Below are positions 1 through 64,000 of a stretch of DNA of 64,000 bases, one piece after another. Under the pieces are notes generated by a model that saw nothing but the letters and a program-made list of their open reading frames with translations, made no database searches and was not told where the DNA came from. The translations under genes and the position numbers were made by a program. Position 1 is the first letter of the stretch; every line of letters starts with the position of its first letter. The DNA comes from an uncultured Nitrososphaerota archaeon (lineage in GTDB: Archaea; Thermoproteota; Nitrososphaeria; Nitrososphaerales; Gagatemarchaeaceae), in contig OY969807.1 of NCBI GenBank assembly GCA_963703285.1, positions 320,001 through 384,000 on the forward strand, read 5' to 3'.

Positions 1-1
1 C

Positions 2-616
2 TGGATTCAGAGGTTCATCCCTCAAATCTCCGAATATGTCAATTCCCTGACTCCACAACTCTCCGACACTTGGCACGCAGATGAGCTGTTCGTCAAGATG
101 AAGGGCGGGGTCAAGGAGAGCCAGTACGGTCAGAAGAACATGGCCTTCCTTTGGAACGTGATGGACAGGAAGACGCGGTTCCTTCTCGCCTCCAAACTGT
201 CTGAGAAGCGGTGCGTGGTCAGCGCGGCAGGCGCGTTCAGGGAGGCGATTCAGAACGCCCATGAGAGCAGACCGGAGAGAATCTTCACCGACGCGCACAA
301 GTCATACAAGGATGGAATCGAGATTGCCTTCGGTCAGGAGCGCCCCGAGCACATCGCCAAGGCGGGCATGGGCAAGCCCCACGCCAACAACAACCGCATA
401 GAGCGGTTGAACGGGACGCTCCGCGAGAGGGTCAAGGTCCAGCGCGGATGGAAGAGCATGACTTCACAGATCGCCGAAGGTCAGCGTATCCAGTATAACT
501 TCGTCAAGCCTCACATAGCCTTGGATGGGCAGACACCTGCGCAAGCGGCGGGTGTCGGCATAAACGGGAGAGACAAGTGGATGGAACTGCTTAAGAAAGC
601 CATGATACAGGGATGA
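2..616 (+). CDS. IS6-family DDE transposase, 5'-truncated by the window edge
   Basis: Frame is open from nt 2. WHADELFV (first D), IFTDAHKSY (second D) and NNNRIERLNGTLRER (E) match the IS6/IS240-type DDE triad. Confidence 0.9.
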   Translation, partial: WIQRFIPQISEYVNSLTPQLSDTWHADELFVKMKGGVKESQYGQKNMAFLWNVMDRKTRFLLASKLSEKRCVVSAAGAFREAIQNAHESRPERIFTDAHKSYKDGIEIAFGQERPEHIAKAGMGKPHANNNRIERLNGTLRERVKVQRGWKSMTSQIAEGQRIQYNFVKPHIALDGQTPAQAAGVGINGRDKWMELLKKAMIQG

Positions 617-628
617 TGCAGGTAAGCC

Positions 629-841
629 ATGAGAATGTCCGTCTCGGAGGTGGTCGAGATAGCCAAGAAGTTTGTAAGATCACAAGCGGGCTACTCCAGT
701 GTAGAAATTGCATCCGTAGACGCTCTCACACAGCAAGGGAGATGGAAGGTGCTCGCTGACGTGGGATTATTTGCGACCATGAGAAAGGAACTGATAATTG
801 ATGATAGCGATGGAAACATCCTCTCCTACAGGCAAATTTGA
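629..841 (+). CDS. Small hypothetical protein, PepSY-like alpha/beta pattern
   Basis: 70 aa; 'EVVEIAKKF...WKV...IIDDSDGNILSY' resembles PepSY-like folds; lower GC than host genes. Confidence 0.55.
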   Translation: MRMSVSEVVEIAKKFVRSQAGYSSVEIASVDALTQQGRWKVLADVGLFATMRKELIIDDSDGNILSYRQI

Positions 842-1226
842 AAGAATTTCTGAGTATCTAAAGATGCGGGACCAGTATTACAAGAACGCTGAAGAGTTCA
901 TAGGGCGTGGGGAGCTAAGAAAATCATCAGAATTACTCTGGGGTGCAATCTCGCAGAGCATCAAGGCGTTGGGTATACTTGCAAATCAAGAACTCGTCAG
1001 TCATAGGGACTTCTTTCCGTTTATGCAGCAGCTTTCTAAAGAATTAGGCGATCCCAGCTTATACGAGGATTTTGTCGACCTTAACACTCTACACAGAAAT
1101 TTCTATGACGAGTTTATTCCTCCTGAAGCATTTCCACTTTTTTTCAGAAAGGCCACTCTTTATGTCAAGAGAATCAATGACCTGATTCAAACCAAAGTAG
1201 GAAGACCAGCCAGGGAGAAAGGGTAA
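810..1226 (+). CDS. PaREP1-family (HEPN-like) protein
   Basis: 'YYKNAEEFIGRGELRKSSELLWGA...SHRD...LHRNFYD' is the PaREP1 pattern. Start is uncertain (798/801/810). Confidence 0.8.
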   Translation: METSSPTGKFERISEYLKMRDQYYKNAEEFIGRGELRKSSELLWGAISQSIKALGILANQELVSHRDFFPFMQQLSKELGDPSLYEDFVDLNTLHRNFYDEFIPPEAFPLFFRKATLYVKRINDLIQTKVGRPAREKG

Positions 1227-1252
1227 CGCCATCACCCCAAATGAACCACCCC

Positions 1253-1282
1253 GACCCATCACCCCGCTAACGAAGCAGAACC
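1253..1282 (+). repeat. 30-bp repeat copy 1 (putative IS6 right IR)
   Basis: GACCCATCACCCCGCTAACGAAGCAGAACC; 29/30 identical to 1405-1434. Confidence 0.9.
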
Positions 1283-1404
1283 CTACGACCAATTATTCGG
1301 CAACTGTGGGCCATACTACTGTCAGCACCATCGGCCCCAAGGCCGAATTTGGGACAGCCGAAGTGTATATCACCAGTTCTTGCACCTTCGTAAAGTAATC
1401 GTCT

Positions 1405-1434
1405 GACCCGTCACCCCGCTAACGAAGCAGAACC
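1405..1434 (+). repeat. 30-bp repeat copy 2 (second putative IS6 right IR)
   Basis: GACCCGTCACCCCGCTAACGAAGCAGAACC; direct repeat of 1253-1282. Confidence 0.9.
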
Positions 1435-1559
1435 GGGCCGTTCGGACAAGACTATCAATCGTGAAACGCGACCTTGATATGAATGGTGGGAATGTTGATT
1501 TCAGAACGCCTTATAACGCCATGAATACTCGCCGCGCCAGCAAGCAAGGGTTGGAAGAG

Positions 1560-2534
1560 ATGACCGAGTTTATGCTTTCATTGACGGGAGTGCACGCGAG
1601 GAACGAGTCGACCATCCAGGCGACCCAGGACTGGGAGAGGGCAAGGATTGACTCCAGGCGACTGCGAGCCGCGTTCAGGGAGGACGCAGACTCGCTGGTT
1701 CGGCTGCAGAAGCAGGTCGGCGCGGACTACCTCTCCGACGGCCAGCTCTCCGCATCGTGGCAGGACTTCCTCACCCCAATAACCGAGGGCTTCGAGGGGG
1801 TGAAGAAGGGGGCGATGGTGAGGTGGTACAACACGAACACGTTCTATCAGACTCCCGTGGTCGACGGTGCGATATCCAGCAGCGGTAGGGTCGTCTGGGG
1901 GAAGCTGGAGCGCAGGTTCGCTCGCGGAGGCCGGTTCAGGGTGGCCCTCCCCGACCCGCTCACGTTCTCAGAGCTGGCCGAAGACAGGTACTACCATGAC
2001 ACCGGGAAGGTAATGTTCGGCTATGCCGAGGCTCTCAACGGAGAGCTGAGGACGCTCCAGGCTAACGGCGTCGCATACGTGCAGTTCTCCTCGCCCGCCC
2101 TCGTGGCGAGGTTCAGGAAGAAGCCGCTGACGCCCGAAGGTCTCAGGCGGCTGGGCGACGCGCTCAGCGTGAGCACGAAGGGCACGACGATCCGGACCGG
2201 GTTCCACACGTTCTTCGGCGACGCCGCGCCCTACATCCCGGAGCTCTTCGACGCGCTCCCTACGGACGAAGTGGGGTTCGACTTCACTCAGACGGACCCC
2301 TCGCGACTCTCCCCGACGAAGAAGGGGATAATCGCCGGGGTCGCAGACGCCCGGACCACCTACCTCGAGGGCGTCGCCGACCTTCGGGAGAAGGTCGAGC
2401 AGATCGCCGAGAAGACCGGTTCGAGGTCGATAACGCTCGCGCCTTCCTGCGACCTGCGGTACATCCCGCGAGTCTCGGCCGACGAGAAGCTGAGGCTCTT
2501 GGGCTCGGTCAAGGCGGAGCTGGAGGCGACCTAG
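1560..2534 (+). CDS. Cobalamin-independent methionine synthase, N-terminal-like (non-Zn) subunit of split MetE
   Basis: SDGQL..W.D and VRWYNTNTFY..P motifs; HxC Zn motif is replaced by HTF. ATG 1560 is preferred over GTG 1461. Confidence 0.8.
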   Translation: MTEFMLSLTGVHARNESTIQATQDWERARIDSRRLRAAFREDADSLVRLQKQVGADYLSDGQLSASWQDFLTPITEGFEGVKKGAMVRWYNTNTFYQTPVVDGAISSSGRVVWGKLERRFARGGRFRVALPDPLTFSELAEDRYYHDTGKVMFGYAEALNGELRTLQANGVAYVQFSSPALVARFRKKPLTPEGLRRLGDALSVSTKGTTIRTGFHTFFGDAAPYIPELFDALPTDEVGFDFTQTDPSRLSPTKKGIIAGVADARTTYLEGVADLREKVEQIAEKTGSRSITLAPSCDLRYIPRVSADEKLRLLGSVKAELEAT

Positions 2535-3736
2535 AGCTGGCCAAGCCGTTCCCGACCCAGGAGATAGGGAGCCTGCCCAAGTTCGCCTGGAGGACCAAGC
2601 CCTTCAGGGGGATGGAGCTCTCGGACGCGGACATCGAGTCCGCGCGGTCGTGGGGCGAGCGCCTCCAGGTGCGAGGGCTGCGGGGCCTTCTGGGGATCCT
2701 CTCGAAGAGGGCGGACTTCTCGGACGCAGATAAGGCGTCCATCGTCGACTTCTCTCTCCTCTACGCCATCAGGATGGGGGAGACCGCGGGGAGCGGCCTG
2801 GCGAAGCAGACCGGGCTCGACCTCGTATGGTCGGGGGAGCAGGCGAGGACCGAGATGTACGAGACGCCCGTCTCGAGCATCAGGGGATTCGAGTTCATAG
2901 GGAAGGTCAGGAGCTTCGACAACAAGTACTGGAGGATGGCCTCGATCAGGTCCCCCCCGGCCTACGAGAGCAACTACCACCTGGACGAGCTCCTCTTCAC
3001 GCAGAAGCACGCCAGGCGCAAGATCAAGCTGCCCGTGACAGACGCCATAACCATCATGGCTTGGTCGGACAACAACTACTACACCTCGAAGTGGGCGGCG
3101 GAGAAGGTCGCGCCGCTCGAGAGATTGTTCAACGCGAGGCGCGAGTTCACCCTCGACCTCGCCAGGATAATCAGGAGGGTCATCCGCGAGCTCATAGCGA
3201 AGGGCGTCGAGGAGGTGCAGATCGACATCCCGGCCGCCACACAGTACCAGTCCCGGGAGGACATCGCCCTCGTGACGGAGGCGTTCAACGAGACGACGAA
3301 GGGGCTGAGCGCGACCTTCAGCGTCCACAGCTGCTTCCCGCCGAGCGTCGGCTACGGCATCCTCTTCCCTGAGATCCTCGAGATGAGGAAGTGCGAGCGC
3401 TTCTCCTTCGAGTACGGCAACAGGGACTCCTACGGCCGGGGGGTCACCGACGGCAGCAGGCCGGGCTTCGCGGACCTGAAGCTCTTCAAGGAGTACGGCT
3501 ATTCCCGAGGCCTGGGGGTCGGCGTGATACACATCCACACCGACCGGCTCCCGTCCGTCGACGTCGTGAGGGACAGGGCGCTGTACGCGGCCAAGGTGAC
3601 GGATATCGATCCGGAGGACCTGTACGTCAACCCGGACTGCGGGCTGCGCACCAGGCGGCCGGAGGTCGCCCAGGCCATGCTAGACCTCGTCGTGGCCGGG
3701 GCGGAGAAGGCGAGGGGTGAGCTGGCCGCATCTTGA
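2531..3736 (+). CDS. metE: Cobalamin-independent methionine synthase, catalytic Zn-binding subunit (non-canonical start CTA 2531 or CTG 2537)
   Basis: In-frame FPTQEIGSLPK motif lies upstream of the first ATG (2612); GEQ.R.EM, HSC, FSFE and NPDCGLRTR motifs. Confidence 0.85.
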   Translation, partial: LELAKPFPTQEIGSLPKFAWRTKPFRGMELSDADIESARSWGERLQVRGLRGLLGILSKRADFSDADKASIVDFSLLYAIRMGETAGSGLAKQTGLDLVWSGEQARTEMYETPVSSIRGFEFIGKVRSFDNKYWRMASIRSPPAYESNYHLDELLFTQKHARRKIKLPVTDAITIMAWSDNNYYTSKWAAEKVAPLERLFNARREFTLDLARIIRRVIRELIAKGVEEVQIDIPAATQYQSREDIALVTEAFNETTKGLSATFSVHSCFPPSVGYGILFPEILEMRKCERFSFEYGNRDSYGRGVTDGSRPGFADLKLFKEYGYSRGLGVGVIHIHTDRLPSVDVVRDRALYAAKVTDIDPEDLYVNPDCGLRTRRPEVAQAMLDLVVAGAEKARGELAAS

Positions 3737-4980
3737 TTCCCAAGACGACAACCATCGGAAGCTACCCCACGTTCCCGAAGCCCGAGGACATCGAGTACTA
3801 CCTCGCGATTTCCAGTCACGGGCTCGGGGACGAGGTCATCGACCCCTACCTCTGGTCGATCGACGAGGCCCTCGAGGATTTCACCTCGGCGGGCATAGAG
3901 GTCCCGTCGACGGGCCAGTCGCGCGGCGACCTGTACTCGCTATTCCTCGACCCCAAGTTCGTCAAGGGCCTCAGCTGGAACGGTTCCGAGGCCTTCGTGG
4001 ACGGCAAGATATCGAGGCTCGGCCCGTCAAGGCTGGCGGACGTCATTCACGCGCGTAAGACGCTCCCATCCAACTACGAGATCAAGGAGCCGATTACGGA
4101 CGCGTACACGCTCGCCAGGTTCGCGAAGATCAACACCACGGCGTACGCCGACACGCGCGAGCTCGCGGTCGAGATAAACAGGAAGATCATCATCCCCGAG
4201 ATAGAGCAGCTCCAGCAATCAGGCGCCGTCTCGTGGATACAGCTCGACTCGCCCGCGGTCGCCTCCGACTCGTTCGTCCCCGACTACTTCATCGGCCTCT
4301 ACGAGGAGGTGGCCTCGGCCGCAAGGCTCCCCGTCGTGCTTCATGCGTGCGGCGACGCGTCCAGGGTCTTCCCCGAACTGACCCGGACCAGGGTCCACAC
4401 CATCTCCCTCGACTTCTACCACTATCCGCGCCTCTTCGACGAGACGAGCCGGAGGAGCTACGACCAGCTCATAGGCCTCGGCTGTACCGACAGCCAGGGT
4501 CTCAGGGTGGAGACGGCCGAGGAGACGGGGAAGATGATTGACTTCGCACGCAGCCGGCTGGGCGAGGACAGGATACAGTTCGTCCACCCCCACTGCGGGC
4601 AGAGGAACCTCAACAGGGAGGTGGCCTACTCGAAGAACGTCGTGCTGACGCTCGCGAGGGACGACGTCTACTTCGGTCGCCCCGAGGAGGCCCTCCCGTC
4701 CAGGCTCGCCTCCGACGAGTACGACCCCCAGGGCTACTTCCTCGTCTCGATACTCCGGGAGACGAAGGAGATACTCGTCACCTACTACTCCTACCAGCAC
4801 GTCCCGAAGAGGCGCTTCAAGTCGAGGTCCGCTGAGCGCATATTCCAGTCGCTGAACGACGAAGCCGACGGCCTGGGCGTGTCCCGGCGGCATCTTGCCT
4901 ACCTGACGCTCGAGCTCGGGAGGGCCGAGGCGTCCCTGCAGTCTGGCGCGCAGGTCTACCGCCAGAAAGTGATCGAGTAG
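3733..4980 (+). CDS. Core methionine-synthase-like protein fused to a C-terminal DUF4346-like domain
   Basis: TTTIGSYP, STGQ.RGD, LHAC and HPHCG motifs; C-terminus DPQGYF...HLAYLTLELGRAE..L..G..Y.Q matches DUF4346. Confidence 0.75.
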   Translation: MIPKTTTIGSYPTFPKPEDIEYYLAISSHGLGDEVIDPYLWSIDEALEDFTSAGIEVPSTGQSRGDLYSLFLDPKFVKGLSWNGSEAFVDGKISRLGPSRLADVIHARKTLPSNYEIKEPITDAYTLARFAKINTTAYADTRELAVEINRKIIIPEIEQLQQSGAVSWIQLDSPAVASDSFVPDYFIGLYEEVASAARLPVVLHACGDASRVFPELTRTRVHTISLDFYHYPRLFDETSRRSYDQLIGLGCTDSQGLRVETAEETGKMIDFARSRLGEDRIQFVHPHCGQRNLNREVAYSKNVVLTLARDDVYFGRPEEALPSRLASDEYDPQGYFLVSILRETKEILVTYYSYQHVPKRRFKSRSAERIFQSLNDEADGLGVSRRHLAYLTLELGRAEASLQSGAQVYRQKVIE

Positions 4981-5853
4981 TTGAGGCTCAACGAGAGGAT
5001 GAGCAGGGGCATCTTCACGACGCTCATAGAGGTCTTCCCACCTAACTTCAGCCTGGAGACGGCTAGGGAGCCCCTGATAGGGATAAAGCAGAAGATGCGC
5101 GACATGGTGGCCAGGGTGAGGAAGATAGAGGACCTGGCCGACGCCATCCTCGTCGCCGACATGAAGGACCCGGGTCGCCTCCAGCTGGCTTCGGTCTACA
5201 CCTCCGCCGTCCTGAAGGAGGAGCTCGGCACTGAGGTCATACCGGTGGTCCCCATGAGGGACATGAACCGCAAGGCGGTGCGGACGACCTTCCTCACGTG
5301 CCTCTCGCTGGGGCTCGAGTCCGTCTCCCTCGTGTGGGGGGACAAGTACGGGGAGGGCGAGGGCTCCAGGAACGTCTACGACTTCAAGACCCTCGCCGAA
5401 GCCCTCTCCGAGGTGAGGGCCCTCGCAGAGAGGTCAGACGTCAACGCGACTTTGCTCTCGCCCGTCGACATCTCGACCCTCGACGGGAACCGGGGGGCGA
5501 GGATTGCAGAGGGCCGGTTGAAGTCCGGCGCGGACGTCCTCCTGGCGCAGCCGCCGACCTCGGATGTCGCCCGAACGCTTCAGACGCACGTAGCGAAGCT
5601 GAGCGCCAACCACCTGGAGGGTAAGGTCCTCCACAATATCTTCCCGTTCAGGAGCCTCGAGGACGTCCGGAGCTGCAGGGCGAGGTTCGGGTGGGACCTG
5701 CCAGCGGAACTGGACGCGATCGCGGCCGAAGGGGAGCCGGCCCTGCTCAAGGAAGCCCGCGCGGTGGCCGAGGCCGTGAGGGACCGCGGCCTTCCCGGGA
5801 TATACGTCTCGACCCGCGGGAAGCCCGAGCTGGCCCGCTATCTGCTCGACTGA
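4981..5853 (+). CDS. Methylenetetrahydrofolate reductase (MetF)-like protein
   Basis: EVFPP, D(A)ILVAD, RDMNR, LVWGD and GADVLLAQP motifs; cotranscribed with the MetE-like genes. Confidence 0.75.
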   Translation: MRLNERMSRGIFTTLIEVFPPNFSLETAREPLIGIKQKMRDMVARVRKIEDLADAILVADMKDPGRLQLASVYTSAVLKEELGTEVIPVVPMRDMNRKAVRTTFLTCLSLGLESVSLVWGDKYGEGEGSRNVYDFKTLAEALSEVRALAERSDVNATLLSPVDISTLDGNRGARIAEGRLKSGADVLLAQPPTSDVARTLQTHVAKLSANHLEGKVLHNIFPFRSLEDVRSCRARFGWDLPAELDAIAAEGEPALLKEARAVAEAVRDRGLPGIYVSTRGKPELARYLLD

Positions 5854-5955
5854 ACTCCTCCAAAAGCCTAAATATCGTCCGGAGTCCGGCGGCCAACAGA
5901 GTCCCATGCAAGACTCAGCTCCTCTCTTGAGTTCCTCCGCTCGGGTGAGTCGGTC

Positions 5956-6672
5956 ATGAAGGCCCTCATTCTCGCAGGAGGGCAGGGTCTGCGCCTGAGG
6001 CCCCTGACGGACGACAGACCGAAGCCCCTAGTCCTCGTCAACGAGCGTCCCATCGCGGAGTGGCAGATAGACTGGCTGAAGAGGGAGATCCCGCTGGACG
6101 AGGTGGTCTTCCTCAGCGGATACAAGTGGGAACGGCTGAAGGACCACTTCGGCTCCACCTACAACGGCGTCCGTGTCTCCTACAGCGTCGAGGAGACGCC
6201 GCTGGGCACGGGGGGCGCGATCAGGAAGGCCCTCGACGGTCTGTCCTCGCCGGGCGAGAACATCGTCGTCATGAACGGAGACATCATAACCTCCCTCCCG
6301 CTGAAGAACATGCTCGAATCCCACCAGACGCCAGGGACGCAGCCTACCGTCACGATGGCGCTCGTCCCCTACAAGTCAAGGTTCGGGATAGTCCACATCG
6401 ATAAGCTGAAGGTCGTCAGGAAGTTCGAGGAGAAGCCCGAGTTCCCGGACGTCTGGATCAACGGAGGGGTCTACATAATCAACGTTCAGAAGATCGCCAA
6501 GCACCTGCCGGAGGAGGGCGACATCGAGAGGGAGACGTTCCCCAAGCTCGTCCAGTACGCCGAGATAGTCTCCTACCCGTTCTACGGGTTCTGGTCGCTC
6601 ATCGACTCGATCAAGGACCTGCACGAGGTCGAGACAGAGATGAAGGCCCAGCAGGCCGAGCAACGGGGTTAG
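5956..6672 (+). CDS. Sugar-phosphate nucleotidyltransferase
   Basis: ILAGGQGLRLRPLTDDRPKPL, PLGTGGA, NGD, EKP motifs. Confidence 0.9.
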   Translation: MKALILAGGQGLRLRPLTDDRPKPLVLVNERPIAEWQIDWLKREIPLDEVVFLSGYKWERLKDHFGSTYNGVRVSYSVEETPLGTGGAIRKALDGLSSPGENIVVMNGDIITSLPLKNMLESHQTPGTQPTVTMALVPYKSRFGIVHIDKLKVVRKFEEKPEFPDVWINGGVYIINVQKIAKHLPEEGDIERETFPKLVQYAEIVSYPFYGFWSLIDSIKDLHEVETEMKAQQAEQRG

Positions 6673-6681
6673 GGCTCCGAA

Positions 6682-7266
6682 CTGGTCCGGGAACCCCTTA
6701 GGCTGGCCGGATCCCTCCTCTTCGTCGGGGGTGCCCAGTTCCTCGTGGCCCTCGTGATCGCCGAGGCGGTCTTCCCCGGCTACAGCGTCTCGGCGAACCA
6801 CATAAGCGACCTGGGGGCGGACTGCACCAGCACCTGCATCGTGAACCAGCCTTCTGCCGGCGTCTTCGACGTCAGCGTCTTCATCCTCGGCGTCCTCGGG
6901 CTCGCCGCCGGCTACCTGGTAGTCTCCGGCCGCCACAGGGTCACGGGAGTTCTCACGATGATCGGCAGCATCGGCGCTATGGGGGTCGGTGTGTTCCCCG
7001 AGTCGACGGGAGGGCTCCACGTCCTCGTGTCGTTCATCGCCTTCTTCTTCACCGGTGTCGCGGCCATCTCTTCCTTCCGCCTGCTCGCCCGCCCGATGTC
7101 CTACTTCGCCGTCGTCCTGGGGGCCTTCACCCTCGTCGCCCTGGTCCTCTACGCCAGCGGGACGTACCTGGGGCTGGGCCCGGGAGGGATGGAGAGGATG
7201 GTCGCCTACCCCGCGCTGATCTGGGTGGTCGCAGCTGGGGGTAACCTCGCGGGCCGCGCTGGATAG
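6682..7266 (+). CDS. DUF998-family membrane protein (probable CTG start)
   Basis: PGYSVSANHISDLG, GVGVFPE and GLGPGGMERM motifs; first TM helix RLAGSLLFVGGAQF lies upstream of GTG 6745. Confidence 0.75.
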   Translation: MVREPLRLAGSLLFVGGAQFLVALVIAEAVFPGYSVSANHISDLGADCTSTCIVNQPSAGVFDVSVFILGVLGLAAGYLVVSGRHRVTGVLTMIGSIGAMGVGVFPESTGGLHVLVSFIAFFFTGVAAISSFRLLARPMSYFAVVLGAFTLVALVLYASGTYLGLGPGGMERMVAYPALIWVVAAGGNLAGRAG

Positions 7267-7326
7267 GACTCCACAATCCTTATTATAGCACCTTGGAGTG
7301 CTTCTTTTGGCAAGGACTACAAGACC

Positions 7327-8436
7327 TTGCCCCTAAGTTTCGTCTCAAAACTGAAGAACGCTTCCAATGTCTTCACCTTCCGGGATTTCATACTCCTCCC
7401 GGGTAGGAGCGAGGTCGAGCCGCGCGACATCTCGCTCGCCTCCCATCTGACGAAGAAGATCGCGCTCGAGCTCCCGTTCGTCTCTTCCCCGATGGACACG
7501 GTCACGGAGTGGAGGCTGGCCCTCGAGATGGCGCGTCTCGGTGGCGTCGGCGTGATACACCGGAACCTCTCCATCGAGGACCAGGTCGCGCAGGTAACCA
7601 GGGTGAAGGCATCGAAGGTCCAGGTCAGGTCGGCCGACACCCAGGGACGTCCCCTTGTCGGTGCGTCCGTCTCGCCGATGGATGCCAAGAGGTGCGAAGC
7701 GCTCGACAGGGTCGCTGACTTCCTCGTCGCTGACGTCGCCCACTTCCACAACTCGAACGTCCTCAGGGCAGCCGCGAAGGTCCTCCCTAATCTCAGCAGG
7801 GACTTCATCGCAGGGAACATAGGGACGAGGAGGGCGGTCCACGACATCGTCTCCGAGCTCCCCAGGGTCGACGGCTTTCGCGTGGGGATAGGCTCCGGGT
7901 CCGTCTGCATCACGTCAGAGGTCACGAGGGTCGGCGCCCCAACGCTCTTCGCGGTCGCGGAGGTCGCGACGGCGGCGAGTGAACTCAACGTGGACATCCC
8001 GATAATCGCCGACGGCGGAATAAGGGGCTCCGGGGACGCCTCCCTCGCCTTCGCGGCGGGCGCCTCGACCGTCATGCTCGGTTCGGTCCTGGCGGGCACA
8101 GACGAGTCGCCCAGCAAGGTCATCACGAGGAACGGGAGGAAGGTGAAGGTGCACAGGGGGATGGCAAGCGCCGCGGCCCGGAGGGCCAGGTTCGCGCTCG
8201 ACAGGTACAGCGTGCCCGCGAAGGGGCTCGACGAAGGCGTGGAGGCCTACGTCAACTACGCCGGGAGCGCCGAGGACGTCCTGGGGGGGATGGCAAACGG
8301 GCTCCGGGCCTCGTTCGGGTACGCCGGGGCGAAGAGCATACCTGACCTGTGGGGCGTCGCATCCTTCGGGCTCGTCTCGGCTGTGGGTTACACAGAGCTG
8401 GGGGTCCATTCGTTGACCCTGAAGGGGGGGACCTAG
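7327..8436 (+). CDS. guaB: IMP dehydrogenase lacking CBS domains
   Basis: SSPMDTVTE, GIGSGSVCIT, IADGGI, RGMAS, EGVE motifs; adjacent to guaA. Confidence 0.9.
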   Translation: MPLSFVSKLKNASNVFTFRDFILLPGRSEVEPRDISLASHLTKKIALELPFVSSPMDTVTEWRLALEMARLGGVGVIHRNLSIEDQVAQVTRVKASKVQVRSADTQGRPLVGASVSPMDAKRCEALDRVADFLVADVAHFHNSNVLRAAAKVLPNLSRDFIAGNIGTRRAVHDIVSELPRVDGFRVGIGSGSVCITSEVTRVGAPTLFAVAEVATAASELNVDIPIIADGGIRGSGDASLAFAAGASTVMLGSVLAGTDESPSKVITRNGRKVKVHRGMASAAARRARFALDRYSVPAKGLDEGVEAYVNYAGSAEDVLGGMANGLRASFGYAGAKSIPDLWGVASFGLVSAVGYTELGVHSLTLKGGT

Positions 8437-8437
8437 G

Positions 8438-9988
8438 CTGGACGAGGGTCTCCTCGAAGGCGGGATAGCGGTACTCGACTTCGGCGGACAGTACTCGCAC
8501 CTGATCTGCCGGAGGCTGAGGGGACTGGGCGTCTACGCCTCCCTCTTCAGGCACGACACGCCGGTCGAGGAACTGCTCAGGCTCAAGGTCGCGGGCGTCG
8601 TGCTCTCCGGCGGCCCCGCCAGCGTCTACGCCCCCTCCTCTCCACACCCTGACGAGGCGCTCCTTCGCAGTCCCATCCCAGTCCTCGGCATCTGCTACGG
8701 CTACCAGCTCATCGTCCAGGCGCACGGGGGCGAGGTCGAGAGGGCGGCCAGGCGCGAGTACGGCAAGTCCAGCCTCACGATCCTCGACAGGTCGGGCATC
8801 TTCGGCGGCTTCTCCCAGAGCAAGATATCCTGCTGGATGTCCCACGGCGATTCCGCCACCCGCTTGCCGGAGGGGATGTCCGTTCTCGGCGTCAGCGAGA
8901 ACTCCCCCTACGCCGCCGTCCGGTCGGCCGACGGGAGGCAGTACGGCGTGCAGTTCCATCCCGAGGTGGCGCACACGGAGAACGGCAACGCCATCCTCTC
9001 GAACTTCGTCTTCGACGTCTGCGGGGCGAGCAGGAGGTGGAGCATGTCGAGCTTCCTCGAAGACCAAGTGGCCGGGCTGGCCGCCACCATCGACGGCAGG
9101 GTGCTCTGCGCGGTCTCCGGCGGAGTCGACTCCTCGGTCGCGTCGGTCCTCCTCAACCGAGCGGTGGGCGAAAAGCTCCAGTGCGTCTTCATAGACACGG
9201 GCCTCCTCAGGGAGGGGGAGGGAGCCGAGGTCTCCAAGTTCCTCAAGGAGGACCTAGGCGTCCCAGTGGATTCGGTCGACGCCTCCCGGACGTTCATAGA
9301 GGCCCTGCGCGGCGTCTCCGAGCCGGAGGCCAAGCGCAAGGTCATAGGGCGAGTCTTCGGCGACGTCTTCGAGCGGTACGCAAGGGAGCGGGGGCCCTTC
9401 CGCTACCTCGCCCAGGGGACGCTCTATCCCGACGTCATCGAGAGCGGCCACTCGTCCGCTCCTGCCTCCGTGATCAAGACACACCACAACGTGGGCGGCC
9501 TCCCGAAGGATCTCTCTCTGGAGGTGGTCGAGCCGCTCCGCGCACTCTACAAGGACGAGGTCCGCTCGCTCGGGGCCCTCCTTGGCCTACCGGCGAAGGT
9601 CCTGCAGAGGCACCCCTTCCCGGGGCCTGGCCTAGCGGTGAGGATAATCGGCGAGGTGACGCCCGAGAAGCTCAGGGTCTGCCGGGAGTCGAACAGGGTG
9701 GTCGAGGGCGCGCTCCTCGAGGAGGGCGTCTACAACAAGGTCTGGCAGGGCTTCGCCTACGTCGGTGACGACAGGGTGACGGGAGTGCTCGGGGACGAGA
9801 GGAGGGTCGGATACCAGGTCACCGTCAAGATCGTGGAGTCGATCGACGCCATGACGGCCGACTGGTACAGGGCTCCCCACGCCCTCCTCGAGAAGATCTC
9901 CGCGAAGATCACGAACGAGGTGGAGGGCGTGGTGAGCGTGGTCTACTCGATCTCCTCCAAGCCTCCGGCGACCATAGAGCCCCAGTGA
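8438..9988 (+). CDS. guaA: GMP synthase, glutamine-hydrolysing (CTG start)
   Basis: In-frame IAVLDFGGQYSHLICRRLR begins upstream of GTG 8600; GICYG, QFHPE, SGGVDS, HPFPGPGL, KPPATIE motifs. Confidence 0.92.
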   Translation: MDEGLLEGGIAVLDFGGQYSHLICRRLRGLGVYASLFRHDTPVEELLRLKVAGVVLSGGPASVYAPSSPHPDEALLRSPIPVLGICYGYQLIVQAHGGEVERAARREYGKSSLTILDRSGIFGGFSQSKISCWMSHGDSATRLPEGMSVLGVSENSPYAAVRSADGRQYGVQFHPEVAHTENGNAILSNFVFDVCGASRRWSMSSFLEDQVAGLAATIDGRVLCAVSGGVDSSVASVLLNRAVGEKLQCVFIDTGLLREGEGAEVSKFLKEDLGVPVDSVDASRTFIEALRGVSEPEAKRKVIGRVFGDVFERYARERGPFRYLAQGTLYPDVIESGHSSAPASVIKTHHNVGGLPKDLSLEVVEPLRALYKDEVRSLGALLGLPAKVLQRHPFPGPGLAVRIIGEVTPEKLRVCRESNRVVEGALLEEGVYNKVWQGFAYVGDDRVTGVLGDERRVGYQVTVKIVESIDAMTADWYRAPHALLEKISAKITNEVEGVVSVVYSISSKPPATIEPQ

Positions 9989-9992
9989 GAGT

Positions 9993-10980
9993 ATGTCGCA
10001 CTTCCTCGGCCCCCAGACGAAGCTCGCCGAGCTCCACGTCCACCTGGGGAGCTCCGTCGACCCCTCGGTGATGTGGGAGATAGCCCACGCCCAGGGCATC
10101 AAGCTGCCCACCAAGGACTACTGGCGCTTCACGGACATGATCACCGTCAACCCCCGCAAGGTCAAGTCCTTCGACGACTACCTCGAGATGTTCAAGTGGA
10201 CCGAGCTGATCCAGTCCAGCCCCCTGGCGATAGAGCAGTCCGTCTACCACACTATTGCCGGCGCCTACAGGAAGAACAACATAACCCTGCTGGAGCTCCG
10301 CTTCAACCCCATGAAGCGGAACAGGGGCGGAGAGCAGGACCTGGACCAGATAATGATGGCGGCGATCCGGGGGATCGACAGGTCCTCGCTCGAGTATCCC
10401 GTTCGCACAGGGCTGATCGTCTGCCTCGACAGGACGTTCAGCCACTCCCAGAACGAGATACTCCTGGAGAAGGCGCTCCGATACCGTTCCAGGGGCGTCG
10501 TCGGCATAGACATAGCGGGGCCGCACAGCAAGCGGTTCCGCTACTCCGAGTGCAAGGACCTCTACAGGCGCGCGCAGGGACGAGGGGCTCGGGCTCACAG
10601 TCCATGCAGGCGAGGACGAGGGGCACAACTCCGTGAGGGAGGTCATCAAGCAACTGCAGCCCGACAGGATCGGCCACGGCGTCAGATCGATAGAGAACGA
10701 CCGCACCCTCGAGATGGTCAGGCAGGCGGGGGTCACCCTCGAGGTCTGCCCATCCTCGAACCTGAACACCCGCGTGATCAAGGGGGTGGGACACATGAAG
10801 CAGATCTTCAGGGCTTTCGAGTCCCGCCACATCAAGTACACCATAAACACGGACGGTCCCGAGATGCTCATGACCAACCTTAGGGGCGAAATCGACTTCC
10901 TCCTCCGCAACGGGATCCTGAACGAGGAGGACGTGCTGCGGGCAAACCGCTACGCGTTCGCGGCCTCGTTCATCAAGTGA
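9993..10980 (+). pseudogene. add: Adenosine deaminase with a single +1 frameshift near 10570-10575 (pseudogene or sequencing error)
   Basis: ELHVHL motif in the first frame; removing one base in GGCGCGCGCAGG restores ...ARDEGLGLTVHAGEDE...RIGHG...EVCPSSN...INTD. Confidence 0.85.
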
Positions 10981-11666
10981 CGCAGACGGAAGTTCCTCCC
11001 TGGCGCCTTCTGGGACCGGGCGCTCAAGGACAGACCTCGCTGCGGGCCGAGAGGGTTCTTCATGAGCACCTACGGCATAGGCTAAAGGGTCTTCCCGATG
11101 GTAACGTATATCGGCACCCCCTAGGTGCCCGGAATGAAGCCTTGGTCTCGAAGAGTCCGCCGGAGGGTCCTGACGAGGTCGACGACGCGCTCGACGAAGG
11201 ATGCTACTATCTCTCCATCCTGGGACTCAAACCCGAGGAGGTCGGTGAGAGGTTCGAGATATCTGGACAGGAAGTCCTGAGGCGGAAGACGCGGTTCGAG
11301 ACGAGGGTCAGGAGTGGCGAACTCGCAGAGGAGAGCGTCTCGCTCGAATTCTGGAAGAGCGTCAGGGAGGAGGCGGAGGGCAACGTGAAGGTCACCTTCG
11401 TCAGCGGGAGGGGTTTCCACCACGCCTGGCGGTCGGACCTGAAGAAGTTCGACGGGCCCACGCTCCTGGCCATCTACGAGTCCTGCAAGGAGTTCCTGAA
11501 CCTGGACCCCAACGCGCGCTTCCTCCAGTACGATGCCCCCAAGAACTACGACCCGCTGGCGATGCAGAGGGAGATCTCCAAGGCGGTCGTCGTCGTGGGG
11601 AACCTCCTCGAGGAGAGGTGGAAGCAGGAGGGCGCTGAAGGGTCGCGGACGGAGCCTGGGCGCTAG
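10977..11666 (+). CDS. Hypothetical protein
   Basis: 229-aa ORF with GTGA overlap to add and host-like codon usage. Confidence 0.65.
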   Translation: MTQTEVPPWRLLGPGAQGQTSLRAERVLHEHLRHRLKGLPDGNVYRHPLGARNEALVSKSPPEGPDEVDDALDEGCYYLSILGLKPEEVGERFEISGQEVLRRKTRFETRVRSGELAEESVSLEFWKSVREEAEGNVKVTFVSGRGFHHAWRSDLKKFDGPTLLAIYESCKEFLNLDPNARFLQYDAPKNYDPLAMQREISKAVVVVGNLLEERWKQEGAEGSRTEPGR

Positions 11667-12718
11667 CGCACGGTGATGCGGACCCTCTCGACCGCGTTGT
11701 AGCCGTACTGGAACCTGTTCTCGAACGGCTCGGGGGGCTGGACGTTCCCGAGTTCGTCGGCGGCCCTGGCTGAGATCACAAGCCCGCCCCGCCTCTCCGG
11801 CGTCCATTTCATCCTCCAGGGCACCCAGGCGTACCTTCCCCCCTTCGTACGGCCGAGCACCGCTCTCTCCCACCCCCCTCCCAGGTCGACCTCCACGGTG
11901 GTAACCCTCCCGCTTCCCGACCACGCCATCCCCGTCACCTCCGTCGGCTTGCCCAGCCCGAGCTCTTCACCCTCCAGCGGGCGTGTGATCAGGGACTTCA
12001 CCCTCATCTCCCTCACCGGTTCCCGCCTCTCCCGCGACCCCGCCCCGGTGACGTAGACGTACTTCACGCCGTTGAAGTACGGCGGGGTCCCCCGCCCCGA
12101 GACGACCCCCACCCTGCCAATCCACTTGACAGAAGCCATGCCGTACCAGCCGGGGACGATCAGCCTCGCCGGATACCCGTGCTCCCTCGTGAGCGTCCTT
12201 CCGTTCATGCGAAGCGCTACAATGGTCCCCGCGTCCAGTGCCTTCTCAATTGGGAGGGAACGCGCAAATGCGACGCGGCCTGCGCCTGGGACCTCACCCG
12301 AGTCCGAGCCCTCTGTCACGACTTTGGTCGCGGTCTTCCTCGGGCGGCAACTGCCGAGGACCTCGCGCAGCGGCACCCCCGTCCAGATCGCCGTACCGAC
12401 GGCGCCGTGACCCCACCGCACCTCTCCCTCTGCGGCCGTCGCGAATCCCTTCCTGCCGTTGCCCGCGCACTCGAGCGTGACCGGGATTGTCACCGTCGGC
12501 ATGGCGAGGAGCTCGTCATAGGTGAAATCGCGCGGGGAATCGACGTCCCCATCAACCCTGAGCTTCCAGGTCGCGGCCTCCAGGCTCGGCATGTCGAAGT
12601 GGGTTCTGACGAAGAACGACGAGGTTGGGGTCGTCGGGGTACGGAGCACCGTCCTGGGCGCCTCCGCGTTCAGGGGAGAGTCCCTCACTACGATCATCCG
12701 CGCTTCGGCCTTCTTCAT
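11663..12718 (-). CDS. Sulfite oxidase-family molybdopterin enzyme
   Basis: FFVRTH, LECAGNGR, HGYPARLIVPGWYGMASVKW, G.AWSG motifs; TATAAG about 30 nt upstream. Confidence 0.9.
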   Translation of the reverse strand: MKKAEARMIVVRDSPLNAEAPRTVLRTPTTPTSSFFVRTHFDMPSLEAATWKLRVDGDVDSPRDFTYDELLAMPTVTIPVTLECAGNGRKGFATAAEGEVRWGHGAVGTAIWTGVPLREVLGSCRPRKTATKVVTEGSDSGEVPGAGRVAFARSLPIEKALDAGTIVALRMNGRTLTREHGYPARLIVPGWYGMASVKWIGRVGVVSGRGTPPYFNGVKYVYVTGAGSRERREPVREMRVKSLITRPLEGEELGLGKPTEVTGMAWSGSGRVTTVEVDLGGGWERAVLGRTKGGRYAWVPWRMKWTPERRGGLVISARAADELGNVQPPEPFENRFQYGYNAVERVRITVR

Positions 12719-12829
12719 GCCCCCCGAGCGTGCCACGCCCGGCCCTTATACGCGCTTGCGGACGCCTCGCCACCAAAGTCTTAAAATGAGGCCATCACCG
12801 GGCAAAACTCAAGAGGGCCAGCAGTCAGC

Positions 12830-13864
12830 ATGGAAGTTCTCTCCGTCGAACGGCTTGCCTCGGTCCTCTCCAGATTTCAGGGCAGGCGGATACTCGTCGT
12901 GGGCGACCTCATAGTGAGCAGGTTCGTGGAGGTCTCCGCGCGGAAGCTTGCGCGGGAGGCCCCGGTTCCGGCTGGCGACTACGTCGGAGAGACGCTTCTC
13001 CCCGGAGGGGCGGCGAACCTGGCCAGGGAGATTTCTTCGCTGGGAGCCAACGTCTCGGTCCTCGGGGTCGTGGGCGACGACGCCCAGGGAGCGTGGCTCA
13101 GGGAGGACCTCAACAGGAACGGGATCGGCACCGCAGGGATCGCTGTCGACAAGAACAGACCCAGCTCGCTCCGCACGTGGGTGATGGTGAACCGGCTGCA
13201 CTACCTCAGGATCGACCAGGAGACGCGGAAGGACATCCCCCCTGTGACGACGCGGGCGTTCATCGAGGCCGCCACGGGGGAGATCCCCAGCGTCGACGCC
13301 GTCGTCCTCTCGGACTACGACAGGGGGGTGATCGGCCCCATGCTCATAGACGGAGTCGTCTCCGCCGCGAAGGAGTCGAAGAAGATCGTAGTCGCCCAGC
13401 CCAAGATGCGCCACTACCTCGACTTCTCGGGCGTGACCTACATCAAGTCGAACATGGAGGAGGCGACGCACGCCACCGGCATGAGCATGGTGAACGAGAC
13501 GAGCCTGCGGAACATGGGCGTCAACCTGATGCAGAGGCTCGACTGCAAGGGGATGCTCATCACGAGGGGCGAGCAGGGGATGACAGTCTTCGAGAGGGAC
13601 CAGATAACGAACTACCCGCCGATCTACGGCAGGAGGAACTTCTTCAGTAAGGTGGGCGTGAGGGACGCCATGACAGGGGTCTTCGCCCTGGGGGTCGCGG
13701 CGGGAGGGTCCATCACGGAGGCCGCCTGCCTCTCCAACATCGCGGGGCCGCTGAGGTCGGACAAGGCGCGCAACGTGACGCTGACTACCTCGGACTTCCA
13801 AGCGGGATTCGACGAGCTTGGTGACTTTTTACAGCGGATTTCCCAGGCCCCCGTGAGGAGGTAG
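12830..13864 (+). CDS. PfkB-family kinase resembling the RfaE/HldE kinase domain
   Basis: ILVVGDL, REAPVP, PGGAAN.A, LSDYDRG, ITRGEQGM motifs; GAGD is replaced by GVRD. Confidence 0.8.
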   Translation: MEVLSVERLASVLSRFQGRRILVVGDLIVSRFVEVSARKLAREAPVPAGDYVGETLLPGGAANLAREISSLGANVSVLGVVGDDAQGAWLREDLNRNGIGTAGIAVDKNRPSSLRTWVMVNRLHYLRIDQETRKDIPPVTTRAFIEAATGEIPSVDAVVLSDYDRGVIGPMLIDGVVSAAKESKKIVVAQPKMRHYLDFSGVTYIKSNMEEATHATGMSMVNETSLRNMGVNLMQRLDCKGMLITRGEQGMTVFERDQITNYPPIYGRRNFFSKVGVRDAMTGVFALGVAAGGSITEAACLSNIAGPLRSDKARNVTLTTSDFQAGFDELGDFLQRISQAPVRR

Positions 13865-13870
13865 AGCCAG

Positions 13871-14689
13871 ATGGAGACAGCCCACGAGGCCGCCAGGCTT
13901 CAGGAGATATCGAGGAACACTAGGAAGCTCATCCTGGGGACGCTGGCCGAGGCGGGGTCGGGCCACCCCGGCGGCTCGCTCTCTGCCGTCGAACTACTGG
14001 TGACGCTCTACTTCTACAAGATGAAGCACGACCCGAAGAACCCCCACTGGCCCGACCGTGACCGGTTCATCCTGTCGAAGGGTCACGCCGCACCCCTGCT
14101 CTACTCGATTCTCGCCCAGGCGGGATACTTCCCCGCACAGGAGCTACTCTCCCTCCGCAAGCTCGGGGCCCTCCTGCAGGGCCACCCCGACCTCAGGATC
14201 CCGGGGGTGGAGATGCCCGCCGGCTCAGAAGGCATCGGCCTCTCCGTGGGCGTGGGCGAAGCCCTCGCCGGGAAGCTCGACGGCAAGTCCTATCGCACCT
14301 ACGTTCTCATGGGTGACGGCGAGCAGCAGGAGGGAGAGGTGTGGGAGGCAGCGATGTCGGCCTCGAAGTTCAAGCTCGACAACCTGACCGCGATAATCGA
14401 CAGGAACGGCATCCAGCAGGACGGGCTGACCGAGCAGATAATGCCGCTGGAGCCCCTGGCGTCGAAGTGGCGCGCGTTCAACTGGAACGTCATAGAGGTG
14501 GACGGCTATGACTACCTCCAGCTCATAGACGCCTTCGACAACGCGGAGATGACCAAGCACCGGCCGACTATGATCATCGCGCACACGGTCAAGGGGAAGG
14601 GCGTCTCGTTCATGGAGTGGTCACCCACCTATCACGGCACCGCGCCCTCCAAGGACAAGATGACGGCCATCTACGACGAGTTGAAGTGA
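13871..14689 (+). CDS. Transketolase, N-terminal subunit
   Basis: SGHPGGSLS, RDRFILSKGH, GDGE..EG, HTVKGKG motifs. Confidence 0.92.
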   Translation: METAHEAARLQEISRNTRKLILGTLAEAGSGHPGGSLSAVELLVTLYFYKMKHDPKNPHWPDRDRFILSKGHAAPLLYSILAQAGYFPAQELLSLRKLGALLQGHPDLRIPGVEMPAGSEGIGLSVGVGEALAGKLDGKSYRTYVLMGDGEQQEGEVWEAAMSASKFKLDNLTAIIDRNGIQQDGLTEQIMPLEPLASKWRAFNWNVIEVDGYDYLQLIDAFDNAEMTKHRPTMIIAHTVKGKGVSFMEWSPTYHGTAPSKDKMTAIYDELK

Positions 14690-14691
14690 CC

Positions 14692-15378
14692 ATGAGGCCC
14701 ATCAAGATCGCCCCCTCCATCCTCGCCTCCGACCTGAGCAACCTGAGGGAGGGCCTCGAGATCGCATCGCGGGGCGGGGCGGACCAGATCCACCTCGACG
14801 TCATCGACGGACGGTTCGCCCCCAACATAACCTTCGGGCCCGGGACCGTCAAGGCGCTCCGCCCGCGCAGCAGGATCAAGTTCGACACTCACCTCATGAT
14901 TGCCGACCCGCAGCTGTACGTCGACAAGTTCCTCGAGGCAGGGTCGGACCTCCTGACCTTCCAGGCCGAGGTGCTCGACTCGGCTGCCTTCGACGCTCTC
15001 CACTCCAGGATCAGCTCGAAGGGCAAGGAGATGGGGCTCGCGCTCAGACCCGAGACTCAGCTCCCGAAGTGGGCCGAGGACCGGCTGCACGCGCTCAGCG
15101 CTCTCCTCCTCCTCACGGTCAACCCGGGCTTCAGCGGCCAGGCCATGGAGGTAGGCGTCTTCCCCAAGATAGAGAGGATGAGCGCGCTCGTGGCCGAGAG
15201 GGGACTGGACCTGGACCTCGAGGTCGACGGAGGCATCGACGAAGGGAACGTCGGGGAGGTAGCGAAGCGCGGGGGGAACGTCTTCGTGGCCGGCGCAGGC
15301 GTCTACGGAAAGCCTGACCCGGTACGCTCCATAGGCGAGCTGAGGGCGAGGGCCCAGGCGGCGAGGGGTGGGAGCTGA
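14692..15378 (+). CDS. rpe: Ribulose-phosphate 3-epimerase
   Basis: IAPSIL, HLDVIDGRFAPNITFG, DTHLM, VNPGFSGQ, EVDGG motifs. Confidence 0.92.
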   Translation: MRPIKIAPSILASDLSNLREGLEIASRGGADQIHLDVIDGRFAPNITFGPGTVKALRPRSRIKFDTHLMIADPQLYVDKFLEAGSDLLTFQAEVLDSAAFDALHSRISSKGKEMGLALRPETQLPKWAEDRLHALSALLLLTVNPGFSGQAMEVGVFPKIERMSALVAERGLDLDLEVDGGIDEGNVGEVAKRGGNVFVAGAGVYGKPDPVRSIGELRARAQAARGGS

Positions 15379-16376
15379 TGCTCGAAAAGCTGGCATCGAT
15401 GCGGTCGGCCTACGGGGAGGCCCTGGTCGAGCTCGGGGAGAGTCACCCGAACCTCGTGGTCCTGGGCGCCGACACAACGGAGTCGATCAAGTCGGGGATG
15501 TTCGGCTCCAAGTACCCAGAGCGCTTCTTCAACGTCGGGATAGCGGAGCAGAACCTGGTCGGGGTCGCGGCGGGGCTAGCCCTCGCGGGCAAGACGGCCT
15601 TCGCAGGGACCTACGCCATCTTCGTCCCGGGAAAGTGCGTCGACCAGATCCGGAACATCGTCGCCTACGCAGACCTTGACGTCAAGCTGATCTGCTCCCA
15701 CGGCGGGATATCGGTGGGGCCGGACGGGGCGTCCCACCAGCAGCTCGAGGACATCGCCATCATGCGCGCCATCCCCAAGATGCGCGTGATCGTGCCCTCC
15801 GACTCCGTCTCGACGAAGGGCATAGTCAAGGCGATCGCGGACATCCGGGGTCCCTTCTACGTCCGCCTGACGCGGGGCGTCGTGAAGGGGTCCTCAGTCC
15901 CGGTGATATACGAGACGGGATTCGAATTTAGGCTCGGGTCGGCCAACGTCCTGAGGGACGGGAGCGACGTGGCGATCTTCGCCTGCGGCGTGATGGTCGC
16001 GGAGGCCCTCAGGGCCGCCGACTCGCTCGGAGCCCGCGGGATAAACGCCGCGGTGATAGATTCCCACACCGTCAAGCCCATCGACGAGGCGCTCGTGCGG
16101 AAGTATGCGAGGCAGTGCGGCTCGATAGTGACCGTTGAGGAGCACAACGTCCTTGGAGGGCTCGGGTCCGCCGTCTGCGAGGTAGTGACTGACGACCATC
16201 CCGTGAGGGTCAAGAGGGTCGGGGTGAACGACAGGTTCGGAGAAAGCGGCGAGGCCCCCGAGCTCTTCGAGAAGTACGGGCTCACGGCCCGCAAGATAGA
16301 GGAAGCGGCCGTCACGGTACGCGGCGAGAAGGGACAAACCGATTCCTCCGTTGCCTCTATCGGTACCAAAACTTAA
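15378..16376 (+). CDS. Transketolase, C-terminal subunit
   Basis: NVGIAEQN, GPDGASHQ, VEEH...GGLGS motifs. Confidence 0.92.
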   Translation: MLEKLASMRSAYGEALVELGESHPNLVVLGADTTESIKSGMFGSKYPERFFNVGIAEQNLVGVAAGLALAGKTAFAGTYAIFVPGKCVDQIRNIVAYADLDVKLICSHGGISVGPDGASHQQLEDIAIMRAIPKMRVIVPSDSVSTKGIVKAIADIRGPFYVRLTRGVVKGSSVPVIYETGFEFRLGSANVLRDGSDVAIFACGVMVAEALRAADSLGARGINAAVIDSHTVKPIDEALVRKYARQCGSIVTVEEHNVLGGLGSAVCEVVTDDHPVRVKRVGVNDRFGESGEAPELFEKYGLTARKIEEAAVTVRGEKGQTDSSVASIGTKT

Positions 16377-16405
16377 ATCGGGTAAGGGAGCCGCGGGCTG
16401 ACCTC

Positions 16406-18985
16406 TTGCCGCGGTCTCGATTCGAAGCCTTCAACTCGTTCCTGAAGAGGCGGCGCAAGCTCATCATCGTAGCATGGATCATCGCCCTGATAATCGCGGG
16501 GACGCAGGTCCCCACGTTCTTCGGAGCCGTGTCCTACAACGTCGCAGACCAGAGCTTCGGCGGACCGACGAACTCCGAGTCGCAGCAGGCGCAGAACATC
16601 ATAGATGCGCAGTTCCCCTCCTCCAACAGCTCTGGACTGAACACGATCATCGTGGTCCTCCAGAACGACGAGATGTATTCCGCCTCGGTCCAAGCCGCGG
16701 TCCTAGGGCTGAACCGCACCCTCGCATCCGACCCCGCGCTTTCGCCGAGCTTCACAGGGATCGAGAGCATCTACTCCACCGAGTATTCGTTCCTGGAGTC
16801 GGTGGTCCCCTCGCTCCTGCAGCAGGTCTCCCAGCTCAACGAGAGCCTGGCCTCCGCGGGCATGGCGTCGACCTGGCAGACGGCCTCGGCGCTTGTGGCG
16901 AACGCGACCGCGGCCTCGTTCGCCTCGTCCCCCCTGTTCACCGCCCGCGTCGCCCCGCTCGCGTCCCTCCTCTCGTCCCTCGCTTCGGGCTACGCCCCGT
17001 CACAGGTCAGAGCCGCCATAGAGAGCGCAGTCGTCTCTGAGGACTACCAGCAGTACCCGCTCGCGCTCTCCCCCTCGATCACCAGGAACTTCGTCAGCCC
17101 CGACAACGGCACGATGATAGTGGTCTACAGCTTCTCCGTCCCGCCCACCTCGGCGATGATCGCCGCCTTCCGGTCGGACATCGTTGCCTCGGCGCTTCCC
17201 CCTCTCGGCACCTATTACGTGACCGGGTCGGCGGTCCTCACCCAGGACATCTCGAAGGTCTTCGGCCCCGTGGTGGGCATAACGGTGGTCCCCGGGGTTC
17301 TGGCCTCGCTCGCCATAGTCGGAATTCTGCTGCTTGCGCCCCTGGCGGCGCTGATCCCGGTGCTCGTCGGCGGGATAGCGATCGCGATAGCGCTCCCCAC
17401 CATATACTACGGCGTCGACATCCTCGGCCACGGGACCCTCACGTTCCTGACCCCCGCCCTCACCATCCTCCTAACGCTCGGCCTCGCCGTGGACTACTCC
17501 GTGCTCCAGCTCAGACGGACCAAGGAGGAGAGGAACAACGGAAGGACGACCGATGAGAGCGTCTCCGTCTCCGTCAAGTGGGCCGGCCAGGCGGTGCTGA
17601 CCGCCGGCGTCACCGTCGTCGTGGCGTACATAGTCATGGCCGTCGCCAACGTCCCGCTCTTCAGCGGCGTCGGCACCGCGATAGCAATCGCCGTCTCAAT
17701 CCTCATCCTGGCCTCCCTAACGCTCCTCCCGGCGCTCGAGTTGACGCTCGGCGACAGGCTCTTCTGGCCGGGCCTCAACAGGCGGAAGAACGTCCAGCGG
17801 TCCAAGATCAGCCGGCTGAACCGCATCGGGGAGAAGACCCTCAAGAACAAGGTCGCAGTCATCGCGGTCGTCTCGGTCTTCGCCCTGGGCGCGGTCTTCG
17901 TGGTGGCGGAGACAGCGACGGGGTCCGACATACTGAAGCTGTTCCCGAGCTTCGAGAGCAACGTGGGGCTCAACGTGATGGAATCGGCGCTGGGAAGCTC
18001 CACGGTGGATCCCTCCATCATCGTCATCACGACGCCCACGCCCATAGTCTACGGGCAGGACCAGTTCAACCAGACCCTGCTGAAGCAGATAGAGCTGATC
18101 AGCTCCACAGCTTCCTCGGTCCGGGGTGTCTCCACCGTCTCGGGTCCCACGCGCCCGTACGGTTCGCCGTTCAACTACTCGGGCGTGCAGCAGCTGCCGG
18201 AGCCCGAGAGGTCGCAGTACCTCGCCGGCATGCTCTCGACGATCGGCAAGAACAACGAGACCGCGCAGGTCGTCGTGGGGCTCGGCAGCGACGCCATGGG
18301 CCAGAGCTCCATCGACACGCTCCTCAAGGTGGAGTCTGCGGTCGCGGCGCTTCCGGGCGTGAAGGGCGTCGCGCTCTACTACGGCGGGACCACCCAGTCG
18401 ACCTACGACAGTCAGGCATTCCTGAATGGGATTCTCCCCGAGGTGATAGCAGTCCTAGCCGCCTCCGTCTACGTCATACTCCTGATCCAGCTCAGGTCCG
18501 CGTTCACCCCCGTAAGGCTCGTCTTCACCATCCTTTGCAGCGTCGCCTTCGCGAGCGCTCTCCTAATCGTCCTCTACTACTACATCCAGGGGCTGCCAAT
18601 CCTGGACTTCGCGCCCCTCTTCGTGGTCGTGACCATGCTCGGGGTCGGCATCGACTATGACATCTTCTTCGTCACCAGGATCAGGGAGGAGGTGCTCAAC
18701 GGCAAGTCGGACGACGACGCCATCAAGACCGCGCTGAACAAGATCTGGGTGACCATATTCGGGCTCGGCCTGGTGCTGGCCACGGTCTTCTCTTCGTTGA
18801 TAGCCACGAGGATCGCTCTCCTGGGGGAGATAGGCTTCGTCGTGGCGGCTGCGGTCCTAGTTGACGTCGGAGTCGTGATCCTGCTCTTCGTCCCGGCGCT
18901 CATGGGACTAGCGGAGAGGTTCAACTGGTGGCCCTCCAAGCTCGGGAGCCGCGAGGCCCAGGGGGCCTCCGAGACCAAAGACTGA
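16406..18985 (+). CDS. MMPL/RND-family transporter
   Basis: Two TM repeats with GLAVDY and GVGIDY..F...RIREE motifs and large extracellular loops. Confidence 0.88.
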   Translation: MPRSRFEAFNSFLKRRRKLIIVAWIIALIIAGTQVPTFFGAVSYNVADQSFGGPTNSESQQAQNIIDAQFPSSNSSGLNTIIVVLQNDEMYSASVQAAVLGLNRTLASDPALSPSFTGIESIYSTEYSFLESVVPSLLQQVSQLNESLASAGMASTWQTASALVANATAASFASSPLFTARVAPLASLLSSLASGYAPSQVRAAIESAVVSEDYQQYPLALSPSITRNFVSPDNGTMIVVYSFSVPPTSAMIAAFRSDIVASALPPLGTYYVTGSAVLTQDISKVFGPVVGITVVPGVLASLAIVGILLLAPLAALIPVLVGGIAIAIALPTIYYGVDILGHGTLTFLTPALTILLTLGLAVDYSVLQLRRTKEERNNGRTTDESVSVSVKWAGQAVLTAGVTVVVAYIVMAVANVPLFSGVGTAIAIAVSILILASLTLLPALELTLGDRLFWPGLNRRKNVQRSKISRLNRIGEKTLKNKVAVIAVVSVFALGAVFVVAETATGSDILKLFPSFESNVGLNVMESALGSSTVDPSIIVITTPTPIVYGQDQFNQTLLKQIELISSTASSVRGVSTVSGPTRPYGSPFNYSGVQQLPEPERSQYLAGMLSTIGKNNETAQVVVGLGSDAMGQSSIDTLLKVESAVAALPGVKGVALYYGGTTQSTYDSQAFLNGILPEVIAVLAASVYVILLIQLRSAFTPVRLVFTILCSVAFASALLIVLYYYIQGLPILDFAPLFVVVTMLGVGIDYDIFFVTRIREEVLNGKSDDDAIKTALNKIWVTIFGLGLVLATVFSSLIATRIALLGEIGFVVAAAVLVDVGVVILLFVPALMGLAERFNWWPSKLGSREAQGASETKD

Positions 18986-18993
18986 GCCGCTGC

Positions 18994-19563
18994 TCAGGAC
19001 GCCAGCCAGGTGACCTTCTCGCGGAAGGGGGTCCTCTTCCCCGGAGCGACCGCTCCCGAGGCGTATCCGACCTGGACCATCGCGACGAGCACCTCGCCCT
19101 CAGCCATGGCGAAGAACCTCTTCACCACCTCCGAGTACGAGTGCATCCCCGTCCTCACCGAGGTCGCCAGCCCGAGTGACCGCGCGGCAAGGAGCATGTT
19201 CTGGAGGGCCGCTCCGGCAGCTACGATCTCCTCCTGGGGGACGACGTTCCCCCCGGTCCCCGGGGCCCCTATGAGGGCGATCAACACCGGTGAGGAGAGC
19301 GGCTTGGACCTCTCCTTCTCGAGCCGTTCCGACGGAAGGGGCTCCGGGGAGGATCCTTCCAGCGCCGCCGCCAGCGCTTCCCCCAGTCTCACCCGCGCGC
19401 CCTTCTCAAGGACGACGAACCTCCAGGGCTCGGTCAGGTGGTGGTTGGGGGCCCAGGTCGCCGCCTCGATAATCTCCTCGATGAGGGCTCGGGGAGGCTC
19501 TCCGTCCGGGTCCATCCTCTTGACGTTCCTCCGCGACCTGATCGCCTCGATGACCTCGTTCAT
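18994..19563 (-). CDS. Nitroreductase-family protein
   Basis: RSRRNV, AATWAPNHHLTEPWRF, QNMLLAA motifs. Confidence 0.9.
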   Translation of the reverse strand: MNEVIEAIRSRRNVKRMDPDGEPPRALIEEIIEAATWAPNHHLTEPWRFVVLEKGARVRLGEALAAALEGSSPEPLPSERLEKERSKPLSSPVLIALIGAPGTGGNVVPQEEIVAAGAALQNMLLAARSLGLATSVRTGMHSYSEVVKRFFAMAEGEVLVAMVQVGYASGAVAPGKRTPFREKVTWLAS

Positions 19564-19645
19564 CGCGTCAGCCGCGCGATCCCGACCCTAGATAAGCGGG
19601 TCTCTACCTAGAACTTAAATAGAAAAAACAGTCGTCGTGAGAACG

Positions 19646-20311
19646 ATGAAGTTCTACCTCGACACAGCGAACCTTGCCTCGATCCGGAGGTACAACCAGA
19701 TGGGCCTGGTGGACGGGGTGACGACGAACCCCTCCCTCGTGGCCAAGGAGCAGGGCGACTTCGAGGAGATCGTCGTCGCGATATGCAAGGAGGTCAACGG
19801 CCCGGTATCCGCCGAGGTCGTCAGCACCGACCACGACGGTATCGTCTCAGAGGCGAAGCACCTCTCGAAGCTCGCGCCGAACGTCGTCGTGAAGATCCCG
19901 ATGATTCCCGAGGGTCTGAGGGCGACCAGGACCGTGAGCTCGATGGGCATCCCCGTCAACGTAACCCTCATCTTCTCGGCGAACCAGGGCCTCCTCGCCG
20001 CCAAGGCTGGCGCCTCGTACATCAGCCCCTTCATAGGGAGGCTCGACGACATCGGCCAGAGGGGCATGGGGGTGATAGAGGACCTCGTCAAGATAAAGCG
20101 GAACTATGGCCTGAAGGCGGAGGTCCTGGTCGCGAGCATCAGACATCCGCAGCACGTCCTCGAGGCCGCGAAGCTGGGCGCGGACATAGCCACGATGCCG
20201 GCCGAAGTGATGGAGAAGATGATGATGCACCCGCTCACCGACGCGGGCCTGAAGAAGTTCCTCGAAGACTGGTCCAGGGCCAAGAAGGAGAAGCCGTCGC
20301 TTACGGTCTGA
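19646..20311 (+). CDS. tal: Transaldolase / fructose-6-phosphate aldolase (short type)
   Basis: FYLDTA, GVTTNPSL, VVKIP, SPFIGRLDD motifs. Confidence 0.9.
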   Translation: MKFYLDTANLASIRRYNQMGLVDGVTTNPSLVAKEQGDFEEIVVAICKEVNGPVSAEVVSTDHDGIVSEAKHLSKLAPNVVVKIPMIPEGLRATRTVSSMGIPVNVTLIFSANQGLLAAKAGASYISPFIGRLDDIGQRGMGVIEDLVKIKRNYGLKAEVLVASIRHPQHVLEAAKLGADIATMPAEVMEKMMMHPLTDAGLKKFLEDWSRAKKEKPSLTV

Positions 20312-20339
20312 GACCTTCGGTGACGTCAGGGTCCACCGC

Positions 20340-20630
20340 ATGAAGTACATGACGGACGCCAACGTGAGCGGTCTCGCGAGGGAGCTGAGGGCGCGGGGGG
20401 TCGACTGCGAGACGGTCCACAGGCTCATGCTGGGGAACGAGGACTCGCGCGTTCCGATATCCGACCCCCAGATCGTCAAGTTCCTTTCTGACAAGGGCGG
20501 CTCGATAACCCTAATCACGCTCGACAGCGAGCTCGCCTCCTACTGCGCCGCCTTCGGAATCTCGTGCATCCGGCTGCAGGACCTCGTCATCGAGCACATC
20601 TCCCCCGCAGGAACAAAGCTACCTAAGTAA
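20340..20630 (+). CDS. Small Mut7-C/DUF5615-like PIN-domain protein
   Basis: MKYMTDANV..LARELR..G.D, SD..I and LITLD.EL motifs. Confidence 0.7.
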   Translation: MKYMTDANVSGLARELRARGVDCETVHRLMLGNEDSRVPISDPQIVKFLSDKGGSITLITLDSELASYCAAFGISCIRLQDLVIEHISPAGTKLPK

Positions 20631-20636
20631 AGTAGC

Positions 20637-20661
20637 GGTTCTGTCAACTCTTCGGCTCATG
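20637..20661 (+). repeat. Terminal inverted repeat at the tnpB 3' side
   Basis: GGTTCTGTCAACTCTTCGGCTCATG; contains the tnpB stop codon. Confidence 0.88.
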
Positions 20662-21816
20662 TCCGAAGGAGTCAACTTCCACCCATCTGCTCGGAGGATT
20701 ACCCGCCTTCTCCTGCCTTCGGGGTTCCCCTTCACCGCTTCTTCTGGGTGGCCGAGCCGCACGAACCTGTGCGGCCATCATGATGTTCCTCGATGCGTTC
20801 GCGTCCCTATCCTCGGTCTTGCCGCAAGAGGGACAGATCACCGTCCGTCCCTCGAATCTCTGAGAGGAGCCACACTTCGAGCAGTTTCGGGACGTGTAGC
20901 GCGGGCTCACGTATGTGACGGGGAGACCCTCCCATCTTGCCTTGTACTCGATTTGCCTTTGAATTTCCCGGAAGGTCCAGGAGTTCATCCTGCCTCTGTA
21001 GACGGCATCCTGCCAATTCCCTTTGCGGTAGAGCTTCCGTATCCCTTTCAGCCTCTCCATGACCGCACCGAATCGCTTCCGTTTCGCCTCCTGAACGATG
21101 GCCCTGCTGATCAGGTGAAGTCTGTGAACCGTCCTGTCCTTTTCCCTCCTTCCGTACTTGCGATAGAGGCGCTGGCTGACTCGTCTGTCCTGCCTTGTCC
21201 GATTTCCTATCTTCGCCCTAATGTCCCTATATCGCTCCCTGAGCTCGGAAATCTCGGAGGTGTCGTACCGGGCCACGCGTCCAGACGCGTCTGACGTGGT
21301 GACGTTCCTCTCGTTCACGTCTAGTCCTACGTTACCTGCGATGTCAATCGTCGCGGATTCCTTCGAGAACGCGATCGAGAGGCCCTGAGGCGTAAGAGTG
21401 ATGGAGCCTTTCCTGAGGCTTGAATCGTCGATGAACGCGAGGTGGTACCTGGAGCCCTGCAGGACAAGGTAGACGAACTGCCTGGGCCTGGTCGGGATCC
21501 TCAACACCATGTGGTTCAGGAGGTACGACTGGCTGTCTAGCTTGAGAAAGACGCGCTTCACGTACGGTCGTGACCTTCTCTCCTTGTTGCGATATATCGA
21601 GAATGCGACTTCGCAGGCCGAAAGCAGGTAGTGAGTGTGGAGACCGTACTCCTTCAGGCGGGAGTATGCGAGCCTGATTAGAGCGAACCTATTCTTGGGC
21701 TTCTCCTGCAATGCTATCCTGATGGCGTCGTTGCACATCAGGCGGAAGTCCTCCAGGAGGGAGCCCAGCTCCTGGGAGTAGGCGTAACTGAACCGGACGG
21801 CCCTGACGGCTCGCAC
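20644..21816 (-). CDS. tnpB: TnpB-family RNA-guided endonuclease
   Basis: RuvC-I GLDVN, RuvC-II VMERL, QIEYKA.W.G, YTSRNCSKCG...CPSCG Zn finger, RuvC-III DRDANASRNI. Confidence 0.93.
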   Translation of the reverse strand: MRAVRAVRFSYAYSQELGSLLEDFRLMCNDAIRIALQEKPKNRFALIRLAYSRLKEYGLHTHYLLSACEVAFSIYRNKERRSRPYVKRVFLKLDSQSYLLNHMVLRIPTRPRQFVYLVLQGSRYHLAFIDDSSLRKGSITLTPQGLSIAFSKESATIDIAGNVGLDVNERNVTTSDASGRVARYDTSEISELRERYRDIRAKIGNRTRQDRRVSQRLYRKYGRREKDRTVHRLHLISRAIVQEAKRKRFGAVMERLKGIRKLYRKGNWQDAVYRGRMNSWTFREIQRQIEYKARWEGLPVTYVSPRYTSRNCSKCGSSQRFEGRTVICPSCGKTEDRDANASRNIMMAAQVRAARPPRRSGEGEPRRQEKAGNPPSRWVEVDSFGHEPKS

Positions 21817-21847
21817 ATCTTCTCTGTTCCGCCGAATACTTAAGCGC

Positions 21848-21872
21848 CATGAGCCGAAGGGGTACTAGAACC
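21848..21872 (-). repeat. Terminal inverted repeat at the tnpB 5' side
   Basis: Reads inward GGTTCTAGTACCCCTTCGGCTCATG. Confidence 0.88.
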
Positions 21873-21914
21873 AAAGTAGCAAAGGTTTTAACGAGTCGGG
21901 CCGGCCAAACTCTC

Positions 21915-22520
21915 ATGGCTAAGACCTACACTCTTCCGCCGCTGCCGTACGCCTACAACGCTCTCGAACCGTACATATCGCAGCAGATAATGACGCTGCA
22001 TCACGACAAGCACCACAACGCCTACGTGACGGGCGCGAACGCAGCCCTCGACAAGCTCGAGAAGGCGCGGGCGGGGCAGATGCAGATTGACGTGAGGGGC
22101 GTCCTCAGGGACCTGAGCTTCAACCTGGACGGCCACAAGCTCCACTCTCTCTTCTGGCCGAATATGGCCCCCGCAGGAAAGGGAGGAGGCAAGCCCGGAG
22201 GGAAGCTGGCCGACAAGATCGACGCCGACTTCGGGGGGTTCGACAAGTTCAAGCAGCAGTTCGGAGACGCGGCCAAGGCCGTGGAGGGTGTGGGATGGGC
22301 CCTCCTATGTTACGATTCTGAACTGGGTCAACTCATGATGACACAAGTCGAGAAACAAAACGTGATGCATCTGGCCGAACTCCCAATTCTGCTGGGCTGC
22401 GACGTTTTTGAACACGCATATTACTTGCAGTATCTGAACGACCGAGGAAAGTACGTCGACGCTTGGTGGAACGTGGTGAACTGGGACGACGTCGGGAAAA
22501 GGCTGGACAAAGTGAAGTAG
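21915..22520 (+). CDS. sod: Fe/Mn superoxide dismutase
   Basis: LPPLPYAYNALEP, HHDKHH, GH.LH..FW, DVFEHAYY motifs. The ORF-track ATG at 21849 lies inside the TIR. Confidence 0.95.
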   Translation: MAKTYTLPPLPYAYNALEPYISQQIMTLHHDKHHNAYVTGANAALDKLEKARAGQMQIDVRGVLRDLSFNLDGHKLHSLFWPNMAPAGKGGGKPGGKLADKIDADFGGFDKFKQQFGDAAKAVEGVGWALLCYDSELGQLMMTQVEKQNVMHLAELPILLGCDVFEHAYYLQYLNDRGKYVDAWWNVVNWDDVGKRLDKVK

Positions 22521-22766
22521 TCCAACAGCTAATCTGCTACCTAGTTCGGAAGCTCTCGGTAGGTCTCACGCAGTAGACCTTGCCGGCGACGAAACCGATC
22601 AAAAGCAGGGCCGGGGGGTCGAGAAGGAAACTCAGGGACTACACGCGCGCCTCTGGAGAGGACTTCGTATTTAGGCGCTCCCTCGTCAGAGTGAAGAAGC
22701 CCGACGTCAAGATTCCTGAGATGTCCGGCAGGCTATTTATAGCGAGTTCGACCCGTTCAAGAGCCG

Positions 22767-23690
22767 ATGGGCGAATTCACCATCAACACCGAGGGCGTCC
22801 CCTTCAGCCTCCGCTACACCCTCGAGAGCGGCCAGTCCTTCCGGTGGGCGCAGAGGGGCGACTGGTGGGTCGGCGTCGTGGGCCCGGGCGTCGTCCGCAT
22901 CAGGCAGGACGGCGCGTCCCTCGTCTGCGCCTCCAGCACCGAGGCCCTGGACTCCCACGCCCTCTTCGGCTACCTCGGCCTCGAGGACGACCTCGAGCGC
23001 ATCCTCGCCTCCATAATGAAGGACGAGAAGATAACCGAGGCCGTCCAGGCCCTCTACGGCCTGAGGCTTATGAAGCAGGATGTCTGGGAGTGCCTGCTCT
23101 CGTTCGCCCTCGCCCAGAACTCCAACATCCCGAGGATCAGGACGATGATATCGAGCCTCTGCGGGCTCCTGGGAGAGAGGGTCGATTTCGAGGGTGAGGC
23201 CTACTCGCTCTTCCCCACGCCGGAGTCGGTCGCGTCCGCCGAGGTCTCCGCGCTGACGGCCTGCGGCCTCGGGTACAGGGCGAGGTACGTGAAGGGCATA
23301 GCGGAGGCGGTCAACCTGGGCTATCGGAACCTCGACGAGCTGCGCCTCTACGACTACCCCAGATCGAAGGAGCTTCTCATGGAGGAGGTCCTCGGAAAGA
23401 AGACGCTGATGGGGATCGGTCCCAAGGTCGCCGACTGCGTCCTCCTCTTCTCGTGCGGCAAGTACTCTGCGTTCCCCATCGACGTCTGGATCGCCAAGGT
23501 TCTCGCGGGCTACTACCCCCACCTGTTCGCCCCGGAGCTGAAGGAGAAGCTCGCGTCAGCGGTCTCGGGCAAGAGCAGCCTCTCGGAGGCCACCTACGAG
23601 GCTCTCGCGGCCGACGCCAGGGGGTACTTCGGGGAGTTCGCGGGCTACGCTCAGCAGTACCTCTTCCACAACGAAAGGACGCGGACCTAG
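22767..23690 (+). CDS. 8-oxoguanine DNA glycosylase (OGG1-like HhH-GPD)
   Basis: TLESGQSFRW, GLGYRA, GIGPKVADC, FPIDVW, AGYAQQYLF motifs. Confidence 0.88.
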   Translation: MGEFTINTEGVPFSLRYTLESGQSFRWAQRGDWWVGVVGPGVVRIRQDGASLVCASSTEALDSHALFGYLGLEDDLERILASIMKDEKITEAVQALYGLRLMKQDVWECLLSFALAQNSNIPRIRTMISSLCGLLGERVDFEGEAYSLFPTPESVASAEVSALTACGLGYRARYVKGIAEAVNLGYRNLDELRLYDYPRSKELLMEEVLGKKTLMGIGPKVADCVLLFSCGKYSAFPIDVWIAKVLAGYYPHLFAPELKEKLASAVSGKSSLSEATYEALAADARGYFGEFAGYAQQYLFHNERTRT

Positions 23691-23694
23691 GGCT

Positions 23695-24126
23695 CTAGTC
23701 TTCCTTCGACTTTCGGGCCTTCTTCGGCCTAGACACCTTCTTCTTCTTCTCCTTCTCCTCTCGGGCCTCCTCGGCCTTCCGCGTCTTCGGCTCGGGGACG
23801 TACCACCCCCTCAGGCTGCTTACGTTCCTCTCGAGCACCGACCTCCTCTTGCTATCGACACGGACATCGTTCCTCCTCGCGAAGAGCACACCCACACCGG
23901 CGCTCTCGAGCTCGCCCAACGAGTAGCCCCGCGCGTCCCTCTCCTTCATCTCGCGATCGTGCCTCGCTAGGACGACCGGCGTCGGCGCGGGCCCCGGGTC
24001 CGCCCTCGCAGCCGTGACCTCGGCGGCGGGCTCCGCCTTCTCCTCCTTGGGCGCCTTCTTCCTCGCCGCGGCCCTCCTGGCGGACGTCTTCTTGGCGGGG
24101 GCCTTCTTCTCGTCCCTGTCGCTCAT
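23695..24126 (-). CDS. rpl13e: Ribosomal protein eL13-like with Lys/Ala-rich extensions
   Basis: RGYSLGEL..AG......VD.KRRS....NV..L motif. Confidence 0.75.
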   Translation of the reverse strand: MSDRDEKKAPAKKTSARRAAARKKAPKEEKAEPAAEVTAARADPGPAPTPVVLARHDREMKERDARGYSLGELESAGVGVLFARRNDVRVDSKRRSVLERNVSSLRGWYVPEPKTRKAEEAREEKEKKKKVSRPKKARKSKED

Positions 24127-24270
24127 GTTCTGGTGCCGCCCGGCCCGCGGACTTTAAAAGTCGTTCCCCGCGCCTCGTCCTGACGGCGGTCCTCGCCATC
24201 TGCGACCTCGCAGGCTGCGCCACGGAGACCTCGGAAACGCTTAAGAAATGCGGGGCGGGCGCGCCGTCGT

Positions 24271-24408
24271 CCCGGAGTAGCTCAGCCTGGTAGATCCTCG
24301 TGGGGAACCAACAGCTTCCGGCTGTAGCGGTCGGCCATCGGCTGACCCGATCAGCCTACTCAGGCCACAGTAACCGGAGTGTCGTCGGCTCAAATCCGAC
24401 CTCCGGGA
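24271..24408 (+). tRNA. tRNA-Tyr(GTA) with two BHB introns (24294-24312 in the D-arm; 24328-24372 at 37/38)
   Basis: Acceptor CCCGGAG/CTCCGGG, D-stem GCTC/GAGC after splicing, anticodon stem TCCGG/CCGGA, loop CT-GTA-G^A, T-stem GTCGG/CCGAC; central BHB helices TGGT/ACCA and CTGT/ACAG with 3-nt bulges; CCA not encoded. Confidence 0.92.
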
Positions 24409-24431
24409 CGTATTCCTATGTGACTAATCCA

Positions 24432-25340
24432 TCATTGCCAATTATGCCTACCAGTAATCTTTGCCCACCTTCGGTTTCGAAGTGTATAGCTCGAGAGAAA
24501 TGCGACGTATCGACCCTTGAGAGGAACCTCGTTGATTATTGCAATCATGTCGTCGAGTTTGTCCTTCTTGCTGGGAACCGAGAACCCCACGACTGAATGG
24601 TAACGAAAAGCGTTCTGGATGCCGTCAATTCTGATCTGGGATACCTCGTGCCTCCTCGTGAAGGTCTTGCCGCGGCTAGTCATTGCCTCGCCAATCTTGT
24701 GAGTTTTGGCCAGACGTGACTCGATACCCAGACCCGTAAGGAAATCGCTCACCAGCGCCAAGTAGTCCAAATTCGTGTTTGCCGCTCCTATCTCGATTCC
24801 ACTGAACAACTGTTTCTTGTGATTGAGCTTGGGCGAGGCGAAGCCCTCGGCATCGAAGAAACCACGGAGAAAATCGCTTGGAAATGATTCGATCAACTTC
24901 GAGAATTCGTGAATGGGCTGTTGCAGAAAATCATAGAGAACCGCAGAATCGTAGCTGACGGAATAGAATCCTCCGTCTACTGTCACGGTCTTCAGGGTTG
25001 CCCCAAGAACCTGCGCGACCAATTCGTTAAGCAGATTTGCAAATGCTGAATCTGCAAGATTGAACCTCACCCTCTTGTCTTTAGGTCCGGCTGTCCTTCC
25101 ATCCCCAAGATACGCGCCGACGAGGTAGGACAGATCCGGCCTCGGCGTGAGGTCAGGACTATAGACGGTCCTCGAAGGCCGGTTAACCCTGAACCAGTAG
25201 CTCACGTCGCGCCTGCTGATGCCGAGACTTTGCGCAATGTCCCTGATTCCGAGGCCTTTCGACCTCAACTCGTGGACCTTAGAATACAGCTCAACTCTCT
25301 CCTCGAGAGGCCTATGCCTGTAGATTCTCGGCGTCCCCAC
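24432..25340 (-). CDS. Free-standing double-motif LAGLIDADG endonuclease with N-terminal HTH
   Basis: LSYLVGAYLGDG and FLRGFFDAEG motifs; HTH GIRDIAQSLGISRRDVSYW; lower GC than neighbours. Confidence 0.9.
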   Translation of the reverse strand: MGTPRIYRHRPLEERVELYSKVHELRSKGLGIRDIAQSLGISRRDVSYWFRVNRPSRTVYSPDLTPRPDLSYLVGAYLGDGRTAGPKDKRVRFNLADSAFANLLNELVAQVLGATLKTVTVDGGFYSVSYDSAVLYDFLQQPIHEFSKLIESFPSDFLRGFFDAEGFASPKLNHKKQLFSGIEIGAANTNLDYLALVSDFLTGLGIESRLAKTHKIGEAMTSRGKTFTRRHEVSQIRIDGIQNAFRYHSVVGFSVPSKKDKLDDMIAIINEVPLKGRYVAFLSSYTLRNRRWAKITGRHNWQ

Positions 25341-25443
25341 ATCCTGAGAGCATTGCCGCTCTCATAAGGGCCACCCGAGTATTCGTCCCTCGTCCCTTCA
25401 CTGGAACGATTAAAGCCACATCGTCCGTGCACCCGGCTCGGCA

Positions 25444-26700
25444 TTGAAGCTAAGCCTGGGCGGGAACCTCGCGCACCACAGGGACTTCGCGAGGCTCTGG
25501 CTCGGCGAGACGATAAGCTCATTCGGCGCGCAGTTCAGCTCCATCGCCATCCCCGCTCTCGCCATACTCCCCCCGTTCAACGCGCCTCCCCTCTACGTGG
25601 GCCTACTCACGTCCCTGGCGATCTTGCCCTACCCCCTCTTTGGCCTCTTCGTGGGCGTCTGGGTCGACCGGTTCAGGAAGCGGAGGATAATGGTCGCCTG
25701 CAACGTCGGGAGGATGGCATCGCTCGCCACGATACCGATAGCCGCCGCTCTGGGCCGACTCACACTCGACCAGCTCTTCGTGGTCGCCTTCGTCACAGGT
25801 GTCTTCTCGGTCTTCTTCGACATCTCATACCAGGCGTTCCTGCCTATTCTCATCGAGAGGAAGGACCTGATCGAGGGGAACCAGAAGCTCCAGGTGAGCG
25901 CCTCGGGGGCGTCGGTGGCGGGGCCGCCCGCCGCTGGCTTCGTATACGGCCTGATTGGTGGCGCCCTCACGTGCCTTGGCGACGCCATCGGCTATGCCAT
26001 GGCCGCGCTTGCGCTGCTCGACATCAGGCGGGTCGAGGAGAAGCCGAAGGCCCCCCGCCGCGACTTCTTCCTGGAGATGAGGGAGGGGCTCCACTCGGTG
26101 CTCTCGAACCGCCTGCTCTGGACCATCGCCGGGAGCACGGCCACGAGCAACCTAGGCTCGTACATGGTGGGAACTCCCCTGTACATCTTCGTGCTCAGGG
26201 CGCTCCACCTGTCTGTGTTTGACTATGGGATTATCGGCGGGTTCGGGGCGCTGGGCTTCGTCACCGGCGCGATCGTCGCGGCGAGGTTTACTCGAGTGTT
26301 CGGGCTCGGGAGGACCCTCGCGGTCTCCGTCTCGGTTGCGGGCCTCGCCGTCCTCTATCCGTTTATGAGGTTCACATATCCCATCGTCTTCGCGTCCCTC
26401 ATCGCGTTCATCATAGGGACGAGCTCTCCCATCTACAACATCGGCCAGGTCAGCCTGAGGCAGGCGATAACCCCCAACAGGCTCCAGGGCCGGATGAACG
26501 CGACCATGAGGGTAATAGTCTGGGGGACCATCCCTGTGGGTTCGATCCTGGGCGGCTATCTCGGGGGGGCCATCGGGCTTGTCGACACGATGTACCTGGG
26601 CGGGGCCGTGGCCGCAGCGGCGGGCCTGTGGATAGCGCTCGGACCGGTGGTCCGGCTGAGGACGCAGCCAGAGCCTCTCGAGGAACCGCCCGGCTCCTAA
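25444..26700 (+). CDS. MFS transporter
   Basis: 12-TM pattern, GVWVDRFRKRRIM motif A, LQGRMNA. Confidence 0.9.
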   Translation: MKLSLGGNLAHHRDFARLWLGETISSFGAQFSSIAIPALAILPPFNAPPLYVGLLTSLAILPYPLFGLFVGVWVDRFRKRRIMVACNVGRMASLATIPIAAALGRLTLDQLFVVAFVTGVFSVFFDISYQAFLPILIERKDLIEGNQKLQVSASGASVAGPPAAGFVYGLIGGALTCLGDAIGYAMAALALLDIRRVEEKPKAPRRDFFLEMREGLHSVLSNRLLWTIAGSTATSNLGSYMVGTPLYIFVLRALHLSVFDYGIIGGFGALGFVTGAIVAARFTRVFGLGRTLAVSVSVAGLAVLYPFMRFTYPIVFASLIAFIIGTSSPIYNIGQVSLRQAITPNRLQGRMNATMRVIVWGTIPVGSILGGYLGGAIGLVDTMYLGGAVAAAAGLWIALGPVVRLRTQPEPLEEPPGS

Positions 26701-26762
26701 GGGACTCCGTCCGTGCGGAACTCATTTAAGCAGAGAACGGGGCCGCGGCCACAGCAAGCAGA

Positions 26763-27620
26763 ATGGCTTCGAAGGCCCTGATTGTCGGACTGGTCTCCCT
26801 CGTCGCAGGAGCCTCGATAGCGTTCTTCAACATGTTCAGGTGGTCATCCGCCCAGGACTCCATTGGCTACGCCGCGAAGGACCCCGGGGCCGTGGTTCTC
26901 GAGTTCTACCTTGCTCAGGCCCTCTCCACGGTCCTTGTGGTCGTTGGGCTTTACGTCGTCTACAAGTTCATCCTCACGAGGCGCGGGGCGGCGAGCCCCA
27001 CCATAAGGTCGGTCATGGGCGAAGCGCTGAGCTCCAGAAGGGCGCTACGGATTGCGACCGTCGTCGCAATCCTTTATGGCATCATCTATGCGTTCTTCTC
27101 GAGCCTGCTGACCTTTCAGCCGACCGTGGATTTCGCCAAGGCCTACGGTGTCACCCAGCCGAGTTGGGTCTACTTGACTTGTTGCGGCGACACGGGCACA
27201 GTCCCCAAGCTGGTGGTCTACCTGTCTCCTTGGCTGCACCTGGGGATGGTGATCCTGCCACTCACCCTCCTCTTCGTCTTCGTCGTACCCCTCCTCTTGG
27301 GGTTCAACGTCGCGCTCAGCTACTACGCCTTCAGGCAATCGTCGTTTCCCATGTCGGAGCGCTGGATTCTGGGCTCGGGGGCCATCGTGGGCCTCTTCAC
27401 TGCTTGCCCGACGTGCGCAGGGCTCTTCCTCGCCAGCTCCATCGGCGGGATCGGCACTACGCTCGCCATCGCCCTCGCACCCTACCAGCTCCTCTTCGTC
27501 GCCGTAACCATCCCCGTCCTCCTCGTAGGCCCGTTTCTCACCGCCCTGACCGTCAAGCGGTCATACGAGGCCTCGTGCAGGGTCCCCGGCGCGCCCGCCA
27601 CAGGGAAGGTGCGGGCCTGA
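26763..27620 (+). CDS. Membrane protein with CCG and CPTC motifs
   Basis: Multiple TM helices; Cys motifs; upstream of the heme o/a synthases. Confidence 0.7.
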   Translation: MASKALIVGLVSLVAGASIAFFNMFRWSSAQDSIGYAAKDPGAVVLEFYLAQALSTVLVVVGLYVVYKFILTRRGAASPTIRSVMGEALSSRRALRIATVVAILYGIIYAFFSSLLTFQPTVDFAKAYGVTQPSWVYLTCCGDTGTVPKLVVYLSPWLHLGMVILPLTLLFVFVVPLLLGFNVALSYYAFRQSSFPMSERWILGSGAIVGLFTACPTCAGLFLASSIGGIGTTLAIALAPYQLLFVAVTIPVLLVGPFLTALTVKRSYEASCRVPGAPATGKVRA

Positions 27621-27675
27621 TACAGTTAAATCGCCTTCCGGAGGGCTCCGCCAGATTCAAAGGACCGTATTGTGA

Positions 27676-28536
27676 ATGACGCTTAGGGACTACCTGCGCC
27701 TCGTCAAGCCGAGGATCATCCCGCTCCTGGTGCTCGTCGCTCTGGCCTCCGCAATAATCGCCGGGAGGTCGATCCCCTCAGCGCGGACCCTGGCGGGTCT
27801 GGTCGCCGGGGGGACGTTCACCTCTGCGGGGGCGCTGGCGACGAACAGCTACCTCGAGATCGGGGTCGACTCCATGATGAAGCGCACGAAGGGCAGACCC
27901 CTGCCCACCCGGCAGATACCCAAGTCGCACGCGCTCGCCTTCGCCGTCGCCCTCCTCGCCCTCGGGATCCTGGTGGCCTTCCTCACGCTGAACGTCTACG
28001 CGACGGTCTTCATCGCGCTGGGGGCCCTCGTCTACATAGAGATCTACACCATCTGGCTGAAGCCGCGCACGACGTGGAACATCGTGCTCGGCGGCTTCGC
28101 CGGCAGCTGCGCCGCGCTCGCAGGTTGGTACGCAGTCACCTTCGCCGACCCGCTCATAGCGTGGGTGCTCGCGGCGCTCGTCTTCGTCTGGACCCCGAGT
28201 CACTTCTGGTCGCTCGCCGTGATAACGGAGTCGGACTACTCGGCCGCCGGGATACCCATGCTCCCCTCCGTCGTCGGCAAGAAGAGGGCCGCGCAGTTCA
28301 TAGTCGCCAACACGCTGCTCCTCATCCCCATCAGCCTCCTCTTCTACCTCTACCTCTCCGGGACGGGGGGCATAGTCTACCTCGCCGGCGCAGTCATCTT
28401 CGACGGCGGCCTCCTCGCCACGAACATCAAGCTGCTCCTCGCTCCGACCAAGGAGAACGCCTTCCTCGCGTTCAAGTTCTCCAGCCCTTACCTCGCGGTG
28501 ATCTTCGTCCTCGGCTGCGTCGCGGCGATCCTCTAG
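27676..28536 (+). CDS. ctaB: Heme o synthase (protoheme IX farnesyltransferase)
   Basis: LVKPRI, D.MMKRTKGRPLP, YTIWLKPRT, WTPSHFW, DY..AGIPMLP motifs. Confidence 0.92.
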   Translation: MTLRDYLRLVKPRIIPLLVLVALASAIIAGRSIPSARTLAGLVAGGTFTSAGALATNSYLEIGVDSMMKRTKGRPLPTRQIPKSHALAFAVALLALGILVAFLTLNVYATVFIALGALVYIEIYTIWLKPRTTWNIVLGGFAGSCAALAGWYAVTFADPLIAWVLAALVFVWTPSHFWSLAVITESDYSAAGIPMLPSVVGKKRAAQFIVANTLLLIPISLLFYLYLSGTGGIVYLAGAVIFDGGLLATNIKLLLAPTKENAFLAFKFSSPYLAVIFVLGCVAAIL

Positions 28537-28577
28537 AAAGTTATAACTAATCTGCCGGGGGCGCGGCCGAGACGGCC

Positions 28578-29072
28578 ATGAGCCTGGGGAAGTATCTCGT
28601 CTACGCAACGATACTCTCGACCTTCGTCCTGATAGTCTGGGGGGCGTACCTCACCGCAGGCAACTACGGGGGCGACTGCGGGACTAGCTCCGGCCTCGTC
28701 AGCGGCGACTGGCCGTTCTGCAACGGGTCCCTCGCGATACCCAACCCCGCCGTCAACTACGGCGCGCTCGTGGAGTACATCCACAGGACGCTCAGCGTGG
28801 TGACGACGGTCTTCCTCGTCGTCACGCTGGTGGTGGTCTGGAGGATGAAGCCGCGGCCGGTCGAGCCGGCCAGGGCCCTGCTGCTCGCCATGTTCCTCCT
28901 GCTCGTCCAGATAGCGCTCGGGGACTTCGTGATAAACTCCAACCTCAACTCCGTCGTCACTGCGATCCACCTCGCCAACGCGACAGCGCTCTTCGCGGTC
29001 ATTGTCTTCGCCGGGACCCTGATGTACGTGCGCGAGAGGGTCCAGACGCAGCCCGGTGTGACCGGAAAGTAG
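28578..29072 (+). CDS. ctaA: Short (4-TM) heme A synthase, COX15/CtaA family
   Basis: C......DWPFCNG, EYIHR, QIALG, AIHL motifs. Confidence 0.85.
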   Translation: MSLGKYLVYATILSTFVLIVWGAYLTAGNYGGDCGTSSGLVSGDWPFCNGSLAIPNPAVNYGALVEYIHRTLSVVTTVFLVVTLVVVWRMKPRPVEPARALLLAMFLLLVQIALGDFVINSNLNSVVTAIHLANATALFAVIVFAGTLMYVRERVQTQPGVTGK

Positions 29073-29099
29073 AAGGGCGCGAGAGCCCCTCCCGCCCGC

Positions 29100-29582
29100 A
29101 TGGCCGAGGGTCCCAAGTTCATCGCGGACGCCATGCTGGGGAGCCTCGCGAGGAAGCTCCGTATCTTCGGCTTCGACACGGTCTACTTCCGGGAGGGTCC
29201 AGACAGCGACCTCGAGCGCATCGCGAGGAGCGAGGGGAGGGTGATACTCACCTCCGACAGGGCCCTCCTGGAGCACTCGAGGCGGCGCGGCCTTAGGGCT
29301 CTCTGCGTTACAGGGAAGAGCGAGCGCGCGAGAATCGAGCGGCTCCGCGAGGAGGCCCGGGCCGCGGGGACGGAACTCAACCCTGGCGCGCCCCGGTGCG
29401 CCCTCTGCAACCGCGTCCTCGCTAGGGTCGCGAGGGCCGAGGTCGAGGCGGACCTCCCTAGCTCCATAGCGAGGCGCCACAGGCTCTACTTCAGGTGCAC
29501 CGGCTGCGACAAGTTGTACTGGAGGGGAAGGCACTGGTCGCGGCTGCGGGGCCTCTCGTCGCTGATGGCAGGGCGACAATAA
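29100..29582 (+). CDS. Mut7-C RNase-domain protein
   Basis: FIADAMLGSLARKLRIFGFDT, RC..CN, C..C.KLYWRGRH motifs. Confidence 0.9.
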   Translation: MAEGPKFIADAMLGSLARKLRIFGFDTVYFREGPDSDLERIARSEGRVILTSDRALLEHSRRRGLRALCVTGKSERARIERLREEARAAGTELNPGAPRCALCNRVLARVARAEVEADLPSSIARRHRLYFRCTGCDKLYWRGRHWSRLRGLSSLMAGRQ

Positions 29583-29613
29583 CAATTTATGCGGACTCCG
29601 GGTCGCCGCGTCC

Positions 29614-30216
29614 ATGGCCCTCACAGGTGAGCAGGGTGAGGAGATGGTCCGTCTCGCGAGGGCGACCGTCGACGCCTTCGTGAGGGGGGAGGATATAGCA
29701 GGCGCCTACGCGCCGACGGGGGACTTCCTGCAGGAATCGCGGGGGGCCTTCGTCACGTTGAAGCGGCAGGACGGCGAGCTCAGGGGCTGCATCGGTTTCA
29801 CCCAGCCAATAATGCAGCTCGGCGAGGCGATCAGGGAGGCCGCCATCAGGGCCGCGGCCTACGACCCCCGCTTCCCGAAGGTCGAGCCTTCAGAGCTCGA
29901 GGGGCTGCTCGTCGAGGTGAGCGCGCTCACCAGGCCAGAGAGGATAGCGGTCAAGTCCCCCAAGGAGCTTCCCAAGCACGTCCGCATAGGAGTGGACGGG
30001 CTGATAGTCAGCTCGTTAGTGACCAGCGGGCTGCTGCTGCCGCAGGTGGCGACGGAGTACAAGCTCTCCGCCGAGGACTTCCTCGTGCAGACGTGCCTGA
30101 AGGCGGGCCTTCCTCCCGACGCCTGGCTGACCGACAAGGTGAAGGTCGAGAGGTTCCAGGCCGAGGTCTTCTCAGAGACCTCGCCGAGGGGGAAGGTCAA
30201 GCGCGAGCTGGACTAG
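29614..30216 (+). CDS. AMMECR1-domain protein
   Basis: GAFVTL, LRGCIG, DPRF, GLLLPQV, CLKAG motifs. Confidence 0.92.
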   Translation: MALTGEQGEEMVRLARATVDAFVRGEDIAGAYAPTGDFLQESRGAFVTLKRQDGELRGCIGFTQPIMQLGEAIREAAIRAAAYDPRFPKVEPSELEGLLVEVSALTRPERIAVKSPKELPKHVRIGVDGLIVSSLVTSGLLLPQVATEYKLSAEDFLVQTCLKAGLPPDAWLTDKVKVERFQAEVFSETSPRGKVKRELD

Positions 30217-30273
30217 GGACGAAGCTGCCCGCATACCGTCCCCCGTCTCTGGCCGCGCGCACCGGACCGGGCC

Positions 30274-31266
30274 CTAGGTCTGGATAGAATCCAGGACGGC
30301 GTTCTGGTCCGCCTCGAGTCCCCCGAAGGACCTCGTGGTGAAGGCCGTCTTCCTCCTCGAGACCTTCAGCCCGGCGACGCTGTCCGACGGCTTGGTGCGG
30401 AGGCCCAGCTCATCGAGCTTCGCCCTCACCTCGGGCTCCTGGAGGAGGAGGAGGGGGAAGAGGGCGGACTTGTAACGGCGCAGGAGCCCCAACCCCCCCG
30501 CCCCCCTGCACTGCGGGTGGACTCCGGTGAAGGCTTCCGCGTTCGCGCGCTCAAGCCACGCCGCGACGCGGTCGCCTGTCGGGCCGTCCCCTTCGAGCAC
30601 CGTCAGCGTCAGGTTGGACGCGTCCATCCTCCTCGAGAGCTCGGCGTAGAGGCGGGCGACCTGCCTGAGCGACTCGTCGTCGTCCCTCGCGTGGACCATC
30701 GTAAGTGTGTAGCCGGAGACCGCGGCCATCCAGGCGGTGACGGAGCTGTGATACCCGCCCGAGACGAGCACCGATGCCCTAAGCTTGCGCGACGTCGGGA
30801 CGCCTCCCACCCCCTCCCTCAGCTGGACGCCGCAAGCTCCGCTCCCTCCCACCATCACGATCCTGAACCGGACCCTAGGATTCTTCTCGTCCACCGCGGT
30901 CCCCCCCGCCGCCTTCAGGATGGCCGTCGTGGCCTCGATCAGGACGTCGCCCTCCTCCTTCCCCCTCCCCTCCACCTCGGCGGTCACCTTGAAGCTCTCC
31001 CCCGGCCGCAGGTATCTCGAGGCGAGGACGGAGAGCCTGTCGATGCACGACTCGAACGACCCGAATTCGTAGCCGACCGCGATCCACGCGATCCCCGGGA
31101 GGTGCGCCAGCCTGCGTGCCACGGCGATGGGGTCCTCGCCCCGGACCGTCAGCGACCTCGCGCCGTTCGTGACACGCGCCCCCCTGGGGAGCTTGGACCT
31201 CGTCGTTCTCGACAGGTCGCCCAGCGCCCCGCGTCCCGTCCATCCCAGTATGGCTGCGCCCTTCAA
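30274..31266 (-). CDS. THUMP-domain ThiI-like protein with a degenerate PP-loop
   Basis: THUMP-like region, then G.GG.P and LVSGGYHS (cf. ThiI SGGIDS). Confidence 0.6.
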   Translation of the reverse strand: MKGAAILGWTGRGALGDLSRTTRSKLPRGARVTNGARSLTVRGEDPIAVARRLAHLPGIAWIAVGYEFGSFESCIDRLSVLASRYLRPGESFKVTAEVEGRGKEEGDVLIEATTAILKAAGGTAVDEKNPRVRFRIVMVGGSGACGVQLREGVGGVPTSRKLRASVLVSGGYHSSVTAWMAAVSGYTLTMVHARDDDESLRQVARLYAELSRRMDASNLTLTVLEGDGPTGDRVAAWLERANAEAFTGVHPQCRGAGGLGLLRRYKSALFPLLLLQEPEVRAKLDELGLRTKPSDSVAGLKVSRRKTAFTTRSFGGLEADQNAVLDSIQT

Positions 31267-31330
31267 GACTCCAGCGATGGGTGCACGACGTTTTTAAGCC
31301 GATTAGGGGCGCGCCTTCAGGAGCTACTCG

Positions 31331-32632
31331 ATGGAGAGTCAACCAAAGCGCGTGCGGGTCAGACAGGTCTTCGGCTCGAACGCCGGCGAGGCCGTCGAGG
31401 TCAGGGGATGGGTCGCCTCCAAGAGCGCCATCGGGGGCCTCGTCTTCGCGGTGGTAAGAGACGGAACGGGGTACGTCCAGGTCTCGGCGAAGGGCGGCGT
31501 CACACCACAGGAGCCCATGGACGCCATCAGGTCCGTCACCAAGGAGTCGGCCGTCTCTGTGACCGGGATCGTGAGGGAGGACAAGCGCGCCCCCGGGGGG
31601 AAGGAGATTTCCGTCCGCGGGTTCAGCGTCCTCTCTCGGGCCGAGACGTGGCCCATCACAAAGACTGCGGCGAAGTCCGCGTCCTACCTCTATGACATCA
31701 GGCACCTGAGCATAAGGAGCAGGAAGGTCGCAGCGACTATGAAGATACGGAGCGAGATCGTCGCCGCAACCTTCGACTACTTCCGGGCCGGAGGGTTCAC
31801 CCTCATCAGCGCCCCGTCCTTCGTCCAGGCGGCAGTGGAAGGCGGGTCCACGCTATTCGGGGTCGACTACTTCGGGAAGAAGGTCTACCTCAGCCAGAGC
31901 GCACAGTTCTACGAGGAGGCGGCCCTCGCAGCCCTGGAGAAGGTCTGGATCTACCAGCCCGCGTTCCGCGCCGAGAAGTCGAGGACCCCCAAGCACCTCA
32001 CAGAGTTCTGGATGATAGAGGCGGAGCAGGCGTTCGTCGACCAGGCGGAGAACATGTCCCTGCAGGAGGGCCTGCTCTCCTCCATGGTCAAGAGGGTAGT
32101 CGAGAGTCGCGCGGAGGAGCTCGCGATCCTGGGAAGGTCGCCAACGCCTCCTTCGCTGCCTCTCGAGAGGGTCTCCTACGACGAGGTCCGCGACTTCGCA
32201 GAGGCCAAGGGCCTGCCCTTCGTCTGGGGCGAGGACGTCCCGACCGAGGTGGAGAGGCTCATATCGCTGACGCGCCAGAGCCCCTTCTTCATCACGGACT
32301 ACCCGCTCTCGGCGAGGAGCTTCTATCACATGACCTACCCGGACCGGCCCAAGGTGACCAAGTCCGCCGACCTCATCGCCCCCGAGGGATTCGGGGAGCT
32401 GGCGACGGGTGGGCAGCGCATAGCCAGCTATGATGTCCTGATGGAGAGGATCAGGAGCCAGGACCTCCCCACGGAGGCCTTCGGCTGGTACCTCGACCTG
32501 AGGAAGTACGGGATGCCCGAGCACGCGGGCTTCGGAATGGGCGTGGAGAGGGTGACGCGCTGGCTGGCGGGCCTGAAGCACATCAGGGGGGCGAGCCTCT
32601 TCCCGAGAACCATGACCCGCGTCTCTCCCTAG
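31331..32632 (+). CDS. asnS: Asparagine--tRNA ligase
   Basis: OB-fold N-terminus, RHL.IRS, YLSQSAQFY.E, FRAEKSRT..HLTEFW, WYLDLRKYG..HAGFGMGVER motifs. Confidence 0.8.
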   Translation: MESQPKRVRVRQVFGSNAGEAVEVRGWVASKSAIGGLVFAVVRDGTGYVQVSAKGGVTPQEPMDAIRSVTKESAVSVTGIVREDKRAPGGKEISVRGFSVLSRAETWPITKTAAKSASYLYDIRHLSIRSRKVAATMKIRSEIVAATFDYFRAGGFTLISAPSFVQAAVEGGSTLFGVDYFGKKVYLSQSAQFYEEAALAALEKVWIYQPAFRAEKSRTPKHLTEFWMIEAEQAFVDQAENMSLQEGLLSSMVKRVVESRAEELAILGRSPTPPSLPLERVSYDEVRDFAEAKGLPFVWGEDVPTEVERLISLTRQSPFFITDYPLSARSFYHMTYPDRPKVTKSADLIAPEGFGELATGGQRIASYDVLMERIRSQDLPTEAFGWYLDLRKYGMPEHAGFGMGVERVTRWLAGLKHIRGASLFPRTMTRVSP

Positions 32633-32683
32633 GGCTCCGAGCACCGCCACGCTTATTTACACAGACCCGGGTTGAAAATCGAA

Positions 32684-33694
32684 ATGGCAGAGGAGGAGAA
32701 GGCTGAGGACGAGGTGGACGAAGAGCTCGACGTCACGACCATAGCGGGCGTCGGAGCGGTCACCAAGCAGAAGCTCAACGAAGCCGGGATATTCTCGATA
32801 CTGGACCTCGCGACGTCGGGGCCCGCAGAGATAGCTGAAGCCACCGACTGGGACATCACGAAGTCGGTAGACGTCAACAACAAGGCCAGGAAGAGGCTCG
32901 TGGAGCTGGGGAAGCTCGAGCCTGACTTCGTCAGCGCCTCGGCGCTGCTGACGCGGAGGAAGAACATAGCGCGCATAAGCACGGGATCGAAGAACATCGA
33001 CGACCTGCTTGGCGGCGGGATCGAGACGTGGGCGATCACAGAGTTCTACGGGGAGTTCGGCTCTGGCAAGTCCCAGATCTGCCACACGCTCAGCGTCATG
33101 GTGCAGCAGCCGGAGTCGCAAGGGGGCGTCGGCGGAGGCGCGGTCTACATCGACACCGAGGGGACGTTCAGGCCCGAGAGGGTCTCCGAGATAGCCGTGG
33201 CTCGGGGCTACAACCCCGACGAGGTGCTCTCCCGGATCATGGTGGCGAGGGCCTACAACAGCGCGCACCAGGAACTCATCGTCAAGGACCTCGGGAGGCT
33301 GATAGCGAAGCACGACATCAAGCTTATCATCGTGGACAGCGCCGTAGCCCACTACCGCGCCGAGTTCCTCGGCAGGGGCACCCTGGCTGAGAGGCAACAG
33401 AGGCTCAACCGCTTCATGCACAACCTCCTCCGCACCGCCGAGATCTACAACGTCGCAGTCGTGATGACCAACCAGGTGCAGTCCGCGCCGGACAGCTTCT
33501 TCGGTGACCCCACGAGGGCGACCGGCGGGCACGTCGTGGCGCACACCAGCACCTACAGGATCTACCTCAGGAAGGCGGGTAAGAACCGCATAGCGAGGAT
33601 GGTCGACAGCCCCTACCACCCCGAGAGGGACGCGGTCTTCATGCTCGACGAACGGGGGATCGACGACCCGTCTGAGGATACAAAGAGGAAGTAG
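32684..33694 (+). CDS. radA: DNA repair and recombination protein RadA
   Basis: GEFGSGKSQ, YIDTEGTFRPER, LAERQQ, TNQV, GGHVVAH motifs; no intein. Confidence 0.96.
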   Translation: MAEEEKAEDEVDEELDVTTIAGVGAVTKQKLNEAGIFSILDLATSGPAEIAEATDWDITKSVDVNNKARKRLVELGKLEPDFVSASALLTRRKNIARISTGSKNIDDLLGGGIETWAITEFYGEFGSGKSQICHTLSVMVQQPESQGGVGGGAVYIDTEGTFRPERVSEIAVARGYNPDEVLSRIMVARAYNSAHQELIVKDLGRLIAKHDIKLIIVDSAVAHYRAEFLGRGTLAERQQRLNRFMHNLLRTAEIYNVAVVMTNQVQSAPDSFFGDPTRATGGHVVAHTSTYRIYLRKAGKNRIARMVDSPYHPERDAVFMLDERGIDDPSEDTKRK

Positions 33695-33745
33695 CTTCCG
33701 CTCTGGCAACGGTTTAATATCGTCCTTTGGGCGGCGAGAACCTTC

Positions 33746-36445
33746 ATGAAAGCAAGGGGGATACTCGTCCTGCTGCTGGTGGTCTCTCTCGCCCTGGTAC
33801 CCGTGCTGGTCTCCGTCCCGGTCCGCGCCTCGGGCCAGTACACGGAGAGCCTGGTCGTCTACACGGCTGGGACGAGCGCCTACTGGCAGATGTCGTTCAA
33901 CCAGCTGAACGCATCGATCCCGGCCCTGGCGTCCGCCGAGTCGACTGCGGGCCTCACCTCATACCGGCTAGTCGCGATGTCCACGCAGGAGGCGACCTCC
34001 GATCTCCAGGTCTTCGGGGTTGACGGGTTCAACGTCCTGGGCGTGCCTTCGCTCCCCTCCGAGGCTCTCTTCCTGGACGTCAACGCGTCGAGCAGCTCAG
34101 CGGCCTCGGCGATCGTATCGTATTTCGCCGGCAGGTTCGACACCACCTTCACGCTCGTATCGTCCGGCTCCGGGACGTTCGTCTACTCGGCCCCGGTCAA
34201 CTTCGTGGGCGTCGCGGCGCCGGTCCTCTACCGGCTCGTGCCGAGCGCCATGAAGGGCTTCGCCGCCTACATGACCGAGCCGGTCTTCGTCGGTCTCGCG
34301 ATGCCCTCGATTGAGCTCTACGGTGTCAACGACGGATCGGGCTTCAGTCACTCCATAACGATAGGTGCAGCCGCGACGAGCGCAGTGACCTCGGGGAGCC
34401 CCATCAGCATCGTCGGGATACTCGGCGATTCCAGCTCAACCCTGACCGCCTCGTCATCCTCCTCTTCGAGCGAGGTCACGGTCCACGCCCTGGACGGCGT
34501 GATACAGTCGACCGACAAGACCGCCACCATGTCCAACGACGCCTCCAGCTTCTCGGGCACGTACTCCCTCCCGGTCACCGCCGGGGCCAACGTCGACGCC
34601 AACGTCACGATCTCCACCACGCCTGTGACGGCCATCGCCTACAGGCTGTTCGACCGAGGCTCGCTGACCGCCGGCCAGAACCTCACGGTGTCCGTCTTCG
34701 TCGAGAATACGGCAAAGAGCGGCGTGATCGCCAACGTCACCGGTGACGACGACTGGTGGAAGGCCGACTCGTCCGTCTTCAAGCTCGTGAGCGGGAACTA
34801 CAGCTTCGACATACCGTCCATCGCGGCGGGACAGAACTACACCGAATCCTACGTCCTCCAGGTGCTCACCTCCTCGGGCCAGCAGGTCGCGGTGCCCTCG
34901 GCGTCCGTGGGCTTCCAGTACGCTCTCTCCACGGAGAGCTACAGGGGTGAGGCCGAGCTCGGCGAGGCGACCCTCCAGGTGAACAACTTGGGACCTGCGG
35001 TCTCGGTCACCGCCCGGCCGACCATCTCGTCCGGCTCTGCGCTCGGCACGGACGGGAACTACACCCTCACCGTTACCAACAACGGCAACTCGCCCGCCCT
35101 CAACCTCAAGGTGGGGAAGGCCTCGATACAGAGCCTGTTACAGGGAGCGACGCAGACCGTGAACGTCCCGATCACGCTCTCGAACCTGCTCCAGAGCAAC
35201 CTCACAAGGACGTTCCCGCTGGAGTTCTCCAACTCAAACGGACAGACCCAGAACGTGACGTCGAACTCTGTGACGCTCGACCTCTCGCACGCTGGCATGG
35301 TGATACCCCTGCTGCAGGTCTCCACGAACGACTCGCTGACGGCCAGCTCGCTCGCGTCCCGTGTCCTGAACGTCACCTACACCTTCACCAACGGCGGCTC
35401 CGGAACCTCCGGGACGGTCGTGGGGACCCAGGTCCTTCCGCCCGGTGTCACCTGCAAGATTCTGAAGGCTGGGAACGCCACGGTCGCGTGCTCTGGGGGG
35501 TTGTACACGATGACGATCCCGATACTCACCGTCTCGGACACGGTCGTCAACGAAATTCAGCTCAGCTTCGCCCGGGACAACTACATTATCCCTCCCGCAA
35601 TCATGACGACGTCCTACGAGGGGGCGACGCTGCACACGTTCGGCTCACCCTACCTGGTGCCCGCCGGCGTAGTCCTCACGAAATCTTTCGGGCTCTCCGG
35701 AGGGTTCCCCGGGATGACCTCCTCCGTCACGCTCGGCATAACCAACGCCGGCTCGACGCCCGTCTACAACGCGACCCTCAGCTCGTCCCAGGACCCCTTC
35801 GACTCGGCCAGCGGGACACTTAGCCACACGTACGCTTCGCTCACCTCCCAGCAGTCCGAGAGCTTCAACTACACGGTGGAGCTGACGACGGGTGCCTACG
35901 GGATTGAGAATTCATCCGCGGCTACCGTCGACCTGGTGCTCGGCGGCCTCACCACGACCTTCTCCTCGGGTCCGGCCCAGATACAAGTCTACAAGCCGGT
36001 CTCCGCGGTGGTGACGTCCAACCCCTCTACACCGGAGGAAAACCATGACTTCACAATCTCGATAACCTTCGTGAACTCCGCCAACGTAACAGTCTCCGAC
36101 GCGACCTACAAGGTGACGATCCCGACCGGTCTCAAGGTACTCTCCGGCGGGCAGGTATCGGGCAAGACGCTGACGGTCTCCGTGGCGACGCTCGGTCCAG
36201 ACTCGAACCAGACCCAGACCGTGACGCTCTCCTCGTCGATGGGCCTCACGTTCGACCTCTCCTCGTCTCACGTCACCTTCCAGTACCAGGGGTCCTCGCT
36301 CTCGGGCCTTGCCCCCGCGAAGTCAATCAGGGTAGCCGTAGACGTCACGCTGAGGTACACCTTGCCGATAGCCGTGGCGATATTGATAGCCATAGCGGGA
36401 TTGGTTTACATGCGGCGCAGAATCACCCCCGCCGTCGAGAAATGA
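33746..36445 (+). CDS. Large secreted S/T-rich surface protein with Ig-like repeats and C-terminal TM anchor (S-layer-like)
   Basis: Signal peptide, repeated 'V.N.G...A.N' beta motifs, many N-x-S/T sequons, terminal TM followed by RRR. Confidence 0.75.
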   Translation: MKARGILVLLLVVSLALVPVLVSVPVRASGQYTESLVVYTAGTSAYWQMSFNQLNASIPALASAESTAGLTSYRLVAMSTQEATSDLQVFGVDGFNVLGVPSLPSEALFLDVNASSSSAASAIVSYFAGRFDTTFTLVSSGSGTFVYSAPVNFVGVAAPVLYRLVPSAMKGFAAYMTEPVFVGLAMPSIELYGVNDGSGFSHSITIGAAATSAVTSGSPISIVGILGDSSSTLTASSSSSSSEVTVHALDGVIQSTDKTATMSNDASSFSGTYSLPVTAGANVDANVTISTTPVTAIAYRLFDRGSLTAGQNLTVSVFVENTAKSGVIANVTGDDDWWKADSSVFKLVSGNYSFDIPSIAAGQNYTESYVLQVLTSSGQQVAVPSASVGFQYALSTESYRGEAELGEATLQVNNLGPAVSVTARPTISSGSALGTDGNYTLTVTNNGNSPALNLKVGKASIQSLLQGATQTVNVPITLSNLLQSNLTRTFPLEFSNSNGQTQNVTSNSVTLDLSHAGMVIPLLQVSTNDSLTASSLASRVLNVTYTFTNGGSGTSGTVVGTQVLPPGVTCKILKAGNATVACSGGLYTMTIPILTVSDTVVNEIQLSFARDNYIIPPAIMTTSYEGATLHTFGSPYLVPAGVVLTKSFGLSGGFPGMTSSVTLGITNAGSTPVYNATLSSSQDPFDSASGTLSHTYASLTSQQSESFNYTVELTTGAYGIENSSAATVDLVLGGLTTTFSSGPAQIQVYKPVSAVVTSNPSTPEENHDFTISITFVNSANVTVSDATYKVTIPTGLKVLSGGQVSGKTLTVSVATLGPDSNQTQTVTLSSSMGLTFDLSSSHVTFQYQGSSLSGLAPAKSIRVAVDVTLRYTLPIAVAILIAIAGLVYMRRRITPAVEK

Positions 36446-36921
36446 CTCCCGCAGGCTCCCGACACGTCGCGGGACCGAGTCCAACCTCTGGCCGCGCCGA
36501 GGAGCGGTCGGCCGGCGCCCTCGTCTTCAACGAGTCCTCCACCGGGAGGAGGTATCTCCTCCTGGAGTATCCCGCGGGGCACTGGGACTTCCCGAAGGGG
36601 AACATCGAGAAGGGCGAGGCCCCCCAGCAGACGATGGTCCGCGAGGTTCGGGAGGAGACGGGGCTCGTCGACGTAGTTCCCGTGCCCGGCTTCAGGAAGG
36701 TCATAGAGTACTACTACAAGAGGGGCGGAAAGACCGTCCACAAGCAGGTCACCTTCTTCCTGGCCGAGTCGAAGGTCGACAAGGTGGTCCTCTCCTTCGA
36801 ACACAGGGACTACGCCTGGCTTACGTTCGATGAGGCGATGAAGCTGGTGAACCACTCCAACTCCACGATGCTGCTCCGTGCGGCCGAAGATTCCTTCAGG
36901 CCGCGGTCAGAGCAAGGTTGA
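36442..36921 (+). CDS. Nudix hydrolase (Ap4A hydrolase-like)
   Basis: HWDFPKG.IEKGE......REVREETG Nudix box; LS.EH motif. Confidence 0.9.
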   Translation: MTPAGSRHVAGPSPTSGRAEERSAGALVFNESSTGRRYLLLEYPAGHWDFPKGNIEKGEAPQQTMVREVREETGLVDVVPVPGFRKVIEYYYKRGGKTVHKQVTFFLAESKVDKVVLSFEHRDYAWLTFDEAMKLVNHSNSTMLLRAAEDSFRPRSEQG

Positions 36922-37633
36922 TCTCTCTCAGGGCTAGGATTGGGGAGTCGGCGTCCACGACGGACCTCCCCACGATGGCGAAGTCAGCGCCTGCATCCAG
37001 CAGGGCCCTGTCGGCGCTCCCTCCCTGAGCCCCCACTCCCGGACTCAGGATGAGCTGGTCGCTCCTCAGGATGGCCCTCACCTCGCGGATTATCGACGGC
37101 GACTTGGCGGAGACCACCGCACCGTCGGCGTCCCAGTCCCTGACGCGCCTCGCGAACTCCAGGTAGAGCGGCTTTCCGTCCACGACCAACCCGTAACCCT
37201 CCCTCGCACCAGCGTGGCTCATGTAGACGAGGAGGATCACCCCCTTCCCCTGCGCCCTGGACCTCGAGATCACCCTTGAGAGCCCCTCCTCGGCCCCCAC
37301 GAAGGGGTTCGCGATGACCGCGTCTATCCCGCTCGAGTAGAGCAGGTCCACGGTCTCGAGGTTCGTCGACTCTATGTCGTTCAGCTTGATGTCGGCTATC
37401 ACGGGGAGTCCCTTGCTGAAGGTAACCCCGAAGACCTCCCGGAGGCCCTCGAGCCCCCCGGGGAGGAGGATGTGGAATTGGACCTTCACGGCTGCGATCT
37501 CGTCCCCGACCTGTCGGAGGAGTTCTGCCGCCCTCGCAGCCCTCGTCTCCGGAGGCCCCTTCAGGTCGAGGCCGAGGACGATGCGGCTGGAGTGCCTTTT
37601 CGATGATGAGAGTAGGCTCTCCCGAAATCCCAC
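36896..37633 (-). CDS. pyrF: Orotidine-5'-phosphate decarboxylase
   Basis: LGLD, DIKLNDI..T, PGVGAQGG, IVGRS motifs. Confidence 0.93.
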   Translation of the reverse strand: MGFRESLLSSSKRHSSRIVLGLDLKGPPETRAARAAELLRQVGDEIAAVKVQFHILLPGGLEGLREVFGVTFSKGLPVIADIKLNDIESTNLETVDLLYSSGIDAVIANPFVGAEEGLSRVISRSRAQGKGVILLVYMSHAGAREGYGLVVDGKPLYLEFARRVRDWDADGAVVSAKSPSIIREVRAILRSDQLILSPGVGAQGGSADRALLDAGADFAIVGRSVVDADSPILALREINLALTAA

Positions 37634-38316
37634 TAGAACTCCACCAGCGGGTGTTTCTCCGCCAGCTTGATCACCTTGACGTAGTAGAACCCGTGCTCGT
37701 CGGTCCGCTTGCTGAAGCCCGTCTCGGCGACGTTGGTGGGGGAGTACTTTACGAACCCCGTGGTGGGCTCGTCCTTCATCTTGGTGTAGAAGAACAGCGA
37801 GGCCTCCTCGTAGTCATCGAGCCTTGCGAAGGACCCCACAATCCAGCTCGTCCCGACCTTGAAGGAGTAGAGGGGAAGTGGCGGCTCCTCATAGAGCATC
37901 TTGTATGTGGCTAGCTTCACCAGGGACGCCAGGTCCCCGACCTCGGCCGCAAGAAACTTCTGGTGGAACTCCCTCTTGTGCTCCAGAATGCTGGGCATCT
38001 TGAGGACGTGGATCACGGGGGAGTAGATGTAGGAAGGGGTCGAGGCGGAATCGACCAGCTGCACTTCCTCGGTCTCACCTGCGTTCCTGTAGGCGAGAAA
38101 CTCGCCGCCCTTCTCGGCCTCCGCGTAGTAGAAGATGGGCACGCCCATGAAGAGGTCATTCTGCACCGAGAGCCTCGTCGCCCCCCCGTGCTTGGACATG
38201 AAGATGGGCAGCTGAGCCCTCTCAAGCGCGCACGCAAGCCTTCCAAGCTCCAGGAGCCCGCCAAGCCTCACAAAGCATCCCCCGATTATCCTCCGGGTAA
38301 CCTTCTTGGCTGGCAA
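37633..38316 (-). CDS. Conserved-looking hypothetical protein
   Basis: Internally duplicated pattern (..L..L.RLA / DL.SL.KLA), host codon usage, coupled to pyrF. Confidence 0.7.
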   Translation of the reverse strand: MPAKKVTRRIIGGCFVRLGGLLELGRLACALERAQLPIFMSKHGGATRLSVQNDLFMGVPIFYYAEAEKGGEFLAYRNAGETEEVQLVDSASTPSYIYSPVIHVLKMPSILEHKREFHQKFLAAEVGDLASLVKLATYKMLYEEPPLPLYSFKVGTSWIVGSFARLDDYEEASLFFYTKMKDEPTTGFVKYSPTNVAETGFSKRTDEHGFYYVKVIKLAEKHPLVEF

Positions 38317-38397
38317 CCTGTCCGCCCGTCTGTTGTGGGATTTAATAATGTTCTGACCCGAAAACGAAAAAGCAGGCCGCGCACGGACCCGGAGACC

Positions 38398-38823
38398 ATG
38401 ACCCGGCCGACCCCTCCCCGATTCGAGGACGTCTCCCTCGAGGTCGAGGCCCTCGTCCAGGCGCTGTCGAACGCCACCTCCATCGCAGGTCCTGCCCCGC
38501 CCGTCGAAGCCGACCTATGGAGAATCTACGCGCGGAGCGAGGTGGCGGTCGCCAGGCTGAAGTACCGCCTCGGAGTTGAGCGGCCAGGCGCCTTCTCCAC
38601 GCTTCCTCGGCCCGAACTTCCAGCAGAACTCCTTCCCGAGGCGCTGGCCGACATGAGGAAGGCCGCCTCGCTGATGCGCTCGGGTGAACCCGACGCCGCC
38701 CTCGGGTCGCTCAGGAGCGCCAGGACCTCTCTTCGGGCGTACCTTGCAGAAATCGAGCGTGTCAGGAGGAGGGAGAAGCGGAAGGCTGCTGCTTCGCGGA
38801 GGCCTTCTTCGTCCTCTTCTTAG
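38398..38823 (+). CDS. Hypothetical helical protein
   Basis: ATG 38398 downstream of TTTAATAA; 3' part of ORF 37963-38823. Confidence 0.6.
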   Translation: MTRPTPPRFEDVSLEVEALVQALSNATSIAGPAPPVEADLWRIYARSEVAVARLKYRLGVERPGAFSTLPRPELPAELLPEALADMRKAASLMRSGEPDAALGSLRSARTSLRAYLAEIERVRRREKRKAAASRRPSSSSS

Positions 38824-39295
38824 TCTCCTTGGGCGCGGGTTTCTCCTCCTCTGCGGGAGGTTCGGGGGCGGGCTCAGGGGCAGGCGCCTCCGCAGGCGCG
38901 GGCAGAGCTGGCTCTACCACGGGCGGGACTAGCTCCTTCGCAGGTGCCGCTTCCTCCTCGGCCGGGGCCTCTTCTTCGGGCTCCTCCTTCTTCGCGGCCT
39001 CCTCTCTCTCCTCCTTCTTCTTCCTCTCCTCCTTTTCGGCCTCCGAAGGCTCGAGTTCGAGGAGCCTCAGTTCCTTACCTTCGACCAGCACCCTGTAGTT
39101 CTTCCTTTCGCCCTTCTTCCAGAGGAACCTCTTCACGTACGTCTTCACGTGCCGCGTCCTCACGGTCTTCTTCATCGAATCGTCATCCACCGTGAGCTCC
39201 CCACCGCTCACCTGCAACTTGGCACCGACCCTCGGCTCAAGGAACTCGGCCAACTCGTCGCCGTTGTCCTTGAAGGTGCCCAGAATTATCTTCAT
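38762..39295 (-). CDS. Ribosomal protein eL22-like with a charged/Pro-rich tail
   Basis: 'ELAEFLE.R...VRTRHVKTYVKRFLWKKGERKNYRVL' resembles the eL22 core; TTATAA about 28 nt upstream of ATG 39295. Confidence 0.6.
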   Translation of the reverse strand: MKIILGTFKDNGDELAEFLEPRVGAKLQVSGGELTVDDDSMKKTVRTRHVKTYVKRFLWKKGERKNYRVLVEGKELRLLELEPSEAEKEERKKKEEREEAAKKEEPEEEAPAEEEAAPAKELVPPVVEPALPAPAEAPAPEPAPEPPAEEEKPAPKETKKRTKKASAKQQPSASPSS

Positions 39296-39330
39296 TTCCC
39301 CGACCTCTTCGGGTGTGGCATTATAACGGT

Positions 39331-40092
39331 TTAGGACGGGGCGCCCGCCGAAGGCTCCTTCTCTGTGCGGGGCGACCCGAGTCGGGGGGTCTGCGGCGGA
39401 CCCCCCTCCCTGAGCGGCCCTCCTCCGGAGTCCTGCTTTCTCAGCCTGACGTAGAGCGTCGAGAGCGCGAAACAGCAGGCCCCCAGCAACATGAGGTTCT
39501 CGTTGGTCAGCCACGTCACTCCCATCCTGTTCAGCTCGTCCGAGAACCCGACGTAGAACCAGTGATTGTCATCGAAAAATAGGATCGCCCCGAGGGCGAT
39601 GGGAGCGACCGAGACCGCCCTTAGGGAAAGAATGAAGGAGCGGGACGAGGCGAGGAACGAGGCGAAGACGAAGGCGAACATGGCGAACCAGATGTCGTCG
39701 AAGGTGTTCACGTTCTGCGTGACGCGGGGACCTGGCCAGGTTTGGGGCCAGGCGCACGGCGATGTGAACGTCCCGCAGACGTGGATGCTCCCGTAGGTGA
39801 TGAACTGGGCGAGGTAGAACATGGAGGCCGCCGGGGCTATCAGGAGCTGTATGGGGAGGGGCGTCCCTGGCTGGATGCCGTAGGAGTTTATCGACGTAGA
39901 CTGTGTTATGCCGTAGGATACGGCGCACACGATCAGCCATGAATAAGCGGCGATCGAGACGTAACGGAGGACCCGGTGATGAGCCTGAAGGAACCCCGAC
40001 AGGCGTGGTCTGAGCTTCGCCTTTGGGCTTGCGGCCCGAGCGTCGGGACCGGGAGCGCTCCCAACTATCTGGGGTGTCAACCTCAGGTGCAA
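39331..40092 (-). CDS. Hypothetical membrane protein
   Basis: Several hydrophobic segments; start uncertain. Confidence 0.55.
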   Translation of the reverse strand: MHLRLTPQIVGSAPGPDARAASPKAKLRPRLSGFLQAHHRVLRYVSIAAYSWLIVCAVSYGITQSTSINSYGIQPGTPLPIQLLIAPAASMFYLAQFITYGSIHVCGTFTSPCAWPQTWPGPRVTQNVNTFDDIWFAMFAFVFASFLASSRSFILSLRAVSVAPIALGAILFFDDNHWFYVGFSDELNRMGVTWLTNENLMLLGACCFALSTLYVRLRKQDSGGGPLREGGPPQTPRLGSPRTEKEPSAGAPS

Positions 40093-40188
40093 TCTCGGGC
40101 GTCCGGGTTATACCCGCTCTGGAATAATCTTAGGGTTCGCCGCTTCGCAGGACGGGAACGGAGTTCTCCCGCCGGCGGCGCCGGAGCT

Positions 40189-40944
40189 TCATTCCTTGGT
40201 TCCGACGGTGCGCCGCTTTCCCATGGCCATCATCCTCGTCACCATCTTCCCGTGCTTCGCCTCGTCCATGTCAATCCATTCCAGGAGAAGCCGAGCCACG
40301 GGATGGTCTACCGTGACGCTCTCCCTTAGGTTCGCCTCCCTCGCCGAATCCTCGAGCGCGAGCATGCTCTTGAGGAGGTCTTCTCCGGGTATCTCGAATC
40401 CCCTCCCCTTCTCCGTCTCGAGCCAGGAGAGCACCTGGGAAACTATGTCGGAGTGCCTTATGCTGTCAGACGCTATCAGGCGTAACAGGAGCTTCGTGTG
40501 GTCGTCGGTGGTCTTGTTCGCCAGCTCGAGGTAGTTCTCCGCAGCACCCAGCTCGAGCTGTAGCCTCTCCCTCAGCAGCTCCAGCGACTTGTGCCTCCCC
40601 GGGTCCTCAGACTCGCTCGAGACGATCCTCCTGCCCTCGTTCATGACCATCACCTGGCGGGCCGTCTCCAGGAGCTCCACGGCTCTTATTCCTCCGGCCC
40701 CCGAGCGGACGAGCCTCGCCGCTTTGTCGGAGAGTGGGCCTATGAGGTGGTCGATGCTCTCGACCGAGAGGAGGTTCGCGCCCCTCTTGTGCTTGAGGTA
40801 CTGGGTCACCGCCGCGGGGGTCACGTTGAGCGCGAGCGCAATCTCCCGGACCTGGAACCCCTGGCTTGCGAGCCTCGCGGCGACGGCCGCACGGATTATT
40901 GGTATCAACCTCTCCTCGCTCTTGAATCGGGAAGGGGTGGTCAT
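40189..40944 (-). CDS. HTH transcription regulator fused to a ferritin-like domain
   Basis: EIALALNVTPAAVTQYL..KRG HTH; C-terminal E..A...Y / D..RH / DE.KH diiron-type motifs. Confidence 0.8.
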   Translation of the reverse strand: MTTPSRFKSEERLIPIIRAAVAARLASQGFQVREIALALNVTPAAVTQYLKHKRGANLLSVESIDHLIGPLSDKAARLVRSGAGGIRAVELLETARQVMVMNEGRRIVSSESEDPGRHKSLELLRERLQLELGAAENYLELANKTTDDHTKLLLRLIASDSIRHSDIVSQVLSWLETEKGRGFEIPGEDLLKSMLALEDSAREANLRESVTVDHPVARLLLEWIDMDEAKHGKMVTRMMAMGKRRTVGTKE

Positions 40945-40973
40945 CGGGTTCGCCGGATGTCCCCAGGTCGAGC

Positions 40974-41007
40974 CTGTTAATAACAGTGTTAATGGAAAAG
41001 GTTAACA
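40974..41007. promoter_or_regulatory. Candidate operator palindromes between the regulator and the ZIP gene
   Basis: CTGTTA-A-TAACAG (40974-40986) and TGTTAA-N9-TTAACA (40987-41007) in an AT-rich divergent intergenic region. Confidence 0.55.
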
Positions 41008-41046
41008 TCGTTGCCATTAAATATTACATATGTTATGGCCGGCCCG

Positions 41047-41796
41047 ATGGTCGACTTCGTGGAGGCCGTGGCCCTCTCCGCCGTCATGGGCTTCTCGATA
41101 TTCATCTCTCTCCCCATCGTCCTCCGGATGCGTACAAGCAGCATATTGAACAAGCTCCTCCTCGCCGCCGCCATAGGGATACTGATCTTCCTGATGGGAG
41201 ACGTCTGGGGAGACTCCGCCGCGATAATGTTCAACGGCTCTCTGTACGGCTACGGGACCTCTCCCTACTTCGACTTGATCTTCACGGGCGCCCTCTGCTT
41301 CGGTTTCCTGGCGCTCTACTACGGCGAGAACAGGAGGAGGTCGGGGCTCTCACCCTCGCAGACGGGGCTCATCATCGCCCTTGGAATCGGATTCCAGAAC
41401 CTGACCGAGGGGCTGATATTCGGAGCCCTCGCGGCCTCGTTCGGGCTCTCTGGGGTCGCCCTCGTCGTCCTGTTCGGTTTCGTCCTGCAGAACATCACGG
41501 AGGGTTTCCCGATAGCGTCCCCCTTCCTCGGCCTTTCGGACAAGAAGCCCTGGGCGATGGCCTCTCTCTTCTTCGTGGGCGGAGTACCGACCGTCCTGGG
41601 AGGCGCCTTCGGCTTCTTCTATAGCTCCGGCGCCTTCGAGGTCTTCTTCGGGGGTCTCGCCATAGGTGCCATACTCTACGCAGTCCTGCCCATGCTGAAG
41701 TCGATGTTCAGGGACTCCGAGCACGCCGCCCAGAGGGTGACATACCTGGGCATATTCCTCGGCTTCCTCGTCGGCTTCCTGGTGAACCTGATCTGA
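41047..41796 (+). CDS. ZIP-family metal transporter
   Basis: GIGFQNLTEGL..G and LQNITEGF.I motifs (Q at the usual H position). Confidence 0.85.
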   Translation: MVDFVEAVALSAVMGFSIFISLPIVLRMRTSSILNKLLLAAAIGILIFLMGDVWGDSAAIMFNGSLYGYGTSPYFDLIFTGALCFGFLALYYGENRRRSGLSPSQTGLIIALGIGFQNLTEGLIFGALAASFGLSGVALVVLFGFVLQNITEGFPIASPFLGLSDKKPWAMASLFFVGGVPTVLGGAFGFFYSSGAFEVFFGGLAIGAILYAVLPMLKSMFRDSEHAAQRVTYLGIFLGFLVGFLVNLI

Positions 41797-41799
41797 CTG

Positions 41800-41874
41800 C
41801 TAACTTCCCGTCCTCCGCTTTCTCTTCTGGTAGGTCCTTATTGCGCGCAAGAGGTCTATCTTGCGGAAAGAGGG
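41800..41874 (-). pseudogene. Displaced duplicate of the uppS 3' end
   Basis: Translates PSFRKIDLLRAIRTYQKRKRRTGS* versus uppS PAFRKIDLLRAIRTYQKRKRRLGR*. Confidence 0.93.
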
Positions 41875-41889
41875 TCGAGTAGAGATTCA

Positions 41890-42022
41890 ATGAACATGAG
41901 TGTTCATAAGACCTAGGAAAGGAAATCCCTTGAGATAGAGGCCTTGGCCAAGCGAGGAGTAAAGGACTTTTCTCAGTGGGAACGCGCTTGGATTGGCGAA
42001 CTTGTCGCTGTTCAGGCGTTGA
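41890..42022 (+). pseudogene. Remnant ORF convergent on uppS, possibly a PD-(D/E)xK nuclease N-terminus
   Basis: MNMSVHKT*ERKSLEIEALAKRGVKDFSQWERAWIGELVAVQAL; internal TAG at 41914; 'GE..A...L' helix. Confidence 0.4.
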
Positions 42023-42814
42023 TCATCTACCTAGTCTTCGTTTCCGCTTTTGGTAGGTACGTATTGCGCGTAACAAATCAATTTTTCTAAACGCCGGCCA
42101 GTAGACGTCCATGAAGATTAGCTCGCTGTAGGCTCCCTGCCAGAGGAGGAACCCGCTCATCCTCTCCTCCCCCGAGGTGCGTATTATCAGGTCGGGCTCG
42201 GGGTTGGGCAGGTGGGATGTGTAGAGCCTACCGGCTATGGTGTCCTCTCCGATCCTCGAGGGGTCGAGCGTCCCATTCTTCACGTCCTCTGCTATCGACC
42301 TGACGACGTCCGTAATCTCGGCCCTCCCGCCGTAGGCTATGGCTATGTTCAGGAAGTGCCCGTCGTAGGCTGCGGTCCTCTCCTCCACCTCTCTCAGGAT
42401 GTCGAGGAGCGACTTGGGCAGGACGTCGAACTTGCCGATCCCCTTGACCCTCACCCTGTACTTGTAGATTCGTTCGTCCGTAAGCAGCTTCTGGAGCCTC
42501 TCCTCGATCAGCCTGAAGAGCTCCTGCACCTCCTCCGAGGTCCTCTGCAGGTTCTCGGTCGAGAGCACGTAGAGCGTTATCGATTTGATGCCGATCTCGT
42601 GGCACCAGTCGAGGAGCTTCTCGACGACGTCGGCCCCGTAGGCGTGCCCCGCGTCCACGGAGTACCTGCGGTCCTGCGCCCACCTCCTGTTGCCGTCGAG
42701 GATTATCCCGACGTGCCCCGGAATCGGGCCGTCCTCGACCTGCCAGCTCAGCCTGTTCTCGTAGAACCTGTACGCCCCGGTCGCCCTAAGCAGCCCGTCA
42801 AGCACTCGTGTCAC
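42023..42814 (-). CDS. uppS: cis-Polyprenyl diphosphate synthase
   Basis: HVGIILDGNRRWA, STEN..R, YGGR.EI, IIRTSGEER.SGFLLWQ..YSE motifs. Confidence 0.95.
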   Translation of the reverse strand: MTRVLDGLLRATGAYRFYENRLSWQVEDGPIPGHVGIILDGNRRWAQDRRYSVDAGHAYGADVVEKLLDWCHEIGIKSITLYVLSTENLQRTSEEVQELFRLIEERLQKLLTDERIYKYRVRVKGIGKFDVLPKSLLDILREVEERTAAYDGHFLNIAIAYGGRAEITDVVRSIAEDVKNGTLDPSRIGEDTIAGRLYTSHLPNPEPDLIIRTSGEERMSGFLLWQGAYSELIFMDVYWPAFRKIDLLRAIRTYQKRKRRLGR

Positions 42815-43931
42815 TCCTGAGCATCGGGTTCCTGCTCCTTATGCGGCCGTAGAGCGCGGTCAGGACGGCGAAGGCGACCGCGAGCGTCAGGAGGACGTAC
42901 GAGATGAGCAGGACCGAGCTGTTGGCCCCGCCGGTCAGGACTACCGCGAACTGGTCGACGGGCAGGTAGAGCAGGCCGAGCAGGACTATGAGGACGCCGT
43001 CCCGCCAGACCCTCCTCGACCCCCTCGCCAGGTGGGCGAGCAGCGCCCCGATGAGGTAGACCGCGTAGGCGGCCCAGACGAGGGGGATTGCCCCCTCCAT
43101 GTACCATCCCACGAGCGTCGGTCCGACGATGAGGAACTTCGCCGGGTCGGCCACCACCTGGGCGATGCCGCCCGCGTCGTTCGAGCTCATGTAGGAGTAC
43201 CCAGCCGAGAGCCCCACCAGGAAGATCAGCGTGCCAGCCACGGCCGAGAAGATCCTGAGGTAGCCGTACGGTCTCTGGCTGAGCATCGCGGCGACCGAGC
43301 GGTCCACGCCGAACCCCCTGACGAAGAACGTCGAGCCGAGTATCAGAAGGATCGCTATTCCCGCCTCGTAGGCGCGCCCGAACAGGACCAGGACGCCCGC
43401 AAAGAGGAAGATGACCCCCGGGACTCCGATTACCCACTTGGAGTATCGCTCGTCGAAGACTAGCATCCTGAGGTACCTACCCAGGACCATGTAGGTCTCC
43501 TCAACCGTCCTGCTGTGCTTGACCGCGATCCTGACCACCGAGGCGACGGGCTTCATCGACTGTATTATCGGAAGTACCTGCTCGTCCTCGGCGCCGTCGG
43601 TGACCAGGACTATCCCCGAGAACTGCCCCTTGCTTAGGATGTTCTCTATCTCCCTCTTGATCTTCCTGTCGGCGTCGACGCCGTTGTCCGGGACGCCGCA
43701 CACGATCCCTATCTCGCAGCCCTCGCCCATCGACTGGAGCCTGTCGTACTCCCTCACCGCTGCGAAGAAGGAGTTGGCGTCGGCCTCCTCCGGGTCGGAG
43801 ATGGCGAGCTGCGTGGCGGCGGCGAGGACCTGCTCCCTCCCGAAGACGGGGGTGCGGACCCTCGTCTTGCTTTCTAGGTCTCCATCCCGGTCGACCGCGA
43901 GTATGAGCAGCCTGTCCCCCTGCGCGGACAT
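42798..43931 (-). CDS. DUF373-family membrane protein
   Basis: VDRDGDL, DPEEADAN, DGAEDE..LPIIQS motifs. Confidence 0.88.
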   Translation of the reverse strand: MSAQGDRLLILAVDRDGDLESKTRVRTPVFGREQVLAAATQLAISDPEEADANSFFAAVREYDRLQSMGEGCEIGIVCGVPDNGVDADRKIKREIENILSKGQFSGIVLVTDGAEDEQVLPIIQSMKPVASVVRIAVKHSRTVEETYMVLGRYLRMLVFDERYSKWVIGVPGVIFLFAGVLVLFGRAYEAGIAILLILGSTFFVRGFGVDRSVAAMLSQRPYGYLRIFSAVAGTLIFLVGLSAGYSYMSSNDAGGIAQVVADPAKFLIVGPTLVGWYMEGAIPLVWAAYAVYLIGALLAHLARGSRRVWRDGVLIVLLGLLYLPVDQFAVVLTGGANSSVLLISYVLLTLAVAFAVLTALYGRIRSRNPMLRSDTSA

Positions 43932-44054
43932 CTCTGTTCCAAGTTTGGGGCGCCTAGATACTTAAGCGCTCCCTCAATGACCGACGACGAAGGGCGAGCG
44001 CGCGTCGCGCAACGTACATAAGAGGGAGCGGCGTAATCGCCCGCCCAGACGGGA

Positions 44055-45758
44055 TTGCAAGTTTCACGACCCTGGTTCGGATCCTGGCCGAAGCATCTCC
44101 CCCGCGACGTGGGCGTCGACCCGCAGCCTCTCTACAAGCTCCTCGAAGACCCTGCGCGCCGTTCGCCGGGCAGGACGTGCTTGGTGTTCCAGGGCCGGTC
44201 CCTGACCTACGGCGAGGTCGACGGGATCGCCTCGCGCCTGGCTTCGGGACTGGTCTCGCTCGGCCTCAAGAGGGGTGACCGCGTCGCCCTATTCATGCCC
44301 AACATGCCGCAGTTCGTAATGTCCTACTTCGGCGCGCTGAAGGCTGGCGGGATTGTCGTCCCGTGCAGCCCGATGTACAAGGAGAAGGAGCTCGAGTATC
44401 AGCTCCGCGACTCGGGCGCCTCTATCCTCGTCGCCGCGAACGACATCGTCGGCGGGAACGACCTCTTCGCCAGCGTCGAGAAGTGCAGGTCCAGGCTCGA
44501 GCTCAGGTCCCTGGTGACGGCCAGCGTCACCGACTACATCCCCTCCTTCAAGAGGCCGTTCGCAGGGCTGAAGGGGGTCAAGAACGTCGAGAGGTCGGGG
44601 ACCATCGCGTTCACGGACCTCGTGGGGAAGAGCGAACCCATTGAACGATCGACCGAGGTCGACCCCGTCAGGGACGTCGCCGTGCTCCAGTACACGGGGG
44701 GCACGACCGGAGTCTCGAAGGGGGCGATGCTGTCGCACGCCAATCTCTACATAAACGCCTTCCAGACAGCGGTCGTCCTCCCCCTGAGGGAGAGCGACGT
44801 AGCCCTCGCGGTCCTGCCGTTCTTCCACATCTACGGCATGACCACGGCGATGAACGCCCCGCTCAGCGTGGGGTGCTCGATAGTCGCGCTCCCCCGCTTC
44901 GACGTGGAGGACGTGATGAAGACCATCGAGAAGTACAAGGTCACCAGCTTCTGCGGTGTCCCGACTATGTACATCGCGGTGATCAACCACGCCAAGGTCT
45001 CGCGGTTCAACCTGAGGACCGTCCGTTCCTGCATATCCGGAGGCGCGGCCCTGCCCGTCGCCGTGAGGAAGCGCTTCATAGAGCTGACGGGGAGCGCGCT
45101 GGTGGAGGGATACGGTCTGACGGAGGCGAGCCCCGTCACACACGTCAACCCCACAGGCGAGGGGGCGACGGTGAAGGACGGCTCGATAGGGATACCCGTC
45201 TCGGGGACCGACGCCGGGGTGGTCTCGTTGGAGGACCCCTCCAAGTTCGTCGGCGTCGGGGAGGAGGGGGAGCTGGTCGTGAAGGGCCCGCAGGTGATGC
45301 TGGGCTACTGGAACAGGAAGGACGAGACGGACACCGTGATAAGGGGAGGCTGGCTACTCACCGGGGACATCGCCAGGATGGACGAGCAGGGTTTCTTCTT
45401 CATCGTGGACAGGAAGAAGGACATGATCGACGTGGGCGGTTTCAAGGTCTGGCCCCGCGAGGTCGAAGAGGTGCTCTTCACCCACCCGGGGGTAAGGGAG
45501 GCCGCCGCCGTGGGAGTCCCGGACGACTACAGGGGCGAGGCCGTCAGGGCTTACGTCGTGCTGAGGCCCGAGAGCAAGGGGAAGGTCTCCGAGAGGGAGA
45601 TAATCGACTTCTGCCGGGAGCGCATAGCGACCTTCAAGGCCCCCCGTTCCGTGGTCTTCGTCGACGAGCTTCCCAAGACGCTGGTGGGCAAGGTGCTGCG
45701 GAGGAAGCTCCGGGACAGGTCCGACTGGCTGAAGGATACCGCTAGCCCACCTGTATGA
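44055..45758 (+). CDS. Long-chain fatty acid--CoA ligase
   Basis: YTGGTTGVSKG, EGYGLTE, TGD, DRKKD, LPKT.VGK motifs. Confidence 0.92.
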   Translation: MQVSRPWFGSWPKHLPRDVGVDPQPLYKLLEDPARRSPGRTCLVFQGRSLTYGEVDGIASRLASGLVSLGLKRGDRVALFMPNMPQFVMSYFGALKAGGIVVPCSPMYKEKELEYQLRDSGASILVAANDIVGGNDLFASVEKCRSRLELRSLVTASVTDYIPSFKRPFAGLKGVKNVERSGTIAFTDLVGKSEPIERSTEVDPVRDVAVLQYTGGTTGVSKGAMLSHANLYINAFQTAVVLPLRESDVALAVLPFFHIYGMTTAMNAPLSVGCSIVALPRFDVEDVMKTIEKYKVTSFCGVPTMYIAVINHAKVSRFNLRTVRSCISGGAALPVAVRKRFIELTGSALVEGYGLTEASPVTHVNPTGEGATVKDGSIGIPVSGTDAGVVSLEDPSKFVGVGEEGELVVKGPQVMLGYWNRKDETDTVIRGGWLLTGDIARMDEQGFFFIVDRKKDMIDVGGFKVWPREVEEVLFTHPGVREAAAVGVPDDYRGEAVRAYVVLRPESKGKVSEREIIDFCRERIATFKAPRSVVFVDELPKTLVGKVLRRKLRDRSDWLKDTASPPV

Positions 45759-46922
45759 CCATGGCCACGGCGTTCCCCCCTCCGAGGCAGAGCGTGGCCA
45801 AGCCGAGCTTACCTCCCCTCCTCCTGAGCTCGTAGATCAGCGTCGTCAGAACCCTCGCGCCGCTCGCTCCGATGGGGTGGCCCAGGGCGACCGCGCCTCC
45901 GTTCACGTTGAACTTCTCCTCCGGTATCCCCAGCTCGTCCCTCACGACGATGGAGGCCGTCGAGTAGGCCTCGTTGTGCTCGAAGAGGTCGATCTCCTCT
46001 ACGGTGAGCCCGGTCTTGTTCAGAAGAGCCCTGACGGTCGGTATGGGAGCTTCCATGATGTCGGCCGGCTCGGTCCCGCCGGTGTGGTAGCCGATCACCT
46101 TCGCAATCGGCCTCAGCCCCATCTTCTCCGCCCTCTCCTCCGACGCGAGCACCAGAGCGGACGCGCCATCGGAGAGCTGCGATGAGTTCCCGGCCGTGAG
46201 CACGCCTCCCGGCTTGAACGCCGGCGGCAGCTTGGAGAGTCCCTCGACCGTTGTCTCCGGGCGTATGCACTCGTCGCGGGTGAGGATCTCTGACGCCGCG
46301 GGTCCTCCCTCCGAACTCACCTTGACGATCTCGTCGTCGAACCTCCCGGCCTTCTGCGCGGCGGCGGCCTTCATGTTGCTGGAGTATGCGAACCTGTCCG
46401 CCGCTTCCCTGGAGACGTGGTACTTCTCGGCGATCCGCTCGCCGGTCATGCCCATGTGATAGTTGTTGAAGGTCTCCCAGAGGCCGTCGTTCAGCATCGA
46501 ATCGACCAGGCGGGAGTCCCCGTACTTGCTGCCCCACCTCAGGTCCTTGACGAGGTACGGCGCGTTGCTCATGCTCTCCATCCCCGCGGCGACGACGAGC
46601 TGCGCGTCCCCCGCCTTGATGGCCTGGGCCGCAAGCATCGCCGCCTTGAGCCCGGAGCCGCAGACCTTGTTGACCGTGTACGAGCCGACCGTCACGGGGA
46701 CGCCCGCCCGTATCGCCGCCTGCCGCGCAGGGTTCAGCCCGGCCCCGGCCGGGAGCACCATCCCGGCAACGACCTCTTCGACGTCCGCCGGCTGCACGCC
46801 CCGCGCGATATCGCCTCCCTGACCACGATTTCGCCCAGCCGCGTCGCTGGGACCCGCACGAGGCTCTTACCGAACTTCCCTATCGGGGTTCTGCACGCAG
46901 ACAGGATGACCGGTTGGATCAT
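45742..46922 (-). pseudogene. Acetyl-CoA C-acyltransferase (thiolase) with a -1 frameshift near 46800 (pseudogene or sequencing error)
   Basis: RTPIGKF N-terminus in one frame, NKVCGSG, NEAY, GHPIGASG and CLGGG in another; adding one C (CGC GCG GGC GTG) joins them. Confidence 0.85.
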
Positions 46923-47017
46923 GATGACCGGTGCACCCTCCAGCTGGACCCGATAATAACGGGCGCGGTCGCACCACGGTCACGCTTATAAGGATGGCTG
47001 GATGAGCCATCCAGCTA

Positions 47018-47614
47018 ATGCAGGGCCCTGGCCTCGCGGGAAGCAGGAAGGTCGCCATCGTCTCCATGTTCACCGCGCTCGCCGTCGCGACCGACTACGC
47101 CATGCTGCCGCTGGCCAACGTCAAGCTGATGGACTCGGTAGTCTTCGTCTCCTCGCTGGCCTTCGGCCTCGAGGTCGGCGTCTCGGTCGGCGCGCTGACC
47201 TGGCTCGTCTACGGCGAGGTGAACCCCCTTGGCCCCGACGGCGGCGTCCTCCTCCTGGTCCTCATCGCGTCGGAGACCGTCTACGCGCTGCTCGGATACG
47301 GCGTGCGGCGGTTCTTCAATCCGGAGGCGTCGTCCATCCCCTCGAGGAGCCTGCTCTGGGGCTCGCTCGGTCTGATCGGAGCCTTCGTCTACGACCTTGT
47401 CACGAACGTCGTCCCGCCCCTCCTCTCCGGGACTTCGCTCGGCCACGCCGTCCTCTTCCTCGTCCCCGGCGCCCCCTTCATGCTCGCCCACGAGATAAGC
47501 GACTTTGTGTTCTTCTCCACCGTCGCGCCGGTGCTCTACGTGGCCATTCGCAAGGTAGCCAGGCGGCGTGGCTTCGTCGAGGTGAGGAGTCAGGTCCTCG
47601 ACGCGAAGCCCTGA
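47018..47614 (+). CDS. ECF transporter S-component-like membrane protein
   Basis: VAIVSMFTAL, P.ANVK and PF...H motifs; about six TM segments. Confidence 0.65.
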   Translation: MQGPGLAGSRKVAIVSMFTALAVATDYAMLPLANVKLMDSVVFVSSLAFGLEVGVSVGALTWLVYGEVNPLGPDGGVLLLVLIASETVYALLGYGVRRFFNPEASSIPSRSLLWGSLGLIGAFVYDLVTNVVPPLLSGTSLGHAVLFLVPGAPFMLAHEISDFVFFSTVAPVLYVAIRKVARRRGFVEVRSQVLDAKP

Positions 47615-48024
47615 ATGTCGTCTATCGAGCCGGTCCTCTGCCTCTTCGGTCTGAACTTCGCGGCCACCTCGCTCCCGACCCTGGCCCTTCCGATCAGCCT
47701 GTGGACGAGCCCGCCGCGCACGCCCTTGAACGTCACGAAGACGAAGGCGCCGTCTCCGCCTCCGGACGTGACCGCCTTCGCCCTCCCCACGCGCCCCACG
47801 CTCACGGCCCTGCTGATCTCGCCGTAGCAGAGCAGGCAGTACATCCTCAGCGGGATCCAGGTCTCCCCGCATCCGGGGCAGTAGCCCGCCAGTATCTTCC
47901 CGTCCGCCAGACCGCGAAGGAACTTCTCGCCCGCCACCCCGGCGGTGTACTCGTAATGGAAGGGGATGCTGTCAGCCCACTGCCTCACGCCCTTGACCGA
48001 GTCGAGCCTCTCCTCGATCGGCGT
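47590..48024 (-). CDS. Zn-ribbon/OB-fold (DUF35) protein; start uncertain (GTG 47988 or non-canonical about 48018-48024)
   Basis: YTAGVAGEKF, CPGC, P.RMYC..C, GSIDDI motifs. Confidence 0.85.
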   Translation of the reverse strand, partial: TPIEERLDSVKGVRQWADSIPFHYEYTAGVAGEKFLRGLADGKILAGYCPGCGETWIPLRMYCLLCYGEISRAVSVGRVGRAKAVTSGGGDGAFVFVTFKGVRGGLVHRLIGRARVGSEVAAKFRPKRQRTGSIDDIQGFASRT

Positions 48025-48027
48025 CCC

Positions 48028-48546
48028 CTACCGCCTCCCCCTCTTCGGCCTGAAGTACAGGATGTCGGTGATCGCACCTGCCCTCTCGCCGTCGGGCTTC
48101 CACACGGCCTCGACTTCCATCCCTACCTTCACCTTCTCCGGCCTCACCTCGCCCAGGAGGTGGAGGATCCCCATCATCGGCGACGCGCCTGCGATCTCAA
48201 CCACAGCGACCACTATCGGCTCCTCCCTCCTGCTGGCGTCCGAGTTCACGTAGGCTACCGAGTAGGTTACCACCCTCCCCGAGTCCTTCAGCCTGACCCA
48301 GCGGTCCGTCGGCCTGAAGCACCTCTCGCAGTACATCCTCGGGGGGACGAGCGTCCTCCCGCATCCGTCGCATTCCCTCCCCCAGACCTCCTTCTTCGCG
48401 AGCCCTGCGAGGAAGCGTGAGGTGGCTACCCCCGAGCTCCAGGCGTACCTGAGGTCGGTCTCGTACCTCGTGATGAGGTACCTGTGCCCTCTGGCCTCCT
48501 CCGGGGTGATCTCAACGCCCGGGTACCTCGAGATCTTCGAGCTCAA
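48028..48546 (-). CDS. Zn-ribbon/OB-fold (DUF35) protein
   Basis: CDGC, PPRMYCERC, GAITDI.YFRP motifs. Confidence 0.9.
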   Translation of the reverse strand: MSSKISRYPGVEITPEEARGHRYLITRYETDLRYAWSSGVATSRFLAGLAKKEVWGRECDGCGRTLVPPRMYCERCFRPTDRWVRLKDSGRVVTYSVAYVNSDASRREEPIVVAVVEIAGASPMMGILHLLGEVRPEKVKVGMEVEAVWKPDGERAGAITDILYFRPKRGRR

Positions 48547-48585
48547 CCCGGTCGTCAGCCGCTACCTGCGCTCATATAAGCTGAG

Positions 48586-50538
48586 TCACTTCTTCATCTC
48601 CCGTGCGAAGCTGACGAAGTACTCCATCGACGAGGGGTTCTCGAGGGAGTCCGGGTTGTAGACCTTGGCGGGGTCGGCCCCGAGGAGGATTCTCCGCACG
48701 GGAACCTCGACCTTCTTCCCGTTGAGCGTCCTCGGGACCTCCTTCACGGCGAAGATGTCGTCGGGGACCATCCTAGGCGAGAGCTCCGCCCTTATCCTCT
48801 GCCTTATCTCCGCCCTGAGGGGCTCGTCGAGCGCGGCGTCCTCTCGCGGGACCACGAAGAGGGGCATGTACGAGCGGCCGCCCAGGAACTCCATGTCGAC
48901 GACGAGGCTGTCGGCGACGGCCGGAATCGCTTCGACGACTCGGTAGAGCTCGCTCGTCCCCATCCGTATCCCCATCCTCTTTATCGTGGCGTCCGACCTC
49001 CCGAAGATGACGCAGGTGCCGTCCTCGTTGATCTGGATCCAGTCGCCGTGCCTCCACTTCCCCGGGAAGAAGGTGAAGTAGCTCTCGCGGTACCTCTCGC
49101 CGTCACTGTCCCCCCAGAGGTAGAGGGGCATGGAGGGCATCGGCTCCTCTATGACGAGCTCCCCCATCTGTCCGACGACCGTCCGCCCGATCTCGTCGTA
49201 GGCGGCTACGTCGGCACCCAGGCATCTGCACTGGATCTCCCCCGACCTGACGGGGAGCACGGGGCACCCCCCCAGGAAGGCCGTCACAAGGTCAGTCCCG
49301 CCGCTTATCGACGCCAGCCAGACGCTCTCTTTCACGTGGGAGTAGACCCACTCGAACCCGTCGGCGGTGAGCGCCGAGCCGGTCGAGCCGAAGCCCTTCA
49401 GCTGCCTCAGCGAGTGCGTGGAGATCGGGTCGACGCCGGTCTTCATCTGGGCTCCCACGAACGCGGCGCTCGCCCCAAGGAATGTCATCTCCGCCTCGTC
49501 GGCGAGGTCCCAGAGTGCGTCCGCTGTGGGAAAGAAGGGGTCTCCCTCGTAGAGTACTATCGTGGAGCCGAGCAGAAGGGACGAGACGAGGTAGTTCCAC
49601 ATCATCCACCCCGTGGAGGTGTACCAGAACATCTCGTCGTCCGGCCCCAGGTCGTTGTGAAGGGCGAGCGCCTTGAGGTGCTCCAACAGGATCCCTCCGT
49701 GACCGTGCACCATGGCCTTGGGGAGGCCGGTCGTCCCAGAGGAGTAGACTATCCACAGCGGGTGTTCGAAGGGGACCTGCTCGAAACGCATCTTCGATGC
49801 TGACCTGGTCAGGTCGTCCCAGTTGTGCACGCGGTCGATACCCCCGGTGTCCCGCCCGACCATCACCGTGTGCCCGATGGTCGGGATCGACTCCCTGACC
49901 TGCCCGACGACCTCGGCCTTCTGGATCCACTTCCCCCTGTAGCTGTAGCCGTAGGAACCGATGAGGACCTTCGGCTCTATCTGCTTGAATCGGTCCACCG
50001 CGCTGAGGACACCGAAGTCGGGCGCGCAGCTGGACCAGACCGCACCGATCGACGAGCAAGCCAGGAGGGCGATCACCGCCTCGGGGACGTTCGGGAGGTA
50101 CGCGGCCACCCTGTCACCCTTCTCCACCCCCATGTCCCTGAGCGACTCGGCGAAGGCCGCGGTCTTCCTCTCGACCTCCGACCAGGAGACGCTGCGTAGA
50201 CCCTCCGTCTCGGTCTTGGCGAGGATCGCGGTCTTCGCCGGATCCCTCGCAGCGAAGAAGTGCTCCGCATAGTTGAGCGCGCCGCCGGGGAACCACTTCG
50301 CCCCAGGCATCGTCCTGCTCTCGAGGGGGGTCGTGTACGGCGAGCTCCACTTCACACCGAAGAACTTCGAGAGCGACTCCCAGAAGCTCTCCAGGTTGTC
50401 GACGGACCACCTCCAAAGCTCTCCATAGCTACCCGTCCTGACTCCGCATTCGCGCTCCAGCCAGCGCGAGAACACCGTGATGTTGGCTTTGTCGATGGTC
50501 GCCTGCGAGGGCTTCCAGAGAGTCTTCGGCTCAGCCAT
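48586..50538 (-). CDS. Acetoacetate--CoA ligase
   Basis: LWKPS, WFPG..LNYAE, SSGTTGLPK, GWMMWN, SGGTD, WRHGD motifs; ATG 50538. Confidence 0.92.
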   Translation of the reverse strand: MAEPKTLWKPSQATIDKANITVFSRWLERECGVRTGSYGELWRWSVDNLESFWESLSKFFGVKWSSPYTTPLESRTMPGAKWFPGGALNYAEHFFAARDPAKTAILAKTETEGLRSVSWSEVERKTAAFAESLRDMGVEKGDRVAAYLPNVPEAVIALLACSSIGAVWSSCAPDFGVLSAVDRFKQIEPKVLIGSYGYSYRGKWIQKAEVVGQVRESIPTIGHTVMVGRDTGGIDRVHNWDDLTRSASKMRFEQVPFEHPLWIVYSSGTTGLPKAMVHGHGGILLEHLKALALHNDLGPDDEMFWYTSTGWMMWNYLVSSLLLGSTIVLYEGDPFFPTADALWDLADEAEMTFLGASAAFVGAQMKTGVDPISTHSLRQLKGFGSTGSALTADGFEWVYSHVKESVWLASISGGTDLVTAFLGGCPVLPVRSGEIQCRCLGADVAAYDEIGRTVVGQMGELVIEEPMPSMPLYLWGDSDGERYRESYFTFFPGKWRHGDWIQINEDGTCVIFGRSDATIKRMGIRMGTSELYRVVEAIPAVADSLVVDMEFLGGRSYMPLFVVPREDAALDEPLRAEIRQRIRAELSPRMVPDDIFAVKEVPRTLNGKKVEVPVRRILLGADPAKVYNPDSLENPSSMEYFVSFAREMKK

Positions 50539-50630
50539 GTGATGAAGAGTAGTAGGAGGGGGGCGGTATAAGCTCGCTGGAGTGAGCCGCCCAGGGGTGG
50601 GGCTGATATGCTCGGACTGACTCTCGACGC

Positions 50631-51569
50631 GTGAAGAAGAATCCCGCGCCGACACTCGAGCGAATCAAATCCTACGAGATGCTCCGGAGGCTGGTCGACG
50701 AAGGGGTCGATGACGGGCCGGCGGCGATTGTTATCAGGCTTCGAGAGGCAGGATTGCAGGTTCCTTCCAGGGGTACAGTCCAACGCTGGGTCCACAAGAG
50801 GAGTTCTCCCTCGACGAGCATGAGAACGTTCGAGCCAGTGCCTTCCAATGAATTGTCGTTCTTCGTTGCAGCATGGATTGGTGACGGCTGGGCGGACGAG
50901 GCCGACGGAGGGAAGAGGATGCGGCTGAAGGTGAGGTCAAGATCGTTTGCGGAGGAGTTCGCTCGCTGCGCAAGCGTAATCCTCTCAAAGTCGAAGCCTT
51001 ATTGCGTCTGGACGACGGAGGACGAAGGTGGCAAGTGGTACAACGTCAAAGTAACGAGCCTCAGATTGTACGAATTCGTCACCCGGCCTCTCACAAGTTT
51101 GAAGAGTTTCATATCTGAAAATCCAGAGGGATTTCTACGGGGCTTCTTCACGGCCGAAGGTTGTCCCTCAATCAACATCTCCAAGCTCCCTTCGGAATCC
51201 GGCAAGAAACTGCGCCTTGACATAGCTGCCGTTGTCTCGAATTGCGACATTGAACTTCTCGAGTACTCTAGGGACTTGCTTAGCAAACTCGGATACCATC
51301 CAGGGAAAGTTCGCCTGAATCATCCTAAAGGGAAGAAGACCAATCTGTCAGTAGCCTCGAAGGACAATTACCTGGTTACTATGGGAAGATTTGACGAGCT
51401 CTCTGCCTTCGCCGATGAAGTGGGCTTTGCGGATTCGGAGAAGAACGCGAAACTGCACGAGGCATTGGAACTTGTGGGCGAGGCGGGGTCATTTCGTGCC
51501 GCCGAGCGCTGGCTGGAACTTTACGTGAAGGTCGGCGGCAAGTGGACCCGAAAGGACTCACCTACGTAA
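50631..51569 (+). CDS. Free-standing double-motif LAGLIDADG endonuclease with HTH-like N-terminus
   Basis: LSFFVAAWIGDG and FLRGFFTAEG motifs; VPSRGTVQRW; lower GC; overlaps the thiolase stop by 12 bp. Confidence 0.9.
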   Translation: MKKNPAPTLERIKSYEMLRRLVDEGVDDGPAAIVIRLREAGLQVPSRGTVQRWVHKRSSPSTSMRTFEPVPSNELSFFVAAWIGDGWADEADGGKRMRLKVRSRSFAEEFARCASVILSKSKPYCVWTTEDEGGKWYNVKVTSLRLYEFVTRPLTSLKSFISENPEGFLRGFFTAEGCPSINISKLPSESGKKLRLDIAAVVSNCDIELLEYSRDLLSKLGYHPGKVRLNHPKGKKTNLSVASKDNYLVTMGRFDELSAFADEVGFADSEKNAKLHEALELVGEAGSFRAAERWLELYVKVGGKWTRKDSPT

Positions 51570-52721
51570 GGTTATGACTGTGCCACATTGGAGTAAGTCC
51601 CCCCAGGCCTGCGCGAGGCCCCTCTCCGCCTTCTTCTTGATCTGCCTCTTCCCCGCCTCGCCCTTCAGCTGCCAGTAGACCTCGCAGACCTTCATCATCC
51701 CGGCCGCGGCGATGGGATTCCCCACGCCCAGCAGCCCGCCGGACGGGTTGATCGGGAACTCGCCTCCTCTCTGGGTCACGCCCTCCTTGGTCAGCCTGGG
51801 CGCCTCCCCCTTCTTCGCCAGCAGCAGGCCCTCCATGTGGTGAAGCTCCTTGTAGTCGAAGGGGTCGTAGACCTCGGCGAAGTCCAGGCTCTTCATCGGG
51901 TCCTCTATCTTCGCCATCTTGTAGGCCATCCTCGCGGCGCTCTCGACGTACGACGGGTAGTACAGGTCCCTGTTGGTCCAGTACTGCGTGTCGACGTTCC
52001 AGCCCACGCCGTCGATCCAGACCGGGTCCTTGGTGTACCTGCGGGCCACCTCCTCCGAGGCTAGGATGACCGCTGCCGCGCCGTCCGAGGGGGGCGAGAC
52101 GTCGTACCGCTTCACGGGCGAGACTATCCTCTCGCTGTTCATCACGTCCTCGACCGTTATCTTCGCGGCGAGCTGCGCGCACGGGTGGTCGAGCGCGTTC
52201 ATCTTGTTCTTGACTGCGACCAGTGCGATCTCCTCCTCCGTCACGTGGTGGACGTGCATGTAGCGCCTCATCTCGAGCGCGAAGATCCAGAGGAGTGTCA
52301 CCCCCAGGGGCCTCTCCGTGGTGTGGTCGAAGATGGACCAGAAGGCGGACTGGGGGTGCGGGTGCAGCGGCGACATCTTCTCCTCGGCGACGGCCAGGCA
52401 GGTGTCGAAGAGCCCCGAAGCGACGTGCCACCATGCGCCGATGGGGGTGAAGACGCCCGTTCCTCCCCCGACATAGACCCTGCTCGTCGGCCTCCCAATC
52501 CCCCCAGCGCCCTCGAGCAGGTACTCGCCCTTCATGTGGACGCCGTCGAATGCGTCTGGCGCGCTCCCCATCACCACGGATTCGACGTCCTTCATAGTCA
52601 TCCCGGCCGAGTCGAGCGCCATCCTCGACGCCTCGAACGAGAGCTCCCTACCCGTCTCCAGCAGCCGCCGCCTGAAGAGGGTCATCCCAGCCCCGATGAC
52701 CGCGACCCTTCTCTTGATCAT
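51558..52721 (-). CDS. Thiolase-family (SCP-x/lipid-transfer type) protein
   Basis: VAVIGAG, SDGAAAVILA, EVYDPF, NPSGGL motifs; ATGA overlap at 52718-52721. Confidence 0.9.
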   Translation of the reverse strand: MIKRRVAVIGAGMTLFRRRLLETGRELSFEASRMALDSAGMTMKDVESVVMGSAPDAFDGVHMKGEYLLEGAGGIGRPTSRVYVGGGTGVFTPIGAWWHVASGLFDTCLAVAEEKMSPLHPHPQSAFWSIFDHTTERPLGVTLLWIFALEMRRYMHVHHVTEEEIALVAVKNKMNALDHPCAQLAAKITVEDVMNSERIVSPVKRYDVSPPSDGAAAVILASEEVARRYTKDPVWIDGVGWNVDTQYWTNRDLYYPSYVESAARMAYKMAKIEDPMKSLDFAEVYDPFDYKELHHMEGLLLAKKGEAPRLTKEGVTQRGGEFPINPSGGLLGVGNPIAAAGMMKVCEVYWQLKGEAGKRQIKKKAERGLAQAWGDLLQCGTVITLRR

Positions 52722-53857
52722 ACCCTCGCCCCCGACAGTATCGCGACGCCCCCGGTGGCGGTCGGGACCCCCCGCCAGGACTGGACGAGGGCCCTCCGCG
52801 CCCCATCCACCTGCATCGGGCCGGCCTCCCCGCGCAGCTGGAGCACGCACTCCAGCAGCCGGTGCAGCGCCGACGCCTCTAGGAGGTTGCCCACCCCCAG
52901 GGAGCCACCGCACGGGTTGATGACGGGCCCGTCCCCCGAGAGGATCCTCTCCATCTCTGCGCGGCTCTTGGCGAGGGAGAGCAGGTGCTGGAGTAGCTTG
53001 AACGAGTAGGCGTCGTCGAGCTCGAGGACGTCGAAGGCTCCCAGGTCGCGCTTGAGCCCCGCTCGAGCGAGCGCCCTGCCGTAGGACTCGCTGGCGTAGC
53101 CGGCCACCGACGGGTCGCCCCCGTCGTACCACGGGAGGGACGAGCTCCAGGCGACCCCGTCTACGAAGACTGCATGCCTCCTGTTCTTCCTTATCCAGCG
53201 CTCCGAGGCGAGGACGAGCACGACCCCGGCGTCGGCGAACGGGGCCCTGTCGACCCTCCGAAGAGGAGGCGAGAGGTACCCCGACCCATCCAGGTCGGAC
53301 TTGCTCAGCCTGGCCCCGTAGCTCGCCCGCGGGTTGTCCAAGGCGCGGCCCTTCACGCCGATCAGCAGCCCGTCAAGAACGTCCCTCCGGCTGCCCGAGG
53401 ACCTCATGAAAGCCCCCATCTCCAGGGCGGCTAGCGAGTCCGTGCTGATGCCGAGAGGCCGGATGAGCGTCGGTTCCTGGGCGAGCCTCTCCACGGCCTC
53501 CTTGTCGATGACGTCCGCCGCCTTGCTGTGAGCTTCGAGCGCGACGACCTCGGCCACGCCCGAGAGTATCTGCATGACCGCGTTCCCGAGCCCGGTTATC
53601 GAGTCACCCGCGATGGTGCACAGGGGTCTGCCTGCCCCCCCTATCTGGTCGGGGACCATCTCGTCGGCGATGGACCAGCCCTCCCAGAGGTCCTCGGTGC
53701 AGCAGACGAATGAGTCGACGTCTCTCCTCGGCTCGACCGAGGCGTCGTCGTATGCCCTCGCGGCGGCCTCGTACATCATCTCCCTCGTGGAGAGGTCGGC
53801 TACGACGGGTCTGAAACCCTCCGACCCCACGCCCACGATACCGACTCGGTTCGGCAT
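52718..53857 (-). CDS. Thiolase-family partner subunit
   Basis: VGIVGVG, D.G.VLVLA, INP.GG.LG.G motifs; ATG 53857. Confidence 0.85.
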   Translation of the reverse strand: MPNRVGIVGVGSEGFRPVVADLSTREMMYEAAARAYDDASVEPRRDVDSFVCCTEDLWEGWSIADEMVPDQIGGAGRPLCTIAGDSITGLGNAVMQILSGVAEVVALEAHSKAADVIDKEAVERLAQEPTLIRPLGISTDSLAALEMGAFMRSSGSRRDVLDGLLIGVKGRALDNPRASYGARLSKSDLDGSGYLSPPLRRVDRAPFADAGVVLVLASERWIRKNRRHAVFVDGVAWSSSLPWYDGGDPSVAGYASESYGRALARAGLKRDLGAFDVLELDDAYSFKLLQHLLSLAKSRAEMERILSGDGPVINPCGGSLGVGNLLEASALHRLLECVLQLRGEAGPMQVDGARRALVQSWRGVPTATGGVAILSGARV

Positions 53858-53949
53858 GTCCGTGGAGCGGCGTTTTCCCGTCTCGGGCCATAAGGCTTCC
53901 GAAAGGGTTCGTCGATGGCTTAAATTCCGGGGCGAACGGTAGGCCAACC

Positions 53950-54939
53950 ATGACCGGAAGGCTCGCACTCGGTTTCAATCCGGTACTGCCCGTGAAGGAC
54001 GCGGTCGCGGTGGGGAAGAAGGCGGAATCTCTGAGCTACGAATCGGTCTGGTTCCACGAGAGCCTGTTCCAGAGGGACGTCTTCTCCTACCTCTCGGCCG
54101 TCCTCCTATCCACGTCCCGCATCCGTGTGGGTTCGGGGGCGATCAACACGTTCACGAGGCACCCGCTGACCACCGCCGCCACCTTTGCGTCGCTCAGCGA
54201 GCTCTCGGGGGGGCGCGCGGTGATGGGTGTCGGGTTGGGGAGCTTCCCGACGATACCGAACATCGGTTACAAGATATTCCCGGTGGCCGAGACGAGGCCC
54301 CTCCAGAGGATTCGGGAGTACGTTGCCATCTGCAGGTCCTTCTGGGCCGGCGAGAAGCTGGACTATCATGGCACCTTCTTCACGGCCGAGAAGCTCCAGT
54401 CGGACATCAAGCTCGCGTTCAAGGTCCCGGTGTACATAGCCTCGCTCTCGGAGAGGACGCAGAGGTACGCGGGGGCCGAGGCCGACGGTGCGATACTCTC
54501 GCCCTCCATCGCGACGACGGAGACCACGGCCACGATGGTGGCGCACGTCAGGGAGGGGGAGAAGACCTCCGGACGGACGGTCGACAAGGCCTCGTATCTT
54601 CTCACCTCGGTGGACGAGGACAGGGAGAGGGCCCGGGCCGCCGTCAGGGGGTTCTACTTCTTCAAGTATCAGCTGGGCGAGGTGATAAAGCCCGAGTCGT
54701 TGAGCAGGTACGGGGTTTCACTCGACGAGGTCGAGAGGTTCAGGGCTGCCTGGAGGTCCCGGGACCCCGGGGCGGAGAGCCTCGTGCCCGAGGGGGCCAT
54801 CGACGCGATGAGCGTCTGCGGAACCCCCCAGGACGCGCGGTCGAAGATTGAGGGCTTTCGGAGGGCCGGCGTGGACCTGCCAATCCTGATGCCCATTGGA
54901 AACGTTAATTATGCGATAGAATCACTCGCACCAAGCTAA
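53950..54939 (+). CDS. LLM-class flavin/F420-dependent oxidoreductase
   Basis: AE...Y..VW..E, RHP...A, S.GR..G.G.G, ADG motifs. Confidence 0.88.
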   Translation: MTGRLALGFNPVLPVKDAVAVGKKAESLSYESVWFHESLFQRDVFSYLSAVLLSTSRIRVGSGAINTFTRHPLTTAATFASLSELSGGRAVMGVGLGSFPTIPNIGYKIFPVAETRPLQRIREYVAICRSFWAGEKLDYHGTFFTAEKLQSDIKLAFKVPVYIASLSERTQRYAGAEADGAILSPSIATTETTATMVAHVREGEKTSGRTVDKASYLLTSVDEDRERARAAVRGFYFFKYQLGEVIKPESLSRYGVSLDEVERFRAAWRSRDPGAESLVPEGAIDAMSVCGTPQDARSKIEGFRRAGVDLPILMPIGNVNYAIESLAPS

Positions 54940-54941
54940 GC

Positions 54942-55865
54942 ATGCCAAGCCGGCCGCTGGGTGAACGACTTGGACTGTTCGTCCGGTTCGCACGGGTCCA
55001 GTTTCTCCCCGTCGTCCTAGCCCCGATGCTCGTGGGTACGTCCGCCGCCTGGTACGCGTCGCACTCCCTCAACCCGCTCCTCATCGCGCTCCTTTTCGTC
55101 GGGAGCGCGTCCCTGCTGATCGCTGCCAACTCGATCGACGACGTCTACGACTACATCAACGGGGTCGACCAGATTTCGGAGAGGATGTTTCCAAAGGAGT
55201 TTCCAGGGTGGAAACCGATCCCCCGGGGCATGATGTCCGTGGGGGAGGGGTTCGCGATATCGATGGGGTTCTACCTCGTCAGTCTCGCCGTCGGGGTCTA
55301 CCTCGCGGTGACGGTCGGCTGGCTGGCGCTCGCCATCGCGGTGCCAGGCATCATCCTCAGCTACTTCTACGCCGCCCCCCCGCTCAAGCTCGATTACAGG
55401 GGGTTCGGCCTCGGCGAGATCGCGATATTCCTCAGCTTCGGCCCGATCCCCGCCCTGGGCGCCTTCTACGTCCTCACGGGGGGCGTCGGCAGCCTCCCCG
55501 TCCTTGCGGCCATACCCGCGGGGATGCTCACCGCGAACGTCGTGTTGACCCACGACATGATCTACTACGATTCCTACAAGGAAGGAGGCAAGCGCTCCCT
55601 GACCGTGGTCCTGGGGAGGGTCCGCACGGAGCGGCTGACCTTCGGGCTCTCGCTGCTCGCGTACGCATTCGTCTTCGCGCTCATGGCGGCTAGGATCGTC
55701 CCCCTCTCCGCCGCGCTGGTGCTTCTGTCCGTGCCCCTCCTTCTCTGGCGGGGGCTGCCCTCCGGGAGGGAGAGACCACCCTCGGAGTACGGGAGGATGA
55801 CGGCGCGCGTCTTCGTCCACTCCATCGCCTTTTCCGCGCTGCTCGCAGTGGGGTTGTTCCTTTAG
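54942..55865 (+). CDS. MenA-like UbiA prenyltransferase
   Basis: N..DD.YDY..GVD, Y..PP..L.Y.G.GE, D...GKRSL.V.LG motifs. Confidence 0.85.
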   Translation: MPSRPLGERLGLFVRFARVQFLPVVLAPMLVGTSAAWYASHSLNPLLIALLFVGSASLLIAANSIDDVYDYINGVDQISERMFPKEFPGWKPIPRGMMSVGEGFAISMGFYLVSLAVGVYLAVTVGWLALAIAVPGIILSYFYAAPPLKLDYRGFGLGEIAIFLSFGPIPALGAFYVLTGGVGSLPVLAAIPAGMLTANVVLTHDMIYYDSYKEGGKRSLTVVLGRVRTERLTFGLSLLAYAFVFALMAARIVPLSAALVLLSVPLLLWRGLPSGRERPPSEYGRMTARVFVHSIAFSALLAVGLFL

Positions 55866-55884
55866 CGCCGCCGGAGGCCGAGCG

Positions 55885-56517
55885 ATGAAGAGCGCCCGCG
55901 GGGCCTCCTGGCGCCTGGTCTTCCTCGGGTTCCTCGTCGTCGCCGCCTCGATGGCCGTCCTGTTCACCGCCCCTTCGCGCTACTTCATCGCCGCCACCTT
56001 CGCTTCGATGACGGTCATGATGGCCGCGACCCTCGCCCTGACCGGCTACCGCTGGCTCTTCAGGCCCAGAGCCAAGACCATCGCCTTCGGCCTCGCGAGC
56101 GCCGCCCTGCTCTACCTCGTGTTCTACATCGGCAACCTGGGGGTGACGTCGCTGCATCCCTTCGGCATGAGCGCCGCGAGCGAGACTTCGATCTACTCGC
56201 TCATCGCCTCGCCCTCCAACCCCATCCCGCTCCAGGTCGGCGTTCTCGTCTTCGACGCCGCCGGGTACGAGTCGTTCTTCAGGGGCGTGCTTCAGACCCG
56301 ACTGGAGCCGCGGCTGGGCGCCGGTTCCCCCTTCGCCGTCGCGCTCATCGACGCCCTCCTCCACGTGGTCACCCTGAACCCGCTCTGGGTCGTCACCACC
56401 TTCGTCGCGGACTCGGTCTGGGGTCTCACGTACCACTACACGAAAGACCTGGCCTCGAGCATGACCAGCCACCTGGCCTGGGACCTCGTGATCTTCATCC
56501 TCCTGCCGATTCGGTGA
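55885..56517 (+). CDS. CPBP/Abi-family intramembrane protease
   Basis: YESFFRG, H and SH..WD motifs. Confidence 0.8.
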   Translation: MKSARGASWRLVFLGFLVVAASMAVLFTAPSRYFIAATFASMTVMMAATLALTGYRWLFRPRAKTIAFGLASAALLYLVFYIGNLGVTSLHPFGMSAASETSIYSLIASPSNPIPLQVGVLVFDAAGYESFFRGVLQTRLEPRLGAGSPFAVALIDALLHVVTLNPLWVVTTFVADSVWGLTYHYTKDLASSMTSHLAWDLVIFILLPIR

Positions 56518-56587
56518 CCTCTTTGGCAACTGTCGAAATGCACTGAATCCTTTAATCCGCCACGAAGTGCACGGGGGTGGTTCTTGG

Positions 56588-57754
56588 ATGGGCCTCTTTC
56601 GACCCGAACACGGGGACGCGCTCAAGGCGTTCTACGGACCTGAGGCCGAAGGCTACGGCACGGTCCTCGGTTCGCTCGCCACGTACCTCGAGTCGGAGGT
56701 GGCCCCCCGGTCCCTCGAAGTCGACGCCGGCACCGCCCGCATCTCCGACCTCAGAAAGAAGCTCTTCGACCACGGTCTCTCCCTCATGCCGTTCGAGGAG
56801 CCCGTCGGCATGTCGCTCCCTTTCGGTGTCTACACGCTCGCGATGGAGCTGGTGGGCGCCGCCGATGCGCCCACAGCCATGAGCATGGGCATACACAACA
56901 CGGTCGCGGAGAGCGTCCTCCGCTACGGCACCGCGTCCCAGAAGCAGGCCCTCCTCGCCGACCTGATATCCGGGAGGAGGCTCGCTGCCTTCTCCCTCAC
57001 CGAGCCCTCCTCCGGGTCGGACGCCAGGTCGATGTCGACCCGCGCAGTCCGCACAGGGTCGGGGTTCACGATCAACGGGTCCAAGACCTTCATAACAAAC
57101 GCCGGCGAGGCGGATCTCTACCTCGTCTTCGCGCGGACCGGGGACGGGCACTCGGCCTTCTTGGTCGACGCCTCGACGCAAGGCCTCTCGGCGGGCGACG
57201 ACATCGCCAAGCTCGGGATGAGGGGCTCTAGGACGGCGGAGCTGAGGTTCGAAGACTGTCCGGTCCCTGCTGACCGCCTCCTGGGCGAGGAGGGGAGGGG
57301 CTTCGACTACGCCAAGGCCCTGCTCAACGGGAGCAGGATAGTAATGGGAGCGATCTGCGTGGGGATCGCCCTAACCGCCTACGGGAAGGCCCTCGAATAC
57401 GGCACCCAGCGGGAGTTGTTCAAGACGAAGCTCGCCGACCTGCAGATGACGCGCGAGAAGATCGCAAACATGAGGACGGAGATCAGCTCGGCGCGCCTCC
57501 TCTGCCTCTACGCATCGCGCCTGAAGGAGCTGGGGCTCGGCTACGCATCGGAGGCTGCGCAGGCCAAGGTGCTGGCCACCGAGATGGCGGCCCGCGTCTG
57601 CGACCAGGCGATACAGATGTTCGCGGGATACGGCTACACCAATCCGGACGTGCACAGGCACTGGAGGGACGCCCGCCTCCTCACCATCGGGGAGGGTACC
57701 TCGGAGGTCCTCAGGATGCTGATCGCCGCCAAGGAGGTCGCTGGCGCGAGATGA
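56588..57754 (+). CDS. Acyl-CoA dehydrogenase
   Basis: FSLTEP.SGSD, NGSK.FITN, KLGMRG, IGEGTSE motifs. Confidence 0.92.
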   Translation: MGLFRPEHGDALKAFYGPEAEGYGTVLGSLATYLESEVAPRSLEVDAGTARISDLRKKLFDHGLSLMPFEEPVGMSLPFGVYTLAMELVGAADAPTAMSMGIHNTVAESVLRYGTASQKQALLADLISGRRLAAFSLTEPSSGSDARSMSTRAVRTGSGFTINGSKTFITNAGEADLYLVFARTGDGHSAFLVDASTQGLSAGDDIAKLGMRGSRTAELRFEDCPVPADRLLGEEGRGFDYAKALLNGSRIVMGAICVGIALTAYGKALEYGTQRELFKTKLADLQMTREKIANMRTEISSARLLCLYASRLKELGLGYASEAAQAKVLATEMAARVCDQAIQMFAGYGYTNPDVHRHWRDARLLTIGEGTSEVLRMLIAAKEVAGAR

Positions 57755-58512
57755 ACGTCGTCGTCTGCGTCAAGCACGCCATCGACGAGTCGGAGTTGAG
57801 GGCAGACTCGAGCGGCTCCCCCCAGCTTCAGGGTGCACAGGCCAGGATGAGTACCTTCGACAGGAACGCCGTCGAGGAGGCCGTAAGAATCAAGGAGGCG
57901 CGAGGAGGGGCCGTGACCGTGGTGAGCCTCGGCAGCGGGGACTGGAAGAAGTCCATCAAAGAGGCGCTGGCCATGGGGGCGGACAGGGCCGTTGCCGTGA
58001 ACTCTTCCGGGCAGCTCGACGCCCTCGCCACGTCCTACTTCCTCTCCCGCGCCATAACGCGCTCTGGGCCGTTCGACGTCGTCATCCTCTCGGAGGGCTC
58101 CTCCGACACCTACACCGGCCTCGTGGGCCCGATGACCGCCGAATGGTTGCGCCTGCCCTTCATGGGCTACGTCCGCAAGCTCGAGGTCCGCGAGGGCACT
58201 CTGCGGTGCGAGCTCTCCCTCGAGGAGCACGACGAGATCGCCGAGTCCGACCTTCCAGCCGTCGTCACCGTCGTGAGCGAGATCAATTCGCCGAGGTATC
58301 CTACGCTGCTGCAGATAATGCAGGCGTCGAAGAAGCCGATGGAAGAAGTCTCCCTCGATTCGCTGAAGGAGAACGATTCGCCCGCGTCGAGGGTGCAGGT
58401 CGGCGAGGTCAAGGTTCAGGCCGTGAGCAGGAAGAGGGTCTTCCTCGAGGGGACACCGGAGGAGAGCTCCAGGAGCCTCGTCGAGGCGCTGAGGAAGGAG
58501 GGAGTGATTTAA
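57751..58512 (+). CDS. etfB: Electron transfer flavoprotein beta subunit
   Basis: VVCVK, D.NAVEEA, ALAMGAD, PRYP motifs. Confidence 0.92.
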   Translation: MNVVVCVKHAIDESELRADSSGSPQLQGAQARMSTFDRNAVEEAVRIKEARGGAVTVVSLGSGDWKKSIKEALAMGADRAVAVNSSGQLDALATSYFLSRAITRSGPFDVVILSEGSSDTYTGLVGPMTAEWLRLPFMGYVRKLEVREGTLRCELSLEEHDEIAESDLPAVVTVVSEINSPRYPTLLQIMQASKKPMEEVSLDSLKENDSPASRVQVGEVKVQAVSRKRVFLEGTPEESSRSLVEALRKEGVI

Positions 58513-59429
58513 CCGACATACTGTCATTCTCGGAGGACGAGGGCCTCGCGCGCGAGCTGTCGAACGGGTGCGCCGCGCTGGGGGCCGCTTCCGGGAAGAG
58601 GTCCTCTTCGGTGGTCCTGGATGCCATCGGAGGAGCTTCGCCGGCGGGCTCGGTCCTTCTGGCTAGGTCCGAGGGGCCGCTCGCCGGCGACTACGAGCGG
58701 ATATCGGAAGCCCTCTCCGCCATCGGGAGGGCGAAGGGCGCGACCATCTTCGTGATAGGCGCGACCCGGCTTGGGCGACAGGTGGCGGCGAAGCTCGCCG
58801 TCTCCCTCGGCGCCGGAGTCCTCAGCGACGTCAGGGGGCTCGCCGTCTCCGATGGCAGGATGAAGGGTACCCGGGGCGTCTACGCCGGGAGGTTCCTCGC
58901 GACGGTCGAGTCGGGCCTGCCCTGCATCGCCCTCGTCCCTCCGGGCTGCTATCCGGGAGACGCCAATGGCGCCCGCACCGTCGAGGAGGTCGACCTCGGG
59001 GCGCTGCCTTCGAAGGTCCGATACCTGGAGTCGCGTCCAAAGACGAGGGGGACTGTCGACCTCAGGAGCGCCAAGATAATCGTCTCCGCAGGGAGGGGGT
59101 TCAAGAAGAAGGAGGACCTCTCGCTGGCTGAGGAGCTGGCGCGCGCCCTGGGAGGGGAGCTCGGCGCGTCGCGCCCTCTCTCCTCTGACCTCGGATGGCT
59201 AGGGGAGGAGCGCCACGTGGGGCTGACCGGGATTTACGTGAGGCCCGACCTCTACGTAGCCGTGGGCATCTCGGGGCAGCTGCAGCACGTGGCGGGGATC
59301 AAGGACTCCAAGGTCATAGTCGCCATAAACAGGGACAGACAGGCGCCGATATTCCAGGTCGCAGACTATGGGATCGTCGGAGACCTCTACCAGGTGGTCC
59401 CAGCGCTCGTCAGGGCGCTGGGCGCCTAG
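58509..59429 (+). CDS. etfA: Electron transfer flavoprotein alpha subunit (non-canonical start, TTA 58509 or ATA/CTG nearby)
   Basis: [29 protein letters not shown] motifs; N-terminal strand 'ILSFSE' begins at the etfB stop. Confidence 0.88.
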
Positions 59430-61432
59430 CTCTTGGGAAGGCTCTCCGCCACTATCTCGGCGACGTCCTTGACGGCGATGGTCTCGTTCCCGAGCCCTTT
59501 CGCCGCGTCCTCGAACATGGCGACACAGAACGGGCACCCCACAGCGAGGGTCCCCGCCCCCGTCTCGACGGCCTCCTCCAGCCTTATCTCGCTGATCTTC
59601 TTCTTCTCGGGGACCTGGTACCAGGAGTTGGCGCCGCCGCCCCCGCAGCAGAACCCCTTGGACCTGTTCCTCTTCATCTCGACCAGCTCGATCCCGGTCT
59701 GGGAACCGAGGACGGAGCGGGGCTCCTCGAAGACGCCATTGATCCTTCCGAGGTTGCACGGGTCGTGGAATGTAACCCTCCCCTGGGTAGACCCCGGCTT
59801 CAGCCTCCCCGACGTCGTCAGCTCCCAGATGAGCTGCGTGTGATGGATTACCTGGAAGTCCGCGCCGAACTCCGGGTAGTCGTTCAGGAAGGTGTTGAAA
59901 CAGTGCGCGCAGTGCACGACCACCTTCTTCTTCCCTGCCGACTTCAGCGTCGCTATGTTGCGCATCGCGAGCTCCTGGAACCTCGCCTCCTCGCCCATCC
60001 TCCTCACCGGCTCGCCCGTGCAGACCTCCTCGTTGCCCAGGATGGCGAAGTCCACCTTCGCCGCCCTGAGGATTTGGACCACGGAGGCGGTTACCTTCCG
60101 TGCCCTCGGATCGTAGCTGCCCTGGCAACCCACCCAGTAGACGTACTCCGCTCCAGGGTTCTCCTTCAGAGTGGGCACGCCGAGGTCGGTGAGCCAGGTC
60201 TGCCGCTCGCCCTGCGGGAGGCCGAAAGGATTGTTGCTCCTCGCTATGTTCTCAAGGAACGCCCGCTTCAAGGGGTCTAGCTTGTTCTCTGCGACGAGGG
60301 TTCGCCTGAACTCGACGATGTAGTCCACCTGGTCTATGAGAACAGGACAGGCGTTCACGCAGGCGTTGCAGGTCGTGCACGACCAGACCTCCTGCTCCCT
60401 GATCACGCCGGTCGCGAGGGAGTCGCGCCCTCCCGACTTCAACTCTGCCCCGAGGTCCCGGACCACCGACCTCGGCGAGAGGTCCCTCCCCGCCGCGTAG
60501 GCCGGGCAGACGTCCTGGCACCTGCCGCAGTTGGTGCAGGCGTCGAGGGCCAGGAGCTGCATCGGCCCGAAGTCGGTGCTCGAGGTCACGTTCGGGGGAG
60601 CCTCGACGTCCCCGGACTCTAGCATTGCGGCCAGGCTGAACGGCGTCGCGAGCCGGCCCATGGGCTTCGCTTCCGCGACCGCGACGTTCAGGCCCGAGGT
60701 GAAGACGTGGACGAGCTTCGTGTAGGGGACCAGAGCCACGAGCGCGAACACCGAGAACATGTGAGCCCACCAGAAGTCCTGGTAGGCGACGGGCGCACCC
60801 GCCCTCGAGACGAGACCTCCCACTAGCCAGGAGAGGAAGCTTCCCACCGGGGAGTAGAGCGAGGCCTGAGCGGGATGAGCGACGAACTTGAGCGTCTCGA
60901 GGAGGAAGCCGGAGATCCCTATCCAGACAAGGAACCCGAGCACGACGTAGTCGTCCCACGCCGTCCTGAGCTTCTCGGGTCTCTGGACGAACCTCCTGTA
61001 GAGCGCTATGCCGAGGCCGACGACGAACGCGAGGCCGAAGGTGTCACCTAGGAACTCGAGCGTCTGGTAGAACTGGCCCTGTATGAAGAACGCGCTGTAG
61101 AAGAGGGGGACTATGTCGCTCTGGATGAAGATGATGGTCGTGTAAGCGAGCAGCATGAGGAAACCGTAGAAGATCGCTCCGTGCATCACACCACCCTCGC
61201 CATCGGAGAGGACGCGCTCCTGTTCCATCCCAAACCTGGCGAACCTCCGGAGCTTTGTCCCTGCGTCCCTCGAGGAGAGCTTGAGGAACTGCCAGGGGGA
61301 GAGGCCGTATCGCGCAAGGTGCCTGTAGAGCCCGTAGATCATGATCGCGCCGCTGATGAAGAACGTGACGAAGAGGACGTCCGGGGCGTACCAGGGTAGG
61401 AAGAGGTAGCTGGGTCTTATCGGACCGGACAT
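59426..61432 (-). CDS. Membrane-bound Fe-S oxidoreductase (FadF / heterodisulfide reductase-like)
   Basis: TM cytochrome-b-like N-terminus, two CxxCxxCxxxCP motifs, CCG domains. Confidence 0.9.
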   Translation of the reverse strand: MSGPIRPSYLFLPWYAPDVLFVTFFISGAIMIYGLYRHLARYGLSPWQFLKLSSRDAGTKLRRFARFGMEQERVLSDGEGGVMHGAIFYGFLMLLAYTTIIFIQSDIVPLFYSAFFIQGQFYQTLEFLGDTFGLAFVVGLGIALYRRFVQRPEKLRTAWDDYVVLGFLVWIGISGFLLETLKFVAHPAQASLYSPVGSFLSWLVGGLVSRAGAPVAYQDFWWAHMFSVFALVALVPYTKLVHVFTSGLNVAVAEAKPMGRLATPFSLAAMLESGDVEAPPNVTSSTDFGPMQLLALDACTNCGRCQDVCPAYAAGRDLSPRSVVRDLGAELKSGGRDSLATGVIREQEVWSCTTCNACVNACPVLIDQVDYIVEFRRTLVAENKLDPLKRAFLENIARSNNPFGLPQGERQTWLTDLGVPTLKENPGAEYVYWVGCQGSYDPRARKVTASVVQILRAAKVDFAILGNEEVCTGEPVRRMGEEARFQELAMRNIATLKSAGKKKVVVHCAHCFNTFLNDYPEFGADFQVIHHTQLIWELTTSGRLKPGSTQGRVTFHDPCNLGRINGVFEEPRSVLGSQTGIELVEMKRNRSKGFCCGGGGANSWYQVPEKKKISEIRLEEAVETGAGTLAVGCPFCVAMFEDAAKGLGNETIAVKDVAEIVAESLPKS

Positions 61433-61485
61433 CGCTCGGCGGTCGAAAGTCCGGTGCTTTTAATCGGTTCGACTCGCGGCCATGG

Positions 61486-63369
61486 TCATGCCGCCGAAGG
61501 CGCGGGACCGTTCTCCGGGGGATCCTCTTGCTTTCGATTCACCCTTCTGCGAACGACCTTCCCCCCGCCGGCTGGCAGTGCCCTGGCGACCTCGTCCAGG
61601 CTCAGCCTCCCCGCGTCGTCGCCGTAGAGCTTCTTCAGCTCGAAGAGGACCTTCTTGGCTGTGTCCGAGGTCTTCTCCCTCGCCGGTACGAGCGTAACGT
61701 GGGCGCGGCAGGCCTTGATGAGCGACTCCTCAGGACCCGCCATGACCCTCCCCCTGGAGTCGAGCCCCACGGCGACCTCGACGGGGTTCTTCGTGGCGAA
61801 GTTCTTCTTGCCCCTGATGACGAACGAGCCCTTGGCCAGGAACTCTCCGCTCGGTGCGGTCGTGCTGACCTGCTCCGGCCTCACCCAAAAGGCGTCGGCA
61901 GCGGCCAACCCCGTCTTCCAGGCGCTGCTGAAGGACGCGGTCGCCTGCGCCACCTGGCGTATCTCGTCGGCGGTCTGGTGCTCGCCTCCCTTCAGGACGA
62001 AGAACGGCGATCCGAAGAGGTCCGCGTGATATGCGACATCACCCTCCTCGAGGTGCTTCTTCACCAGGATTGTGTTGGATTGGGCGTCCCTTCCTCCGAC
62101 GGCCAGCCTGCCCTCGGTGGTGAAGAACCACCTGAACTTCTCGTACCATTCCTTGCTCGCCCGCGTCACGACCTGCACCCTGGCCTTGGGGATCTCCTTC
62201 TGGGCCCTGCGCAGCCTCGGCCTGAGCGAGAGCTCGACCTCGTGTATCCTCCTGATCTCCGCCTCCGCGCCCTTGGCGCTATCGAAAAGACTCGACGAGA
62301 TGGCCGCGGTCGACATCCCCAGTAGCGAGGTGCGTAGAGACGGCTCCAACTTCATCTCTGCCAGGGCTCGGTCTGCCTCGTCCGGAGAGGGAGCCGCCCG
62401 GACGGCGATGGCCGCTGCTCGGAGTGCCGATGCCCTCAGCGCCAGATCGCCAGCCTGCTCCTCGAGCCTCCTCAGGGTCACCTCCAGCTCCTTCGTCCGC
62501 TGGTTCTCGCTTCCCTCGGGCGCGCTCTCCTCCTCTAGGAGGAGCGGCGAGAGCGCGCTGTCGGCGAGGAGGCTCATCGTCGGGGCGGACTCGACCACCT
62601 CCGCGCTCTCGGGCCGGACGGCCATCAGCTCCAGACCGTCGCCCGTCCTGACCAGGCTCGGGCTGGGTGACTCGAGGCTCGCCACAAGCTCCGCCACGAC
62701 GGAGGATACCCTCCGTATCCTCTCGGGCGGGACGTCCGTCGAGTCGCCCTGGGAGAGAGATGCCCTCTTCAGTATCTCGTCGACGTATCTCCTCGGCAGC
62801 GACAGGCCGCGCCCGAGCGCCCTCCCCACCGTCTTTTCTGCAGAAAAGGCCTCCGCCAGGGACTCCGGGTCGGCTCTCTCGGGAGACGACCTGCTCTGGG
62901 GAGGCGGCTCATACAGCCTCCCCCTGATGATGCTCCTCTGGGGGCCGCTCGCCTCCCTTAGCGAGAGCACTATCCTGCCCGCCGCGTCGGTGAGTATGAT
63001 GTTCCCGGGAGGCATGACCTCGAGGACGAGCTGGAAATCCTCCCTGGCTCCGGAGAAGCGGAAGAACACGACCCTGTCTAGGTCGAACTGGGATACGCCG
63101 TCGAGCTTCATCCTGAGGAGCTCGCGCCTGAGCGAGGTCGTGAACTCGTCGGTGACGGTCTGAGCCGGCCTGGTCGTGATCCACGCGCCGTACTTTGGAG
63201 AGACGACGACGTCGACGTCCTCGCCAGTCTGCCGCCTGATCCGGAAGACCTGGGACTGTCCCAGCGAGTGGATGTTGGAGACGTACCCCCCGCTCAGGCT
63301 CCCGAGCTCCCTGACGAGAACCCTGACCTCGAAACCCGAGAGCGACGGCCTCCTCTGTCTCTTCTCCAC
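61486..63369 (-). CDS. rqcH: Ribosome rescue factor Rqc2/RqcH (NFACT)
   Basis: DR motif, WYEKFRWF, GGRDA..N, HAD..GSP, PSGE.L.KGSF.I.G motifs. Confidence 0.88.
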   Translation of the reverse strand: MEKRQRRPSLSGFEVRVLVRELGSLSGGYVSNIHSLGQSQVFRIRRQTGEDVDVVVSPKYGAWITTRPAQTVTDEFTTSLRRELLRMKLDGVSQFDLDRVVFFRFSGAREDFQLVLEVMPPGNIILTDAAGRIVLSLREASGPQRSIIRGRLYEPPPQSRSSPERADPESLAEAFSAEKTVGRALGRGLSLPRRYVDEILKRASLSQGDSTDVPPERIRRVSSVVAELVASLESPSPSLVRTGDGLELMAVRPESAEVVESAPTMSLLADSALSPLLLEEESAPEGSENQRTKELEVTLRRLEEQAGDLALRASALRAAAIAVRAAPSPDEADRALAEMKLEPSLRTSLLGMSTAAISSSLFDSAKGAEAEIRRIHEVELSLRPRLRRAQKEIPKARVQVVTRASKEWYEKFRWFFTTEGRLAVGGRDAQSNTILVKKHLEEGDVAYHADLFGSPFFVLKGGEHQTADEIRQVAQATASFSSAWKTGLAAADAFWVRPEQVSTTAPSGEFLAKGSFVIRGKKNFATKNPVEVAVGLDSRGRVMAGPEESLIKACRAHVTLVPAREKTSDTAKKVLFELKKLYGDDAGRLSLDEVARALPAGGGKVVRRRVNRKQEDPPENGPAPSAA

Positions 63370-63497
63370 CCTGTCTCCCCTTTTTCCGCCGGACCACTCG
63401 AGAATTATAACCTATCCTCTTCGGCGGTGGAACCTTTTTTTAGCCCACTCTGGCTGGTGCCATTCCCGTTGACGCGGAAGGATGCTCTGAGGGCCAG

Positions 63498-63788
63498 ATG
63501 ATGGTCCTCACCAAGACCGACAAGATATTCTGGCTGAGGGTCGGGTTCGGCGCCTTGGCGGGGGTCGCGTCCGAGCTGCTCTTCGGGACCGACTACGTCA
63601 GCGGGGTGCTGCTGGCAATGATCACGTACTTCGCGTCCTATTACCTGGTGAGGTGGGTCTGGGGCTCCCAGTTCAAGGTCGAGGAGGCGACCAAGATGTA
63701 CACCGCGGGGCTGGGCAGCTTCGTCCTCCTCTTCCTCTTCCTTTACATTCTGCTCTTTACGCTTGGGGTGCACTCTCTAAATCTCTAG
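63498..63788 (+). CDS. Small 3-TM protein, EMC6/Rab5ip-like
   Basis: W.RV....LAG, G......Y and G..SF..LFL...IL..TL pattern. Confidence 0.55.
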   Translation: MMVLTKTDKIFWLRVGFGALAGVASELLFGTDYVSGVLLAMITYFASYYLVRWVWGSQFKVEEATKMYTAGLGSFVLLFLFLYILLFTLGVHSLNL

Positions 63789-63999
63789 CCGGGCTGCGGC
63801 TCTTCTTCGCCCACTTCGATATGGTCTGGATGTACCCCCTGTCCATGTCGTCTGTGGTGTGCAGCCTCGGTATGCGCTCCGCGGCACGGAGGATCTTGTC
63901 GTAGTCGGACATCCTCTCCGTGTTCTTGTTGTCCAGCACGCTCATGATTCCGTTGAGTGCGAGGATCGCTCCCCTCCCGTACTCTGAGGAGACCTCGGG
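63757..63999 (-). CDS. Hypothetical protein, 5'-truncated by the window edge
   Basis: Frame is open to the edge (..EYGRGAILALNG...DDMDRGY..). Confidence 0.6.
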   Translation of the reverse strand, partial: PEVSSEYGRGAILALNGIMSVLDNKNTERMSDYDKILRAAERIPRLHTTDDMDRGYIQTISKWAKKSRSPARDLESAPQA

Positions 64000-64000
64000 G

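Follow-up and report, generated by a model that had tools for sequence, protein, structure and literature searches.

What gives the last codons of uppS a codon usage so unlike that of the rest of the gene, and why does a second copy of the same gene end lie a short distance downstream? The question arises in a stretch of 64,000 nucleotides (contig OY969807.1, positions 320,001 to 384,000; here the window) from an uncultured Nitrososphaerota archaeon. In this window uppS, an essential archaeal lipid-carrier gene, occupies positions 42023..42814 of the minus strand and encodes a protein of 263 amino acids matching the Pfam family Prenyltransf (PF01255, E 1.2e-74). Its codons 1-241 (42092..42814, minus strand) form a native, GC-rich body with a GC3 of 0.89, whereas codons 242-263 and the stop (42023..42091, minus strand; GC 0.377) have a GC3 of 0.27, that is 6/22, and the binomial probability of six or fewer such codons out of 22 at p = 0.89 is 1.8e-11. 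This tail keeps the reading frame of the body and includes the C-terminal R-x-G motif (RLG). The initial annotation had described a fall in GC3 near the end of uppS, and sliding GC3 confirmed it, with the break at codon 242. Loci L027 and L028 were left out of the table in which GC3 was compared across relatives. Constraint from an overlapping gene was rejected as the cause of the unusual tail codons because the stop of the nuclease gene described below only abuts the uppS stop, leaving the tail free of overlap.

The second tail lies at 41800..41868 on the minus strand, next to a convergent, weakly ZIP-like membrane gene (41011..41796, plus strand; Pfam Zip E 2.6e-5, under the gathering score). 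Both tails (42091..42023 and 41868..41800) start with FRKIDLLRAIRTYQKRKRR; the in-frame one ends in LGR* and the second in TGS*, while intact relatives end in MGR*. They share 19 residues, and by hand count 13 of the 19 codons differ, every change being synonymous; over the whole tail, 45 of the 69 nucleotides are identical. The residue and codon counts given in the initial annotation agree with our recount from the codons, and its coordinates (41800-42097 for the region, 41874-41800 for the second tail) are correct within 6 bases. Two similarity searches also recovered the second tail (E 8.5e-7 and 1e-7).

Comparison with relatives established which of the two ends is the older one. Two close relatives, G010 and G001, have empty sites: their uppS runs without a break into the GC-rich tail, directly after which comes the convergent ZIP-like gene that adjoins the old tail in the window. 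The GC-rich tail is therefore native and the AT-rich one the incomer. The convergent gene was what originally lay to the right of uppS, and its ortholog stands directly after uppS in G010, G001, G004 and G015. In line with this, the downstream tail of the window matches the native tails of G010 and G001 at 56/69 bases, compared with 44-47/69 for the in-frame AT-rich tail, which favours the GC-rich tail on the question of ancestry raised in the initial annotation. The exception to this pattern is found in G004 and G015, whose tails are mosaic (52/69 bases shared with the new tail and 51-52/69 with the old one).

The insert itself comprises 223 bp between two F242 codons (41869..42091) and is present once in a single-contig genome of 2.25 Mb. 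Since there is no second copy in the genome, it is not a MITE or a member of a repeat family. An RNA explanation for the 154 bp between the tails was ruled out by the lack of any Rfam match in 41000-43000 at E <= 1 and of any tRNA in the window. A group I or archaeal intron or an intein was likewise discarded, as uppS ends at its own stop ahead of the opposite-strand nuclease gene and no Rfam intron was found in 41000-43000. Longer inserts lie at the identical uppS codon in three relatives, AT-rich in G009 (551 bp) and G014 (556 bp) and GC-rich in G002 (546 bp). The insert of the window aligns with both ends of all three with an internal gap, and matches the AT-rich ones except for a deletion of about 334 bp (a gap spanning alignment columns from about 119 to 453). 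The replacement tail of the window is identical to that of G009 at 68/69 bases and to that of G014 at 65/69, in spite of gene bodies that agree at only 83%, and the replacement tails of carriers agree with each other at 19-22 of 22 third positions.

Alignment with these long inserts identifies 42008..42022 (plus strand) as the final 15 bases of a decayed LAGLIDADG endonuclease gene, whose stop codon adjoins the uppS stop codon, an abutment also seen in G225 and G009. Positions 41869..42007 (plus strand) are a relic of the 5' part of the same gene, about 38 residues ending just ahead of the catalytic G-E-G, and window positions 41917-42030 show 76% identity (E 3.5e-11) to residues 1-38 of the pseudogene fragment of G014. 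The remaining 334 bp or so, including the catalytic portion, are lost in the internal deletion. The locus in the window is thus a scar and not a live element, because its nuclease gene is mostly deleted.

An intact version is found in G225, a member of a sister genus, which carries the replacement tail, an opposite-strand gene of 151 amino acids and the displaced native tail. The nuclease ORF (L034:714-1169(-); GC3 0.39) has the AT-rich in-frame tail on one side and the GC-rich relic on the other, the neighbouring uppS ends at 713, and the element consists of this one 456-bp ORF plus the tail. An intact nuclease between two tails, which the initial annotation had suggested looking for, thus exists as a LAGLIDADG-type ORF. 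The complete cassette, of about 0.53-0.56 kb, is made of a 22-codon in-frame replacement tail and an opposite-strand single-motif LAGLIDADG gene, with the nuclease stop abutting the uppS stop and the nuclease start adjoining the displaced native tail, between which hardly any space is left for a promoter. This anatomy and the direction of the event, with the AT-rich tail incoming, follow directly from the empty, filled and intact sites, which also support the proposal of the initial annotation that a mobile cassette gave uppS a divergent C-terminus and displaced its native end.

The sites represent several stages of decay: the nuclease gene is intact in G225, in G009 and G014 it is broken by frameshifts and a stop, in the window it has suffered the 334 bp deletion, and G002, with its GC-rich copy of the cassette, has a badly decayed old tail. 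The lesions of G009 and G014 differ, with a TGA stop in G009 only and a 2-nt versus a 1-nt indel. In addition, relic tails show non-synonymous damage (TGS*, MDR* and one lost stop), and a metagenome contig (L050) has the same layout in decayed form. Of the five uppS-linked genomes, four have a nuclease gene that is either pseudogenized or deleted.

Within the genus of the window, the cassette is present in 4 of the 20 genomes having a uppS match. The junction at codon 242 is common to two genera, five genomes in all, and to contig L050, with nuclease genes that are only 49-57% identical. Two further genomes (G053 and G250) gave marginal matches (E about 0.009). Wider scans, both based on two short peptide patterns by which divergent copies will be missed, yielded 3 loci among 95 pattern matches in GTDB species genomes and 1 locus among 112 in metagenomes.

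Profile searches, the predicted fold and a predicted dimer identify the product of the G225 ORF as a single-motif LAGLIDADG homing endonuclease. On this protein itself Pfam found no family at E up to 10, so that its assignment is based on profiles, the predicted fold and the motif, and a single-sequence search of the PDB gave no useful match; a word-index homologue search with the LAGLIDADG protein returned only its own cluster (1 match among 14 candidates). The top PDB matches of a 4-sequence profile were I-MsoI (E 0.004) and, over nearly the full length, I-CvuI (E 0.07), and a 70-sequence profile matched I-MsoI (3.6e-21), I-CvuI (5e-14) and I-CreI (about 1e-10). The 70 homologues are a selection, linked by profile and picked by length, and among them 22/70 match Pfam LAGLIDADG_1 and 10/70 LAGLIDADG_3 at E <= 0.001; a paralogue in G020 matches LAGLIDADG_3 below the cut-off (E 0.24). 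The G39-E40-G41 triplet is invariant in the 4-sequence alignment, conserved to 90% or more in the 70-sequence one, and aligns with the GDG of I-MsoI. On the G014 and G002 pseudogene fragments and the 48-aa antisense ORF of the window, Pfam found nothing relevant, its sole result being a coagulation-factor domain match (E 0.17) that we took as chance.

Structure prediction points in the same direction. The AlphaFold2 model of the G225 protein (pLDDT 89.6, pTM 0.83) shows the alpha-beta-beta-alpha-beta-beta-alpha core fold, and Foldseek gave 46 PDB matches at E <= 0.001; among the matches listed, all are LAGLIDADG endonucleases (TM 0.41-0.56), the best of them being I-CreI, I-MsoI and I-CvuI (E from 2.6e-5, probability 1.00, TM 0.49-0.56). 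The homodimer model scored 0.72, against 0.00 for the best control, and passed a mark that is reached by 20/30 proteins solved as pairs and by 1/23 solved as single chains. Its runs agree in 100% of contacts, the pLDDT of the partner is at least 80, and the predicted interface is the LAGLIDADG helix (residues 27-40); resemblance to I-CreI dimers of known structure may be behind this score. I-CreI, I-MsoI and I-CvuI are encoded within group I introns of organellar rRNA genes. The predicted G225 protein resembles them in fold, in its length of about 150 aa, in the acidic G-(D/E)-G end of the helix and in helix-mediated dimerization, whereas sequence identity to these structures is 11-18%, and the archaeal gene is free-standing and carries a gene end instead of relying on splicing.

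The same type of cassette is also found at a second target. In G009, G020 and G001, paralogous cassettes are convergent with tRNA-Ala(TGC) and abut its 3' end, and past the start of the nuclease gene lies a relic of the 3' part of the tRNA. In G009 this relic has the same T-loop as the tRNA of G000, where no cassette is present; the tRNA-Ala gene of G000 has a 22-base insertion. In G001 the new and relic 3' pieces are identical, and recoding is therefore not universal in the cassette family. Regarding age, uppS bodies of the window and of cassette-bearing relatives are 83-85% identical in nucleotides and 61-65% at third codon positions, whereas G009 and G014 share about 89% identity in the element, which is now non-coding. 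Judged from these identities, the cassette appears younger than the divergence of its hosts, although the high identity across species could also come from ordinary interspecies recombination. Presence and absence of the cassette is polymorphic among species.

All these data make it very probable that 41869..42091 is what erosion has left of a compact homing-endonuclease cassette placed exactly ahead of uppS codon 242. In the mechanism that we propose, the endonuclease dimer would cut cassette-free uppS alleles near codons 241/242, and repair of the break would copy the cassette from a carrier. The gene would stay functional through the carried tail, since the conserved C-terminal RxG motif comes with it. 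With this tail recoded synonymously and the old tail no longer joined to the gene body, the recognition site would be lost at both junctions, which would render carriers immune; the initial annotation had likewise called the gene plausibly nuclease-resistant. Once the cassette is fixed, the nuclease gene would decay. With regard to resistance, the GC content of the whole cassette is 0.50 compared with 0.59-0.62 in the gene body, and the AT-richness of the new tail is in line with the cassette, so that donor composition, and not selection for resistance, could explain it. A broader proposal, for which we consider the case evenly balanced, is that active minimal LAGLIDADG cassettes invade the 3' ends of uppS and tRNA-Ala with no need of an intron or intein, that the rewritten end both rescues the gene and renders the carrier immune, and that the mosaic tails of G004 and G015 are resistant alleles left after loss of the cassette.

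The composition of the element bears on the most serious alternative, which we nevertheless consider unlikely: ordinary horizontal transfer through homology-facilitated illegitimate recombination, with a crossover in uppS and an illegitimate join, the LAGLIDADG gene being a mere passenger with no part in insertion or spread. An element that is uniformly foreign makes deliberate recoding of the tail unnecessary, and two further observations speak for this reading. Upstream of codon 242 no co-conversion tract is seen, third positions in codons 211-241 agreeing at 21-24/31 in every pair, pairs with empty sites included, and palindromy at the junction is not unusual (6/15 half-site matches, while 7.7% of positions of the same gene reach at least 7). 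Against this stand the recurrence of the codon-242 junction in two genera and in L050 with nuclease genes so divergent, the repetition of the layout at a different target, tRNA-Ala, and the invariance of the catalytic G-E-G in the 4-sequence family alignment, all of which are expected of a site-specific nuclease and not of repeated accidents. The protein could instead be a domesticated, non-cleaving DNA-binding or regulatory protein kept beside uppS and tRNA-Ala. Co-option of LAGLIDADG folds has given rise to maturases and regulators, and the G225 protein escapes Pfam models, but a gene that is pseudogenized or deleted in most of the uppS-linked genomes and missing from most of the genus fits a selfish cycle of gain and decay better than a host function, and we regard domestication as improbable.

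Duplication of a gene 3' end is also the classic mark of site-specific integration, and the locus might be read as the footprint of an integrase-type element that used the end of uppS as attachment site and was later excised or deleted. This appears very improbable: the complete copies in the genus (546-556 bp) and the G225 element, with its one ORF, are so short that they leave no space for an integrase, the repeats match at only 45/69 bases without the exact core of att sites, and the sole encoded protein has a predicted fold of the I-CreI type. The chance that the polarity is reversed, with the AT-rich tail ancestral and the GC-rich copy a paralogue fragment or assembly chimera, a scenario raised in the initial annotation, is close to nil. 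Its sole point is that the continuous tails of G004 and G015 have some AT-type codons, and it conflicts with the position of the GC-rich tail in G010 and G001 beside the same downstream neighbour and with the closer match of the old tail to their native ends. Furthermore, the genome is a single contig with one insert and only one uppS gene found, and four further genomes as well as a metagenome contig repeat the layout.

Insertion by a homing-endonuclease cassette finds its closest parallel outside archaea, as the spare-gene-end route has been documented for fungal mitochondria. Such mobile ORF (mORF) gene hybrids are described for Glomus atp6, atp9, cox2 and nad3, Rhizopus atp9 and Mortierella cox2, and Allomyces macrogynus atp6 is cited as another in the same source, with nucleases of the LAGLIDADG or GIY-YIG type (PMC3630166). 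As in uppS, the endonuclease ORF is described there as lying between an in-frame foreign C-terminal copy and the displaced native copy, the native copy being closer to relatives and the inserted one divergent in nucleotides and similar in protein (PMC3630166). The archaeal cassette differs in residing in a chromosome and not an organelle, in its compactness (about 0.53 kb), in having paralogues at a tRNA gene, and in the orientation of its nuclease gene, which is on the opposite strand and stop-to-stop, whereas the fungal ORFs are, in that account, on the same strand and in phase in atp6 and nad3.

Intronless homing in T4-like phages provides a second comparison. There, as here, the nuclease gene alone (Seg or Mob) sits beside its target; in the phages, sequence differences in the target are thought to protect carriers, and flanking DNA is co-converted, according to the accounts in PMC2330249 and PMC2790892. 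Unlike the LAGLIDADG gene with its replaced end described here, the phage enzymes are GIY-YIG or HNH proteins encoded between genes, without duplication or replacement of a gene end, and these free-standing endonucleases spread in co-infection. Inteins and the archaeal rRNA and tRNA introns with LAGLIDADG genes also allow a nuclease to enter a conserved essential gene non-destructively, and a self-splicing intron or intein is usually said to be required for homing endonucleases in such genes (as presented in PMC3943268). These elements restore the gene by protein or RNA splicing, whereas in uppS a carried replacement end would restore it at the DNA level.

In the literature covered by our search, with most subscription journals outside its coverage, we found no description of a free-standing LAGLIDADG cassette with gene-end replacement for archaeal or bacterial chromosomes or for uppS. 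Its occurrence in archaeal chromosomes shows that the spare gene end is a general strategy rather than a peculiarity of organelles, and the archaeal form is very compact, placed on the opposite strand, and found at a protein gene and a tRNA gene. In practical terms, G225 offers a candidate enzyme that is intact and whose natural target is defined, and the relatives offer a natural set of alleles (putatively cut, resistant and decayed) for specificity tests. Annotators can recognize such events by an abrupt break in codon usage at the end of a gene that has a duplicate of this end close by. If the cassettes are indeed active and the tails of G004 and G015 are resistant alleles, the cycle of gain, decay, loss and resistance would be readable within one genus.

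In the window, uppS is a 263-codon ORF (42023..42814, minus strand) coding for a UppS-family cis-prenyltransferase (Pfam PF01255, E 1.2e-74), and its third-position GC content falls from 0.89 in the body to 0.27 in the last 22 codons, with the break at codon 242 (P = 1.8e-11 for at most six of 22 codons ending in G or C at the body rate). A second uppS tail (41868..41800, minus strand) begins 154 bp past the stop codon and was also recovered by protein searches (E 8.5e-7 and 1e-7). The two tails share 19 residues, followed by LGR-stop in the in-frame copy and TGS-stop in the second; they are identical at 45 of 69 nucleotides, and by a count from the printed codons 13 of the 19 shared codons differ synonymously, with no other kind of difference. 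The codon-usage break and the recoded duplicate reported in the initial annotation are thus confirmed. The 223-bp interval running from one F242 codon to the next (41869..42091) is single copy in the 2.25 Mb one-contig genome, the stretch between the tails has no Rfam match, and no tRNA genes were found in the window.

To establish which tail is native, we searched for uppS in 41 genomes including the window's own, 37 of which gave a match. The C-terminal 22 residues of UppS are conserved throughout the order, so that a foreign tail can encode an identical peptide with nothing special needed. Two relatives (G010 and G001) have uppS running directly into the GC-rich tail, and the convergent ZIP-like membrane gene that also follows the window's downstream tail ends a few bases further on. 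Compared with these native tails, the downstream tail of the window has 56 of 69 bases in common, versus 44-47 of 69 for the in-frame AT-rich tail. Additionally, the downstream copies end in TGS-stop (window) or MDR-stop (G009), have lost the stop (G014) or are heavily decayed (G002), while intact uppS genes end MGR-stop or LGR-stop; such lesions are of the kind expected of relics. Taken together, continuity, shared neighbour, identity and damage indicate that the GC-rich copy is the displaced native end and the AT-rich tail came from elsewhere, and the original proposal that a mobile cassette with its own divergent C-terminus inserted into uppS is upheld.

Other uppS loci showed further variation. 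A Lys/Glu-rich protein gene (38762..39514, minus strand, in the window) lies directly downstream of uppS at four other loci of the family (L011, L018, L034 and L050), so the ZIP-like gene and its neighbours intervene in only part of the genus. In G004 and G015 (loci L009 and L010), uppS is cassette-free and codons 242-263 are a patchwork of cassette-type codons (e.g. the first two, plus four mid-tail) and native-type codons; such tails might be resistant alleles that remained once a cassette was lost, or represent the lineage that donated the cassette tail. In G008 (L018, uppS codons ~252-278), one additional base shifts the tail frame, giving a 278-codon ORF that loses the RxG motif, either a genuine defect or an assembly error. 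In two incomplete assemblies uppS is apparently split by a TGA (G011:C5:890155-890944) or in several fragments over two contigs (G022:C13/C14).

Inserts at the same codon are present in G009 (551 bp), G014 (556 bp) and G002 (546 bp), each followed by a relic tail, and the window insert aligns with both of their ends across an internal gap of ~334 bp. A broken gene is readable on the opposite strand of the long inserts, and its 107-residue open piece had a match in nine of the 401 genomes of the order (E <= 0.01). The gene is whole in G225, from another genus of the same family: a 151-codon ORF (L034:714-1169, minus strand, GC3 0.39) whose stop abuts the uppS stop and whose start lies two bases away from a GC-rich relic tail. 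There the in-frame uppS tail is AT-rich and its first three codons are those of the window tail, so the intact nuclease anticipated between two such tails does exist. The same layout, decayed, occurs on a 1.1 kb metagenome contig (L050). Furthermore, a 172-aa protein of the representative library (P0006) is 49-50% identical to the G225 ORF, and we infer that its final ~30 residues resemble an antisense reading of a uppS tail. The window retains the first ~38 codons and the last 15 bases of the nuclease gene, the catalytic motif being gone; its feature is the dead scar of a selfish element.

The G225 protein matched no Pfam family at E <= 10 and nothing in a single-sequence PDB search. A profile of four intact members gave I-MsoI (E 0.004) and I-CvuI (E 0.07, 111 of 154 profile positions) as top PDB matches; run against 1.84 billion representatives, it found 677 proteins with E <= 0.001. 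From five locus-derived ORFs and 65 of the 150 listed matches, selected for single-domain length, we built a 70-sequence alignment, within which LAGLIDADG_1 was matched by 22 and LAGLIDADG_3 by 10 of the 70; its profile matched I-MsoI (3.6e-21), I-CvuI (5e-14) and I-CreI (~1e-10) over nearly full length. The AlphaFold2 model of the G225 protein from this alignment is confident (pLDDT 89.6, pTM 0.83) and retrieved only LAGLIDADG endonucleases among the Foldseek PDB matches listed, best I-CreI, I-MsoI and I-CvuI (E from 2.6e-5, probability 1.00, TM ~0.5). The G39-E40-G41 motif shows no variation in the family alignment and lines up with the catalytic GDG of I-MsoI. A two-copy model scored 0.72 versus 0.00 for the best control; among proteins of known structure, 20 of 30 pairs and 1 of 23 single chains attained this mark. 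Contact agreement between runs was 100%, partner pLDDT was at least 80, and the interface fell at residues 27-40, the motif helix; as I-CreI-type dimers are already solved, this result may show likeness only. From profiles and predicted fold, we conclude that the gene product is a divergent single-motif LAGLIDADG endonuclease.

Between the window genome, G009 and G014, the uppS body shows 83-85% identity (61-65% at third positions, 148-156 of 241); divergence like that of host DNA is also seen in the downstream gene (76-80% identity) and in the old tails, which match at 52-59 of 69 bases. New tails have 65-68 of 69 bases in common (19-22 of 22 at third positions), and the element, now non-coding in G009 and G014, is ~89% identical between these two over ~560 bp. 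Since element and new tails are far more alike than host DNA, sequence comparison places the cassette after the split of its hosts. The inactivating lesions differ, with a TGA stop in G009 only and a 2-base versus a 1-base indel in G009 and G014. The cassette is present in 4 of the 20 congeneric genomes having a uppS match; the others, several only 54-90% complete, showed no second tail and no nuclease match. Homing endonuclease genes usually pass through a cycle of gain then decay. The series from G225 (intact) through G009 and G014 (frameshifted) and the window (internally deleted) to G002 (GC-rich, with a ruined relic) fits this cycle, and composition and relic-tail state suggest G002 as the oldest insertion.

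Nuclease paralogues 31-34% identical to the G225 protein lie convergent against the 3' end of tRNA-Ala(TGC) in G009 (L041:1435-1988), G020 (L037:1295-1819) and G001 (L052:1017-2040, two tandem copies), and past each nuclease start, the T-arm and acceptor 3' strand of the tRNA persist as a relic. G020 shows 3 differences in 28 bases between the in-place 3' copy and the relic, two of which make up a compensatory pair in the T-stem. The window's genome has a cassette-free tRNA whose T-loop variant recurs in the G009 relic, which gives the same direction of events as at uppS. In G001 the in-place copy and the distal relic are identical, which speaks against recoding as a constant requirement; the tandem copies are separated by a degenerate T-arm-like stretch.

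A ~22-base insertion, which may be a non-canonical intron, separates anticodon stem and T-arm of tRNA-Ala(TGC) in the window's genome (L065:1449-1545, outside the window), G004 (L062) and G009 (L064), exactly where the relic of the tRNA-type cassette starts; it is absent from G001, G008 and G020. Outside the window, the window's genome also has a free-standing intact LAGLIDADG-like ORF of 171 aa (L044:1315-1830, minus strand; G000:C1 ~645203-645718) overlapping the start of an RNase H-like ORF, and weaker LAGLIDADG matches within ~586-aa open frames (G000:C1:1702707-1703609 and 1720981-1721271) that may be inteins. In G228, the gene of a distant family member (175 aa, 24% identity; L038:1150-1677, minus strand) overlaps the start of a same-strand gene for a 234-aa membrane protein; it is thus not at a gene 3' end, and its layout differs from that of the cassettes.

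Taking anatomy, direction, protein family (by fold and profile) and relative youth as demonstrated, we propose, by analogy with homing endonucleases, that the nuclease dimer would cut cassette-free alleles close to the insertion point and that repair templated by a carrier would copy the cassette in. The carried tail would keep UppS whole; with this tail recoded and the old one no longer adjoining the gene body, the recognition site would be gone. For the host, the tail is important in that its end forms the R-x-G motif (RLG in the window's in-frame tail), needed for activity of homomeric cis-prenyltransferases (bioRxiv 10.1101/139675). Against details of this mechanism count that no co-conversion tract was seen upstream of the junction, that symmetry there was not significant and that the G001 tRNA case lacks recoding. 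In addition, AT-richness of the tail matches the whole cassette (GC ~0.50, versus 0.59-0.62 in the uppS body), so it may reflect donor composition rather than selected recoding.

An intron or intein and an integrase-borne island were considered for the uppS cassette and rejected. Its layout matches the 'mobile ORF gene hybrids' known from fungal mitochondria, which PMC3630166 describes as a LAGLIDADG or GIY-YIG ORF between an inserted and a displaced native C-terminus, first in Allomyces atp6 and later in Glomus atp6, atp9, cox2 and nad3. Compared with the hybrids as described there, the uppS cassette differs in its host, an archaeal chromosome (Nitrososphaerota/Thaumarchaeota), in its opposite-strand, stop-to-stop nuclease, in its size and in having a tRNA-targeting sister lineage. 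In the literature covered, most subscription journals lying outside its scope, no account of such a layout in a chromosome of archaea or bacteria came to light. The uppS feature of the window is what is left of a known kind of selfish element, and it lies where such elements have not, to our knowledge, been reported before.
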